From Pelomyxa schiedti (taxonomy: Eukaryota > Protista > Evosea), in the NCBI GenBank assembly GCA_020536535.1, contig JAHLWZ010000582.1, forward strand, positions 1 to 64,000: a stretch of 64,000 nucleotides of DNA, given 5' to 3'. Position numbers and translations under genes: made by a program. Shown in pieces: positions 1-64,000 of this stretch. The number at the start of each line of letters is the position of its first letter. The stretch's first letter is position 1. A model generated the notes under the pieces. The model ran no database searches and had not been told where the DNA came from. It was given only the letters and a program-made list of their open reading frames with translations.

Positions 1-268
1 TCGGAGCCGCCGCGTGGGGGCGGAGCGGGTGCCGAGGAGGACAGGGATTCCCCGGTGTTGCTGCTGCTGCCGCCGCCGCGGCGGGGAGGGGGAGGCGGGG
101 TCTCCGAGACGGACTCGCGGGGAGGAGGCGGCGGGGGTGCCGCCGATGAGGAGTCACGCCGCGGGGGCGGGGGAGGCTCTGGCCCGCCACGAGGCGGAGG
201 AGGAGGGGGCTCCGAGTCATCCCGGGGTGGCGGAGGCGGGGCCCTGGAGCGTGACTTGCTGGAGGATT
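1..268 (-). CDS. Partial exon of a proline-rich protein (repeated PPPPPR motifs), runs off the window edge
   Basis: After a probable AG acceptor near 269, the minus frame reads KSSSKSRSRAPPPPPRDDSEPPPPPRGGPEPPPPPRRDSSSAAPPPPPRESVSETPPPPPRR... and stays open to the edge; upstream exons not resolved. Confidence 0.55.
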
Positions 269-617
269 TCTACATGGTGGGTCCACAAGGAAAATATTTT
301 ATTATTTTAAAAATGTTAGTGGGGCCTCGTATCAACGGGAAATTTGGGTCGGTTGCGTTAACACACGTGCTCTCTGTTGGGAAAAAGGGGAGAGGGAAAA
401 GCCCAACGTTAATTAAGTAAAAAGAAGTGAGACGAATGGGGGGCGAGTCGCGATGATGGGTGGTGTAAGTTGTGCTTGTGCCGTTATTGCCGCACCCTGA
501 ATCCGTCATTTTTTTCCCTTTCCCTTTTTTTTTTCTTGTTTTCTGCACCCCTTGAAGGAACTCGTTTTTTATCAAACTTTTTTGGAACTGCCAGTGGTGC
601 GAAGCAGATGAACTCGC

Positions 618-1453
618 TCATTCCGAATCGTCCGTCTCCCCTGCTTCCCACTCTTCCAAGGGAACGAGTATGATTGGGGGTGGTGGCAGACCGGTGCATG
701 TCTGTAACGCGGGTGTGCAGTACTTCTACGGAAGAGGTTAGTTCGGAAATGCAAGCGGGCATACGTTGTGACAAGCTATGCACTTCTTGCTCTCGCTACT
801 CCTCCAACAAGCCATTTTGCAGTGTTTGAGTGCGCACTGGTAGGAATTAGGCACAAAGTTATTTAGAGAGGCGCAAGTAACCTGAATATCAGCAGCAAAG
901 CAACTTGCGCAACCTTGAGATATTCCAGTGGAATCTTGTAAGCACCTGCCAGCACATTCCGCTATATCCTGCTTGCGCCTGCACATCCGGCCACAGTGGG
1001 AGGCAACGTCATGGAATTTCCCAGATTTCCTCAGCTCCTCAATTCTCTCAGTATCCTCTGGCGAAGTACACATATTTTCATCCCTGCCCGTGGTTAGTAC
1101 AACATTGTATCCGCTACCTTTCATACGCACATATTTGGTAAAATTACAGTTTCCACGTCCCCGGGTCGTGTCAAATGCGCCGCAGTATCAGAGTTGGTGC
1201 TAGTCGTCACTTCACAGGCCCCTTCACATGCGCATCCACATACTCGCTCCTTATAACGATCATGCTCCAGATTATCCCGCTGTCCTACTTCTATCTCGGT
1301 CTCTGGTTGTAAAATTGCGGTTACGCGATTGAAAACGATGCAACCAGCAAAACCAGCGTTGTCGACAGGCACTTGTCCCACTTCCAGACCAATAACACAG
1401 ATGACCACCGTGACACCCAACAAAACCAACGATCTCGTCTCCACACCAAACAT
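618..1453 (-). CDS. Secreted cysteine-rich protein of unknown function (multi-exon)
   Basis: Hydrophobic N-terminus (SLVLLGVTVVICVIG); Cys-rich C-terminal domain CGRMC..CAGRC..GISQGCASCF..CALKHCKMACW..CIACHN|KYCTPALQTCTG; GT-AG introns; one internal junction not resolved. Confidence 0.6.
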
Positions 1454-1601
1454 TATTTGCAAAAATGAAAAAAATACGTACACATGGATCATAACAAAAA
1501 AGTGACATCATTACCCTGCCCCTAACCAAGGAAAAAATAAACAAATTCAAACGCTTGAAAAAATCTATTTTCGCTGTTTAAATCGGCGATCTTGGGGAGA
1601 C

Positions 1602-2739
1602 TCAATAGAGAGAAAGGCCATACACTCTAGACATAAGGGGCGATGTGAGACGCACCGTACAGTTGACCAGATCGTATGCTATGAACTGCTCATTGAGGTC
1701 CATTGACTTGTCTCCATTGAGATACAAAGTGTCTCCTGCGTCGTTGACGGCGACTCCCCGTATGTAGTCATGTAATGGAGATGGACAAATTGGTGTCATT
1801 GTCCCTGCGTGCCAGAATTATGAATAGCGCGCAATTGCCTGACAAAAAAAAAAAACCTTTAGTGAGGTCTACAACGTAAATGTAATCCTGCTTCACGCCA
1901 AGCAAACGTTGATTTAGATTATCGTATGTCAGAGACCCTGGCCAATCAATGGCAGAAACCTTCAAAGCAGGAGTGACAGATAGTTGCTTAAGATTCACTC
2001 ACCACGCTAACAAGAGAATTCGTTTTCATGTCAGCAATAATGTACCTGGGGTCAGCAGTGCTGCCACTTGCAAAGTTGTATACCGTTATAAATTGTTGCT
2101 CCAGTTGATTGTACCTTTAAAGGGTCCAAACTTAAGTAAGAAGGTGAATGAGCATACGCTACTCCAAATCCGTATTTACCAAGAGCCCCAGGTATATCTA
2201 CAACTAGTGGACATTCTCCAGTTACATTGTTGGCCTTGCATATATACCAATATTTAGACTCAGTTCCTTGAGCCGAAACATAACTTGTTCAAGAGTAAGT
2301 AAGTGCATTGCACGGTGTTTTGTGACTCACATGTTTCCTGTAGTCGCATCCCAGGCACCTCCAGTAGAATCTTTGTAGTCCATTGCGGTAGTCCCAAGCA
2401 GTCTTCCTCCATTCACATCAACAGAGTCAAGGCACGTCTCGGTGGAATACTGTGTGAAGTGATACACCTACTCCTTTCGTTACTATCTTACTACTTGACT
2501 TATTTAAATTGGTCACAGGAGTTTTGAGACACATTGTTAGCTCTGTCTTCAAACCCCCAATAGGAACTGGGATTGATGTCTGCCCTCTTGGAAACCTCGC
2601 CCGTTGTGCCGTCTATTTCAACAGCCCACGCTTCTGAATTGTACTGCATTGCACCCACAACAGCATCGCCTCCCATAACCCCGTTGTAAGTACTCGTAAA
2701 CGCCCACGCAACCACGCACGTCGCATAAAACCGCCACAT
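1602..2739 (-). CDS. Secreted hypothetical protein, beta-strand rich (possible beta-propeller)
   Basis: Signal-peptide-like MWRFYATCVVAWA; collinear exon ORFs 2500-2739, 1768-1998, 1602-1799 with blade-like segments (IRGVAVNDAGDTLYL, LTYDNLNQRLLGV). Confidence 0.5.
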
Positions 2740-2780
2740 GTCTTCTACTAATTACGGAAATCTACAGATTCCTCCAATAC

Positions 2781-3910
2781 TTACACTTCGAAAATCTTCA
2801 AAGTGGCCGTGACTGGGCCTCTGCACATTGGGCACTGCCTGACAGATGGAGCACAGGCAGCACATATGCATCTGTGTCCGCAAGGTGCAATGGCCAACTC
2901 ACGAGGATTATCCAGGCATATCACACATTCCTCTGGTTGTGGGGGTTGTGCTGGTGTAGGAGTGGGAGTGGGAGTGGTGGATGTGGTTGCAGTTGTGGTG
3001 GCGGTGGGAGTTGGTGTGCTAGGGGATGGGGGAATGGTGGCTCTTGTTGCGCCACCGGGAGAGTGGAGGGTGCTTGTTTTCCCGAGTTCAGCAAAGAAGT
3101 TGGTTGCTTTGCTGATCCACTGCTCCTGGGTTTGTCTGCCGGCAGTGAGACTCACTTTTGAAGTTCCAAAAATAAATCCCTCTAGCTTTGTGGCCCCTGT
3201 TAGTAATTCCAAAGGTAATGTGTCAGCTCACACTAAATCCAATAACTCTAGAAGCAAGGACCGGTCTGAGATCGGCTACTACAGCATCAACAAGCTCAGT
3301 GTTTGTAGGGTCTGGGACACACAGTAGCACAAAGCACTGAGGTGAACCCTCACGTGCCACGCGAGCAACAGCTGTTCTTTTCAAAGCCAGATCATCTAAT
3401 GTGGCAATGATCATGCAAGTGCGTGCACGGTATGTTTCAGCTAGTGAGCGTGCAATATGTATTCTTCTTGCAGCATCTGCTATCACCGGCTCTGAGAAGA
3501 AAAACGACCTCATATCGTCTTGAATCAAAGCAGAGAGGTCCGGAACTGTACAATTCATAAAAGATTATTTAAATGTATTCTGGATTTATTGGTAAGACTA
3601 CTTCATAAATTAGTAGGTAAATTGTGTGGTGTGGGGAAGAAAGAACCATTTTCATCGAAAGTGAGAATGTCACAACCAAGGGATGCCAGCTCGCCACAAA
3701 TTTTCCTGCCAACCTAGAAAACCAAAAGAGCCGCATAAAGCGGTGAGAAATAACCTCGTGAATGAAAACAAACCCTGCCGGCGCCGACCACCCCCACAGA
3801 AAAATTGAGTGCTTTCACCCTCTCGCACGTAGCCTTTCTCTAAACATGTGCAGTCACGACAGGAAAAGGAACCTTCGACCTCATACCTCGGCTGTTTGTG
3901 GGTCCGCCAT
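2781..3910 (-). CDS. 3-hydroxyacyl-CoA dehydrogenase NAD-binding-like Rossmann domain fused to a C-terminal RING-HC finger (putative E3 ligase)
   Basis: Spliced: MADPQTAE|RKATCERVKALNFSVGVVGAGR|VGRKICGELASLGCDILTFDEN|VPDL..AARRIHIARSLAE..IIATLDDLALKR..; C-terminal CVICLDNPRELAIAPCGHRCICAACAPSVRQCPMCR (IAP/Neuralized-type RING). Confidence 0.75.
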
Positions 3911-3970
3911 GTCCGCCTGAATCGGTTGTTTCGGGGAATGAGGAAGATTCGCGTAAAAAAAAGATTTTTT

Positions 3971-5483
3971 TTAGTGACCTCCCTCGGGTCCTGTGTGCAA
4001 GGCACTTACGGATAACTCATTGTGAATCACCTTGATGGCTTCAGCAATCATTGGTGCAATGCTGGGCAGTATGTTAGCCATATAAGAGAATGTAGCGGCA
4101 AAAAAACCTGAGCACTTGAATCTTGGTTGAACGTTTTAAGTTCTCCTCCTGTGGAATGGTGTCGGTGACGAAGACTGCCTTGAGGCATGATGCTTCAATC
4201 CTCTGTACGGCGGGTCCTGAGAAGAGCCCGTGGCATGCTGCTGCATAAACCTCAATAGCACCATTTGACCTCAACAACTCCGCAGCAGTGGTGAGAGTAC
4301 CAGCTGTGTCAATGATATCATCATAGATTATAGCTATTTTGCCCCTTACGTCACCAACAAGTTGCATACTGTCAATCTGGGACTAAGTCAGAAAGGTTTT
4401 TTTTACAAAGAATGGAGACCTTATTGGATTCAACTCTTCGTTTTAGTATTGTGGCCATTGATCCAATATTTAGCATATCGGCAAGTAGTTTGGCCCTGTG
4501 GACACCACCTGCATCAGGTGACACGATAACAACTTGGTCACTTTTATGAGTGTCAGAAATAATTTCCATGAAGGTAAGATACACTTTGTCATGGAACATC
4601 TCGTGAAGCTTAGAAGCAAAAACAGAGTCGGCACTAAGATGATCCGTTGGTGTGTTCCCAAAGAAACCCTTGAAGAGAAATGTTATTTTATAAGAATGAG
4701 TGCCTACTCAATTGGGCTAACCTGAATTTGGCCACAATGGAGATCCACAAACATCAATCGATTGGGATCAGCAGAAAGTATCTGAAAAGGTGTGAAATGG
4801 ACATACCAGTCAAACTGAGCAGTACCTGTTTGGCAACACAAGAAGCAGAAATGGGGACACGTGGGGCACTCTTTCGGTCTTGTCTTGCACCTCAGTTAGC
4901 AGAAATTTCCCCTTGGTTTTTTTTTAAATGATACCTTGCATAACCATAGTAGGGAACAACACCAGTTACGCGGTTGGCTGATGAAAGCTATATCAAAGTT
5001 AAAATAAAACAATTGGCCTAACAGACATACGCGGCATGTGTGAAGTAACAAAATAAGTTCTTGAATGGCAGAATCGCCATGTGGTGGGCACGTTGGTTGA
5101 ATGACAAACATGTCTGAGCCTCGGATGCAATCCAAAATCTGTTATTACGCAAGTCAATACTTAACAAACAACACTTAACAAATATAACTTACTTGCATCT
5201 TGATTTCACCATCCGAGAACTTTCCAACAATTGCAGGAGTGCACGGTATGCCAAGCTGGGCTGCGACGTCGTTCGCGAGCTTAGCGTTCGACGTACCACT
5301 GATGACCCTTATCGTGTATCTGTCTCCTCGGCACCCCCCGATGCCCGGTATCGGCGGCGAAACTGCACGGGTAATTGGCGGCGTAGGCGGCGCCGGAGGC
5401 GGGGCTGACGTAGACGTGGACGTAGTCGCTGTCGACGTTGGTGCTTGTGTCGCTGTCGGAACTACGGGTGTTTCGGTGGCCAT
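3971..5483 (-). CDS. PRPS: Ribose-phosphate pyrophosphokinase (PRPP synthetase) with Thr/Pro-rich N-terminal extension
   Basis: Motifs FSDGEI, DLHCGQIQ, VSPDAGG, GDVRGKIAIIYDDIIDTAGT, HGLFSG, TDTIP, C-terminal IAPMIAEAIKVIHNELSVSAL; multi-exon. Confidence 0.95.
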
Positions 5484-5694
5484 CGGTCCTTTCACGTCTA
5501 GTTTGTTTATAAATCTGAAAAAAATAAAACAAAAAGAGCTCAAAAGTTGGTTTAAATTTCGCCCGGGCAGTAACGCCACTTTCAGGAGATGCGAAAGTTT
5601 GTCTGGGGAAAAGTCAGGAAACGTCAAGTTCGGGGAAGAAGGACATCTTGGGGGAAACATCATAAAATACCTTGAGGATTCGAAACAGAACAGT

Positions 5695-8305
5695 TTACGA
5701 TGACGAGGATGATTTCGTTGAGGATTTGGGTGTGCTGGTAACTCTGGTACTGTAGTCGAAATGTAGCTCTGAATAGGCGGCACTGAGGTCCTCAATGTCA
5801 ATCCCATCCAGTAGAACCTTGGGAGATGGAGGAATTGCAGTGCAGTGGGTGGTGCTCTGTTCAATGCTGTTGGGAGTCCAGTCACTACACGCGGAATTGC
5901 TCCAATCTTGTGGGGGGATTCGGTAAGAACCGGGTGGAATTCTCGTGAGTGATGCTTACCGGCAAGGTCCGGTGCTGCTTCGGGAGCTACATTTTGGGCT
6001 TGTGGTATGAACAGTTTAGCCGGCGGGAAGAGCTTGGGCAGTGATACTTTCAGAGGCGCGGGATTTTTCTTCTTGGAAAAGAAAGACTGCTTTCGGGGGG
6101 GAACCCCACCTGTGGCTGCTAATTTACGAGCTTCATAGGCTTGCTTCGTGAGTGATGCAAATACTTGTTCTACATTGATCCCTGTTTTTGCACTGACCTG
6201 TATTATAGTGATTTTCTCCTTTGGCGGTGTCCGAGGAGTTACCTCAAAAAACTGGCACCTCAAGGCCTTTGCTAGCTCCATTCCCTCTGCAATGGAAACT
6301 TGTCTGTCATTGTTAAGGTCACATTTCCCAGCCACAAGTACTTTTGGGTAATCTGGAACATCCTTTACGCGGAGAATCTGCTCATGGAATGTTCTAACTT
6401 CATCAAAGGAAGACCGAGAGGTAATCGAGTAGCTGAAAAGAAAATGTAAGGGGAAAGAGATTATATTGTGGCTACCCTAAAGAGAAAACCTCTCCAGTTC
6501 GCATATACCTGGAGGTTGGTGATTGTAAGAATGGGAAGCCAAGAGAATTACTGGTCTCTCATTGCAGAATACCTGACGAAATGTTAACCACCTACAAACA
6601 GGGAGGCTATGTTACTCTTCCTGGCCAGCTAAAAGGCACATAAGTTCAGCAAGATAAAGGAAAATGAGAAACCTGTATCGAGAATGTCCAATTTGAACAT
6701 TACGCCATCAATCATCCTCGTTGTAAAATACGACTACTAAAGTGTCAATTTTACGATATATGAATAACCTATGTACATCTTCAATAGTAGGATCGTATTC
6801 GGTAATGAAATGTCCCTAAATGGAGGCCAGTTAGTATGCAATAATGTGAGTCCAATGAAAACCTGAACAAACTTTATCACCATTGCCTACTTGTGGTTAA
6901 TTTAAATTAGGTGGAAGCCAACAACAAACCGTTTTGCTACCGATTCCACCACCTCCCACAAGGACAATCTTTATCGGGTTGAGAACACACTGATTTGGAA
7001 ACAACTTGCAAAATGCTTTTTCCCCAATTGTGTTTCCCTCCATCTTGATAACAACCGACCTAAGCGCTGAGGAATCACCTTTTTTACCGCTCCTAGAGTC
7101 TATGCAAAGGGCATCTGAAAGTGCAAGTGCACCCACTTCACCAATTCCACATGAGCACAGGGATAAACGTTCCAACTTCATGCTGTGTTTCAACCCTTTT
7201 GCCAAATATACTGTTCCCTTATCTCCAAAAAGATTGTGATCCACTTTCAACTCGTTCAAGACAGAGTGCGTGGATAACGCAGATGCAATAAATGAAATGC
7301 ATTCCTCATCGAGGCCACAAGAAGATAGATCAAGTACACTGAGCGTTGTGCTAATAGATACATAAGAAGCTAAGAGCTTGCAAGCAAAAGATTGTGGAGG
7401 TAATTCTTCAGAACCTGAGCCAAGTGTGTGAGGAAAAGGGGCAGATTTCCTGCTCCTCTTGGAAGCCACATAGTGTGAAAGATTCAAGTGCAGTTCATTT
7501 ACAACTAGTGCATGGGGGCCCAAGGCGGAGGCAATTTCATGCGTGAGGGAATCCTCTGTGTACGATTTTATTGTCAGAGACCCAGTCAAATGCCCAAACA
7601 AAGGCTTCGCTGCAGCAAGGAAAGGGTCACACAATGTGAGGGAGAGGTCTTTCAACACAGCGAGGAAAGGAGGGCAATTGGGTGGTGGTGGCCGCGGGGG
7701 ATTATGGGATGGCCGGGCAGATACCACGGGTGATTTCTCAGGTTGCACCAGGGATCCTCTGCGAATTTGACCAGGATCTTGAGTGTGTATTGCACGAAGT
7801 TCTGGTGTTGATGGGGACCGTGATAAGAAGTATTCACAAAGTTCTATTGTAGCCACGTCGTCAAGTTCAGTGAAATTACACAGAAAGACCGTTGGGTTGG
7901 AATCCAAGAGCGCATGCAAAAACTCACGAACTCTCGATCTCTCCAAACCGCCGACGCCAACAAAGGACGCGACGTTTCGAATTATTCTATAAAACAGTGA
8001 GCTCAGCGCAAGTGTGAATGTGAATTTCGAATTGTTGGTGCCACTGTGGCTGACTTACATCTCCTGTGCTGGTTTTAATGCCACGGCACCAAATTGGTAG
8101 CGTCGAGCCGCCTCGAACAAGTCCACATTTCTAAAGAAGTGAGAGGAAAACACAAAAAGAGGGGGCTGAAAACCAAAAAAAAAATTAAACTGAACCTTTG
8201 CAAAGAGAGAGGGCCGCGCATAGCTTGACAACAAAGCCAAAAAAGTGAGTCCACGATACGGTCCCTTTCGTTCGTGTGAACATGGCTCACCTCAAAGAAC
8301 GCCAT
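5695..8305 (-). CDS. RNI-like leucine-rich-repeat protein fused to a Ras-family GTPase domain
   Basis: LRRs (LSVLDLSSCGLD, LKVDHNLFGDKG, LSLCSCGIGEVG) in exon 6897-7946 run directly into IKIVLVGGGGIGSKT|AMVIKFVQ|[44 protein letters not shown]; start and stop approximate. Confidence 0.8.
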
Positions 8306-8536
8306 GTGGAAGGTTCGCTTAAAAAAAAACCGCCGATCCGTTTCTTACGCCTGGAACAGATCAGCAGAGGAGTCCTACATTTCCACCCAACTGGGAAGAA
8401 CCATCAATCCTGGGCGTGCAGTAAGGTTCCAATGGTCAGGGTTCCGTTCCGATCCCCAAAAAGTTTTTTCGGCAACTTATTTTTTGAGAAAAACACAAAA
8501 AAGCAAGCGTCGGGTCAACACGGCATTTTCTCTGCG

Positions 8537-9813
8537 ATGGCGAAACCGAACCCAGAGTAGTACGTATTGACGCCAACAACAAACGTCGCCCAACATTCCC
8601 CGACCGCCAACAAACAAAACAAAAACCAACGAAACAAAAACCGTAGTATCAGAGATCTAACTTTTTTTTCTTTCCCCCTCCTCCGTTGTTGTGCATCTAG
8701 TGATGTCATGTACAGGGTCATATTGTTAGGTATCGTGTGGAACTTGTCTCTTTCCCCATATAAGTCATTGGCTTATATTTTCGTTTTCTTGGTGCAGGGG
8801 ATCCAAATGTGGGCAAGTCCTCTTTGCTGCATAGACTTGGAGTACATTCCCTTTGGCTCAGATTTGATGTAATTTAATTCTATGTGCAGACAGGCGAGTG
8901 GGAGGAAAATCTCTCTGGTCCTGGGGCGGAATATGTCAGTATCTCCACCTATTCCCTCTTTCCATATAATCTATATCAGAAATTTATCTTTACCACTGCA
9001 CCTGATGGAAAGAAAGTCAAGCTTCAAGTGGTAAGCATATCACCATAATACCATTATTATTAAATTCTAAACAAAACTTTAACACAAAAATTTTAGTGGG
9101 ATACCGCAGGTTAGAGTCTTCCCTCACAAGCATTAGAGCTATTCCATATGTTTACTTTTAATATAGGACAAGAGAGATTTAGAAATCTCACTGGCAGCTG
9201 TAAGCTCCTTTTTTTATTACTTTTTTTATTAAACAACATCAAAGATTTCCGTCATGCTCATGGTGCATTCATAATCTATGACGTTACAGAAAAAATCACC
9301 TTTGAGAACGTGGGGCATTGGTCCGCTGATGTCGATCATTATGTGGATACTACTGCTTGCAAGGTAAAGAAATAAATGCAATATTAGCGACACCAACATT
9401 GTCACAGCTTTTCCTCGGAAACAAAACAGATTTACCAAATAGAGCCGTGACACAGGAAGAAATTACTGTATATGTTCCCCCCACCTTAATTTCGCACTCA
9501 ACCGTTTTCTTCTTTTTAGAATCTTAGCTCAGAAACAGGGATACCGTGCATGTAACTTTACCTTTCACACCATTCCCGTTTCTCAGTTTCAAACAGGGAG
9601 GTCAGTGTTAAAACAGGAAACAATGTCACTCAGGCCCTTGCAGAAATGACCAAGGCAATTCATGAAAAGTAGTGCCCACACTTTTTTTTACATCCACATA
9701 CATATCTCACCCACGCTCACAGATTTGCAGCCACTGTACTAGCACCAGCCACCCCCAACATCGTACTGAAACCCGGGCAGAAGAGGAAGGTAAAGAAAGA
9801 GGGCGGTTGCTAA
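8537..9813 (+). CDS. Rab-family small GTPase (divergent, about 11 exons)
   Basis: Spliced: [68 protein letters not shown]. Confidence 0.9.
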
Positions 9814-9929
9814 GTGTCTTCCACTACAATGCCAGTAGCCAGGACACCTTGTTTTATAGATATGAACATTTTTAGAAACCCTTTGCCCTTTGATTTCGTC
9901 CCAATCTTTTTACAAAAGAAAAACATCAA

Positions 9930-11912
9930 ATGCTCAAGTCACAACAGGGGGAGCAGCCGGAGCCAACCCCGCCAAAGAGAAGCAGGAGCGCGGCCGTCAC
10001 CGACAACGGCGCCAGCACCGGGAGCGGTACGGAGGGGAACGACCCCGGCGCCAAGCTGGGCGCCCGCAGGCAGTCTGTGCTGGGGATACTCCTTAGTGGC
10101 AGCGCGGCCGCCGCCAGCCCCTTGACCTCGTCGCCGCTGGTGCCGCACCCGGGGCTGGGGAAGGCGGCACCCGCTGCCCAGACGAGCACGGGCACTGGGA
10201 AGGGGAGAGGGGGAGGGGGAGGGGGCAGCAGCTCCGTTGGGATCGGCGAGTGCTGGGTGGTGTGCGACTCAGTGAGGTTCACGTCTGACCGCAGGTTTGG
10301 CGAGCTGGAGGGGGCGAGCGACCCCGAGTCGGTGTCCCTGGCTTGCTGTTCCCCGCCGTCCTACGGGCTTCCGCGGCCTCGCCCGCACCCTCGCCCTAGT
10401 CCTAGTCCGAGTCCTCTTGTTCCGCCTCCATCGCTGCTTCGTGTAAAATCGCCGGCTGTTGCTTCTGGTTCTGGCTCTGATTCTAGTTCTGATTCTGGTT
10501 CTGAATCCGATTCTGCTACTACTGCTGTGAATGGGTGCAGAAATAAGGATAGCGGCACTAGTTGTAGTACTATTGGGACAAACAAAGAGGGGGAGATGGA
10601 AGAGGTTGACTTGCACAGAGCTTTAATATACTACACGTTCTCCCCATGTGTGGCATCGCTGATGAACTGTTGCACGCACTCTCTGTCAGATACACCGTCT
10701 CTGAGGAAAACCGCAGCGTCAGTTGTGGCAATTCCTGTTGCCAGTGTGGGATGCCACAAGCTTCTGCTGCGATCTTTGGAATCCCTGGTCAGTCAAATAC
10801 AGTGCGGAGTATGCCCCTTTTTCTACGTTTTCTTGGCCACCTCTTCCCACTGTGCACTATTTTCGTCAACGATATACCACGCAAGCCCTCTACAACAATC
10901 ACCCCAGTGGTACAAGAGGTGGAAAAGTGGCTGGGATTCCCAGCACAAGTCCAGACCCCCAACTGAAGAATCCATGCATACCCTTGAGGAGGACGAGGAA
11001 TGTGACTACCCTTGGGCGGTTGTCACCAGTACAACGCACCAAATGCGGCAAGGCTTGAAGAAGCGCGGGGTATGGCTAGCTCTCCCCCTGATGAACACTT
11101 CCGAGCCTGGAAGCTTCAGCAATCCCGACGGAACCTCGTCAGTGGCGGTCTCCAGCAAGACCATCTCCGAGGAATCCCAGCAGCTAGCCCAGATACAGGC
11201 CGCCATCACGCGAACCAGGTCCAACTGCGAGATGAGGTTCTCGTCGTCGGCCTCCTCTGCGCAGTCCCCGCACGCCGAGGGCGGCGTCCCCCTCGACTCT
11301 GTCGGCGAGACCGCCGTCGTCGTCGAGGGGCAGGCGGACGTCGCGGCCCTGGCGCGGCAGATAGCGGACGAGGAGCTGAGCGCGAGCCCCGCGCGGCCCC
11401 AGTGCACGTTCCAGGGCCCCGAGGCCGGCCGGCACTCGGCCGGCTGCTCCGCGACGGTCGCCTCGCCCACGCCCTTCGTCGGGGCTACGCTCCAGTCGCT
11501 GGCGACGGCGTCCCACGCCGTGCACCGCACCTCCGCGGCCGCCCCAGCGACGACGGCGGCCAACAAACAGCCACAACCGGCAACAGTAGCCACGGCGACG
11601 GCGTCGACTGCGACTGCATCGTCGTCGGGCCTCTTGCACAGACTGGACGTGAGTTCTGGGATGGTGCTCCCGAGCACGCTGAGGGCGCTCTGCCGGGAGG
11701 TCGCCGCCCGCCACAGCTCGTTCGAGGCCACCCTGGAGCCACTCCACAGCACCCTGGCCCTGATGTCGCTGTGGGCCGGCTGCAGCGCACTGGACTCTGG
11801 CGAGGGAGGGGGCGGAGGCCCTGGGGGCGCCGTGGCCCCGGCGCCGCACAGGCCAGCCGGAAAGCTGCACGTGGAGGGCCGTGGGGGTGTCATCTCGGCC
11901 TTGCAGTTTTGA
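9930..11912 (+). CDS. DONSON: DONSON (downstream neighbor of SON) replisome protein homolog, single exon
   Basis: Ordered DONSON-like blocks: WVVCDSVRFTS, ALIYY, SLESL...CPFFYV, TSTTHQMRQGLKKRGVWLALPL, SPTPFVGATLQSL, GMVLPSTL, SFEATLEP. Confidence 0.8.
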   Translation: MLKSQQGEQPEPTPPKRSRSAAVTDNGASTGSGTEGNDPGAKLGARRQSVLGILLSGSAAAASPLTSSPLVPHPGLGKAAPAAQTSTGTGKGRGGGGGGSSSVGIGECWVVCDSVRFTSDRRFGELEGASDPESVSLACCSPPSYGLPRPRPHPRPSPSPSPLVPPPSLLRVKSPAVASGSGSDSSSDSGSESDSATTAVNGCRNKDSGTSCSTIGTNKEGEMEEVDLHRALIYYTFSPCVASLMNCCTHSLSDTPSLRKTAASVVAIPVASVGCHKLLLRSLESLVSQIQCGVCPFFYVFLATSSHCALFSSTIYHASPLQQSPQWYKRWKSGWDSQHKSRPPTEESMHTLEEDEECDYPWAVVTSTTHQMRQGLKKRGVWLALPLMNTSEPGSFSNPDGTSSVAVSSKTISEESQQLAQIQAAITRTRSNCEMRFSSSASSAQSPHAEGGVPLDSVGETAVVVEGQADVAALARQIADEELSASPARPQCTFQGPEAGRHSAGCSATVASPTPFVGATLQSLATASHAVHRTSAAAPATTAANKQPQPATVATATASTATASSSGLLHRLDVSSGMVLPSTLRALCREVAARHSSFEATLEPLHSTLALMSLWAGCSALDSGEGGGGGPGGAVAPAPHRPAGKLHVEGRGGVISALQF

Positions 11913-12011
11913 TGGGGAGGGGGACGATTCTGCTTTTGCCAAATTGTTGACACTTTGGCACCACTCCCCTGCTGAGATGTGTTTGTTGGGCTACAAAAAA
12001 CCAAGGCAAAA

Positions 12012-14522
12012 ATGTCAATCTTGCAAAAATTAATGATGTGGGAGTACTGTTGGGTTGTGCCGGTGATGGTCTTTGTGACAGGAGTTCGGTGTGATGAACT
12101 GCCTGCTGTATCTTGTAGGCCAATGGCGTATGTGGGTTACATTTGTGATGGAATTAGTTTTGACAGATTCATCGAGTGTTCTGTGTGGGCTCAAGTGTAC
12201 CAATCTCGCTTTTACTTCTTCCGCTCAGTCACGTTGCAGATCTACTCACTGCCCTGATGGTACGAGGTGCGGCACATTCGGGTACAGTCTGGGGAATCCC
12301 TGTGACTACCCAATCCAAGGTTTTCATGTACACATTTTTACTTCTCTTCTTTACGTCGCCGTAAGGATGTGGGGACCAGAACTGCTCTGGAAGCGAAACG
12401 TTTCGGAATTGTCCCAGCGACTGCGCTTCTATCGCTAGTGATCATTGGTATTGTGGGGATGGCCGGTGCGCTGCAAACCATGGCGAAACCGTTCTTACGT
12501 GCCCTTGGGACTGCTTGGGCACTCAAGAACACTGTGGCAATGGGGACTGCGAAAAGGACAAGGGAGAGGATTGCCAAGCTTGCCCTGCGGACTGCCCCTG
12601 CCCAATTGTTTGCGGAAATACTGTATGCGAGACAACAGAGAATTGCACCAACTGCGCAGCCGACTGTGGGGTGTGCCCGTGCGGAAATGGAAAGTGCGAT
12701 CACGATGAAACATGCAGCACGTGTGAAATTGACTGCGGACTGTGCCGGTGCGGTGACAGTGCTTGTGATGGAAATGAAACCTGCGCTACCTGTCCATTGG
12801 ATTGTGGCGTGTGTACCATATGTGGCGATGATAATTGTACTGGAAATGAGACATGTGAGAGTTGCCCTCAAGATTGTGGAGATTGTGATGTAGATTGTGG
12901 AGATGGGGAGTGTGACGCAAGAAGAGGGGAAACTTGTATAAATTGCCCGGCTGATTGTGGGCTGTGCACCTGTGGAGATGGAAAGTGCCAAGATGAAGAA
13001 AGCTGTGGGACCTGCCAACGAGACTGTGGACAGTATAGTTGTAGCTCGCTCTTCTTTAGTGAAACACAAAAAAAAGATGTACTAAATACACTTGCCCTGC
13101 TACTATGTGCCTCCTCCCGAATTGCAAGTGCTGCGATATATGGTCTCCCCAAAATATGAGCACAACTCAGACTCCACAATTCGTGGTTCTTACATTTGAT
13201 GATGCACAAGAGAGTGCTGCGGCAGAAGTTATCTTTTCAGTTTGCATTTGTTTTGTTTAGTTAGTAGGACTCAATTTATGCAGATTCTAAGATTACCTCC
13301 AGATCGCACTGGCTGTAGAGTTGGTGTAACTATATTTCTGGTATTTCCACAAAGAAAAAAGTACTCTGAAGATCATAAGACAGATGAGTATACCGACTAC
13401 GATGTTGTTAGGCGGGAGTACAGCCTGGGTGCCGAAATTGCCTCTCATACGTTTACTCATATGGTGTTTTTTCTTTTACGTTTTGCATGACAAAATACCC
13501 AACTGAAAAGACTGGATCGTCTACCGCTGTCGATGAGTGGATACGGGAACTCACATTAAGTAGGGCCAAAATTTCGAAGGAACTGGGTATTACCCAAGAT
13601 AAAATTGTAACAATCCCTACCACTAATAAATAAATTCCTCATGTAGTTCCAGGTTGGGTTTAGAGCCCCAAATCTTGAATGGTCCTCCAGCACTTTTGAG
13701 GCCTTAGTAAAAGAAAGGTTTCTATACGATGCCTCCCTTGTAGGCTCCTCCCAATTAACTTTTTTTTTCTTGCGAATATTGACCAAATAAACAAAAGGGA
13801 AACAGGGTACGTTTAGGTAATCTAATTGTGAACTAAATGCCACTAGCAAGATGCCTGGGGGATTCAAGACTACGTTTGGCCCTGTTGTATGTATTATTAT
13901 TGTCATGAATTTTTACCTACCAATTCACAGCTATGAACTACGGACTTCCGGCAATGGGTGGCGCTAAAGGACAAATGCTTGATGTATGTATGATTTTTAC
14001 CTGATTTTCAAAAACAGCTCGTACTCTTCAGAAAAAATTTCGGGGATTGTTTGAATTTCCATTATATGTATTCACCAACCCGGTATCCGATATGCCTTCG
14101 TACCCGATGGTTCTCTGTGATAAGTTACTATTATCTGTCTCAAAAAGTGCAGGATCCAGCTGAAGGCGGGTGGAGCCTTTTGGAGTTATTAAAGTATTCC
14201 GGCTATTTTACAGAAAAGCATAAAAAAGCAACAGGCACGACTTTCACAAGCACTATGATGGAAGGCGCTCACCATTTGGAATTTGGATGCACCCTGGGTG
14301 GCTCACAGCAGGAAGATTTAGTGTACTGAAACAATTCCTAGAATATGTCAGAGCACTACCAGGTACCTTCTTTGGCACAAGTACACCACCTCACCACCTT
14401 ATGTTACCTTTAACAGCAGACCAGGTGAGGAGATTGTGCGGTTTGTGCAACATCCCAAGACAATCACGCAACTCACAGCCACCCAAGGGCTGTGTCACTA
14501 CCCATCACAGCACCACCCCTGA
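12012..14522 (+). CDS. Secreted CE4 polysaccharide (chitin) deacetylase with N-terminal Cys-rich module and nine CGDGxC repeats
   Basis: Signal peptide; repeats CGDGxCxxxETCxxCPxDC; CDA-like catalytic motifs CLLPNCKC, TPQFVVLTFDDA, EIASHTFTH, GFRAPNL, FLYDASL, HYDGRRSPFGIWMH. Confidence 0.85.
12366..13030 (+). repeat. Nine tandem Cys-rich protein repeats (about 21-25 aa each)
   Basis: CGDQNC.., CGDGRC.., CGNGDC.., CGNTVC.., CGNGKC.., CGDSAC.., CGDDNC.., CGDGEC.., CGDGKC.. Confidence 0.85.
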
Positions 14523-14671
14523 CCTTTCAAATACGTCCATGTAATTTCCGTTCCCACTTTGAGAAACCACAAGAGAATAATAAAGAGGGGGAAAAAAAAT
14601 TTTCATTTCATTATTTTGCTTTCTTGTTAATACAAAAAATAGGAAGGACAGACACAACACCCAGAATTTGC

Positions 14672-17600
14672 TCACGACGAGCCGTCAGCGCTCCTATTGA
14701 CCGGCCGGCGTGAAGGAGGCCTGCGCCCAGGCTTGCCTCCTTTCCTGGCTCTCGCTCCTGCTGGCCTGTTTTGCAAGTCAGTTGGTTGATTGTTTGGTGG
14801 GAGGGGGAATTCGGCGTACTTGGCTCTTGTCTTGGTGACATGTTGGAGAGCTGGGCCTGTGGGCTCACCGGAATCCGCTTGCGCTAAAACGCTGGAAGCA
14901 TCACGGGTCTTGACCTTTCGGGGTGCCACTGGGGCTGCTGCTGCTGGAAGGGGGAGGGGGGGGGAACTGAGTCAGGTGGGATAAAAGGAGAGCGAGGGCA
15001 CATACAGGTTGATGCTGAAGAGGTGGAAGCTGCAGACATTGCGGGTGGGGGCGAAGTTTCTGCTTCTGCTGGTTCGGCTGCTGGCGCGGCAGCTCCTGTG
15101 GCTCCTCGTCTTGGTAGGATGGTTTGGTTTGGTTTGGTTAAAGAAAAAGAGGCCGGGGCAAGGGGAATACCTTGGAGGGGGTGCACCAATTCCTCCTCGC
15201 CCTATCGCTGCAGCAAGAGCAGTGTTTGCTGCAAGCCTGCCTGGCGCTGGTCGGGATGCCGCTCTGGCCGCCACTGGTGGGTCTGGCTTGGCAGCTGGTT
15301 GCTCAAACACTGTGTATTGCTTAATAAATATTCATGATGGCAGACGAACTTGCTGCTTTCGAAGCTAGAGAACTCGGTTTCTTAGCGGGATCCATTTTGG
15401 AACTGGTAGTAGAGGTTGCTGGCGTTTCTGTCAGTGCCGCAGAGCTTGGTTTCTTCACAGTAGATGTTACAGGTTTGAGAGCCCCACTATCTTCTCTTCC
15501 TGGGGTAGGCGGAGGGTTGCTTGGGGGTGGGGGAAGTTCTAACACAAAATGAGGTTACTAGGACAAACCAAAAAAATTGTACCTTCTTCTTCTTCTTGTT
15601 GTTTCGCAACTAAGTCCTCTTCCACAGAGAAAAGGGAATTCATAATTTTTTCATAGACATAATCTGTCGCAACTTCAACAGTGGAGATGAAGCATTCTGA
15701 TGCCTTGTTCATGATTTCCGCTCCCGCGGCCTGTATTCTAATTCAGATTGCCACAAGTTGAAATGGAAGATGCAGGTTACATTGACAAGAATTTGATCTA
15801 GTGTAGAGTTATCGAATCCCTTAGAACCGTAGTCAATGGCAGTTTTCAAAGGCCGGAAGGTTTCCCCATCAAAACTTTCAAAATTTTGTCCCAAAATCTT
15901 TACCGTCGTTAGTTGTTCTCTTGGCACTAACGAAATACCGAAAAAATTTCAGTCCTCATCTTCACTTTGGAGTCCATTACAAACTAAAGTAATGAGAAGA
16001 GATAATCACGAAAGTAGGTATGTTAACCTTAGCGGCCTGCTCTGCAAACCCTTGTAATGTCTTACGCAATTCTACTTCCATAGAAGCTTGCATTGACTCT
16101 CTGAGTAAATGGAAAGAGGTGGTAACCTTGAAGTAATGTTATCAACAATCATAGTCTTGTCGCCATACTTTTTCTGCTTTGGCAGCATCCTCTAGAACAG
16201 GTCGGAATTGCTCTGTTTCACACAGCCTGTTTGGGTCCATTCTCTTAATTTTCAGCAGTTCAGCTTCTACATAGGCTTGCTGTCCAGATGTCTAGATGAA
16301 GTTACCGAGCTAGAGAGATGAAACGTTTATACCAGCAATAGAGAGCTCATTTGATAGCCTTTGGTACCTTCAAACCTTGAAGAAGGGTTTTGATTTCTGT
16401 AAATACAACTCTCCATTTCGATTACAAGTTTGTGAAGCTTTGTGAGAACTGGACCTTGTGCTTCTCTCATACACTAAAAAGAAATTAGATAACCCCAGAG
16501 CAGTCAGTCCATACAGCCGCAATATCAAGAATCGGCATGGGCATAGTTTTTAGAGAGCGATTTCTCTCAAGGCCTACTTTAAAACCAATAAATCCTGGAT
16601 ATGTTACACCATTATCATCCCAGGACAGCATGCGAAGTGTCTTATTTGTTTGTAGAGCTTTTCCTAAGGCAATTGCTCCCTAAATGAAAATCAGGATTAG
16701 AAGGTAAAAAGGGGTTCTAAACCTTATTGCCCATGCCATTTCCAGATACATTCAACTCCAACAATGATTCATTGACACCCACGGCATAGATAAAGGAAAG
16801 TAGGTCATCTGTCTTTGGTTGCATGGTCTTGGATCCACACAATGAAAGAACCTCTAAGAAAATTATTTAAATAAAGCGACTTGTCGGCATGCCAAGGGGG
16901 CACTCAGACTCCACTAATTCTATCAAAGCATCAAATGCTAAGGTATTGCCCCTTTTGGATCTCGCTGATAAGTTCGCATCAAGATTTAGACACTGAACAA
17001 GGTTGGAAAAAAGGAGGTGGAGGGGTGGATACCCCAAGAGCTTCACTTTCACAAAATGCGTGTGCAATGGCAATTACCCCGTCGTCTTGAAAGTCATTAT
17101 CTGCCTGAGCGAAATTACAATGTGGGAGAGGAAAAGGGGACAAACCAGATCCAGTGCATGTATGTTTTTTAAACTTGATGCAACACTAGCAATTGCAGTG
17201 GCGCCAGGAATACCCAAGGCATTACTCTGTAGTGTTAAAATTAGCCATTGTAAATTAATAGCTTGTGTACCTTTGCTTTAACAGTAACAGCTTTTAGGTA
17301 AACATTTTGTGCTATAGAAGAAAGGATTTCTTTTATTCCATCAGGCTGTATGCTTGTTCCAGACAGGTTAAGCACCTAATCCAGTTAAAAAAATATGGCA
17401 GTGGGACCTAGGAACCTCCAAATTGGATGAACTTCCAATCCATTTAACAAGAGAAGGAACTGTCCTTGGGGTTATCCTATTTCCAGAGAGGTCCAACATC
17501 CTGAGCTCTGGGCATCCCCTCACAACAGCCCCTGAAATAGTCTCCAAATTGGAAATTGTTTCCCTGAAAAAAATTAAGTGTGGCCTTTCTCATCACTCTT

Positions 17601-19143
17601 GAATACTTGATTTGAAGAGTCCGAATGGTATTTGGGGAAGCTATGAATGAACAAATTCCAACAGAGCCCTCTGGTTCAATTTTATTGTGGCTCAAATTTA
17701 GATATGTGAGAGAAGAAGCCATCTTGGGGTTATTTCTCAAAGCAGCACCAAGCAGCTGGAACCCTTTGGCATCTATTTTACACCCGTCCAAATTGAGAGT
17801 TACAATTCCATGTGGAGCAGCTTCGAGATACTTGCAGAGTGCTGCCACTCCTAATGTACAGTTATTTGAATTACCTTTCGGTTAACTGGAAACCAGAAGC
17901 TTCTATAGGATTTCCTGACAAATTCAACTCTGTGAGAGACATTGCCTTGTTGGCAAGAAGCACAGTAGACAGCGTGACAATGTGCTCTGGTCTTGCTCCA
18001 ACATTGGAGAGGTCAAGACACTCTATTTTGGTGTTGACCTAAAATACCATTACAAAACGAATGTAAAACGAGATGCAACTTTTAGACATTCAAAAACGGC
18101 GTCAATCTGGGATTTGTCTTTGCCCAGAGGAAAGTCGGGTGCTTCCAGACCCTTGAAATAATTGTTGTACCTAACATAACAGTCACTCTTGAGTACTACT
18201 GTTTTAAAAACGGACTTTAGGGTGTGCATCATAGCTCTAATATCATTTGGTGTTGGAGTCTCGAATTCGTTGACATTGAACCTATGCAACTCAGTGAACT
18301 CGAAACAAGCAGCAGAAGAAAAACTTCTCCAATTTCTGTCGGGTGACAAGATGTTCCATATCCCAGCAGATATCAGCACGAAACGGAACATCAAGATGCT
18401 TGCAAATAGATTCATACGTGGGTATAAATCCCCCACAAATTGTGTCTTATCAATGGTAAAAAAATGTAAGAGGGTAAGTGCTACCTTTGTCAGGAACGCT
18501 TGGCATTCTTCAAAACCCATTAACTTAATCAAAGTGTATGTGGAGAGAACCTTGAATCGGGAACTACGACAACAGAAAACAAGGGTTCAGATACTCCAGG
18601 AAAGCTATACTTGACTTGTGTGAGCAGTGTGTTGAGGCACTCATCAGCATCTTCCACTTCACCAGCAATGGCTGTAGCCGAATTCTTGAAGGTGAAACCA
18701 ATCTGCATGTTTAACACTCAACATGTCACGTGTAACAAGTTCAATAAGTTTAAACCTCGGTGCGAGAGTTACTTCGCACTTCCTTAATGTCTAAAAAGTG
18801 GACCTGGTGAAGCACCTGAAGCAACGGTTACAAACTATCCTTAATCACTCCAAGTATAATAAAGAGGTTGAACAAAAAAAAAAAGTTACAAAACCTTGGA
18901 CTTTGGTGTAAGTGGGGCGGGTCCAATCAGATACACGAAAAATTTACTCAAAGCAAGTTGTTTCTGTTCCACCCTCTTTGTGGTCCTCACATTTAACACT
19001 CCAGTGTACAAGCACTGCTCCGAATTTCCCATTATTTGCTCCACCATCGTCGTTTCTGGTTCGGCATAATGACGTTGTGTTGGTGCAAGAAATAATTAAG
19101 TGAAATAGTGTTGGTGGTGTCAAAACACACGAGGGTCTGCCAT
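14672..19143 (-). CDS. CARMIL: CARMIL (capping protein, Arp2/3 and myosin-I linker; LRRC16 family)
   Basis: N-terminal PH-like region, linker TYESICKHLDVPFRADICWDMEHL, many RNI-like LRRs, Pro-rich tail and CPI motif LQHVTKTRAK..RRPPSRR. Confidence 0.88.
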
Positions 19144-19340
19144 GATCGATGTTTCTTTTTGCTTCGTTTGGTTTTGTTTCTCCGAAAGACGATGACCCTT
19201 GAGAAGCCAAATGATCAAAACATTTACTTTGGACCAAGAGCCTGGCTTTGGGCTCACTGAATGAAGGTGCAGATCAAACACCCTCCCCAGGGTATTACTC
19301 TCAGGAAAAAAAATCACTGGTGATTTTTTTTAAGTTATTG

Positions 19341-20397
19341 TTACAGTTGCTTGAATAAAAATTCGGCAGCCCTTTCTACGTGATTGCCCTGTGTGTGCAT
19401 TAATAACATTGAAAAGGGGTAAGTGGCCAACATTCAAGGCAAGAGCATTCCGCGCCATCTCCGATGAAAAGCCAAGCTCCATTAGCTGCGTAATATTTTC
19501 AGGGGTTGGCTCAGCAATACTAAGTTCAGGGGCGTCGTAAGGGGTGGGTGCAGAAGAGTCTTCTGAGGAATGGGATGATAGCCACTCCACCGCCTCCTCC
19601 ACGTTGTCATCTGTTTCCTGGATGCCAATTACTACTCATGGAATTATGTGGTGGAAAGCGGGAGTACATTTAAAGCTCGGCAGCATATATCCCGAGAGAA
19701 ACCAAGCTCCATAAGTGTCTGCAAATTTGCGGCACTAGACGAACCTAATTGGTCCAAGATCTTGTTTGCTGCAACGGGGTCCTTAACCGGATTAAGGGCC
19801 CAATTTCCGCTTCCTTGCACACCCTAGTTGTTTATTCTTGTAACAATCATTCACATGTGCACATAATATAATATGTCATCTTTACCTGCCATTCGCCAAA
19901 CAATCCCCCTAAATGAAGAGTAAGGGCGGGGATAAGAAAGTTATTTGAACCTTCAGATGCCTCTCGCCAACCAGTTAAGTTATGCGCATCAGGAGAATTT
20001 ACATAGTTGATAACCAGGGCACAAGAATACGGAGAGGAAGCTTTCACTGTTCCTTCCACTTTGAATTTCCCCAATATGGCATCCTGTTCCGAAAAAAAAA
20101 AAAAGAGAGAGAAGATTAATGAACACTGCATATAAGCAAAAAGAAGTGAAACACGAAAGTGGCATGGCACCATTCCAGATCCCGTGACGCGGGGATCACC
20201 ACCGTGTGACCAATTGAATTTCATTGTGAGTATGAGATCTCTTCTCTTTCCAGAGAAGCTGATGAACCCCTTCCATGGACCATCGCGATATTTTGTGGAC
20301 GCTTTAAACAACCATAACAAAAAAGAGAAGGATAAAACAATGTCAGGGGACTCTGATGCTTCATAATTAATTAGGGCGTTCGTGGCTACGCACCCAT
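19341..20397 (-). CDS. Protein with N-terminal beta-rich domain and two C-terminal UBA domains
   Basis: UBA motifs LQTLMELGFSRDICCRAL..NVEEAVEWL and ITQLMELGFSSEMARNAL..NHVERAAEFLF*; N-domain GPWKGFISF..VTGSG|QDAILGKFKVEG..GLFGEW. Confidence 0.75.
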
Positions 20398-20574
20398 CTC
20401 ACTGCGTTTAACTTTTTTTCCAGGTTTCTGATCAGGAATTTCTTTGGCTCTGGGCACACGGGTGGGCTTCAAGTAAAAATGACAAGCGGGGCACCAATTT
20501 GCGTTTGGGGTGTTTTCCCTTTATTTTTTTGTTGTAAATCAGAAACCGACACACGAGATCTGGGGTACACATAA

Positions 20575-21910
20575 ATGACGACCCAACCGCAACACCCTGT
20601 AATGATTGCTGAGAGCGCCGTGTTGATGTCCTTTTTGAGACGTATGGATGACGTTGGTGTGAAGACTGCAGTGAAAGACGAACTGTCTCGAACTTCGGCA
20701 CTTTCGCTTGTTGCTCTTTCGCGCATTATTTCCGACGGAAATCTTGGTTCGTTTTTTTGGCCACTTCTTTCTTGTTTAGATCTTTGTTTAACGAACGTAG
20801 TGTATATCACAACCAAGGAGGCAGAACAGCTCTCAAAATGTGGTGTGAATAATGTCCATGAGCTAGCGTCTCTGTTGTGCCACGCGGACCGTCTTAAGAC
20901 TATAGCTCGTGTGGTACCAACGATACGTCGTTTGTCGAAAGCAGCAGCACATGTCCTGGCCCAAGCTGATGTTTTGGACAGGCAAACAATGCCAGCAATG
21001 CCTATGCCAAGTTTGTGCACTGTCATTTTTACATCATTATCGACTTTTGAAAGGTGTGAGGGAGGAAGAAGTTTATACCCTGGACAACCTAGTTAAGAGA
21101 TCCGTTCCGCGTTCATCTATCAGTCCTTCTGCCGCAGCTCTGATACTCGAAGGTATGGATGAGGAGACATTCAATTTCTTGAAGACCAAAGCAAATCCCC
21201 CTGTTGTAACAGTAGGTTCAATTCTCCAACACCAAGCATACCACATCTGCAACCCATTTCTTCCTTGACCTTATATCAGGTTAGCCAATTTGCCAAATTG
21301 GAAAGTCACCCTGTCTACAACTACATTATAACGTGCGCTGACATGGCACCTAACGTCAAGACACTAATTTCACGTGCGAATCATCTTGTAACGTACGCAC
21401 GTATAATAAAGAAGCAAAAGTTCTAATACAATTTCAAGCTTACTGGAGTCTTCCAAGGCTCCTGAGGCCCCAAGTGATATACCCGTATTACCTCTTCCAA
21501 CACAACCAGGCCCATCACCTACAACGAATATCACACCAACTCCTACTACTCCCATGCCAACCACACCTACACCCACAACTACTAATGTAACACCCACTCC
21601 TACCCCGTCCACGCCTACACCTGCAACTCCCACACCAACCTCTACTCCCACAGTCACTCAACCTTTGCCGACACCAACAACCCCATTGTCTATTCATGTA
21701 CCTTCTAAAGCACCCCTCAGCTCCCTCAGCATTCCTCCAAATATTCATTCTGCCCTGTGGGAAAGCTGTTACCTCTCCACAGTTGAGGACTTGGCCAATG
21801 TGGAAAAGCAGGCACCAGAAACCTGGGCACTTCTTTGCGAAAATCCCTACCACCACCTCCCCATTTCCACTTTGCCCAACCTTGCCAAGAGCTGTATGGA
21901 ACGAAGCTGA
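20575..21910 (+). CDS. Hypothetical protein with Thr/Pro-rich segment
   Basis: Collinear plus-strand exon ORFs 20575-21096, 20909-21268, 21554-21910; no family recognised. Confidence 0.45.
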
Positions 21911-22031
21911 AAATCCAAAAAAAAAAAAACAAACTTCTCCAAACAAACTCTCTGTTAAGAAGAGTTTTTATTTTAAACAAATACAAGACAAAAAAACAAA
22001 ATGGGTCACAGGATTTTCACAAGGATGGGCC

Positions 22032-22967
22032 TCAGTGGTCCTGGTGCTCCGGAGGACTCTCACCGACAGTGTCGTCGTCCCCAGGAGGAGGGGATGAGGA
22101 GGAGGACGACGAGGTGGACGAGGACTCCTCAGTGGAAGACGATGACAGGCAAGCAGCGGCCTGGGGATCGTCGGCACTGGCGTCCTGCTGGGGAGTGCCG
22201 AGGGGCTGGCGGTTGTGGCTGCGCCGTCGGCTGCGGCCGTGCCCGTGGCCGTGGCCGTGCCCGTGGTGGCGGTGGGAGTGGGGGTGGTCCGGGATGCTGG
22301 GGTACTCGGAGGCGGTGGCGGCGGCGGCCAGGACGTCCTCCTTGCGCAGGGCGGTGTAGCGGGCCACGATGTCGGCCAGTAAGGGGTACTGCTTGACCAT
22401 GCTGGCCAGCAGCGGGTCCGGCCTCGTCTGCGTCGTGGACACGATCTTGAGCAGGGACAGCGTCACCCGTATGTCCTCGATGCTGCTGCTGCTGGCGCTG
22501 CCACTGCCGCTACTGCACGTGTTGTTGTTGGAGAAAGATGACGAGCTGGTGTTGCAGCAAACGGTGATATCATTGACATTGTTGCTGCTGCTACTGTGGG
22601 AAGAGGAGGAGGAGGAGGTTGTTGTTGTTGTGGTGGTGGTGGTGGTGGTTGTGGTTGTGGTGCTTCTAATGCACGAGGAAACGTGATTACTGTTGTGTTT
22701 GTTGTTGCCGCCGCCGCCGCCGCCGCTCGTATCTCTACCGCAGTAGCACAGCCCCTCGAGCGCCGCCGTCACGATTGGAGCCGGGGGGTGTGCCAGCAGC
22801 TTCGACCTCTTGCCGTTCCGCGAAGACGACGGCGCCGCTGCTGGTCCCCTGTTCTGCCTGGCCGACGACGCCATGGTGGCTCCCCTCGTCGCGGTCTCTG
22901 CTCTCTTGCCGCGTGGAATTGCGTTTGGCATAGAAGGCGACGAAGTCTGAAACGAGCTTGTCTGCAT
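22032..22967 (-). CDS. Low-complexity hypothetical protein (poly-Thr/Ser/His tracts), single exon
   Basis: 311-aa ORF with ATG; GC-rich; short helical core IEDIRVTLSLLK..LADIVARYTALRK. Confidence 0.45.
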   Translation of the reverse strand: MQTSSFQTSSPSMPNAIPRGKRAETATRGATMASSARQNRGPAAAPSSSRNGKRSKLLAHPPAPIVTAALEGLCYCGRDTSGGGGGGNNKHNSNHVSSCIRSTTTTTTTTTTTTTTTSSSSSSHSSSSNNVNDITVCCNTSSSSFSNNNTCSSGSGSASSSSIEDIRVTLSLLKIVSTTQTRPDPLLASMVKQYPLLADIVARYTALRKEDVLAAAATASEYPSIPDHPHSHRHHGHGHGHGHGRSRRRSHNRQPLGTPQQDASADDPQAAACLSSSSTEESSSTSSSSSSSPPPGDDDTVGESPPEHQDH

Positions 22968-23269
22968 AGTGGTGGGTTTATTTGAGTGTGTGTGGAGTGG
23001 GCGCGACGTTTGTTGTTTAGTTTATTTCTTGTTGTTGTGGAAAAAAGCCCTTTTTTTTTTTCCAACAGTTGCGCAAACTAGCCAGCCTTTTGTCGCTTTC
23101 TTGGTGGCACCCCGGTGAAATCTCGACGGCTAACCATCGACTTCAATACCAAAAAAGGCTATCTGGGATCGGCGAAAGATCGCTTTCTTTCCACTAATAC
23201 AACTTTTTTTTGGCTCGAAATCACATCTTGGAACGCAACGGGGTGTGAACATCTCATCATTTTTGATGT

Positions 23270-25268
23270 TCAAGCAACTGGGCAGGCTCGCTGGATGACC
23301 TATGGAGGGTGTGTAGTTCACCAAGGGAGTTTTGGAAGACACACATGCCGTATCACATCCGATGTGCTGACTGTCTTGAAGTGCGATATGTTGTCGAATA
23401 CCATAACTTCTACATCATAGCCTTGTTGTTGCCAGCTCTCACAGGCGTACTGTATTCCGATTCATGAATGAGAATACGGGAGTATAAGTAGCAGCACACC
23501 CGCAGTGACTCGAGGTTCACTGTCCCATCACCCTCTCCATGGGCAACTGTGGGTTCTTCTTCAAAGGAGTCACTTCTGTAGACAAGAGCTTCAGCGGTAT
23601 CCAGACCCCGGGAATAGCTAGAGTGGACTTCACAAGCGGATACATATTATGAAGGCATACATGCAAGATACAGGAACACCTGGAAATGTGAAACCCCTGG
23701 TGGAAAGGATTGTGAAAAACTCTTTAGCAATTCCGTCGAGAGGGGGAACGTGTTCGATCCCTGCATTCATGAACAATTCCGGGTAGTCTAGAACCGGGTA
23801 ATTCTTAGTTTTGGTCTGCACTAATACCTGCTCCATTAAATACAACGGATTTTGAGGGATGAAGAAGACTACCTGAGAGTGGTCCCACCCAAAACTGGGA
23901 TTAGGGAGAAGGAAGTATAGCCCTGGAAATGTAATTGACATGTCTCTGGCCCATCTGCGATCTACTGGAAGCCCAAGAGGATCACCACTTAGAATACCCA
24001 AAAGTGCTTGCACGGCTCCACTCCACGGGGGAGATATTGCCAACTATATACTATGAACCACTACTTGACGAGAAATAGACATACAAATGTGTGAATGTAC
24101 TTTGCTTTCCATGTGCTGTCTTGTTGTAATAAGAAATAGTACGTGTAAAGAGTTCCCATGCTATGCGCAACCAAATCTATACTCCTTCCAGCATTTTTTT
24201 GTGAAGCTAAAGTGTTGGTAATGTCAACTTGAATGCTGGTAACGTAACACCAACCTGTCTCAATGAGGACTTTCAAGTCTTGCATCCAGTTATCACTTTG
24301 ACAGTATATTAAACAATACTCGATTAATAGAGTAATATCAACCTGGGCACTCTTCTCCAATCAAACCCAGCACCAAACATATTTTCCATATCAGTGTATC
24401 CGTTGTTCTGCAGTTCTAACCAACATTTATTAATGAACACTGCGGGAAATGGTTTTTGCCTGCAATCATATCGTGGTAGTATTTGGTGAAGGAACGCAGT
24501 GGAAACGACGGATCAAGGTAGTCCTTTTGAGTTATGTAACAAATAAAGTAGAACACAACTATCAAGGAAAAGATACCATTGCATAAACACTACCTATAAA
24601 TAAGGTTAACTTTGAAACATAAAATGAAATGGGCCCACCAAACTTAGGAGATCGAACTTGAATACCCTCACGATTGGCAAAGGAACTCGTTTGGTTGTCC
24701 CACTCCATGGAGAGGTAAAAAGAAACACAATCCCTAGCACCAATGCTAACATCCTGGGTCGTTATCCATACTCTTGTCCATGTTTTACTAGGAAGTGAAA
24801 CGATTGCCATGCATTAGTTATTACAGGAGAAAGGTGCCAACAACCTTTTTCTTTTGCAGTAAAAATGTGGAAGCGTTGTGGAACTGTTGTTTGAAGACAT
24901 AAGGCGAAAAAAGAACAAAGGTAATGAAGGACTATGACACACTCAGGTATGTCAAGAAGTACTTCTAGCTGCGAACCACCAACGCCAGGCACTAGCACAA
25001 TAGGATGGCACGCAGGTGCCAAGTTGCTCTCAATTGGATCCCTTACATTCACCGCAGAGCCGAAATCCGCAGTGGAACCAACGGCAATGGCACGCGCAGA
25101 AGAAACCACAGAAGACAATGCGAGTATAGCCAGAGCAAGCACGAAAAGCGACGAATACGACGGCAAGTGTACGCAGCACCCGGGGCACAAACAACAGCAG
25201 CACATGCCCACAAACAGAGACAGCAGCCACGCTACCCGTGACGTACACACAACCACCAGCTCACACAT
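23270..25268 (-). CDS. LCAT / group XV lysosomal phospholipase A2 family protein
   Basis: HPIVLVPGVGGSQLEV, nucleophile motif DLVAHSMG, ISPPWSGA, GDGTVNLESL, C-terminal His (NISHF); N-terminal signal or TM segment; exact start uncertain. Confidence 0.9.
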
Positions 25269-25479
25269 CTAAAGATCTCCCCTTTTCGCCGCTTATTTGT
25301 AAGCACACAGTCAAAACAAAACAAAACAAAAAAAGGGGGGGTGACGCGCTTCCCCCGCGTCCATCGCCGTGTTTTCCGTTTTCTTTTTTTTTTTCTTTAG
25401 AATAGAACGGTGGAAAGAAAAAAGACTGAATTCTGCAAAATTTCAAAAAGCCCAAAAACTCCATGAACCTGAAGGACCC

Positions 25480-25674
25480 TCAGAACCCGGTGTTCTCTGT
25501 TGTGGGAGGGTCAATGGCAACCGACAACGGCGCACGTGTCTCCATGCAACGCACGACCTCGCTCTCCGACACACTGAACAGTGCACCCTCACACCCATGT
25601 GGTGGCTGTTGCACAGTCGTCGTCGTGGACCACCCCTGCTGGGAGCAATAGCAAGGGGTTGGAGGGAGCAGCTG

Positions 25675-25711
<37 letters not shown>

Positions 25712-27586
25712 AGGCCGGGGCAGCACGGGGAGGCGGCGGCGGCGGGGCTCAGGCACTCGGCGGGAGTCTGGGGGCACGAGTGGAGCGACGGCCAGGGCGA
25801 GAGCGAGAGCGAGGGCGGCGGCGGCGGCGGGGAGCGCGGCTGGGTGCCGGGCGACGACGACGCCGCCGGCTCCCAGTCCGACCATGCCGGCGAACGCGGG
25901 CTTGCTGCTGTGTTTGCTGCGGCAGTGAAGAAGCTGGGGGCCGTGGAAGGGGGAGCGGGAGGAGGGAGGCCGAAGTGGAAGATAGAGGGGGGTGCGGTGG
26001 TGGGTAGTACGGAACCGGGCAGGCAAGAGGTTGGTGATGCAGCAGCCGAGAGCGGCGGTGGAAAGATATTGGGTGTAGGAGGGCTGAAGGGGTAGCGCGG
26101 TGGAGGAGTGTTCGCCGGAGCGTCGGTGTTTTGGTGCAGGTCTTGGGGGTGGGGTACACAACAACCACCGTGTGGAGAGGTGTAGTCATAGTCCTCGGCT
26201 GGGGGAGCTGGTGTGTTTGGCCTGTATTGCTGGCCCTTGGGGAGCACATTAGCTTGGCCACAGTAGGCTTTAAGAGCATCCAGCTGTTCCTGCAACTGGC
26301 ATATCAGGGCCTTCACTTCTAATTGCTTAAGTTGAGTGGCTTGCGCCTCTACAGCTTTTTCTTTTTGGAGTTGCTGGTTCAACAGAAACGCATTACTAGA
26401 GGATAGAGACTGTGAGGATACTGGTTGTTGGTCTGGAGTTGCTGCTTTCAAACATAAAGTTGGTGGAACCTCCGCTCCTTCACTGTTTTCTCCTAGACTG
26501 ACAAAGGGATTCCTGGATTCGGTATGTCCCAGCTGCCCACTCGATTTTTGCGGATTCCGTTCTATCACCGGGTAATTAACTGGAATCCAGCCACCTCTGG
26601 GCCCTAGAAGGCCCCGGGGGAAATATGCAGCTCCAGTATATGCCTGAAGGAACTGGTAGTGTATCCATCCAATTTGATGAGTGTATGCTTCAATATGGCC
26701 ACTGGCGCATTCCAGTTGAGTGTAAGTTGTAACTACAACGGGGAATTGGTGATGAGGAGAAAGACAGGCATGAAAATCGAGGAATTTGGTTTTGGGAAGA
26801 CTAATGGTACTCAAATGTTGTTGAAGAGCACTCAATACGGCGAGAATATCCTGATGAGGTAACCCCACTTGGTATTCCAGTCTCACTGTAACTGCTCCCA
26901 AGGAATTTCTGATCTGAGAGCTATTCGTCTCTTTCTTTGCATGACCTCGGAGTGTGAAATGTGGTGAACAAACCCAGCCACTTCCAAAACTCAGCAACAG
27001 CCTAAGATCAGAATTTTCGAAATGCCTGTACAAATTGACTTGTTACATGGCAGAAACTCAAAGTCATTAAACATACTTGGAGGTTGTACACTGTGGTATG
27101 AAAGAAAATTTGCATTGTTCGCCAACTGAATCCTTACTCCAGTGAATTGGATCGCAAATTTTGATTGTTTTCTTTGAACCAGATGATAGTGGAGGGCACT
27201 GTAAGCACAAAGAAGCATCTGGAAATTGAGAAACCGTAAAAAATGTATTATATACAGTAACAGAAAGTTATTACCAAGTTTATTCCGGTATTTCAGTTTG
27301 TGCCAATCAGAAGCAGGAATAGCCCTTACAACTCTACACTTTTGGATTGCTGATATGATTGTGTCATGAGTCACTTCACGATGTTTCTTCAGCCACACGT
27401 ATGACAACTTCAGTACAGCCTGAGAACACAAAGTCAGAGACTGAGAAACAAATAGATTGTTGAGAAACAGACCTCGCAAGGAGTGCTTTTGCGGCAAACG
27501 GGGGTTTCGGGATCAAATTGAAGAGAAACATCCTCATTGGGGTGGAATTGTGTTTTGGGAACTGGTAACAGTGGCGGGAACAGCAT
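25480..27586 (-). CDS. Putative CudA-like transcription factor (paralog 1) with Gln/Pro-rich tail
   Basis: Spliced frame gives CLQC...EQCKFSFIPQCTTSK|HFENSDLRLLLSFGSGWVCSPHFTLRGHAKK, the same pattern as the gene at 61469-63015; start approximate. Confidence 0.5.
25672..25711 (-). repeat. (CAG/CAA)n poly-glutamine tract
   Basis: gctgttgttgttgctgctgct... on plus strand; poly-Q in the minus-strand ORF. Confidence 0.85.
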
Positions 27587-27768
27587 CTTTTCTTCGAACC
27601 CCTTTGTCCTCACTCCCCTGGCCCCTACGAGCGAACACCGGTGGTTGTTGTGATAAAAAAGAGAAGAAGAATAATGGATAACTTGGTCCTTTTTACCTTG
27701 TGGGAGCTTTGAAGCCGTTGGGTGGGTTTCCCAGGGAAAGGAACGTCAAGGAGGAACTCCAAAATGCC

Positions 27769-29639
27769 GATGGAAGATGTGAATTTATTCAAGTGCTTTC
27801 CGCTCCTGTCACATCAAAGACGCCCTTACGGAGCAGTCGCGACTTCCAAAAAAATTGCGAATCTTGCAGAATGCCCGTCCGGCGTTTGCAAACGTCGTTT
27901 TCGCGGTAATGATCATTACTGGTGATGTCGTGAACAATATACTAAAAATGGTGTGAGCCTGTCATTGCCGGTCTAGTTATTTTGTGGATGCTCTTAGCTC
28001 GTTTGGTTCCTAGTGGTTTGTATGAAAACCATCTTTTTTTTTAGTATGTCATTCATTACCCTAACTTTCTGTACAGTGAGGCTGCGGGTTGTTGGGAATT
28101 GTATTGTGGCCTGTCAGGTTGCCGGTATTGTGTTCTGTATCTTGTTTGTGGTCATTTACCCCCAGTCCAACTTGCATGAGGTTTGTGGTATTCTTTTCTT
28201 ATCTGAAATACTAAGACTACTACAATACTATTAATAGTTTCATGTACAACCATCTCACACAAGAATTATAAATTATAAGATAAGGGAACCTTGGGTGATT
28301 GTCTTCGCACCACTCCTGATTCTGCCATTGATTATTGGAATCCCTATGCTTTTCTCATCCATTTCCGACTGTTTTAAGAAAAAGGATGGCAATTTGTGGG
28401 TAAGTTCGGAGCCTCGTGGTAATGCAATAATAACTTCCAGTGAGTGTGGGAAATTCTTTGGAGACATCATTCGTGGTGTAATATTACTGAGTTTCCTAAC
28501 CTTAATTGAGAGCTTTCTCATCGTTCTCTTTTTTCACGTTCGGTACTCCTTCAGGATTTTGTAAAAGCAATTAATGTGCGGAAATAACAGAAACCACGTG
28601 CCTACTGAGATTTTCGTCTATGTACCTTTGTGGACTATTTCTTTGGTTTTCCACTGTTGTCTCTCCTTAGCATTACCTACTTTTTAGTTGTTACTGGTTT
28701 ATGGGGTATTGTTGCTTCTTCACTGGTCCATGTTGCGTCATCTCCCTCAAAAGACTGTTCCCTTGAGACCAGTATTTGGAGACCAAAGCAGAATCTCAAC
28801 AGTAAGCAATTGAAGTATAATCTAAGCTGGTAACATTAAGTGAAGAGAGACTGCAACGAACAGCCTGTTGCTATCAAGAAACAGCAGGAGTTTACTGTTG
28901 GCATTATTTCGATAGTGACTTGTCTCTTTGTTGCAATTTCCGCCACACTTATCTGTCTAAAACGGTGCTTCACGGAGTCCATTCCATGGTATAGCCATCG
29001 CGAAATGATGTAGATAAATAACTCACGTTGTAGGGCTGCAGTTTTCTTGCCCTGGCAGGTAGCACTCTCTGCGTAACAGAATTTAATGGCCAAATGAAAA
29101 AAAAAAAAAAAGGTGGATACTTGACTTGTTTGCTTTGATATCTGGGGCTGCACTCATTGTCTACTCACCAGGCGCCGGCAGTGATGCACTGTTTCCAGTA
29201 AGAGAACCCTAATGTGATTACACTACGGACACCTAAGTAATAGAATACAACACGAACCAGACCATCCCATCATCTGTTTTGACTCACACATGTTGTACAG
29301 ATACACCAAGTCTGCCTGTTCGAAGTTGTAGTAGCTGCATTCTCGGCCTTCGAGGTCTCAGTCCTCCTCTACCTCAAGGACAAGGACGCGACCACCAAGG
29401 CCGTCGCCTCGTCCCTCCTCCCGCTGCTCCTCCCACAATCCCAATCCGACCGACATGCAATCTCAGGAGTCGCCGACGCCGCCGGGACACGGGAGGGCTA
29501 CGGCGCCGCCATGCTAGTAACGGCTCTGGGCGCCCAGGCTCTGTCTCTGTTGCTGGGCCTCATGCTTGTGTGCGGGAGAAACAGACACGCCCATGTTTTC
29601 TGCAACGGCGCTGAGGATGGACCCGAGCAGGACACGTGA
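27769..29639 (+). CDS. Multi-pass membrane protein of unknown function
   Basis: Series of hydrophobic plus-strand exons (VAGIVFCILFVVIYP, IVFAPLLILPLIIG, LLSLLSITYFLVV, ALSLLLGLMLV); boundaries approximate. Confidence 0.5.
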
Positions 29640-29774
29640 CTTGCTGCGTGCAAGTTGATGGGCCAAGTTCTAACTTCTTTCTTTCTGTTTTTGTGGCGGT
29701 GAAGGGAGAACAAGAAAACAAACCCGCCGGGTGGATTGAGTGAATTGATTTATCTTTTTTTCATTTGCTAGAAG

Positions 29775-29899
29775 GCACAGCTGCGCTAATTCACAAGTGT
29801 TTATCATCAGGCTGGAAGGTGGGTCACCACCTGCACACCCCCCGTGAAAGGGATTATGGTGTGCTACCATCACCACACCCGCGGATTAGCACAATGTGC
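29775..29899 (-). promoter_or_regulatory. SECIS element (type II) in the 3'UTR of the DsbA/FrnE-like gene, with a 19-nt insertion in helix II
   Basis: Helix I CGCGGGTGT/ACACTTGTG extended by GCTAAT/ATTAGC; core GTGAT (29873-29869) and TGAT (29809-29806); helix II GGTAGCACACC/GGTGTGC-AG-[19 nt]-CC; apical ATAA plus ministem TCCC/GGGG. Confidence 0.7.
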
Positions 29900-29969
29900 T
29901 GCTGGCAAATGTCAAAGGAAACCTCAACTCAGCCCAACGTCATTGTGCAGTACAAGCAGTACAACAGCC

Positions 29970-30911
29970 TCACATCAGCAATTGTTTGAATTGCTGCAAA
30001 AAGTATGAACTCGGTTGGGCACCAGAGCTCAAACGTGCCCTTGCCTTGTTTCCAGGAGTGTAAATAGAAAAGAAGGGAACACCATCCACTCCATCCACTT
30101 TGGCTTTCTGATCAAGTGCTGTCACTTCTGTGATGTGGTTGGTGTAGTTAATAATAATAAGGGAAGATACCAGCTTTGTACTTTGTCGATTTTAAAACAG
30201 TAAGTGTGTCCGGAAGCCCGCACTCAGTACCAGCCTCCGCCAATACATTGATATCACTGATATTCTTTCCCTCTTCGTACAGATATCTAAATAAATTGAG
30301 TTCCGCCTTGGTGATTTACCTCCTACCGAAAAAGGATGTTCATTACTTCATCTTCCTTGCCATTGTCTGCAGCATAAAGGGACAGTCGGTGAGCATGAAA
30401 AGTGTTGGGCCACCATGTCCTGGAGGAGTGAAGATAAGAAAAAAATCATAAGGCCAAAGAAAACCACACCAGTTGGAGAAATTGGCACCGTCAGCTCTGC
30501 CCATGTCCCTCATTGAGTAAGTCCAACCATCACCGCCCCACCGCCTCCGGTTGTAGGCCATATATTCTTCTCCATTAGGCTTTGTTCCCGTGTCAATCAT
30601 GAACGGAAACCATTTCACCTAAAACAGAAAATAAGACAATCACCAAATGGCACATAGAAGAGCCAGTGTTGGGATACATAAATTAGAGAATAAATGGTGC
30701 ATAGTAACATTTTCAATTAAAAAGGAGAAGTACCCTAATGGATGCTGTAGGGTGCAGCGCTTTTGCTTTTGCAATGGCTGCATCCAGTCGCACTTTGGCG
30801 ACGTAACACCAAGGTCAGGCTGCGAATGGTAAATACGTTACGAAAAAAGCATACAGCCCACATACCAAGATCCGAGATGACGTCCACTTGAACGACTTTA
30901 TTCGCTGCCAT
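29970..30911 (-). CDS. DsbA/FrnE-like thioredoxin-fold selenoprotein (UPWC active site; in-frame TGA at 30815-30817)
   Basis: Spliced with 5 canonical introns: MAANKVVQVDVISDLA-TGA-PWCYVAKVRLD..KWFPF..WWPNTFHAHRL..YEEGKNISD..GVDGVPFF..SGAQP..LLM*; TGA sits at the first Cys of CPWC; SECIS downstream. Confidence 0.88.
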
Positions 30912-31489
30912 TACGTTCTGCAACCACCAGCCACGAAGTTTCCTTTTGTTTCTTTTAATTGGATCTACAAAGCAACTGCCCATCTGGAAACAGCGGAATC
31001 TCGGTCCTTGGAGGAGAGCCGAGATTTCCGTTCTGAGAGATCAACGGGGAGCAGTGGGGCTGGGCCTAAAGTGCCAAAACACGCTCTCTCGGCCGGGGAT
31101 TGGTGTAGAGGGATTGTTCTTTGAAAATGCCGGGGATGAACTGTGGTTCTCGGTGGCTCGCTTCAGGAAAAAGAGTTTTTCGCTCAAACTTTTTTTGTTT
31201 GAAACTTCTTTTTAAGATTAATTAGGGAAGTTAACGCCCGCCATTAGCTGCGGCCCTACTACAGTAGCATTAGTGCATTATTAATACCACACCCGCATAC
31301 TGTTGTCCGGTACAAACAAGGTGCTGTTGAGATCTCGTTGTAGTTACCGAGCGAGGTGTCGGAACAAACATTTGCAAGTACTAGTCAAATAAACGCGTAC
31401 AGTTGGGACATTGTTGTCGTCGTGGTATGTGACAACAAAGCCAAATAAAACGACCATCTAAAACAAAAGCAAACAGAAACCGCTCAAAC

Positions 31490-32598
31490 ATGGGACAGTG
31501 CGTCCCTAAGCACGACAAAAAGAAGCGCGATGCGCCCTCGCCTTCTTCGTCACACAGCTCCACGCCAGCTGATTCTCCTGCTGTTGGTGTGGGGGCAACA
31601 TCGGTCGCTACATCAACGGGGGTTGAATTAGCTCCTAAACATGACCCACATGACAAAAGAAAGTACCTCTCCACCCTAGTAAAGATGTTTGCTCTGGCCT
31701 TCATTTTTACACCTTTATGCAGGTCCAAAGCACCTGTGTGGTCCAAAAAAAAAGCGGAGGACTTCTTTGAACATTACAAAGGTCCTGACTCTACAATGGG
31801 TCCCGATCAGATTGTAACATTATGTAACGATTTGGCCATTCAGCCTGAAGATGTACTTCTTTCTCCCTTGCATTGTTTCTTTCTCACTTCCATCAGGTAG
31901 TACTACTTGTAATAGCCTGGTATTGCAGTGCGAGGACTATGGGCGTGTTTACTCATGACGAGTTCATTGCGGGTCTGCAAAAATTAGAGTGAGTTATCCA
32001 CAAGAGAAGCGTAATGTCTAATCCCAACCAGAATTGATAGTCTTGTCTCTCTGAAAGCTAAATTGAAGCAGCTTAGACAGCAACTTGACCAGCCTGCAGT
32101 ATTCAAGGATGTCTTTAGATTCACTTTCTTATTTTATCGTGGAGAGGACACGAAAGTGCTGGGTAAAAATCTCCCCTTTCCTTTCCTTCAATTCTGATTT
32201 TTCTAGATTTGGGCACAGCAGATTCCATTCTTGGCCTTTTAATGGAGAACCGGAATGATATTACTCCTTGGTTCCAGGAGTACCTGAAGCAAGTAAGTTA
32301 GGTTGTTCACAAACATGGTCATACTTACTCTTTGTCAAGCAAACTGCCTACAAGGCTCTTAATCTTGATCAATGGATGAGCTTCTACGAGCTCTCTCTTA
32401 CCCTACACCAAGACCTCTCGGGCTATGATCCCGACGGAGCTTGTAAGACCAACACCATTCATAAGTCATCCAAATCCCACTCACCAAAATTTAGGGCCAG
32501 TGTTGCTTGATGATTTTGTTGATTGGTGCAGGATCAACAAGAAGTCTTCTTCCACAGGGCACAGCCACACCAGCACAATTACTTCTGTGGATTTGTAA
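31490..32598 (+). CDS. DCN1-like protein (cullin neddylation, PONY domain) with MGQC N-terminal acylation motif
   Basis: MGPDQIVTLCNDLAIQPED|VVLLVIAW..MGVFTHDEFIAGL..FKDVFRFTF..LNLDQW..YDPDGA|WPVLLDDFVDW; N-terminus resembles DCUN1D3. Confidence 0.9.
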
Positions 32599-32689
32599 AA
32601 AAACACAGCTCCTCGTGTCTATTGAATGTACAATCTAGAGGCATTTTTATTGTGATCCAAAATTTTTTTTGTTTGGAAAAAAATAAAAT

Positions 32690-33487
32690 GACGACTTTTT
32701 TGTTATCCTTGAATTCCAAAACGACAAGAACCGTACTAACAATGAGTACTTCAAGACTCTGTGTGCCCTGAAGGAGGAAGATGCAACATAAATTTGTGGG
32801 TGAGAGGCGAAAAGGAGTAAAATGGAGGCACAAGTTCCCCGCAACAGCTTGGAAAGGCATTCGTTCTTCCGTACGGCTAAGAATAGGTTCAAGCTTGAGA
32901 AGGCCGAGCAGCGTGCGCAGTACCGCTTTCTGAAGGTTCTTGCAGTTTTGGGCTGAGGGGTGTTTGTTCTAAGTTGGGGATTACTGTAGATGCAATATGG
33001 GCTAAAGAAGCAAGAGTACGCACTGAACAAGAAGCTCACGGGGCTTAGGGTGAGGTGGAAGGAGCCAAACCTTGGACCTTTGGAGCGAAGGTCGAGGGTG
33101 GACCAACTGACTGCTCCCCAGAGCCAAGAAGTATGAATTTGACACTGATATAACATATTGGCAATGATATGAAATGGATAGAATATCCTGCAGTAATGAG
33201 CTGAAATGACTTATTCCTGCTTTACCAACAGTTGCAACGTATGAAGCAAGACCTGCAGGCTAAGAAGAGAGAGACAAAAGAGAACGTGTCGCGCTTCCAC
33301 AGAATATTCAAGAGTATGCCTAATACATTCTTTGTGAAACAATTTTACTCATTTTTACGCAGATGACAAGAAGGTGCTGAAAGGCAAGATTGTTGACACC
33401 AACAAGGGTGGCACAGCGACGACATCTGCCGCATCCGGGATCTCTCCTTCTACCATACAACCCACAGCGCCGGTCTACAGCATCTGA
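32690..33487 (+). CDS. Hypothetical basic coiled-coil protein
   Basis: Plus-strand exon-like segments (RFKLEKAEQRAQYRFLK, LQRMKQDLQAKKRETKENVSRF) bounded by GT/AG; structure poorly resolved. Confidence 0.3.
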
Positions 33488-33631
33488 TTTTGTTACTGTT
33501 CTGTCTGTCTTGAAACTTTCTGCAATTTGGTTGTTTGATGGCCGTTCCCTGCTTCTGTGTTGTTGCATTTTTTGTTATTATCCTTTTGGTAGTAGGGCGC
33601 TGTAAGTGAAGGGAACCGAGATCTCGTGCAG

Positions 33632-36379
33632 ATGTTGAAACATAGGGGAAAGGAGAAGTTCCGCATTGAGTTCACGGTTACCGTGCAAAAGGTCGCTGGT
33701 TGTTGGTTATTGCCTCCCTCTGACTTTTTTCTTTTTTTACCCGTGCAGCTCATTGGAATGCGTGATTACCCTTCTTCAGTTGTGTTCTTGTCATGGCGAA
33801 GAGGTTTTTTTTTTTTGCCCATGAAACACAATAAATCCCAGAGTTTTCGTTCCCTAACTTGTGGAGGGAGCAAGAAGAAGACCGGTACTACGAAATTAGT
33901 TAAAGTGACACCACCTCCTGGTGAGGATACTCCTTTCAACGAAAAGATTTCCTTTTCTTGCACTATGTTTAAAGACCAGTCAACAAAGCAGTATGACTCT
34001 AAACAAATGAGCATAACACGTAAGAACACACTGAGTGCAGACTAGTTTATTTAACACTCTCTTTGATTTAGTAAAAGAAGTTACAAAGAAGTCCCCCAAG
34101 CACATTGGCAAATTAAGATTGAACTTGGCCACTTATGCAATGAATCCTGCTGGCACAAGCACCACAACAACACAGTCCACTCCTTTTGTTTTTGAAAGGA
34201 AAAAGGAACTAAGCTCCTCAAAGCCAACTGTGTATGTATGTAGATTAAGCTTCTCTATCATAAGTTGTCCTTCATAACCACCTCTCTAGCTTTCTTTTGT
34301 GGCAACACCACTTAAATATGGAAATCATAGTATTGCCAAGTGAGGCTCCTTTACAATTTGTTCCTTGTCACTGTTGCACTTTTTAGGCTTGACAGTGAGG
34401 CTGGACCCCGACCAGGCCTCATGATCAAGGACATTGAAGGGACCCTATACAGTCTTGAGGCATCCTCTGCCAAGTCTGACACAAGTATAGACTCTGCCAG
34501 TGTTGCCTCAGATGTTGATGTTCGTATTTACTTAAACGAGTAGTGTAAGCTAAGATTCACAGCTAGAGGCTGAAAAGGACCTAACTCTTGACACCCCTAC
34601 GGATATCTCTCCCGAAGTTCAAGCTTTACAGGAAGAACTTGAAGTAATGACAAACTTTTTGAGAGTATAAGCTCAACATTTTTCATAAAAAAGATGGTCA
34701 GACTGGAGAGCTTCGAAAAGTTGAATAGAATAAAGGAACAGGATGCTGAGCTGCAAGAACTAAGAGGCAATTTTGCAAGCACACAGAATTCCTATCAGAT
34801 ACTGGTAAATAATTCTTTCCATATTAGATTGGCTCTGCTGACCCACTTTAGTGGCAAAATACAACGAAGCTATTGAAACAAGCTGATGTAGAATTGAGAA
34901 AATTTACATCAAATCCTCCCGATTTCCAGCAAAAGTTACAACAAATGGTTTAGTATTTGATACATTTATTCAGCTCAGCTTTCATTAGATGGCCAAATCG
35001 GCACCGCTTACATCCAGTACCACTTCCACAACATCAACATCAACCTCCACCACGACATCTTCGACAGTAAACAGAGAGGTTACTTCCACATAAATGTATT
35101 TTTTTTTGGCTCAATAAAAATATACAGGTGAGCCGTGAATCTTCGTTTATTGAACAGCAAATATATCTTGCACCAGTTCAATTTGAGCCAGATTCTGGGA
35201 CACCTGTTACCGCGAAATCTGTAAAATTCCTGTCCTCTCCAATTTACACTATAACTATTCCCCTTGTAGATCATGAGTCAACTGGAGGTATGGAAGTGTT
35301 TTTCATCTCCACTTTCGGCGACTCGTAACTTCTTTGATCGAATTTGTGGTGCAATTGAAACTGTCTGCAATGTACATTTCTAGTTTGTAATGAACCTGCC
35401 TTCTCAATACTCAACCAAACTTTCTTGCTACAGCAAAAACCTGGCCTTCCACGGATGTGTTATTGGTTATCTGTAACCTATGGCCTAATTACCCTGTGTC
35501 GGGACCGTATGTTACGAAATGCAGACGAGAAACCAACATTATGTGGCTTCGAGCAAGCTCTGACGAAAACTGGCTTCATTGTCTACTCTACTGTTGTTGC
35601 CCATATCACAGGGGTAAGAAACATTTATCCGGGTACCCTTTTCTCACTGCATGAATAGAAATTGCAGTTATATCTCGTTTCAGCTTTACTGCAGGAACGA
35701 CAAGAAGAAATGTACCTGGCAGTACAACTTCTTTCCATTATTTCTGACTACCATTAGTGCCACAAGACTTCTTCAGTCAGTTCCCCGAGTTTCAACAGTG
35801 TTTGGGGTTTTGGACAGAAGCCTTTTTACGTTACGAGGAAGTAGGGTACCTGAACCCGTGGTTCAACAATTTTTCACACAGATTTTTTACTTCATCTCTG
35901 CTCATCTCTTTAACCATGTTGCATGCAATGAGTAGTGTGACGTAGTTATGGTGCTCTATTAACATTCTTTAGAATTTCTGTACCTCTTAACACTGGGCTC
36001 GCTTTACAACTAGCAGTAACGAGATTAGAGGAATGGGCAACAAAAAATAACCTTACCAACACAATGTAGCGTTAGCCATTTCCATTCGCACTATGTCTCA
36101 CTACCTCTCAGGGGACAGCTCGAGCCTCTGACTGAAACAGCAACGGTGCTAGTATCGGTACTTTCTGACAATGCTCTGCTTGCGCATTCTTGTCAGGCCC
36201 TTTCCGTCGCTCAGCTTAAGCACTTAATACTGACCCTGACACCAGACATGTACTTTTTCATCTCTTTCTTCCCTTTACCTTCTTACACTACAAACAGAAG
36301 CCCAACACTCGCCACCAAGCTGAAAATCAGTGATGATATCAAATTCAATGAGACACTTATTCACCCTGTTTCCTTTTGA
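33632..36379 (+). CDS. NT-C2 (EEIG1/EHBP1-type) domain, coiled coil and Dilute (DIL) domain protein
   Basis: N-term KFRIEFTVTVQK..FLSWRRG..FNEKISFSCTMFKD..IGKLRLNLATYA; C-term VVQQFFTQIFYFISAHLFN..LEEW..LEPL..CQALSVAQL. Confidence 0.85.
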
Positions 36380-36449
36380 TGAGCCTTGTTGGGCTGGGAA
36401 CATACCACACAAAACAATAAATACAGAAGAAAGTGGGTAAATTTTGAGT

Positions 36450-37950
36450 TTAATTTTTAGAAGGGTTTGCAATACTTGTGTTTTGGTCTTGCAACTGCTG
36501 TAATGAGGCAGTTTCTGGCCTTGATCTTCTTCTGAAGGCTACCCCTTTTCCCAGTCCCAGAATTTCACGTTGTGTAGCTGTTAGTGGAAGAGAGGCTATT
36601 GGTGTTGTTGTTGTTACTGGAGGTAGTGGTGTTTGAGGGCTGGGCAGGGTGTGTGGCTCTTGTGGAATTGGAACGGGAATGGAAGATGGAACTGGACTGG
36701 TGTGTGGGGCAATTGTTGGGGATTCTGTGCTGGTGAGTGCAGGAGTTCTTATTGTGTTGGGGGCTGTGGCATTGTCATCAGTGGGGGATGTGAGCATCTT
36801 GGGTTTTTTTTTGTGGTGATGCTTGCGTTTTTTCCTCCTGTGCTTACCTCTCTTACCCTCTTTTGCCGGAGCTTTTGCAGGGGACGACCGTGAAGGCGGT
36901 GGGGCACAGGCGGTTGATGGCGTGGATGAACTCATAGGCACTGTGGTTATTTTGGCGTGCTTTGTGGGAGGGTCTACTTCTTGTAGTGAGTGTGCCCGTA
37001 TTTTTGGTAATGGTTGAGGGATCCAAAGTGGATATGCTTTTGTGTAGCTCTTGGCGTAAGTAACAACAGCTTGCACAAGGTTATCAACACCTTGGGTAAT
37101 AACAGCATCTTCACTAATGCATGTCCTGTCACGCTTCAGACCAAGTTAGGGAGGAAAATATGTCACAGACTTACTTTAATACCAACAGTAAAAGAGTGGT
37201 TAGTGCCTACAATGGTCCCAAGTGTCGAGCTATTTGTGCCCAAAAGGCATATAGGAACACCTGCCATATTTGCCATTAAAGGGAGGTGCATCACAGCCAT
37301 GCGTGACACTGTATAAGACATTATTGTAGGAAATATGTTTTGGAACACACTTTCTGAGGTTTCAGATATCATAAGGCATTCCATAATTGAATTCTCTTTA
37401 CCCAGTAAGTGTTTCAATGGAAGAGCACTCAAACAAAGCTACACCATACTTTGTTCATGTTGCATACAATCTTCAAGTGCTTCAGTTACTCTGTTCACAC
37501 CCAGTAGCAGACATTTTTTTAGCATTCTCCATTTCTGTGAAGATGAAAAACAACAAATAGAGTTAAGCGTTTACATGTACTTTTTTTTTAAAAAAAATTA
37601 CTGTTCGTTTAGTACGGTCATTAACAACTGCAAGCACACATACAGGTTTAGAAATGCGGTCTCCTGATGGGAGGAAACACAGCCCCACCAACCGTCTTAG
37701 AACGTTGGTTGACATTGGGCCAGCCTTCTCTACTGGAACAGATTGAACCCTGAAGATGTTTACTGTTGAGAACTAATTCCAAAACATTGAAGGAAACACC
37801 CAACAAGAAGGTAGTAAGAGCAAAAAATAGAAGAAACAAACCAAGGAGTGAAAAAATCGAAGTGAGAAGTATCCACCTCCCATAAGGCGTGCTTGTCGTG
37901 CAGAGCCTGCTTCTTCTTCAGCGCCTCCAACATTTCTTCTCATCACCTGA
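36450..37950 (-). CDS. L7Ae-family protein resembling RNase P/MRP subunit Rpp38/Pop3, with Lys/Pro-rich tail
   Basis: LLLGVNRVTEALE and MAVMHLPLMANMAGVPICLLGTNSSTLGTIV..LGLK match Rpp38-type L7Ae motifs; 5' exons approximate. Confidence 0.55.
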
Positions 37951-38170
37951 TGAAATTAATTATTGCTCTAAGAGATTTGGTCCACCAATTGAGAACAAGA
38001 GCCTCTCAAATGATTATCCCAAGGAACCACAACCTCTTTTTTTGCTTTCCACTCTTCTGACTCCCAGACTGCTGAGGATGAACCCGAATCCACAAGAATC
38101 CCCTGGTTTCGTTTCTTCGAACAGGAACAACAAAAGTTGGCACCGTTTACCGGACACCCCACAGCAAAAA

Positions 38171-41100
38171 ATGCGAGTGGTGTTTAACTTCGACGACCAA
38201 GGGAGACACAGACCCGGCGAATTCGTTCCGGTACTTCTGGTTTCCGGCCACGTCGAGGCATTATGGGTCCCCTCCCTGCTTCGCAAGTACCTTTACTTTT
38301 CAAGATCTCGTTATCCTTCCACTCTTTTTTTTTTCTTACAATGTTTTAGGAATGGAGCGACTGGCTGGGTCACGGATGTGGAACTACCAACGGATACTGA
38401 TTTGGAATACAAATATATTTTATTGAGGGGAGATGGTTCTGTTTCATGGGAGAGTGTATGTTCCGAGGCCTTGGAGAAAAATTTTTAAAAATGACTTTGG
38501 AATAGGAGGCAATCAAATTGACTATACCAAGGAGTTCTGCTGGCATGGAACTCAACTCTTCATATGATGACAAAAGAGGTGTACCTGTCTCCATTTCGGC
38601 ACCTCCTGCTCGATCGACCCCTGTGGAGAAAGTATCTTCGAAGTCTGCCGACAAAATGAAAAACGTCTTGCACACTGGTTTGTCTCTGTTAGTGGTGGTA
38701 GTGCAATAAAGATGATTTTTAGGCTGGATGACCAAGTGTGGTGCTCGTGTGAAGAGCTGGAAGAAGAGATTCTTCATCCTTCAAGACCTCAAGCTTTCGT
38801 ACTATGCAGACCCCAATGTGTGTTTGTTTTTATAGTTATTGTTGGAAACTTATGCCCAAAAATCTTACTTTTCTCTAGAAAGGTGGCGCTAAAGGTGATA
38901 TCGTTGTCAAAGAAATAAAAGCAGTGAAAGTTGGTGTCCTCAAGTCAAAAAATGCTGGACAGCAGGGCTTATTGGTTGTCACACCCAAACGTATTCCTAT
39001 ATCATGCTCGTTTACTTTAGTGACTGTTTCTGCAGGAAACTTTGCGATGTTTTCAGATGATGAAGAACAAACGCAGATGTGGCTGAACAAGTTTCGTGAA
39101 TTAAAGATTGATGTGGAGAATGTTTTTGATGGCAAAATGCTTACAGCCTTAATGCATCAGCAAATGCCCGCAACAGCTGCTCCTGCCGCAACCGGAGGAG
39201 GTCCAGCAAGCACATCACCGACAGGTGTTCTTCCTTCCCAGCATCAAGTATCCTCAACTACAGTGTCATCAACCTCAACCTCAACCTCGACCTCGACGTC
39301 TACCTCGACTTCGACTTCGACTTCAACATCAACCTCAACCACACCTTCCTCCATTACAACAAGTCCTTCCACCTCTACAAGTCCATCCACTTCAACTGTT
39401 CCAGCTACAACTGTATACTTTTTTCCCCCGCTTGCTTTGCCTTTACACCTTTCTTCCCAGGATCCAGACGTTGATAATGCCTTTTCTGAAAATCCAGTTG
39501 TTATCCTTACAACACATGATAATAAGCGTCTCAGCTCACGGCCAATGCTAATGCGCAAAAATGATTCCCTTGGATATTACATGGCCACAGCAAAAACCTC
39601 AAAGAAGATTTCTCACATCTCTGCAAACCCTAATGCAATAATCTTATGGGGCAAAACTGACTTCACCACATCACAGTACATCGAGGTACGTGAGAATCCT
39701 TTTGCCTTGGCTTATTCTTTCAGACACAAGTTACGATTTCTGTAACTACAAGTGAATCCACTAAAAAAGTTGCTTGGCAACCTTCAATGAGCCAGGTTTA
39801 AACATAAACATGAAGTTTCTTAAGTCTAAGAACCATAGTACTTCTCTGGCCCCACTGACCCAAATATGGCTGTTCTCACTTTGAGTATTGCCAAACCATC
39901 TGTTATCAACCTTTCTCTCCCAGTTCTCCATATGGTTTGAAACAAAGCCATTTCCTCACTTTAATATTTTGAAAGGATTATGTTGAAGAAGCTCGGAAAA
40001 TATCTGATGTTGTTATACTTTCCACCTTCTCTGGAAATCGAATGTCCAGCCGCCCAATGAAACTTCAGAATCACCCAGAGGTTGGGTATCATTTCCTGAC
40101 ACATAAAGGGTCAAAGAAGCTTGACCACATTGCGGCGTCACCAAAAGGTAGCTTACTAATTGGAAATATTGGGACGGGAACCAAGAAATTCGCGAAGGTA
40201 ACGATGAGTCTTTTTTTCTTCAAGTTAGTGATTTTTCACACAGGCGAAAGTGGAGCTTGTGGCAACAACAGACTCTGAAATTATCAGGAAAATTTGGAAG
40301 GATGATTATCGCCAGTTTGGTTATACTGGTGTCGACGACCCCAACCTGGTGGTACTCAAGGTGAAATTCGTCCTTGTCACCGTTGTTGACATGACCGTTG
40401 TCCCTCAAACGCTCCAAATGGTGAGACTTTGAACCCGTGTTTGTAAACTTGACCACAACATAGGGCAGCATGGATGCAGCCTATGCCGAGAACGAGATTG
40501 TTATTCTAACCACCAAAGATGGCCGCTCGTTCAGTTCCCGCCCGATGTTGATGCGAAAGCACTCTGTCGTTGGCTACCACTTCATAACTCGCAAGTCAAC
40601 CAAAAAGATAGCTCAAATTACCAAATCTCCCGGCGTTGAAATACTTGTTGGAAAACTGGACTCAACTGGTTCATTCGTGCGGGTATGGATTTTCCACTGT
40701 TGTTTCATGTTTAAGCAGGTCAAGGTTGCCGCTCAAGCTGAGGTGTCTGATGATCCCTACATAAAAACTCAACTATGGAATGATTCCTATCGGCAATTTG
40801 GGTATAGCGGTCCCACTGATCCTTCAATGATTGTTATCCTTCTTAAAATCGTGTCAATCAATGAGACCCGATTGCCAACATTAAAGAAAGAAATCAACAT
40901 GGTTTGCTTTTAGATGTAAATAGAGCCTACTTATTTAGACTTCCAGGTGCCTTTGCACAATGCCTATGCCGCATCACCAATTGTAAGCCTATGTACGCAC
41001 TGCAATTCACGAATTAGCAGTCGTCCTATGTGGATGCGCTTCCAGGAAAAATATGGCTACCACTTCTGCACGCGGAGAGCCTCACACAAATTGGAGGAAA

Positions 41101-43949
41101 TAACGTCCAATCCCACTGTAACAGTACTAGTTGGAAAAACCGATTTTTCGTCAACTGGATATGTACAGGTAAAACAAGACAGATTTTACTCTTTTTGTAA
41201 CATCCTTTCAACAGGTCACAGCAAAAGCGACCATTTCTGATGACGAGGCAACGAAGATTTCTCTGTGGAAAGACGACTATAAGGCGGTAAGTGAGACCCT
41301 TGGACATTCTACAACTGATCATTCTTCCTCGGAAGTTCGGGTTTTCTGGTCCAGCTGACCCTGTTTTTGTTGTCATTCTTCTTGAAATTACTGATATCTC
41401 AAGTTCTATTCTCACTCCCTCGAAAATTGATATGGTAACACCCTTCTTCTCTTTTTTTCCTTTGACGCGGTGCACAGACCCCAATTGACGAAGCCTACGC
41501 AGCCTCTCCCATCGTCAACCTTGTTACCCACAATGAAAAACGACTATCTTCTCGTCCCATGTGGATGAGGAAACATGAAGAATTAGGATACCATTTTTGC
41601 ACACGGAAGGGCTCCAATAAATTGGCCCAAATAGTGGCTCACCCCGAAGTTAACATTTTGGTTGGAAAAACTGATTTTACTACCAAACTTGTGACACAGG
41701 TTACCTCACTTATTTTCTGTGTCCAAGTAAAAATTGGATTTAGTTAAGAGCAAATGCTCGCGCTGATGAATCCCCTGAAATGAAACGCAAACTCTGGAAA
41801 GATGACTACACACAATTTGGTTTTACTGGGGCTGATGACCCGAATTTCGTGCCAATTCTTCTTACACCCCTTGGGGTAGTCACCTCAAAAATTGGTAGCT
41901 CTTCACCTGATGTATGTAACGTTGGAGATGTATTGAAGATGAACTTAACAACACCTAGATGGCACCAGTGGATTCTGCATATGGACACTCACAAATTGTT
42001 AAGTTGAGTACACATGTGGGGGCCAGAATATCAAGTCGCCCAATGTGGATGCAGTATCACCCACAAACAGGATACCACTTCTGCACTCGCAGAGGGTCCC
42101 GAAAACTAGAGCAAATAGCTGTGAACTCAGAGGTTGAAATATTTGTTGGAGACATTTCCTTCAAGTCAACTGGTTTCGTTTCGGTATCGCATCATTTGTT
42201 TCACCTTCTTTCTTATCTTTTCAGTTCAAAGCAACTGCGAGAATAGATGAGACAGCGGAGCTAAAATCTAAGTTGTGGAAGGACGACTATAAGCAGTTCG
42301 GTTACACAGGCCCTGAGGATACAAATCTCGTGTTAATATTGTTGACCCCCTCATCCGTTGACGCCACTAAAATGAACATTGCCGCAAGTCCAAAACTTGA
42401 CGTACCATCCATTAAACACCCTTAAAAACCTTTCTTATTTGGGTGTAGATGAAACCATTTGATGCTGCCTATGCCGTTACACCGATAGTATCATTGTCTA
42501 CTCATGCTAACAATAGAATTGCCGCACGTCCAATGTGGTTGAGGCATCACGCTGAAGTGGGATATCACTTCTGTACCCATAAAGGAACACCCAAACTGCA
42601 ACAGATTCAGAGCAATCCTGATGTTTCCCTTGTTATTGGCAGTTCTGGATTTGACACTAAACTCTTTGTTAAGGTTGGCGGGCCTTACTTCTAAACTGAT
42701 CTAATCTCTTCAAGGTTCAAGCACTTGCTCACATAGACGAATCAAGTGAAATGAAGAATAAACTGTGGCAAAGCGATTACACGGCATTTGGTTACACAGG
42801 CCCAGAGGATCCCAACTTTTCCATTATTCTACTCACGATACAAGCATTGGAGGTTACCAACCTAGCTTCAACTCCAGTTGATGTATGGAAATTAGTGCAT
42901 CTGTTCTAAATTTTTCGCTTAAAACAAACAGATTTCTCCAATTGATTCGGCATACAAAACTTCACAAATTGTATCCCTAGCCACACACGCTGGTGGCAAA
43001 ATTCATAACAGGCCTATGTGGATGAGATACCACAAAAATCTTGGCTATCACTTCTGCACAACAAAGCCATCACAGAAGATAACAGAAATTTCTGCCAATT
43101 CGGACGTTTACGTTGTTGTCGGCAGAACTGATATTTACAGTAAAGGCTTTGTTCAAGTAAGAGTCACCTCTCAATTCGGGGATTAATTTTTTTTTTTTTG
43201 TAGGCAGCCGCTAGGGCTACTATCTCTGAAGAGCAACATCTGAAGAACGATGCTTGGAGAGATGAATACAAAGCTGTATACCTTCTTCTGATTTTCCCTT
43301 TGTTTACAAAAACCGACACAGTTCGGCTATTCCGGACCTGACGACCCCAAGTTTGTTCTTATTTTACTTCAGTGGACCTCGGTGAGTCATGTAGCTATGC
43401 CATCCCCAAAACAGGATACTGTAAGGATTTTTTTTTCAAAAACCATAAATTCACTAAAGTCACAGACTCTTCTTGATGAAGCGATGGCAGCTAATCCCGT
43501 TGTGTCCCTGAGCACACATGACTCTAAGAATAGGATTTGCTCCCGTTTCATGATGTTACTTAAGAACAATGACCTCGGCTACTACATGACCACTCATGCC
43601 GGCACCCCCAAGTTGGCTCAAATAAAGCAGGAACTCTACGTTTCTATGCTTGTGGGCAGCACCGAGTTTACTTCTTCAGGCTTTGTTCAAGTACCAATCC
43701 CGCAAATTTTCTCACTAGCCACTGACTTGCTTTTAGGTGGATGCCGATGTAGTCATCCACGAAGACCAGGAAACTAAGGATAAAGCGTGGCAGAGCCAGT
43801 TCACATCTGTATGCAATCCACACTTATATCTCCACATAACTGATCGGTCTCTAAAACAGTTCGGCTACACCGGCCCAACTGACCCCGCCTTTGTTGTGAT
43901 GGTCCTCACACCCAGAGCTATCAAACACACCAAACTGGGCAAACCCTAA
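38171..43949 (+). CDS. Multidomain protein: CBM20 + PH + Ser/Thr linker + nine tandem FMN-binding split-barrel (PNPOx-like / general stress protein 26-like) domains
   Basis: CBM20: WVTDVELPTDTDLEYKYILLRGDGSVSWES; PH: LHTGWMTKCGARVKSWKKRFFILQ..QMWLNKF; nine repeats with LxT..ISSRPM..GYHFCT..SxKL.QI..NPxV..W.DDY.QFGYTGP.DP; exons join in frame through GT-AG introns. Confidence 0.85.
39266..39340 (+). repeat. (Ser-Thr)n coding repeat in linker
   Basis: tcaacctcaacctcaacctcgacctcgacgtctacctcgacttcgacttcg... Confidence 0.8.
39461..43949 (+). repeat. Nine diverged genomic repeat units of about 490 bp, each encoding one split-barrel domain
   Basis: Units start near 39461, 39976, 40464, 40947, 41478, 41959, 42449, 42932, 43465; shared motifs and intron positions. 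Confidence 0.85.
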
Positions 43950-44187
43950 ACCAACAAATAAGAGCAAGGCATGGAAAAACCGGGACTTTTTATTACTCCC
44001 TCTTTCCGCTAAAATGACATTTGGCTGAATAAAAAAAACACCAGACCGCCGATCCTCTGAGCGACGAGAACGAAAATTACAGCGTTCCGGTCAGTTGATT
44101 AATTGATTCCGCCATTTAACGTTCGATTGATTCTCATTTCTCCAATTTTTCCGTCTCGTGCCAACCCCACAAGGAGAGTGCACCAAC

Positions 44188-45660
44188 ATGGCGTCACCGG
44201 CCCCCATGCCTCCGCGACGACCTCGAGAAACCGTGGTGCGGCGCACCCTGCCCTACGCCAGCGACCCGGCCTTCCGCTCCAAGAACGTGAGCGCCCTGGG
44301 GGTCATGCGGGTCGGCAAGCTCCTGGAGCACCTGGACGCGCTGGCCGCCCTCGTGGCCCACCGCTACGCCGCGTGGCCAGCCCCCGCCCCGCCGCCACCG
44401 GCCGCTGTCCCGGTCTCGCCGGCCACAGCCACCACGGCGGACTCTGCCTCGGACTCGGCGGCGGCCAGCCCGCCACCGTCGCGGCCCGCGTCGCCGGTCT
44501 CGGCGCTGGAGGCAGCGAGCGTGGCCACGGCGGCCGTGGACCGCATCATCGTGCCTATGGACTTCACGCGGGTCACCAGGGACGTGGTGCTCGAGGGGCG
44601 GGTCACGTGGGTCGGAAGGACGTCGATGGAGGTGATGATCGACGCGAGGCTGAGCGGCTACGGCGAGCTGGGAGAAGGCGGCGCCGCAATTGTGGGATCA
44701 TCACCGTCATCATCTTCCCCGTCGCAGCCGAGACTAGTGGCGATGTTTGTGTTCGTTGCAAAGGACATTGTCACACGGAAGCCTGTGGCTATTTCACCCC
44801 TCGTTCCTGAGACTGCTGAGGAGATTAGATGGAATGAAGACGCGGCTAGTGAGTCCTATTTTTGCAATTGCATTAAAGTTGGATGGGAGTCCATTCCACC
44901 TTCGTTTTTGTTTTCTTTATGTGGGTACCCCACTTTTGCTCTCAGTGTTTCTCTTGTAATTGGTGAATTGTTGACCTTACCACATCACAGAGAGACAACA
45001 GCAGAGGAGGAAGAGGGTGGAGGAATCCTTAACAAACAAGCCTCCCACCGCTGAGGAGTGGGAATCTATTCACTCGTTTTTTGTAGAGGCCAACCAGCCA
45101 GCTAAGCTTCACCCGCCGCGGCCATCAATAACAATTGCGAAAACTGAATTCAACAATCTCGTGTATATGCACCCACAGGTGAGTCTAGTGGTTGCATATT
45201 CCATTTCAACTTAATCATAATTCTTCAGAAACGCAATGCAAATCAAACAATCTTTGGTGGATTTCTTATGAGACTGGCTTTTGAACTGGCTTGGGTGACT
45301 GTGCATGTGAGTGATTCTTGATCAGATTGTATTAGGTATAACAGCACACAGTTGGTGTACAAAGAAGAACCAAGATTCCTGAGCGTTGACGACCTCAACT
45401 TCTTGAGACCCGTACAAGTTGGCTCAGTTGTTACGCTTCGCTCCCGCATTGTTTATTCTGAAGAAAACACTGTGCATGTAACAGTTGACACCCGAGTCCA
45501 CCAACCAAAATCTGAGAGCCAGCTGACCTGTGTCTCTCACCTCACTTTTGCAGTCCCTCACACTGATATGTTCCTGGTTGTGCAGCCTGAAACATATGAA
45601 GAGGCAATGCTATTCCTGGAAGCCAAACGGCGGCACACATCCCATACACAGGTTTCTTGA
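44188..45660 (+). CDS. Double-hotdog acyl-CoA thioesterase (ACOT9-like)
   Basis: GVMRVGKLLEHLDALAALVAHRY, VATAAVDRI, VTWVGRTSMEV, MHPQ|KRNANQTIFGGFLMRLAFELAW, FLRPVQVGS, PETYEEAMLFLEAKRR. Confidence 0.92.
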
Positions 45661-45906
45661 TATTATATCATATCATAAACGGACTCTCACACTCCTTAGG
45701 TGGTGATCACTGACCAGGCTACGGATTCCCCTGACTTTGGTCCTCTTGTTGGGATTCCAGCTCAGGTAGCCAAGAGCCTTTCTGCCCTGTGATCCAATTA
45801 CCTAAACAAGAAAAACGCCTGATCACTTTCATCTGGAAGTTGCTTCTCCAAAAGTTCAAAACTTTCTGAACTTCCAAGTAGTTGAGGTGTGCTGTGCGAC
45901 AAAACA

Positions 45907-48900
45907 ATGACGTCGAGGGGAAACGCAAACGCAGGGCGTGCCCCTTTCATTGCAGTTGCTATTTTGATTGGATGGGCGGCTGTTGTGGCGGTGTCCGAGG
46001 AGACAGTGACGTCACTCACGTCGTGGAGGATGGTGGCGGCGACAGAGACTGGCGGGGCCACCGGTGGGCAGATATCCACGCCGGGGTTTGATGACAGCGG
46101 GTGGTATGACGTCACTGTGCCCTGCACTGTTTTGGGTGGATTATTGCAGGTCCGAAAATATACACAAAAATTAAGTTTCCTCCCTTCACAGAGACCCACA
46201 TTTTGTGACTGAGAGTTTTCATTCACTCTACGACTATTACCCTTTTTGGATTCATCTTTAATTACCTTGTATGTTTCCTACTTGGATTGCACAGAACGGG
46301 GTGTATGAAGACCCATTTTATGGCATTAACTTGCAGTCAATCTCATCAGAACCCTTCAATTCCACCACGTGGTGGTATCGCACCGAGTTTTCAACAACTA
46401 GTGATCTGGCTGGTGAACAATTGACTGTGCTATTCAAAGGGTACAAACAACATAAATGATGGCATCTTAGTTAACAAACTCCATCTCAACAGTATTAACT
46501 ACCGGGCCAATGTATGGGTCAACGGGATTCAGATCGGCAAGGAGGAGGACATTGTGGGGACTTTTAGGTGGTTCTCGTTTGACATCACCTCATATGCTCT
46601 TGTTCCGGGGACCAACTCGTTGGCCGTGGAAATATACAAACCTGAAGACGTTTCCATAGGTTCCTCAACTTCAACGGATCTAGCAATTTCCTTTGTTGAT
46701 TGGTCACCTGAGCCTCCTGATGGTTCGATTCATTTTGTGAAGCATTTGAGTGACCGTGCACCCAGGTAACATGGGTTTATGGCAAGAAGTAGTTTTCCAG
46801 AAAAAATCTGGGCCAGTTGCTATTGCCTATCCTCAAGTATCAGCTGAACTCGGTTATGGGACAAATAACACAGTGACTTCTGCAAGTGTTACAATTCTGT
46901 TGGAGTTGCACAACTATGGTCCTGTGGCCAAGTCGGGCACTGTCTTTGCTTCAATTCCACAATCGGGGACAGTTTCACAAACTGTCTCTGTCTCTGCCTA
47001 CTCCGATTTGCAAGTGATTTTTACTCCCGATCTGTTGCGTGACTTCCTTTTTCAGTGTCCTTGGTTTATTTTACCCACAAGTAGATTCCCGACCCTCGTG
47101 ATCTCCAATCCAGAGTTATGGTGGCCATGGCAAATGGGTGCACAGACACTACAAACGCTTACAGCTTCGTTTGTCATAGGGTGAACTACCTTAAACCTTT
47201 GCTTTTTGTTGTCTTATTGTAGTAGAGCTCAGGTATCTGATAGCCTCACAACTCAGTTTGGTCTTCGCCAAGTGACTTCAGAGCTCATTGATGGCAACCG
47301 TTTATTCACGTATGACCTCATTGCATGATTCACACTTAAAGGAAACAGGGTGAATGGAAAACCTATTCTGATTCGAGGCGGAGGATTTACACCTGACCTA
47401 TTTCAACGAGTCAATTCAGCACGGCAAGAAACCGAGATGACGTATTTGGTAAGAGCTCTCCNNNNNNNNNNNNNNNNNNNNNNNNNNNNNNNNNNNNNNN
47501 NNNNNNNNNNNNNNNNNNNNNNNNNNNNNNNNNNNNNNNNNNNNNNNNNNNNNNNNNNNNNCCCCCCCCCCCCCCCCCCCCCCCCATATATATATATCCC
47601 CCCCGCTCTGCTGACTAATTAGTTTTCAGCGAGACATGTACATGAATACAATACGACTTGAAGGGAAAATGGAAAATGATCACTTTTTTGACTTGGCTGA
47701 CCAGTATGGAATGCTAGTAATGCCTGGGTGGTGCTGTTGTGTAAGGTTTCATAAACTGGGAAACCTCTTATGAAAAATAGGATGCGTGGCAGCATTGGGA
47801 TCTCTGGGGAGACGAAGAGCATTTTGTGGCACAGGAATCCACAAGATCGCAAGTACGGCGTCTTAGGATTCATCCTTCTATTTTTGTATTCTTGTACGGT
47901 ATGCACTACTACTTTTCTGTGCAGTTATATTCATATTTCTCTAGGATCTGACCAATCTCCACCTTTGAGCGTTGAAGAGGAATTCCTTGCTGTTTTTGAT
48001 GAAGAAATGTGGGTATTACCAACACTTGCCTCTGCAGCTGACACAACATCGATAGTGACAGGGCGAACTGGGGTGTGTAACTCTCCATAGAATCTTTTTG
48101 TACTCAAACACACAGGTAAAAATGACAGGGCCCTACTCGTGGGTTCCACCGAATTACTGGCTGACTGATGACGGAAAATATGGCGGGGCGTGGGGATTTT
48201 TCACTGAAGGAGGGCCTGGTGAGGCTCCACTAACCTATGAGAGCCTTGCTAGGTACTTCTTTGAGACTGATTCACTTAATAACATTTTTGTGCAGAACAC
48301 TACCTGAAGAACACCAATGGCCCATAGACAGCTGGTGGGACTACCACACCTCGACAGGAACAATTGGGGATCTGAGTGATTTCACTCCCCCTCTCAATGG
48401 TATTTTGTTTGGTGCTAAGTGCTTCTAAGCAATGTTTACAGCGCGCTATGGGACAACAAAGAACGCTGTGGATTATTCCTATACCTCCCAGGTTGCCAAC
48501 TATGAAGGATTGCGGGCTCTGTTCGAAGGTTACTCACGGAATAAGTATACAGCCACTGGTGTCATACAATGGATGCAAAATAATCCCTGGTTTATTTTCA
48601 GCCATTCCATGCTCTATCTGATTTTCTTTTTTTTTTCTTCCCTTCATTAATAAAACCAATTCAGGATATCTTTCAAATGGCACTTGTATGTCCCTGATTA
48701 TCGTTGGCTTCTAATTGATATTTGAAAGTTATGACTACTTCCTTGTCCAAGGTGGGGGCTACTTCGGTTCAAAGAAAAGTTGCGAGGTATCCGACCTTCT
48801 GTGTGCTTTTTCTCATGCTATTTACGCAGCCACTTCACATCATGTATGCTTATGATGACAACAGCATTTATGTTGTCAACAGTCTCTACACTGCGTATAC

Positions 48901-49630
48901 AGATGTACTTCAAGCCTCAGTGCAAGTCATTTTGTTGAACGGAACTGTATCATATTCTACCTCGGTTACTGTACCCTCTGTGGAAGCCGACAGCGCCATT
49001 AAAATATTTTCCAATGTACCCAGTGTACCATCAGGAGTAACCGGGGTATACTTTTTGAGGCTAATGCTTAAAAAAAGTGCAGAAGTGGTGTCCGACAACT
49101 TATATTGGCTGTCAACACAACAAGGTAATAAGTATATTCCCAATCTCGCGGTAACAGACTCCACAGACATCCTTGCATGGAAACTCACCATGTGGTACCG
49201 TACACCTTGCAGTCAATGGGCTGACTTTACAAATCTCCGTACATTACCTGTGATAAATTTGAAGGTATGGAGAAAGCCCATCCTTCCCATCATTTGACTT
49301 GATGAGGTTACCACAACAACCCAAGTCAGCGATGACAAAGCTCTGACCACTGTGACCGTAGCCAATCCTACTAGCTATGTATGTACATGCCACATAAACA
49401 CAGCTTCGAATATCCCCTAAGCTGTGCCTGCTCAGGTTGCTTTCTTTGTGCGCGCCATCCTACAGTGCTCTGGTGTGGATGTAGTTCCCGTTTTGTGGAG
49501 TGACAACTATGTGACTCTAATGCCCAACGAGGCCCAGACACTCACAGCATCATGCCTGTCCTCGCAACTCTCTGCCTGCCAAAACACACCCACCATCTCC
49601 ACGGAATCCTTTAATAACAATGCCCGTTGA
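45907..49630 (+). CDS. Secreted GH2 exo-beta-D-glucosaminidase (CsxA-like); spans an assembly gap
   Basis: Signal peptide; WYDVTVPCTVL, WWYRTEF, GINYRANVWVNG, DWSPEPPD|GNMGLWQ, PELWWP, NGKPILIRGGG, NTIRLEGK, GWCC, KMTGPYSWVPPNYW, FEGYSRN..TGVIQWM, WSDNYVTL. Confidence 0.92.
47462..47561. other. Assembly gap (100 N) followed by poly-C and (AT)n
   Basis: Run of n characters; flanking homopolymer; the GH2 gene continues on both sides. Confidence 0.99.
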
Positions 49631-49882
49631 AGTGGGTACTTTTAAATTTCCCTTTCTGTTATTCAATGCAGACAAACTAGAAGAAAAGATGAAAATAAAC
49701 CAGAACTCAAAAGATATATTTTGAACAACGTACAAACTCAAAAGAAAAAAGAGCAGAGTAAATGAAGAGCTGAATCCCCTTTTTTTTTTTCCTTCCAAAA
49801 AAAAAAAAACGACAGCAGAAGCATCTCGGATCAAGCAGAAGGCGCTCAAGCCAAGGTGTTCCACATCAAGAGAGCACACACC

Positions 49883-52090
49883 TTAATTAACTGATGGGGC
49901 CGGAACCACAGCGGGGGCTGTGGCTGCTGCTGGCGTTGTTGTTTGCTGTGCGGGTGTGGGTGTGGCGGGTGATGCTGTTGGTGTTGCTGTGGCTGGCTTG
50001 GGGGCTGGTTTGCTGGATCCGGGCTTGGGGTGTGATGCGGCATGTGGTACTGTCTCCTTCAGGGACGGGAAGGACTCGGGCTTGGGCACTTCGGGGATGA
50101 TCTTCTCCTTCTTGGGTGCTTCCTCCTTGGGTCTCCTGTCCATCCTGGGTGGTCGGCGGGATGCTTGAGCCGCATCGGTGGGTGCGGGCTTGCCTGGAAC
50201 GGCAGTCTCGGGGGTGGCACCCTTGGGGAACATCCTTGGGGGGCGTTCGCGCTCCTTAAGCACCACCTTGATGCCCAAGTCAGCAATAAGTTGTTTGGTG
50301 GTCTCCGCTGTGAGTTTTCCTGGTTTCTTCTTCTTCTCCGTTTTCACTGGCTTCTCGGCCTTCTTAGGCTCTGCTGGAGTGGCGGCAGCGGGGGTGGCTG
50401 TGGCATCGCCAGCTTTCTCCTTGTCTTTGGCATCTTCTGCTGCTTTTGGTTTCTCGACCTTCTTCTTTTTGGGTACCGCAACTTTTTCCTCGACCTTCAC
50501 GGTATTGTTGGCTCCATGAACCACGATTAAAGTGGGAACACTCTGAAGAAAAAATTGGTTCAACACGCAGTGAAAGGGGAAAAAAACCTTGTCCTTTGTG
50601 TCGGGCTGCTTCAATTTCCTCCTCAGGGGCTCTGATGCCCATTGAGAAGCATCCTCACCATCTCCTGACTTCCTTGGAACAGCCTTGATCAGAACGGGGG
50701 CAGGCTTCATCCTCTTTTCCTTCAAGAATTCCTCCAGGGTTTTGGGGTTCTACAAAGAAATCTTATTTCACCACCTGGTAGAAGAAAAAATACCTCAGGC
50801 ATAACAAACTCGATCTCTTCCTGGCTCTTGGTAATGGCAGAAGCAGCGTTCTTTGCGGCAATGCGGGGCAATGCGACAGGTACTTTCTTCTCGGGCTTCT
50901 TCTCGGCGTTGTCTGTCTTTTTCTCCTCAGTCTTGGCGGGAGCAGGTTCCTCTGCACCCTCTTCACCTTCTGCTGGACTGCAAAGACAATCAAAATCCTA
51001 TTCTACGCAACGTAAGTACACACGCTTCAGCTTCCTCTGTCTTTTCCGTTACTGGGCCGGTGACTTCAAGAGTAACAGGGGCACTAAGACCATAAGTAAT
51101 TATAAACGTTATCAAAAACTCACGTGAGAGCGGGAGGAGCAATCACAGGCTTGGGGATCTCCCTGTTGTTAGAGTGAATAAAATTAAAAGAAACAAAAAT
51201 AATAAGGACATACTTAGGAGGCTCTGGGGTGGTGATGGGGGCGGGTTCACCCTTCTTGAAGATTGTGACTGCACGTATATTGTAAGGATAAACTGAGACT
51301 CGAACGAATAAAGAAACCTTTAGGTTTGGGACCAGCTGGTGTAGTAGAAGCGGGAGCTGCCGCAGTGGGTGCACCACCAAAACCAAGGGGAACAGGCCCT
51401 TTAGCACCAGGACCTGCAGTGGTCATAACTGGTTCGGTCTTCACAGGCTCCTTTTTCTCGGGCTCTGCTTTCTTCTCGGGCTCGGGCTTTTTCTCTGGCT
51501 CAGCTGTCTTTTCAGCAGCCTTGCCCTTCTTGGCATTCTTCTTAGGCTTATCACCTGTTTTGGGTTCCTCCTTGGGTTTTTCTTCTGTTGCCTTTGCTGC
51601 CTTCTCGCCTTTCTTTGTTTTTTTCTCTGCGGGGGCTTCTACTTTCGGTGCTTCAGGGGCCTTAGCTGTTTCTTCTTTAGCTGCCTCTGGTTTGGCTTCT
51701 GGGGTCTTGGCGGTCTTGGATTTTCCTTCCTTCTTAGCCTTCTCTTTCTCGGCTTCTTTCTTCTTTAGAGAGGCAACGCGTTCTTTTGGAGGCAATGAGT
51801 GACCACCAAGGGGGTAAAACCATACAAAAAAAAACCGCGGCACAAGAAATAAGAACGTTGTAAAACACAAGATTTTAACGAAAGGCAGGGAAAGAAAAAA
51901 AAAAGGAAAAAACCGAAAGCGTGACGTTACGCATTGTAAGTGCAAAAAAAAAAAAAGAAAAAAAAAGCGTATGAGGTGGGTGTGACTGACTTTGCTTGGA
52001 CTTTTGCTGGCCCAACGCTCTGGACTTCGCCGTTTCCACGATGTTGTCTGCATCGGCTGTGCCTAGCACAGCAAAGGGGTTTGCTTGCAT
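49883..52090 (-). CDS. Lys/Glu/Pro/Ala-rich protein with Stm1/SERBP1-like motifs (putative RNA or ribosome-binding protein)
   Basis: N-terminal NPFAVLG, internal PKTLEEFLKEK, C-terminal ESFPSL; otherwise low complexity; multi-exon. Confidence 0.5.
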
Positions 52091-52579
52091 CTTGTCCTTA
52101 CGACACTACTACGGGCACCGCCGACGGGCGCGTGGGGTGAAAGATGGGAAAAAGTTGTGAAATTCTGAAACAATCGAAGGGGAAAAAAAAAGACACGAGG
52201 CGCAGGGGAATTGCAATTGATCTTTGACATGTTTGACATCACTCTGTATTTTTAGACTCGGAGATACGGCGAGATACCGGCGCTTAAAATGAAGCAAATT
52301 TTAAGGGAACCTGCTTAAAATAGACGAGTCGAGTTTTAAAATTTAGAAACAACGTGTTTTTTCCAAACGACATAAATTAATGTTATGTAAGAGACAATCA
52401 CTTGTGTCCGGATTTTCTTTTAGCTTTCTGTCCAAGAAGAGCTTGTTTGTCTTCTTCAACACTGAGAATATGTGTGAGATACAACAAAATATAAGTGGAA
52501 TGTGCATACTGTTGGATGGAGGATGCATCAGAGTAGTAGCCTATTGTGGGACACGTTAACAAGAAGAACCACAGGAGTA

Positions 52580-54577
52580 TTACATACTGGTTGTGTATGA
52601 AGAACCAGTGTCTTCAGAGGAGTTATTTCCACAGTTTGCCAACTGTGAGTGACTAAGCTTACAAGCAATATGGAATTTGGTACCTCAACATCATAGTCGT
52701 GGAAAGGTTCCTCTGGTGGAAGCTTTGGGGCAACACGAACCATAAGCAAGTATCTCTGAGTGAACCAATACCATGTCAAAAGGAACAAGACGATTGTGAA
52801 ATTGGTGACCAAGTCAACGTCTTGAAACCACGTTGGTGCGGCTGGCGTAACTCCAAACTGAGTGTACACGAGATGGAAAAGTAAAAAGTCTAAAATGGAT
52901 ACTCCCGCAATCTTGCGAAGTTTGTAAGAAAAGATTTATAAAGGAGGAGGAGATGTACGAAGAAATAAGCGAAAATAGCATGAGCGGTTTTACTGGAAAA
53001 AAGAGTTTTGAAGGTATCCCCATATAATCCAAAACAAACAGCGGGTGCAAGGGGGTAGGAGCCACAGGTAGTACAAAAGTGCCAAATATCGGCTGGTTTC
53101 TATCATAAAGATTTCAGTGGATTTTAGAGTCGAGTTCCATACTCCTTGCGGCCAACAAGAGCTTGCAATGAAGTATATAATTAAAGTAGCCGAAGTCGCA
53201 TTAAACCACCATGCACCGGTCATAATCAGACCCTTAGAATATGGATGAACACTGGAATGTAGTTTTAAAAAAAAAGTCACAAAAAGAGGAGATACAAAGT
53301 GACAGTTTCCCAGAAGGGCTTTGTCCAAAGACCAGCAGATAATTGAGTTACAATAGCCATCTGAGTAACAGCAAGGTACCATTGCAACAATATCCAGTCC
53401 GGATTGGTTCTACCCAGACCACATATCAAAACGACAACAAGGAACCAGACAAGCCAAGAAAAGCTATACCTACAGAGAGTTGATATTTTTTTTAAACATG
53501 TTAAAATGGTTACCAAAAAATTCCACGTAGGTGGAGGGTTTTCGAGAATAGAGCAGGGTTTTTCACAGACGGCCATTTGGTGAACTGTACTGGACCCCAG
53601 CAAGTGTCCTCCCAAGCACCGCAAAAGAAGCCTCTAGTCTAAATTAATTGAGAAGGAATCCCGAGAACTTACGTAATAATGAAGCTGATGTGAGCTGTGA
53701 CCAGTCTCTTAGTTTCCTTGAAATACATGCTAAGTACTGCATTGTGCAGGAACCACATGACGATTGTAACAATAAATATGATAATCTTTGTTTGGTGCAT
53801 TAGTTTCTCTAGAAAACCCTTTTTTGACACACATAGCGATCCATCCCTTTAACGCTAGGTTCTGGGGTTGCCTGCGGAACACTTGGATAGAAATGCACTT
53901 GGTATATTGAAAACTAGTTGGAGAATCAATCGGCGATGACTTATAACAAAATCAAGTACCAAGATGTAATAGCCCATAAGTGGTACATACATTACCCCGA
54001 ACCAGGCCCCATTTTTATAACGCCAGGCCCAAGCAATTATTAGCATTGCTAAGAAGGTGATAAGTAGAGGTTATGAAGAAAAGTAGTTATTTCTGTATGT
54101 GACAAAAAAAAAAAAAAAAAAAAAAAGTAGAGAGTTAGTCCTACAAAGGATTGTAGAGATTAGCAGTGGAAGCATCCATGTTCTATTGCCCCACCGCAGC
54201 TGCCAAGTTGGTGCAGGACCAGGACGAGGAAGTTGAGAAACTGCAGGAAGTACAGTTGCAGGAATCGAGTGGCCCGAGACCTCGATTTTGGGGGCAGTGT
54301 TCGTCATTAAGGGAGCCGCGAGGCGAGAGCCGGAGCTGGACCCGGATTTACTGGAGCCTCCCGAGGACTTTGCTTTCGTCATTATGGTATCTGTTTGGGG
54401 AGCGTCAGGGAGGGCAGACAGCGCTGCCATTGACGACGCCGAGGCAGGGATGCCGCGGGCTGGAGGGGCACTGCTGGTTGCGATTATGGGAGGAACCGAT
54501 GTGGCGGGAGCGACGACGATGGCATCGTTTGGGGGAAGCTGCGGGGGTTCTATGGAATCCAGTACGCGGTGGGCCAT
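52580..54577 (-). CDS. Multi-pass membrane protein of unknown function
   Basis: Disordered N-terminus (MAHRVLDSIEPP..) followed by many hydrophobic exons (LIIAWAWRY, FSWLVWFLVVVLICG, FTIVLFLLTWYWF). Confidence 0.6.
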
Positions 54578-54895
54578 TTGTTTGCCCTTTTCTGTGGTAT
54601 TGGCTGGTGTTGTTGTGTTTCTTGATTTGTTGTTTTTTGTTCGTTCCAGCAAAACGGTTGTGTTATCCTCGGAAAGAGCAAATCTAGACTGTTCCCAGAA
54701 GCCTTTTTTGCCTAACCACTAAGATTGGATCATCCATTTATAAACTCTCACTCCCCTGTCACTACTACTCTCCCGGGCTCCTCAGCCCACCATTTTTCTG
54801 CGCCACTAGTAGCCCATTCAAAGTGAAAAACAATCCACGGCGTTCCACTGCGGCAAGGACTTGCCCGTAGAAACGAAAAAAAAGGAAAAAAACCA

Positions 54896-57067
54896 ATGAG
54901 GAAGTTCATCACAGGCAACAAGACCACACAGCCACAATCAGCGGCATCCACAGCCGCAGAAAGAGCTCCAACGGGATGTGCATCGTGCACCGCAACCACC
55001 ACCAGCGGGCACCAAGTTGGCGTGTTCGGGGGCACACTGGAGGGCGCAATGCGCTGGGGTGGAGGGATTATGGGAGAAGGGTGCAGCGGAGCTGGGAAAC
55101 GCGACCACGATCGCGATTACGGCAACGAGGACGAGGACGAGGACGAGGGAGTGCCTGCTGTGGTATCTTTGACTGTGGGAATTCTGCGCCATCGTGGTAC
55201 TGGGACCAGGATATGGTCATTGTCTATTTCGGTGGTTGGTTGTAGTGACGACTTGTACTTGTGGGTTTTGGTTCTGGTTTTGGTCTTCGTATCGTCATTC
55301 TGAACAAAAACAAAACAAACAAACAAACAAACAAACAAACAAACAAAAAAAAAAGGACTTGATGAGGAAGGGCTATTTCGAGTCTGTGGTAATGCAGCAT
55401 TGATGCGTAAGATGCAAGAATTCTTTCAAGGTATTCACTTCTTTTCTCTGGCAGATTATTCATATCAATCAAGATCCAAACACATATAAACTCAGCAATG
55501 AAGCGCAACGGGCACGCCTTGATAAAATAGTTGGCCATGACGTGCATTCACTAGCCGGAGTTTTGAAAAAGTTGGTTATTCACTTCTACTGCCAGTACTC
55601 ACTTCCAAAGGTTTCTTCGTGATCTTGCCAGTCCTATAGTTCCTGAGGGTCTTTATAACGCATTTATCTTAGCTGGGGGTATAGCACCAACAAATGTGCA
55701 CTTAATTAATCGAAAGTGTCATAAATTCAGAAATCACTGACCTATACGAAAAAAGGGTATGTATGCGTCTTCTTGTCAAGGCCCTCCCTGAGTTGAACAG
55801 GTTGTTTCTTCAGCTTTTTCTGCCTATACTCATTGCCTCAGGAAATTGATGCACTATATGGTCAAGTTTCTGAGGGATGTGGCGGCGCACTGTGAGGTGG
55901 TTCCTATATATCACGGTTTCCACTTAAACTTTCACAGAAAAATAGAATGACCTCAGAAAACCTGGCCATTGTCTTTGGGCCAAGTCTCCTTCCAGGTCCA
56001 GCAGACAAAGCTCTTTTACATGTCAACAAACTACCGGTTGTTATTCGCAGTTTTATTGATGATTACCAGGTCCTCTTTGAAGTAAGTGCTTTAAATATTT
56101 TTTGTGGCTGAAATCCACCCAGGGCCAAGTTATAACCCCACCATATTCTTTACCCATTTTTGTAACACCACCATCCACTCCCCTCAAACCGCCTCCCTCT
56201 CTTAATGCAGCAGGGAAGGATTCCAAGATTACACAAACAGCTGTGCGTGTCCTAAATAATTTTCTCCATTCCTAATTCCTTAAACAAAGACCCCCACATC
56301 AAATAAAAAACGAAAAACCAACCAAGGGGGAGCATGCCCTTGTACACCACCTTTCGGTTTATCTGATCCTCCTATACCTCCTCCAGAAACTCCAAAAGTT
56401 CACATAAGGCCCCCACACCACCGGCACAGGCATCACAACTCTCAAACTGGCGATACCAAAGTTGACCCTATCAAAAGAATGATGGATTCACTCACGGTCC
56501 CTTCTTCTTGCCATTTCCAATTCCTTATGGTACCCAGGAAGCTGGACTGCAGTGTCCTGTAATAGGGCCGCCTCCTAAAGATGTCACTGCCATAAATCAG
56601 ATGAAGAAAGATCTGAAAACAACAATAATAGCTTGGGAGACCTATTTCCGGACTCACCAAGGAAGAGATGTGTGCCCAACACAGATGCCCTGTTCTTAGT
56701 TATCAGAATTACCGTACTAACATTTCACAAGCCTGCCACAAGGGATAGAGAAAAAGTGAAACCTCTTTATGCACAGTACTTCCAAATAAAAGCGGCTCTC
56801 CTACACAACACCACACAGCACACCCCTTCAAAAAGAGAAGAAAAACCTTCCGTTCCAACTCCATCCCACACAGTCCCTTCTTTTCCAGAATCACCATCCA
56901 TCATTCACCTACAAATGAAGAAACCATCGGCATTGGGTCGTACACCCACCAAGAATACACCAAAAAGGCTTCCTGGCACTCCTTTTAGGTTAGGATTTTA
57001 TCCCTCTATTACTATCACTAACATTATCACAAGACATGCACACAGGCGTTCGTCCCTTGGACTTTGA
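54896..57067 (+). CDS. RhoGAP with FAM13A-like C-terminal helical domain
   Basis: VFGGTLE, VPAVV, GLDEEGLFRVCG (Arg finger), DVHSLAGVLK, FLRDL, NRMTSENLAIVFGPSLL; C-term KKDLKTTIIAWETYFRTHQGR|P..DREKVKPLYAQYFQIK. Confidence 0.88.
55303..55353 (+). repeat. (CAAA)n microsatellite inside an intron
   Basis: aacaaaaacaaaacaaacaaacaaacaaacaaacaaacaaac followed by poly-A. Confidence 0.85.
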
Positions 57068-57147
57068 ATTTTTTTATGTAAAAAAAGAGGAAAAAATTTT
57101 CTGCTTGTACAGTTGTTTTACTACACAAAGCCAGACAATAAATGAAT

Positions 57148-58187
57148 TTATAGCAATGTACACCTTCTTTTTGAGGGTTTGCGTGTGTCAGAGCCATCTC
57201 CAACCCTCAAAGGACATTTGCGCATTTCTCGCACCAACTGCAGAAACACTTGATCCACATTCACACGGTTTTTTGCAGAGGTGGCAAAGAAAGGCATGCC
57301 CTGTTTGCTTGCAAAGTCCTCAGCATCAGACTGAGTGACTTGAAGCTGATCAGCCAGATCAATTTTGTTTCCTACTAGTATAAATGGTACACTATCAACA
57401 TCTTTGACTTGGAGTAGTTTCGTGTGCAGTGGGGGGAGTTCTTGGAATGTCTGAAGTGATGTCATGGAGAACACAAGTAGGAATCCTTGACCATTTCGTA
57501 TAAATCGATCCCGCAGTGCTGAGTACCTGAGCGGTAGAAATGAGAAAAAGCTCGTGACCATGGCCCGTTTTAAAACGGACAAGATGGGACTCACTCTTCT
57601 TGACCAGCTGTATCAAGGATGTGAAGAATGCACGGTACCTCATCAACACTTATTTGCTTTCTGTAGGAATCTTCGATTGTGGGATCATACACCTCTATGG
57701 AAATATTAGTACGGACGAAATGCTTTAGCTCAAAAAAAGTTGGATACTTACCAACAAAATGATTTTGAACAAAAGAAATTGTGAGAGCACTTTTCCCAAC
57801 AGAACCGGAACCAAGAACGCAAATAGTGAATTCATCAGACCGTGCACACACAACAGGTTTCTGTGCCTTTTTTTTTTGTACATTAGTAAGTCAAGTTGTT
57901 ACGTTAACATCCAGATTTCCTAAAAAGTTTTCTTCATAAAACCCATTCACATTAGAATAATAACAAACAACAAAAATTACCTTTGCCTTGTCGTCGCCCG
58001 ACGATGGCGACCGGGATCTCCTGTCACCAGGCACGTTCAGTGCATTCGGAGAGGGCGAGGGCGACGTGGACGGCGACGGCGAAAGCAGCGACGTGGGAGA
58101 CGGCGACAGGGACGATGGGGACGACATCAGCGTGGGCGAATTGGTCGGTGGCGTGGCGGGGTAGGTCTGAATGGCACATGCCGACAT
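57148..58187 (-). CDS. Ras/Rap-family GTPase with Ser/Pro-rich N-terminal extension and CaaX (CTLL)
   Basis: [29 protein letters not shown]|YSALRD, GNKID, TSAK, C-terminal KRRCTLL. Confidence 0.93.
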
Positions 58188-58645
58188 TATTATGGGATTG
58201 AGCAGGGGTTGGGGTCTTGGGAGTTGCTACCACACTCAGTGGGCTTTCGAGGTTTTTGAGGGTTGGGGATTGGACGGAATGGGAGAGATAATGCTGTTGT
58301 GTTTTCGGTGTCACGTTGTTGAGGGGGACGCCGTTGGTGGTGTTTTTTCTTTTTTTTAATTACGTGTGGTTTGGGGCACGGCTGGAAACGGTAAGCCCAA
58401 GGAAAAAAAATCCGCTGTGTGCCGGTAGTTTTTTTTTTTTCGTTGTGCTTTCATTGATTGGAAGGATCATTAATAACATTAATTGGGCAGTTGCGAGTTT
58501 CGTCTAATCCTGTTCCGGTTCCGTTTGTTCGTTTCCTCACAAAGAAACTCTGGTTGCTTTCGTGCGCTTTTTCTTAGTATTGGGGTTCCAATACCCACAA
58601 CAAAGAGGGAAAGACCCCAAAAAAAGAGGAGCCCCCAACGCCTCG

Positions 58646-59597
58646 TCACAGCCTCTCATTTGGGGGACGATCTCCGCCTACTTGCTGGAAGAAATGTGCA
58701 TCTGAATCGCCGGCCCTGGATGATACTCGCACCAGGGGGTCGATACTGGAAGCCACAAACAGCAGAGAGCCAACAAGGAACGCCGCGGAAATCAGCCACC
58801 TCTGTGCCACAGCGCCTTCATACCAGAATCCAAGAACGCTTGCTATGAGGAAGAATGCAGACCCACCGAGTGAAACCATCGTCGATGGGTGGGTCCCAAT
58901 GCCGCTGCAACGGCTTTGCTTGGTATGCCCATGATTGTCGGTGCTATTGTGGACATGTGCGCCATGTTTTGCTGCTTCTGTTGGTATTGCTGGTGGTGTT
59001 TGTGTTTCTAGGAAGTAGGAGAAGACGAAGAGGACTGAGCCTACAGTGGAGGGAATCCAGGTTCCGGCATACTGTTCCATTCTGGTATCTAGTCCCACGG
59101 TTGCCGGCACAAGACAACTCACTCCAAATACTATGGTGCCAATGAACAAGGCCGAGGCAGATACCACCTCACGCCGGCGTACGGGAGTGGAATGTTTGGC
59201 AGCCCTTCGTTTTAGTGAGTGTTGGTCTTTGTTGTTGTTTTGATACATCACAGAGAAGGTGGCTCCACCAATGAACAACAATGCGCCGGTGGAGTACTGT
59301 GACCCAACAAGGGTGCTCAATCCCACAGGGTCGATTAATGACATGGCTGACCCTGAACTAAACAGCAGTGCCCCACATAAAAAGGATACAGCAGAAATCC
59401 ACCTACACACCCACGACACGTCTCCCCCGTGGCTTGCTGTTGAATGCCGAAAAGCATTCGGGTTAGGTCAACTTGAACACAATCCTCGTATTTGTTTGCG
59501 AAACAGTATTAAGAATTTTTACTAATGGCAACACACGGTCGTGGCTACCAAAGTGCGTGGCGGTTTGAAACCACCTCGCTGAAACATGGAATGGCAT
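58646..59597 (-). CDS. Multi-pass membrane protein with YrhK-like repeats
   Basis: Repeated (F/L)xxGxxxFxxxS helices: FLCGALLFSSGS, LFIGTIVFGVS, VGSVLFVFS, GGSAFFLIAS, FLVGSLLFVAS; 5' end uncertain. Confidence 0.55.
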
Positions 59598-59736
59598 CTC
59601 ACTTCATAAATTTTGAGAAACGGTGGTTTTTCAAGTAAAAAAAATTTGGATCGGTCTGGTGTTTTTTTTTATTCCGGCATTTGTTGAGCTGGTGTATGTT
59701 GTAGTGCTCCGAGTGCACCCGAAAATTATGGTGCTT

Positions 59737-61219
59737 TTAGGACCTGGTGATCATTGAGAGTGAGTGTTTGGGGCAGAGGGTGGTGCATAGCCCACAGCCA
59801 TAGCACTTGGTTGGGTCAACTTTCCATGAAGCTGGTGAGGTGGCATCACCTTTCTTCACGAGTATCTGTTTTTGCACTTGGGTAAGCTGTGATGTAGGGT
59901 TTATTTGCGAGACACACCGCTTCAAATGGACAACCGCGTTGGCACACTCCACAGTGAACGCAGGTGTCGTTCACAGAAGAAATCGGGGGGATGAGATTGT
60001 GCTGTACGGGAAGGTGTGCAAGAGCACGTCCGCGTAATTGAGTAACTGAGGAATAACCCTTGCGCTGTAGGAAACTGGTAACGCCAGTCACTAGGTCTCC
60101 GAAGACTTTAGGTCCCTGGTAAATTGCTGCTGTGCATACCTAAGTAAGCTTTAGTACACCTTCGGACATTTCAGTGTTTGGAAGTGTACCTGCACACCAC
60201 TTGCACCAGCGAGGAAGAATTCTACTGCATCCCTCCATGATGTGACACCACCAACACCAATGACTGGAACATCGGGCATGGCGGTTACAAGCTGGGAAAC
60301 CCAGTACAATGCAATTGGGCGAATAGCAGACCCTGACATCCATCCCTTCCCACCACTGCCTCCAAGGAGAGGGCGCTCGGTCTCAATATCAAGAGACAAG
60401 CAAGGACCAAGAGAATTCATAACAACAAAGCCATTGATGCCACAGGAACGCAGTTGCTTGGCAAGCTCAATTAGGTCGTGGCCATGTGGTGAAAGCTTGG
60501 CGAATATTGGTTTTGTGGTGCTCTAAACCAAGTTAAGATGATAAAGGACCAATGCATTAAACATACCTTCCTAAGAGCCTGAGCAAGGGCTGTTATCTCG
60601 TCGAGTTTAGTATAGTGGCAGGAAAATTCAAACGCATCAACAAGGGGGTCAACTTTGGGAACAAGAGCCAGCATATCAGCAGCAGAGTAGCCAACACTAA
60701 TTAAGGTGAGACAATAAAAATAATAAAAGAGGAAAGGAGAAACCTTGCAATTAATGGAACTCCAGGAACACGAGCAGCGGCATATTCGCGGGCAATCCAG
60801 TCCTCTAAAGGTAAAGTGAGTTTCATAAGCTCAACATGGGATACAGGAAGCTTAAAGAGGCGCACCAGGAGGTAAGTCGCTCCACAACTCTACATTGAGC
60901 ATACTGGTAGCCAAGTCAGATGCCGGTCTAGCCATACAAGGCCTATCGAATTCTACTTAGAAATGCCCCATAATGTTTTGTTTGAAACTTGAGACCACTC
61001 AAAAAAAAAAAAAAAAGCGTGAGGAGTTGTAGGGAACCTTGGGACCTGAGCAGCTGAGGTGCTAATTGTTTTGCACACGAGGCCACCGGAGCCGCCGTTG
61101 GCGCACGCCACCAAACACTTGGCGTCACGCCCGGGGGGCCCAGCAGCTACAAAAAATGGGTTCTTAAAGTCGAGCCCTGCAATGTTGACTGCAAGCGGAT
61201 TGTGGGTAGTACTCGCCAT
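59737..61219 (-). CDS. PreA-like dihydropyrimidine/dihydroorotate dehydrogenase FMN subunit with C-terminal 2x[4Fe-4S] ferredoxin domain
   Basis: FKNPFFVAAGP, VCKTI, MLNVELWS, FEFSCHY, KLSP, NSLGP..SGSAIRPIAL, VIGVGGV..EFFLAGASGVQ|VCTAA; CVHCGVCQRGCP and CYGCGLCTTLCP. Confidence 0.9.
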
Positions 61220-61468
61220 TGCCCCTTTGTTGGTTGTTCCCGGTTTTTCGTATTTTTTTGTTTTTGGTTCGAGGATTGTGAGAATTTTTTTTGCGAGTTC
61301 TGTGAATGGGCAAAGTATGCAAAAATAGGCGTGGGTACTGGTGTCTGGTGTTGGTGTTTTTGGTAGTTTAGTGCTGTGTTTGAATTGAGTGTTGTATTTT
61401 CGTTGTACAACATTGCATCCAAGGGGTTGTTCACGTGTTCCTGTTGAACCATACTTGCCGGGTTTGGT

Positions 61469-63015
61469 TCAAAAAGGGATTACTGTGACAACACCTGATG
61501 TAAGTAGGTCCCTAGTGTACAAATTTGCGTATGACGGTACGAGGTTTGCCAGGTATAAGGAGAACAGTGTAAAGCACTGCTCTACACTGTTCTGTACCGT
61601 GAGGGGTGTTTCGAGTGGTTGTTGCGTTGCTATAGTAATTACAGCTACACCAGGACTTTCTGTTTTGTTTTGGGCTATTATTAGTTTAGTTTAGACTTAC
61701 TGGAGTGAAAAATAACCTGGGGAGGCGAATCGTGGAACGAAAGCTGTTCCTAAGTCAGCAATTCCACAAATTTGTCGTGCCAGTATTACAAAGTGAGAAA
61801 AAAGTCTCCTCCAGTCCGCTTCGTTCAGGTGAACTCTTAGGGCCCGAGTTACATAAGACCCAATCGGAGGGGGGGAGGCGATAGGAGGTGGGGGTGGTAC
61901 TCGTTCCTTTTTTTGTTTGCGCTTAATTAGATTTGGAGCTGTTAAAAGTAGGCTTTACCATTGGTTTCTCAGTGACACCCATATCAGAGTCTGTAAGCTG
62001 CTGACGCGGTGAAAGGTGTGGTGCTTGTTGTATTTGTTGCTGAAGTGCTTGTAGTTGTTGGTGAAGTGGTTGAACAGATTGCAGTGTTGGAAGTGCTGGG
62101 GAAAATGTAGGAAGCGGTTGTAGTAGGGAAAAACCTTCGATGATTGGGAAAGAATCTATGGGATCTGACTGTGTAGATTCCATGTCAGTGGGAGGTGTAT
62201 TCCGTTTTATTATTGGTCGGCTCGCTATGTATGTAGCTGGGATTAGAAGTCAATACTCACAGGTGGAATGATACGTTTTTTTCTTGCACGTAAAACAAAA
62301 GTTGGTGAAAGTAGTGAATGTGGGCCAAGCTTGACCTCCATTAGGAGAAGTGCTTTAAGATGATCCCTGACTCGAGTCAATACAACAAAACAGAACCGTG
62401 TAGTTAAAAAGTACTACCTGGAGGATGTGCAATTACTCCGAAGAGTGAATTGATATTGTTCCATTCCTTCAGGAGAGGTTTTTGCACAGGTTTCACCATA
62501 CGGCTCAGTGACAGTAATCACTGATGTAGAAGGATTGCATGTCGGGCAGACAACAACTTCTAATGAGTGGGTTAGACAAATAAAGAAAAGTACAGGGAAA
62601 CAAGGATACCTTGTAGCTTCCCGACCTTCCTACATTGGCCAGCCAAACCCGCCGCTACTATATCTCGTTCATCCATTCCCAGTTGCTCTCGGTAATGAGT
62701 TGCAATACTCAATCTCATCTAAGGCAACCTTAGGGGGAAAGACAAAAAAGAAAGAAAAAGGAGGTACCCAGTATGAGCCATATTTATATATTTTGACGGA
62801 AGAAAGCGTGAGTTTAGCATTTGACGAGGAAATATGACCCTCATAAGGGGGAAGTTTCCTTGAGGTCACCTACATCAAGAACAAAAAATGAGAAATGAGA
62901 GGGGAGGAAAAAAAAAAAAAAAAATTAAAAAAAACAAGCAAAACGAAACACGTACCGAAGATTTTCTTGCGCTTGCAGCATCCACCAAAACCCCAAGTTC
63001 TTCGACTGCCGCCAT
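61469..63015 (-). CDS. Putative CudA-like transcription factor (paralog 2)
   Basis: Spliced: VVCPTCNP..EQYQFTLRSNCTSSR|DHLKALLLMEVKLGPHSLLSPTFVLRARKK; Gln-rich linker; 3' end approximate. Confidence 0.55.
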
Positions 63016-63470
63016 CGGACACCCAACAAAAGCGAACGGCTTCAAACAGATATATATGATAAAACACCCAGGCCGTGGTCTAACGTCTCACTCGTGCTAA
63101 ACAAAAAGGCTCGACGCCAGTCTGGCCGGAGACGGGACGACACCGTAATGCCTTTTGATGTTATGTTCGTTTGTTTCAAGAACCTACCTTCAACGGCACC
63201 AGTTCACTTCTGAAAAACAGCATTCTCTGGGGTACATTCCGGGAACCCTCCGATGGAGGGATTGAGAATTCTGGATGTGGCAGGGCGGAAAGTTACACCG
63301 TGCAAAAAAGCCTCAGATTCAGATCGTCAGTGCACATATGTGAACGATCGGTGCTCACTCCCTTTCAAAGAATGACAGACCGGCTTCTTTGGGATCTCGA
63401 CCCCTTTTGTTCTGACACAAATTTGCTTCCTGTCCTTCGGGTTGATCCCCGCCGACAAGTCGCCGCGGAG

Positions 63471-64000
63471 ATGTGCGATGGGGGTAGAAATGTGCGGTTT
63501 CTCAGCAAGGAAGATCAACTAAGAACAGGCCTCACTCCCAAGGATGTAATCGCAGCCGTAGAGCACGGTTTTCGCCTCAAATCCGTAGGAAAGGTGCGTC
63601 ATACCTTCCTTTCCTTTTCAAAAACGTCGTTTTTTTGTCTTTTTTTTTTTTCCCCCTATTTCACGCTTCGCCCACTTTTCGTTCTTTTTGGTTTTGGAAA
63701 TGGCGCCCTTGGTGACATTCGACCGCAGGTGGAAATGCCACCCAAACTAGGTCTGCACCCAAGGCCAGAGTGCTTCTCACATGCCATGCCGTGCTACGTA
63801 GGTGGCGAGATTGACGTTTCTTGCACAAAGTGGATCAGTGTGTACAGTGGGGGGCCGTCCAGTGTTATTTCTGGTAGTCACTCGACAGATTCATCTTCTT
63901 CTTCCTCCTCCTCTTCATCTTCTCGTGAGTCTAGCCAGCCCGCACAACCTGCGTCGTTGTCTCCACCTACGTGCTGTAGAACCAGTGGTGTAATTATCTT
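63471..64000 (+). CDS. Ornithine cyclodeaminase / mu-crystallin / alanine dehydrogenase family protein (5' part, truncated by window)
   Basis: MCDGGRNVRFLSKEDQLRTGLTPKDVIAAVEHGFRLKSVGK|VEMPPKLGLHPRPECFSHAMPCYVGGEIDVSCTKWISVYSG..SGVII; not represented in the ORF track. Confidence 0.85.
   Translation, partial: MCDGGRNVRFLSKEDQLRTGLTPKDVIAAVEHGFRLKSVGKVRHTFLSFSKTSFFCLFFFSPYFTLRPLFVLFGFGNGALGDIRPQVEMPPKLGLHPRPECFSHAMPCYVGGEIDVSCTKWISVYSGGPSSVISGSHSTDSSSSSSSSSSSRESSQPAQPASLSPPTCCRTSGVII

Follow-up and report, generated by a model that had tools for sequence, protein, structure and literature searches.

Eukaryotic type II SECIS elements consist of a kink-turn core (UGAN/KGAW) with tandem G.A and A.G pairs, helix II, an AA bulge and a ministem, and SECISearch3 filters its candidates on "bending", that is, on a large one-sided insertion in helix II (PMC3753652). 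Binding of SBP2 needs the non-Watson-Crick triplet and at least two stacked Watson-Crick purine-pyrimidine pairs, with a 5'-strand G paired to a 3'-strand C at helix II positions 4 and 5; in assays with human SBP2, replacing position 6 or 7 with G.G weakened binding ~5-fold (PMC1874613). In our literature search, no publication reported a SECIS that is branched or interrupted by an intron, and none dealt with selenoproteins in Archamoebae. Two further kinds of structure are relevant here. Kink-turns elaborated into three-way junctions are known as k-junctions, and ultra-short spliceosomal introns (~15–25 nt) occur in ciliates and chlorarachniophyte nucleomorphs. Introns of ~20 nt are, to our knowledge, confined to lineages in which nearly all introns are tiny.

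The window analyzed here is a 64,000-nt stretch of the Pelomyxa schiedti genome (contig JAHLWZ010000582.1, positions 1 to 64,000). An initial annotation, made from the sequence alone, had placed on its minus strand a SECIS interrupted by a 19-nt GU...AG segment and read the segment as either a micro-intron or an extruded hairpin. Genome-wide searches used the assembly of 52,367,397 bases in 5337 contigs, which was built from MDA-amplified DNA of single cells with Nanopore and Illumina reads (PMC8887013). A tRNA-Sec gene was identified at G000:C1146:9231-9316 (L034:1501-1587) with 67.9 bits (Rfam RF01852; cut-off 47) and a TCA anticodon (ARAGORN). Since the genome encodes tRNA-Sec, Sec decoding is plausible in P. 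schiedti.

The element lies in the 3'UTR of a DsbA/FrnE-like gene in which an in-frame UGA stands at the first Cys of the CxxC motif of DsbA/FrnE-type thioredoxin-fold proteins. The frame remains open for ~200 codons downstream of this UGA and is intact across five exons. Proteins were searched exon by exon, each exon separately. Exon 2 gave a weak match to Pfam DSBA (profile positions 11–27, E = 0.15), a low score attributable to the shortness of every exon, and a search for homologous proteins with exon 6 gave no match. Genome searches with Pfam DSBA and with the proteins of single exons returned the gene itself or no match. Family support for the gene itself is therefore modest; in its paralogue on contig C999, the C-terminal frame matches Pfam DSBA with E = 3.9e-5. 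A genome search with the pattern U-P-W-C-[YF] identified three further loci (on contigs C406, C999, and C2679) whose coding sequence is conserved on either side of the TGA (...YSD[IV]I-U-PWCYVGE). Two of the three, those on C406 and C999, have a sequenced 3'UTR, and both have a SECIS. The C2679 locus (G000:C2679:732-746, L013; YSDII-U-PWCYVGEV) is the fourth UxxC DsbA-like locus; it lies on a 1.2-kb contig, is close to the C999 copy, and its 3'UTR is absent from the assembly. A 194-nt copy of part of the window gene, 97.4% identical, occurs at G000:C917 ~33660-33850 (L016:662-851). It covers intron 1 and the TGA-containing exon 2, along with a portion of exon 1 and the first part of intron 2, beyond which the similarity ends; it is either a fragment duplicate or an assembly or amplification chimera.

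Transcript evidence came from RNA contigs of four single-cell RNA-seq runs. Introns 4 and 5 appear as joints in RNA contigs, so that the gene is transcribed and correctly spliced there, and for intron 3 the loose end of an RNA contig is identical to the end of exon 3. A single RNA contig enters the UTR. It runs from exon 4 to position 29833 and ends inside the SECIS element, which shows that the mRNA includes everything from the 5' side of helix I through the 5' core, the helix II 5' strand, and the apex to the upper return strand. No RNA contig from the four runs covers 29832–29566, which leaves the 3' half of the element without RNA coverage. Another RNA contig, 698 nt long, has its end at 29565 (window 29300–29565) and derives from a neighboring transcript, so the end of the DsbA mRNA must fall between 29832 and 29566.

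Coordinates of the gene, the parts of the element, and the other Pelomyxa SECIS. Positions are those of the window unless a locus is named.
Feature	Position	Strand	Detail
DsbA/FrnE-like selenoprotein gene	30911-29970	minus	six exons, read from sequence
Exons 1 to 6	30911-30866, 30819-30734, 30618-30470, 30419-30327, 30286-30171, 30127-29970	minus	
Introns 1 to 5			46, 115, 50, 40, 43 nt
In-frame TGA (Sec)	30817-30815	minus	start of exon 2, motif ISDLA-U-PWCYVAK
Stop codon TGA	29972-29970	minus	
SECIS hairpin	29899-29775	minus	3'UTR, predicted fold
Helix I, 5' strand	29899-29875	minus	MFE and centroid fold
5' core GUGAU	29873-29869	minus	UGA of the non-Watson-Crick quartet; sequence
Helix II, 5' strand GGUAGCACACC	29868-29858	minus	11 nt, uninterrupted
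AUAA bulge	29857-29854	minus	with conserved unpaired AA
Type II ministem UCCC/GGGG	29853-29850/29843-29840	minus	6-nt loop UUUCAC
Helix II, 3' strand, first part GGUGUGCAG	29839-29831	minus	
Upper helix II (IIb), 3' strand GGUGUGC	29839-29833	minus	pairs with 29864-29858 (GCACACC), P 0.97-0.98
Side hairpin AGGUGG-UGAC-CCACCU	29832-29817	minus	P 0.87-0.99, -8.5 kcal/mol
19-nt segment of the initial annotation	29830-29812	minus	starts GU, ends CAG
Linker UCCA	29816-29813	minus	after the side hairpin
Lower helix II (IIa), 3' strand GCC	29812-29810	minus	pairs with GGU 29868-29866, P 0.72-0.75
CC	29811-29810	minus	after the 19-nt segment
3' core UGAU	29809-29806	minus	GA of the quartet; sequence
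Helix I, 3' strand	29800-29775	minus	MFE and centroid fold
SECIS of DsbA paralogue on C406	L014:2109-2156	minus	
SECIS of DsbA paralogue on C999	L015:1386-1435	plus	
SECIS of MSP (G-S-U-C-W-P) gene on C605	L046:1415-1464	plus	

Every SECIS part that the initial annotation had listed is present where it was placed on the minus strand. The element lies about 70–100 nt from the stop codon, with helix I starting 71 nt after it, in agreement with the "about 70 nt" given there. In the putative core, as read from the sequence, UGAU 29872–29869 stands opposite UGAU 29809–29806 and fits UGAN/KGAW; just above this quartet are two G-C pairs, G29868-C29810 and G29867-C29811 (P about 0.75). The apex has the AUAA followed by the UCCC/GGGG ministem around a 6-nt loop. 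The two strands of helix II are unequal, with 11 nt on the 5' strand and 11 plus 19 extra nt on the 3' strand, and it is when the 19 nt are skipped that 10 of its 11 positions pair, with one A-A mismatch. The 19-nt-deleted form folds with a continuous helix II at -52.4 kcal/mol (ViennaRNA). As the initial annotation had stated, removing the segment gives an 11-position helix with a single A-A mismatch and UGAU opposite UGAU. With the segment retained, the 131-nt stretch 29905–29775 has a folding energy of -58.5 kcal/mol (z = -4.11; none of 200 shuffles as stable), and the predicted fold is a three-way junction with helix probabilities of 0.98 (upper), 0.87–0.99 (side), and 0.72–0.75 (lower). 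Two other arrangements were considered and rejected. A GGUAGCACAC/GUGGUGACC helix, taken from a chance TCV_H5 alignment, would be separated from UGAU by 12 nt and carries almost no weight in the ensemble, and no helix II forms when the UGAC within the insert is taken as the 3' core.

A strict scan of both window strands (GUGAU...UGAU, 10/11 helix, insertion of up to 30 nt, AA bulge) returned this single site, where ~0.6 matches are expected per shuffled window and ~0.001 per 300-nt UTR. Scanning without the strict core was not significant (39 loci versus 24 in shuffles), and identification as a SECIS thus rests on the core, helix I, the apex, and the gene context together. On these combined features, the element is very probably the SECIS of the DsbA/FrnE-like gene.

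Three other Pelomyxa SECIS, located with a simple core-plus-helix scanner, were used for comparison: those of the DsbA paralogues on C406 and C999 and of the MSP gene on C605. Each has GUGAU, a helix II of 11–12 positions, an AA bulge, a ministem of 3–4 bp with a 4–6-nt loop, and UGAU(G). In each of the four Pelomyxa elements, the ministem follows immediately on the AA. All four also have G rather than A before the core UGA, and a GUGA core may be the norm in the Pelomyxa lineage. The initial annotation had suggested looking for similar insertions in other SECIS of this genome; none was present in these three.

Curated models gave no signal at these loci. Rfam SECIS models did not match the window or the local region even at E <= 10, RF00031 had no match in the whole genome, and Rfam returned no SECIS match for the loci of the three uninterrupted Pelomyxa elements. 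Because Rfam also misses uninterrupted elements, its blank result reflects a property of the lineage (the GUGA core) rather than the insertion, and the test is uninformative here. With the C999 and MSP elements as its training set, a covariance model recovered the C406 element that had been held out (17.8 bits, E = 0.008); the window element was not reported at E <= 5, and genome-wide the model returned its own training sequences only. A single-sequence covariance model was too specific, and MAFFT misaligned the SECIS elements. An SPS2 "GUGCK" motif pattern gave 17 matches, and neither of the two candidates examined had a SECIS. The expectation that genomic SECIS searches would overlook the element is reasonable, as both Rfam and the two-element covariance model do so, though Rfam misses the uninterrupted ones too.

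The side hairpin proposed in the initial annotation is present, with a perfect 6-bp stem. A hairpin as stable occurred in 13 of 5000 shuffles and 56 of 20000 genomic 19-mers (~0.3%). CAG on both flanks allows four equivalent 19-nt cuts with an identical product, and the unit that forms the hairpin among these placements is 29833–29815. A DNA search found the whole element as a single copy in the genome, and a 22-mer around the insert has no second occurrence even with up to 3 mismatches allowed, indicating that the insert is not a mobile micro-repeat.

Intron lengths in Pelomyxa were sampled from 30 junctions estimated from exon-by-exon HSP70 matches across the genome. At 29 of these the intron is ~35–233 nt (median ~48), and the three shortest that were checked in the sequence itself measure 44, 44, and 43 nt. 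The remaining junction, an apparent "7-nt" intron, is a frameshift in a C6 run and not an intron. It lies in an HSP70 copy at G000:C797:86420-86560 (L053), where the frame changes in a run of six C and the HMM match contains four in-frame stops; this copy is either a pseudogene or the product of homopolymer assembly errors. Two HSP70 genes (G000:C1080:14668-16765 and G000:C768:790-2714) share the same exon pattern with near-identical scores, and their contigs are probably haplotigs or a recent duplicate.

The reading we favor, with moderate confidence, is a SECIS whose helix II extrudes a side hairpin and which is read without splicing. The self-complementary 19-nt insertion in the 3' strand of helix II would stay in the RNA and fold out as the 6-bp side hairpin. 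Helix II would then become a three-way junction whose lower part (3–5 positions) and upper part (6–7 bp) could stack as an 11-position helix. The insertion would spare the kink-turn core, in which UGAU faces UGAU, together with the two overlying G-C pairs, and the 5' strand would retain the core-to-AA-bulge spacing typical of the lineage. The Sec machinery (SBP2-type core binding, tRNA-Sec) would read the UGA as selenocysteine. In the predicted fold, the two G-C pairs correspond to the SBP2 determinant and sit below the insertion junction, and the junction and the A-A mismatch fall at helix II positions 6–7. With the SBP2 pairs kept and positions 6–7 disrupted, binding of the machinery and support of Sec insertion by the branched form are plausible but not assured. 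Against this reading, the branched layout was seen in one element only; neither an orthologue nor another branched SECIS turned up, so that the side hairpin has no backing from covariation or conservation. The perfect hairpin may reflect a recent palindromic insertion rather than selection.

A serious rival to the branched form, which we regard as possible though on balance doubtful, is that a recent 19-nt insertion has broken helix II above the core, such that Sec insertion is weak or lost and the gene is becoming a pseudogene or yields mostly a 16-residue peptide. The insertion is found in one of the four SECIS examined, and its junction lies at helix II positions 6–7, where mismatches cut human SBP2 affinity ~5-fold (PMC1874613). 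Redundant UxxC DsbA paralogues with an intact SECIS exist in the genome, the C917 fragment copy (194 nt, 97%) points to recent rearrangement of the gene, and a perfect 6-bp stem is expected of a young palindromic insertion. However, the coding frame downstream of the UGA has stayed intact through five exons, and a spliced mRNA is present; the insertion leaves the core, both G-C pairs, the 5'-strand spacing, and the apex untouched, and a self-contained insert does the least damage. The 19 nt could also be missing from the real genome as an artefact of assembly or amplification. The assembly derives from MDA-amplified DNA (PMC8887013), template switching can create small palindromic insertions, and a frameshift in a C6 run was seen elsewhere in the assembly, but a stem of 6 bp is unlike typical inverted MDA chimeras and the insert sequence is unique in the genome, which makes this explanation improbable. 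Equally, another element, or none, might serve the gene, with the hairpin described here not a functional SECIS. Neither the Rfam SECIS models nor the Pelomyxa covariance model scores it, yet Rfam is just as blind to three clear Pelomyxa SECIS and every lineage-specific feature is present in the element. The initial annotation had allowed for a better canonical SECIS elsewhere in the UTR, and a relaxed scan found no other UGA/GA-core hairpin there; we consider this reading highly improbable.

Splicing of the segment as a micro-intron (GU...CAG) would complete the SECIS with a continuous helix II, and the spliced fraction could then decide whether the UGA is read as Sec or as a stop. The boundaries, G|GU...YAG|, are like those of the gene's five introns, one of which also starts GUGUGG; the 3' end of the segment is pyrimidine-rich, and its removal gives a textbook type II SECIS. 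No RNA contig spans the 29830/29812 junction, since the single UTR contig stops at 29833, 2 nt before the segment. The last two letters of that contig are unaligned and match neither the genomic nor the spliced continuation. We read its end as a fragment end because another contig of the same libraries carries adapter tails, and it is probably a tagmentation or adapter/fragment end. The initial annotation had noted both the splice context and a length below that of the other introns, and the comparison holds (19 versus ~40 nt or more): the segment is less than half as long as the shortest of ~34 sampled introns (~40–233 nt), and the gene's own five are 40–115 nt, three of them RNA-supported. 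In addition, the GU and the preceding AG are predicted to be paired inside the side hairpin (P 0.99). The terminal AG follows automatically from the flanking CAG repeat, leaving only the GU as a coincidence (~1 in 16), and self-complementarity (~0.3% of random 19-mers) is of no need in an intron, whereas an insertion that stays out of the way needs it. The micro-intron is thus unlikely, and the least credible of the readings considered; it is disfavored rather than refuted, because the RNA contigs end at 29833. Of the two options originally offered, the extruded hairpin stands as a thermodynamic prediction, and the splicing switch loses ground on length and on a 5' splice site buried in a 6-bp stem.

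The window element is a new structural variant of the SECIS, seen once. If the branched form works, it would be the first natural SECIS known to us with a three-way junction in helix II. It would also mean that the SBP2/kink-turn machinery can accommodate a helix branching off the 3' strand a few pairs above the core, and that SECIS finders penalizing one-sided insertions can overlook genuine selenoprotein genes. Should the insertion prove disabling instead, the locus would offer a rare view of a selenoprotein gene in the course of losing its recoding signal. The locus is further evidence for Sec decoding in free-living Archamoebae, with GUGA-core SECIS that curated models do not detect.

Compared with known systems, the 19-nt segment resembles ultra-short spliceosomal introns in its GU...AG ends and its length, but nearly all introns are tiny in the lineages that have them, whereas sampled Pelomyxa introns are ~40 nt or longer. 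The predicted fold shares with k-junctions a kink-turn beside a three-way junction; unlike in k-junctions, the third helix is predicted to leave the non-bulged strand 3–5 positions above the G.A pairs and not at the kink. Relative to the C406, C999, and C605 SECIS, the window element is alike in core, 5'-strand spacing, and apex. Those elements are uninterrupted, whereas the return strand in the window fits only with the 19 nt skipped (10/11). The closest likeness is to the eukaryotic type II SECIS, with which the element shares the UGAU/UGAU quartet, the two G-C pairs, the 11-nt 5' strand, the unpaired AA, the 4-bp ministem, the long helix I, and a place in the 3'UTR of a UxxC redox gene. It differs from that type in the G rather than A before the UGA, as in the other Pelomyxa elements examined, and in the 19 extra nt of its 3' strand, which are predicted to form a hairpin of their own and so turn helix II into a three-way junction.
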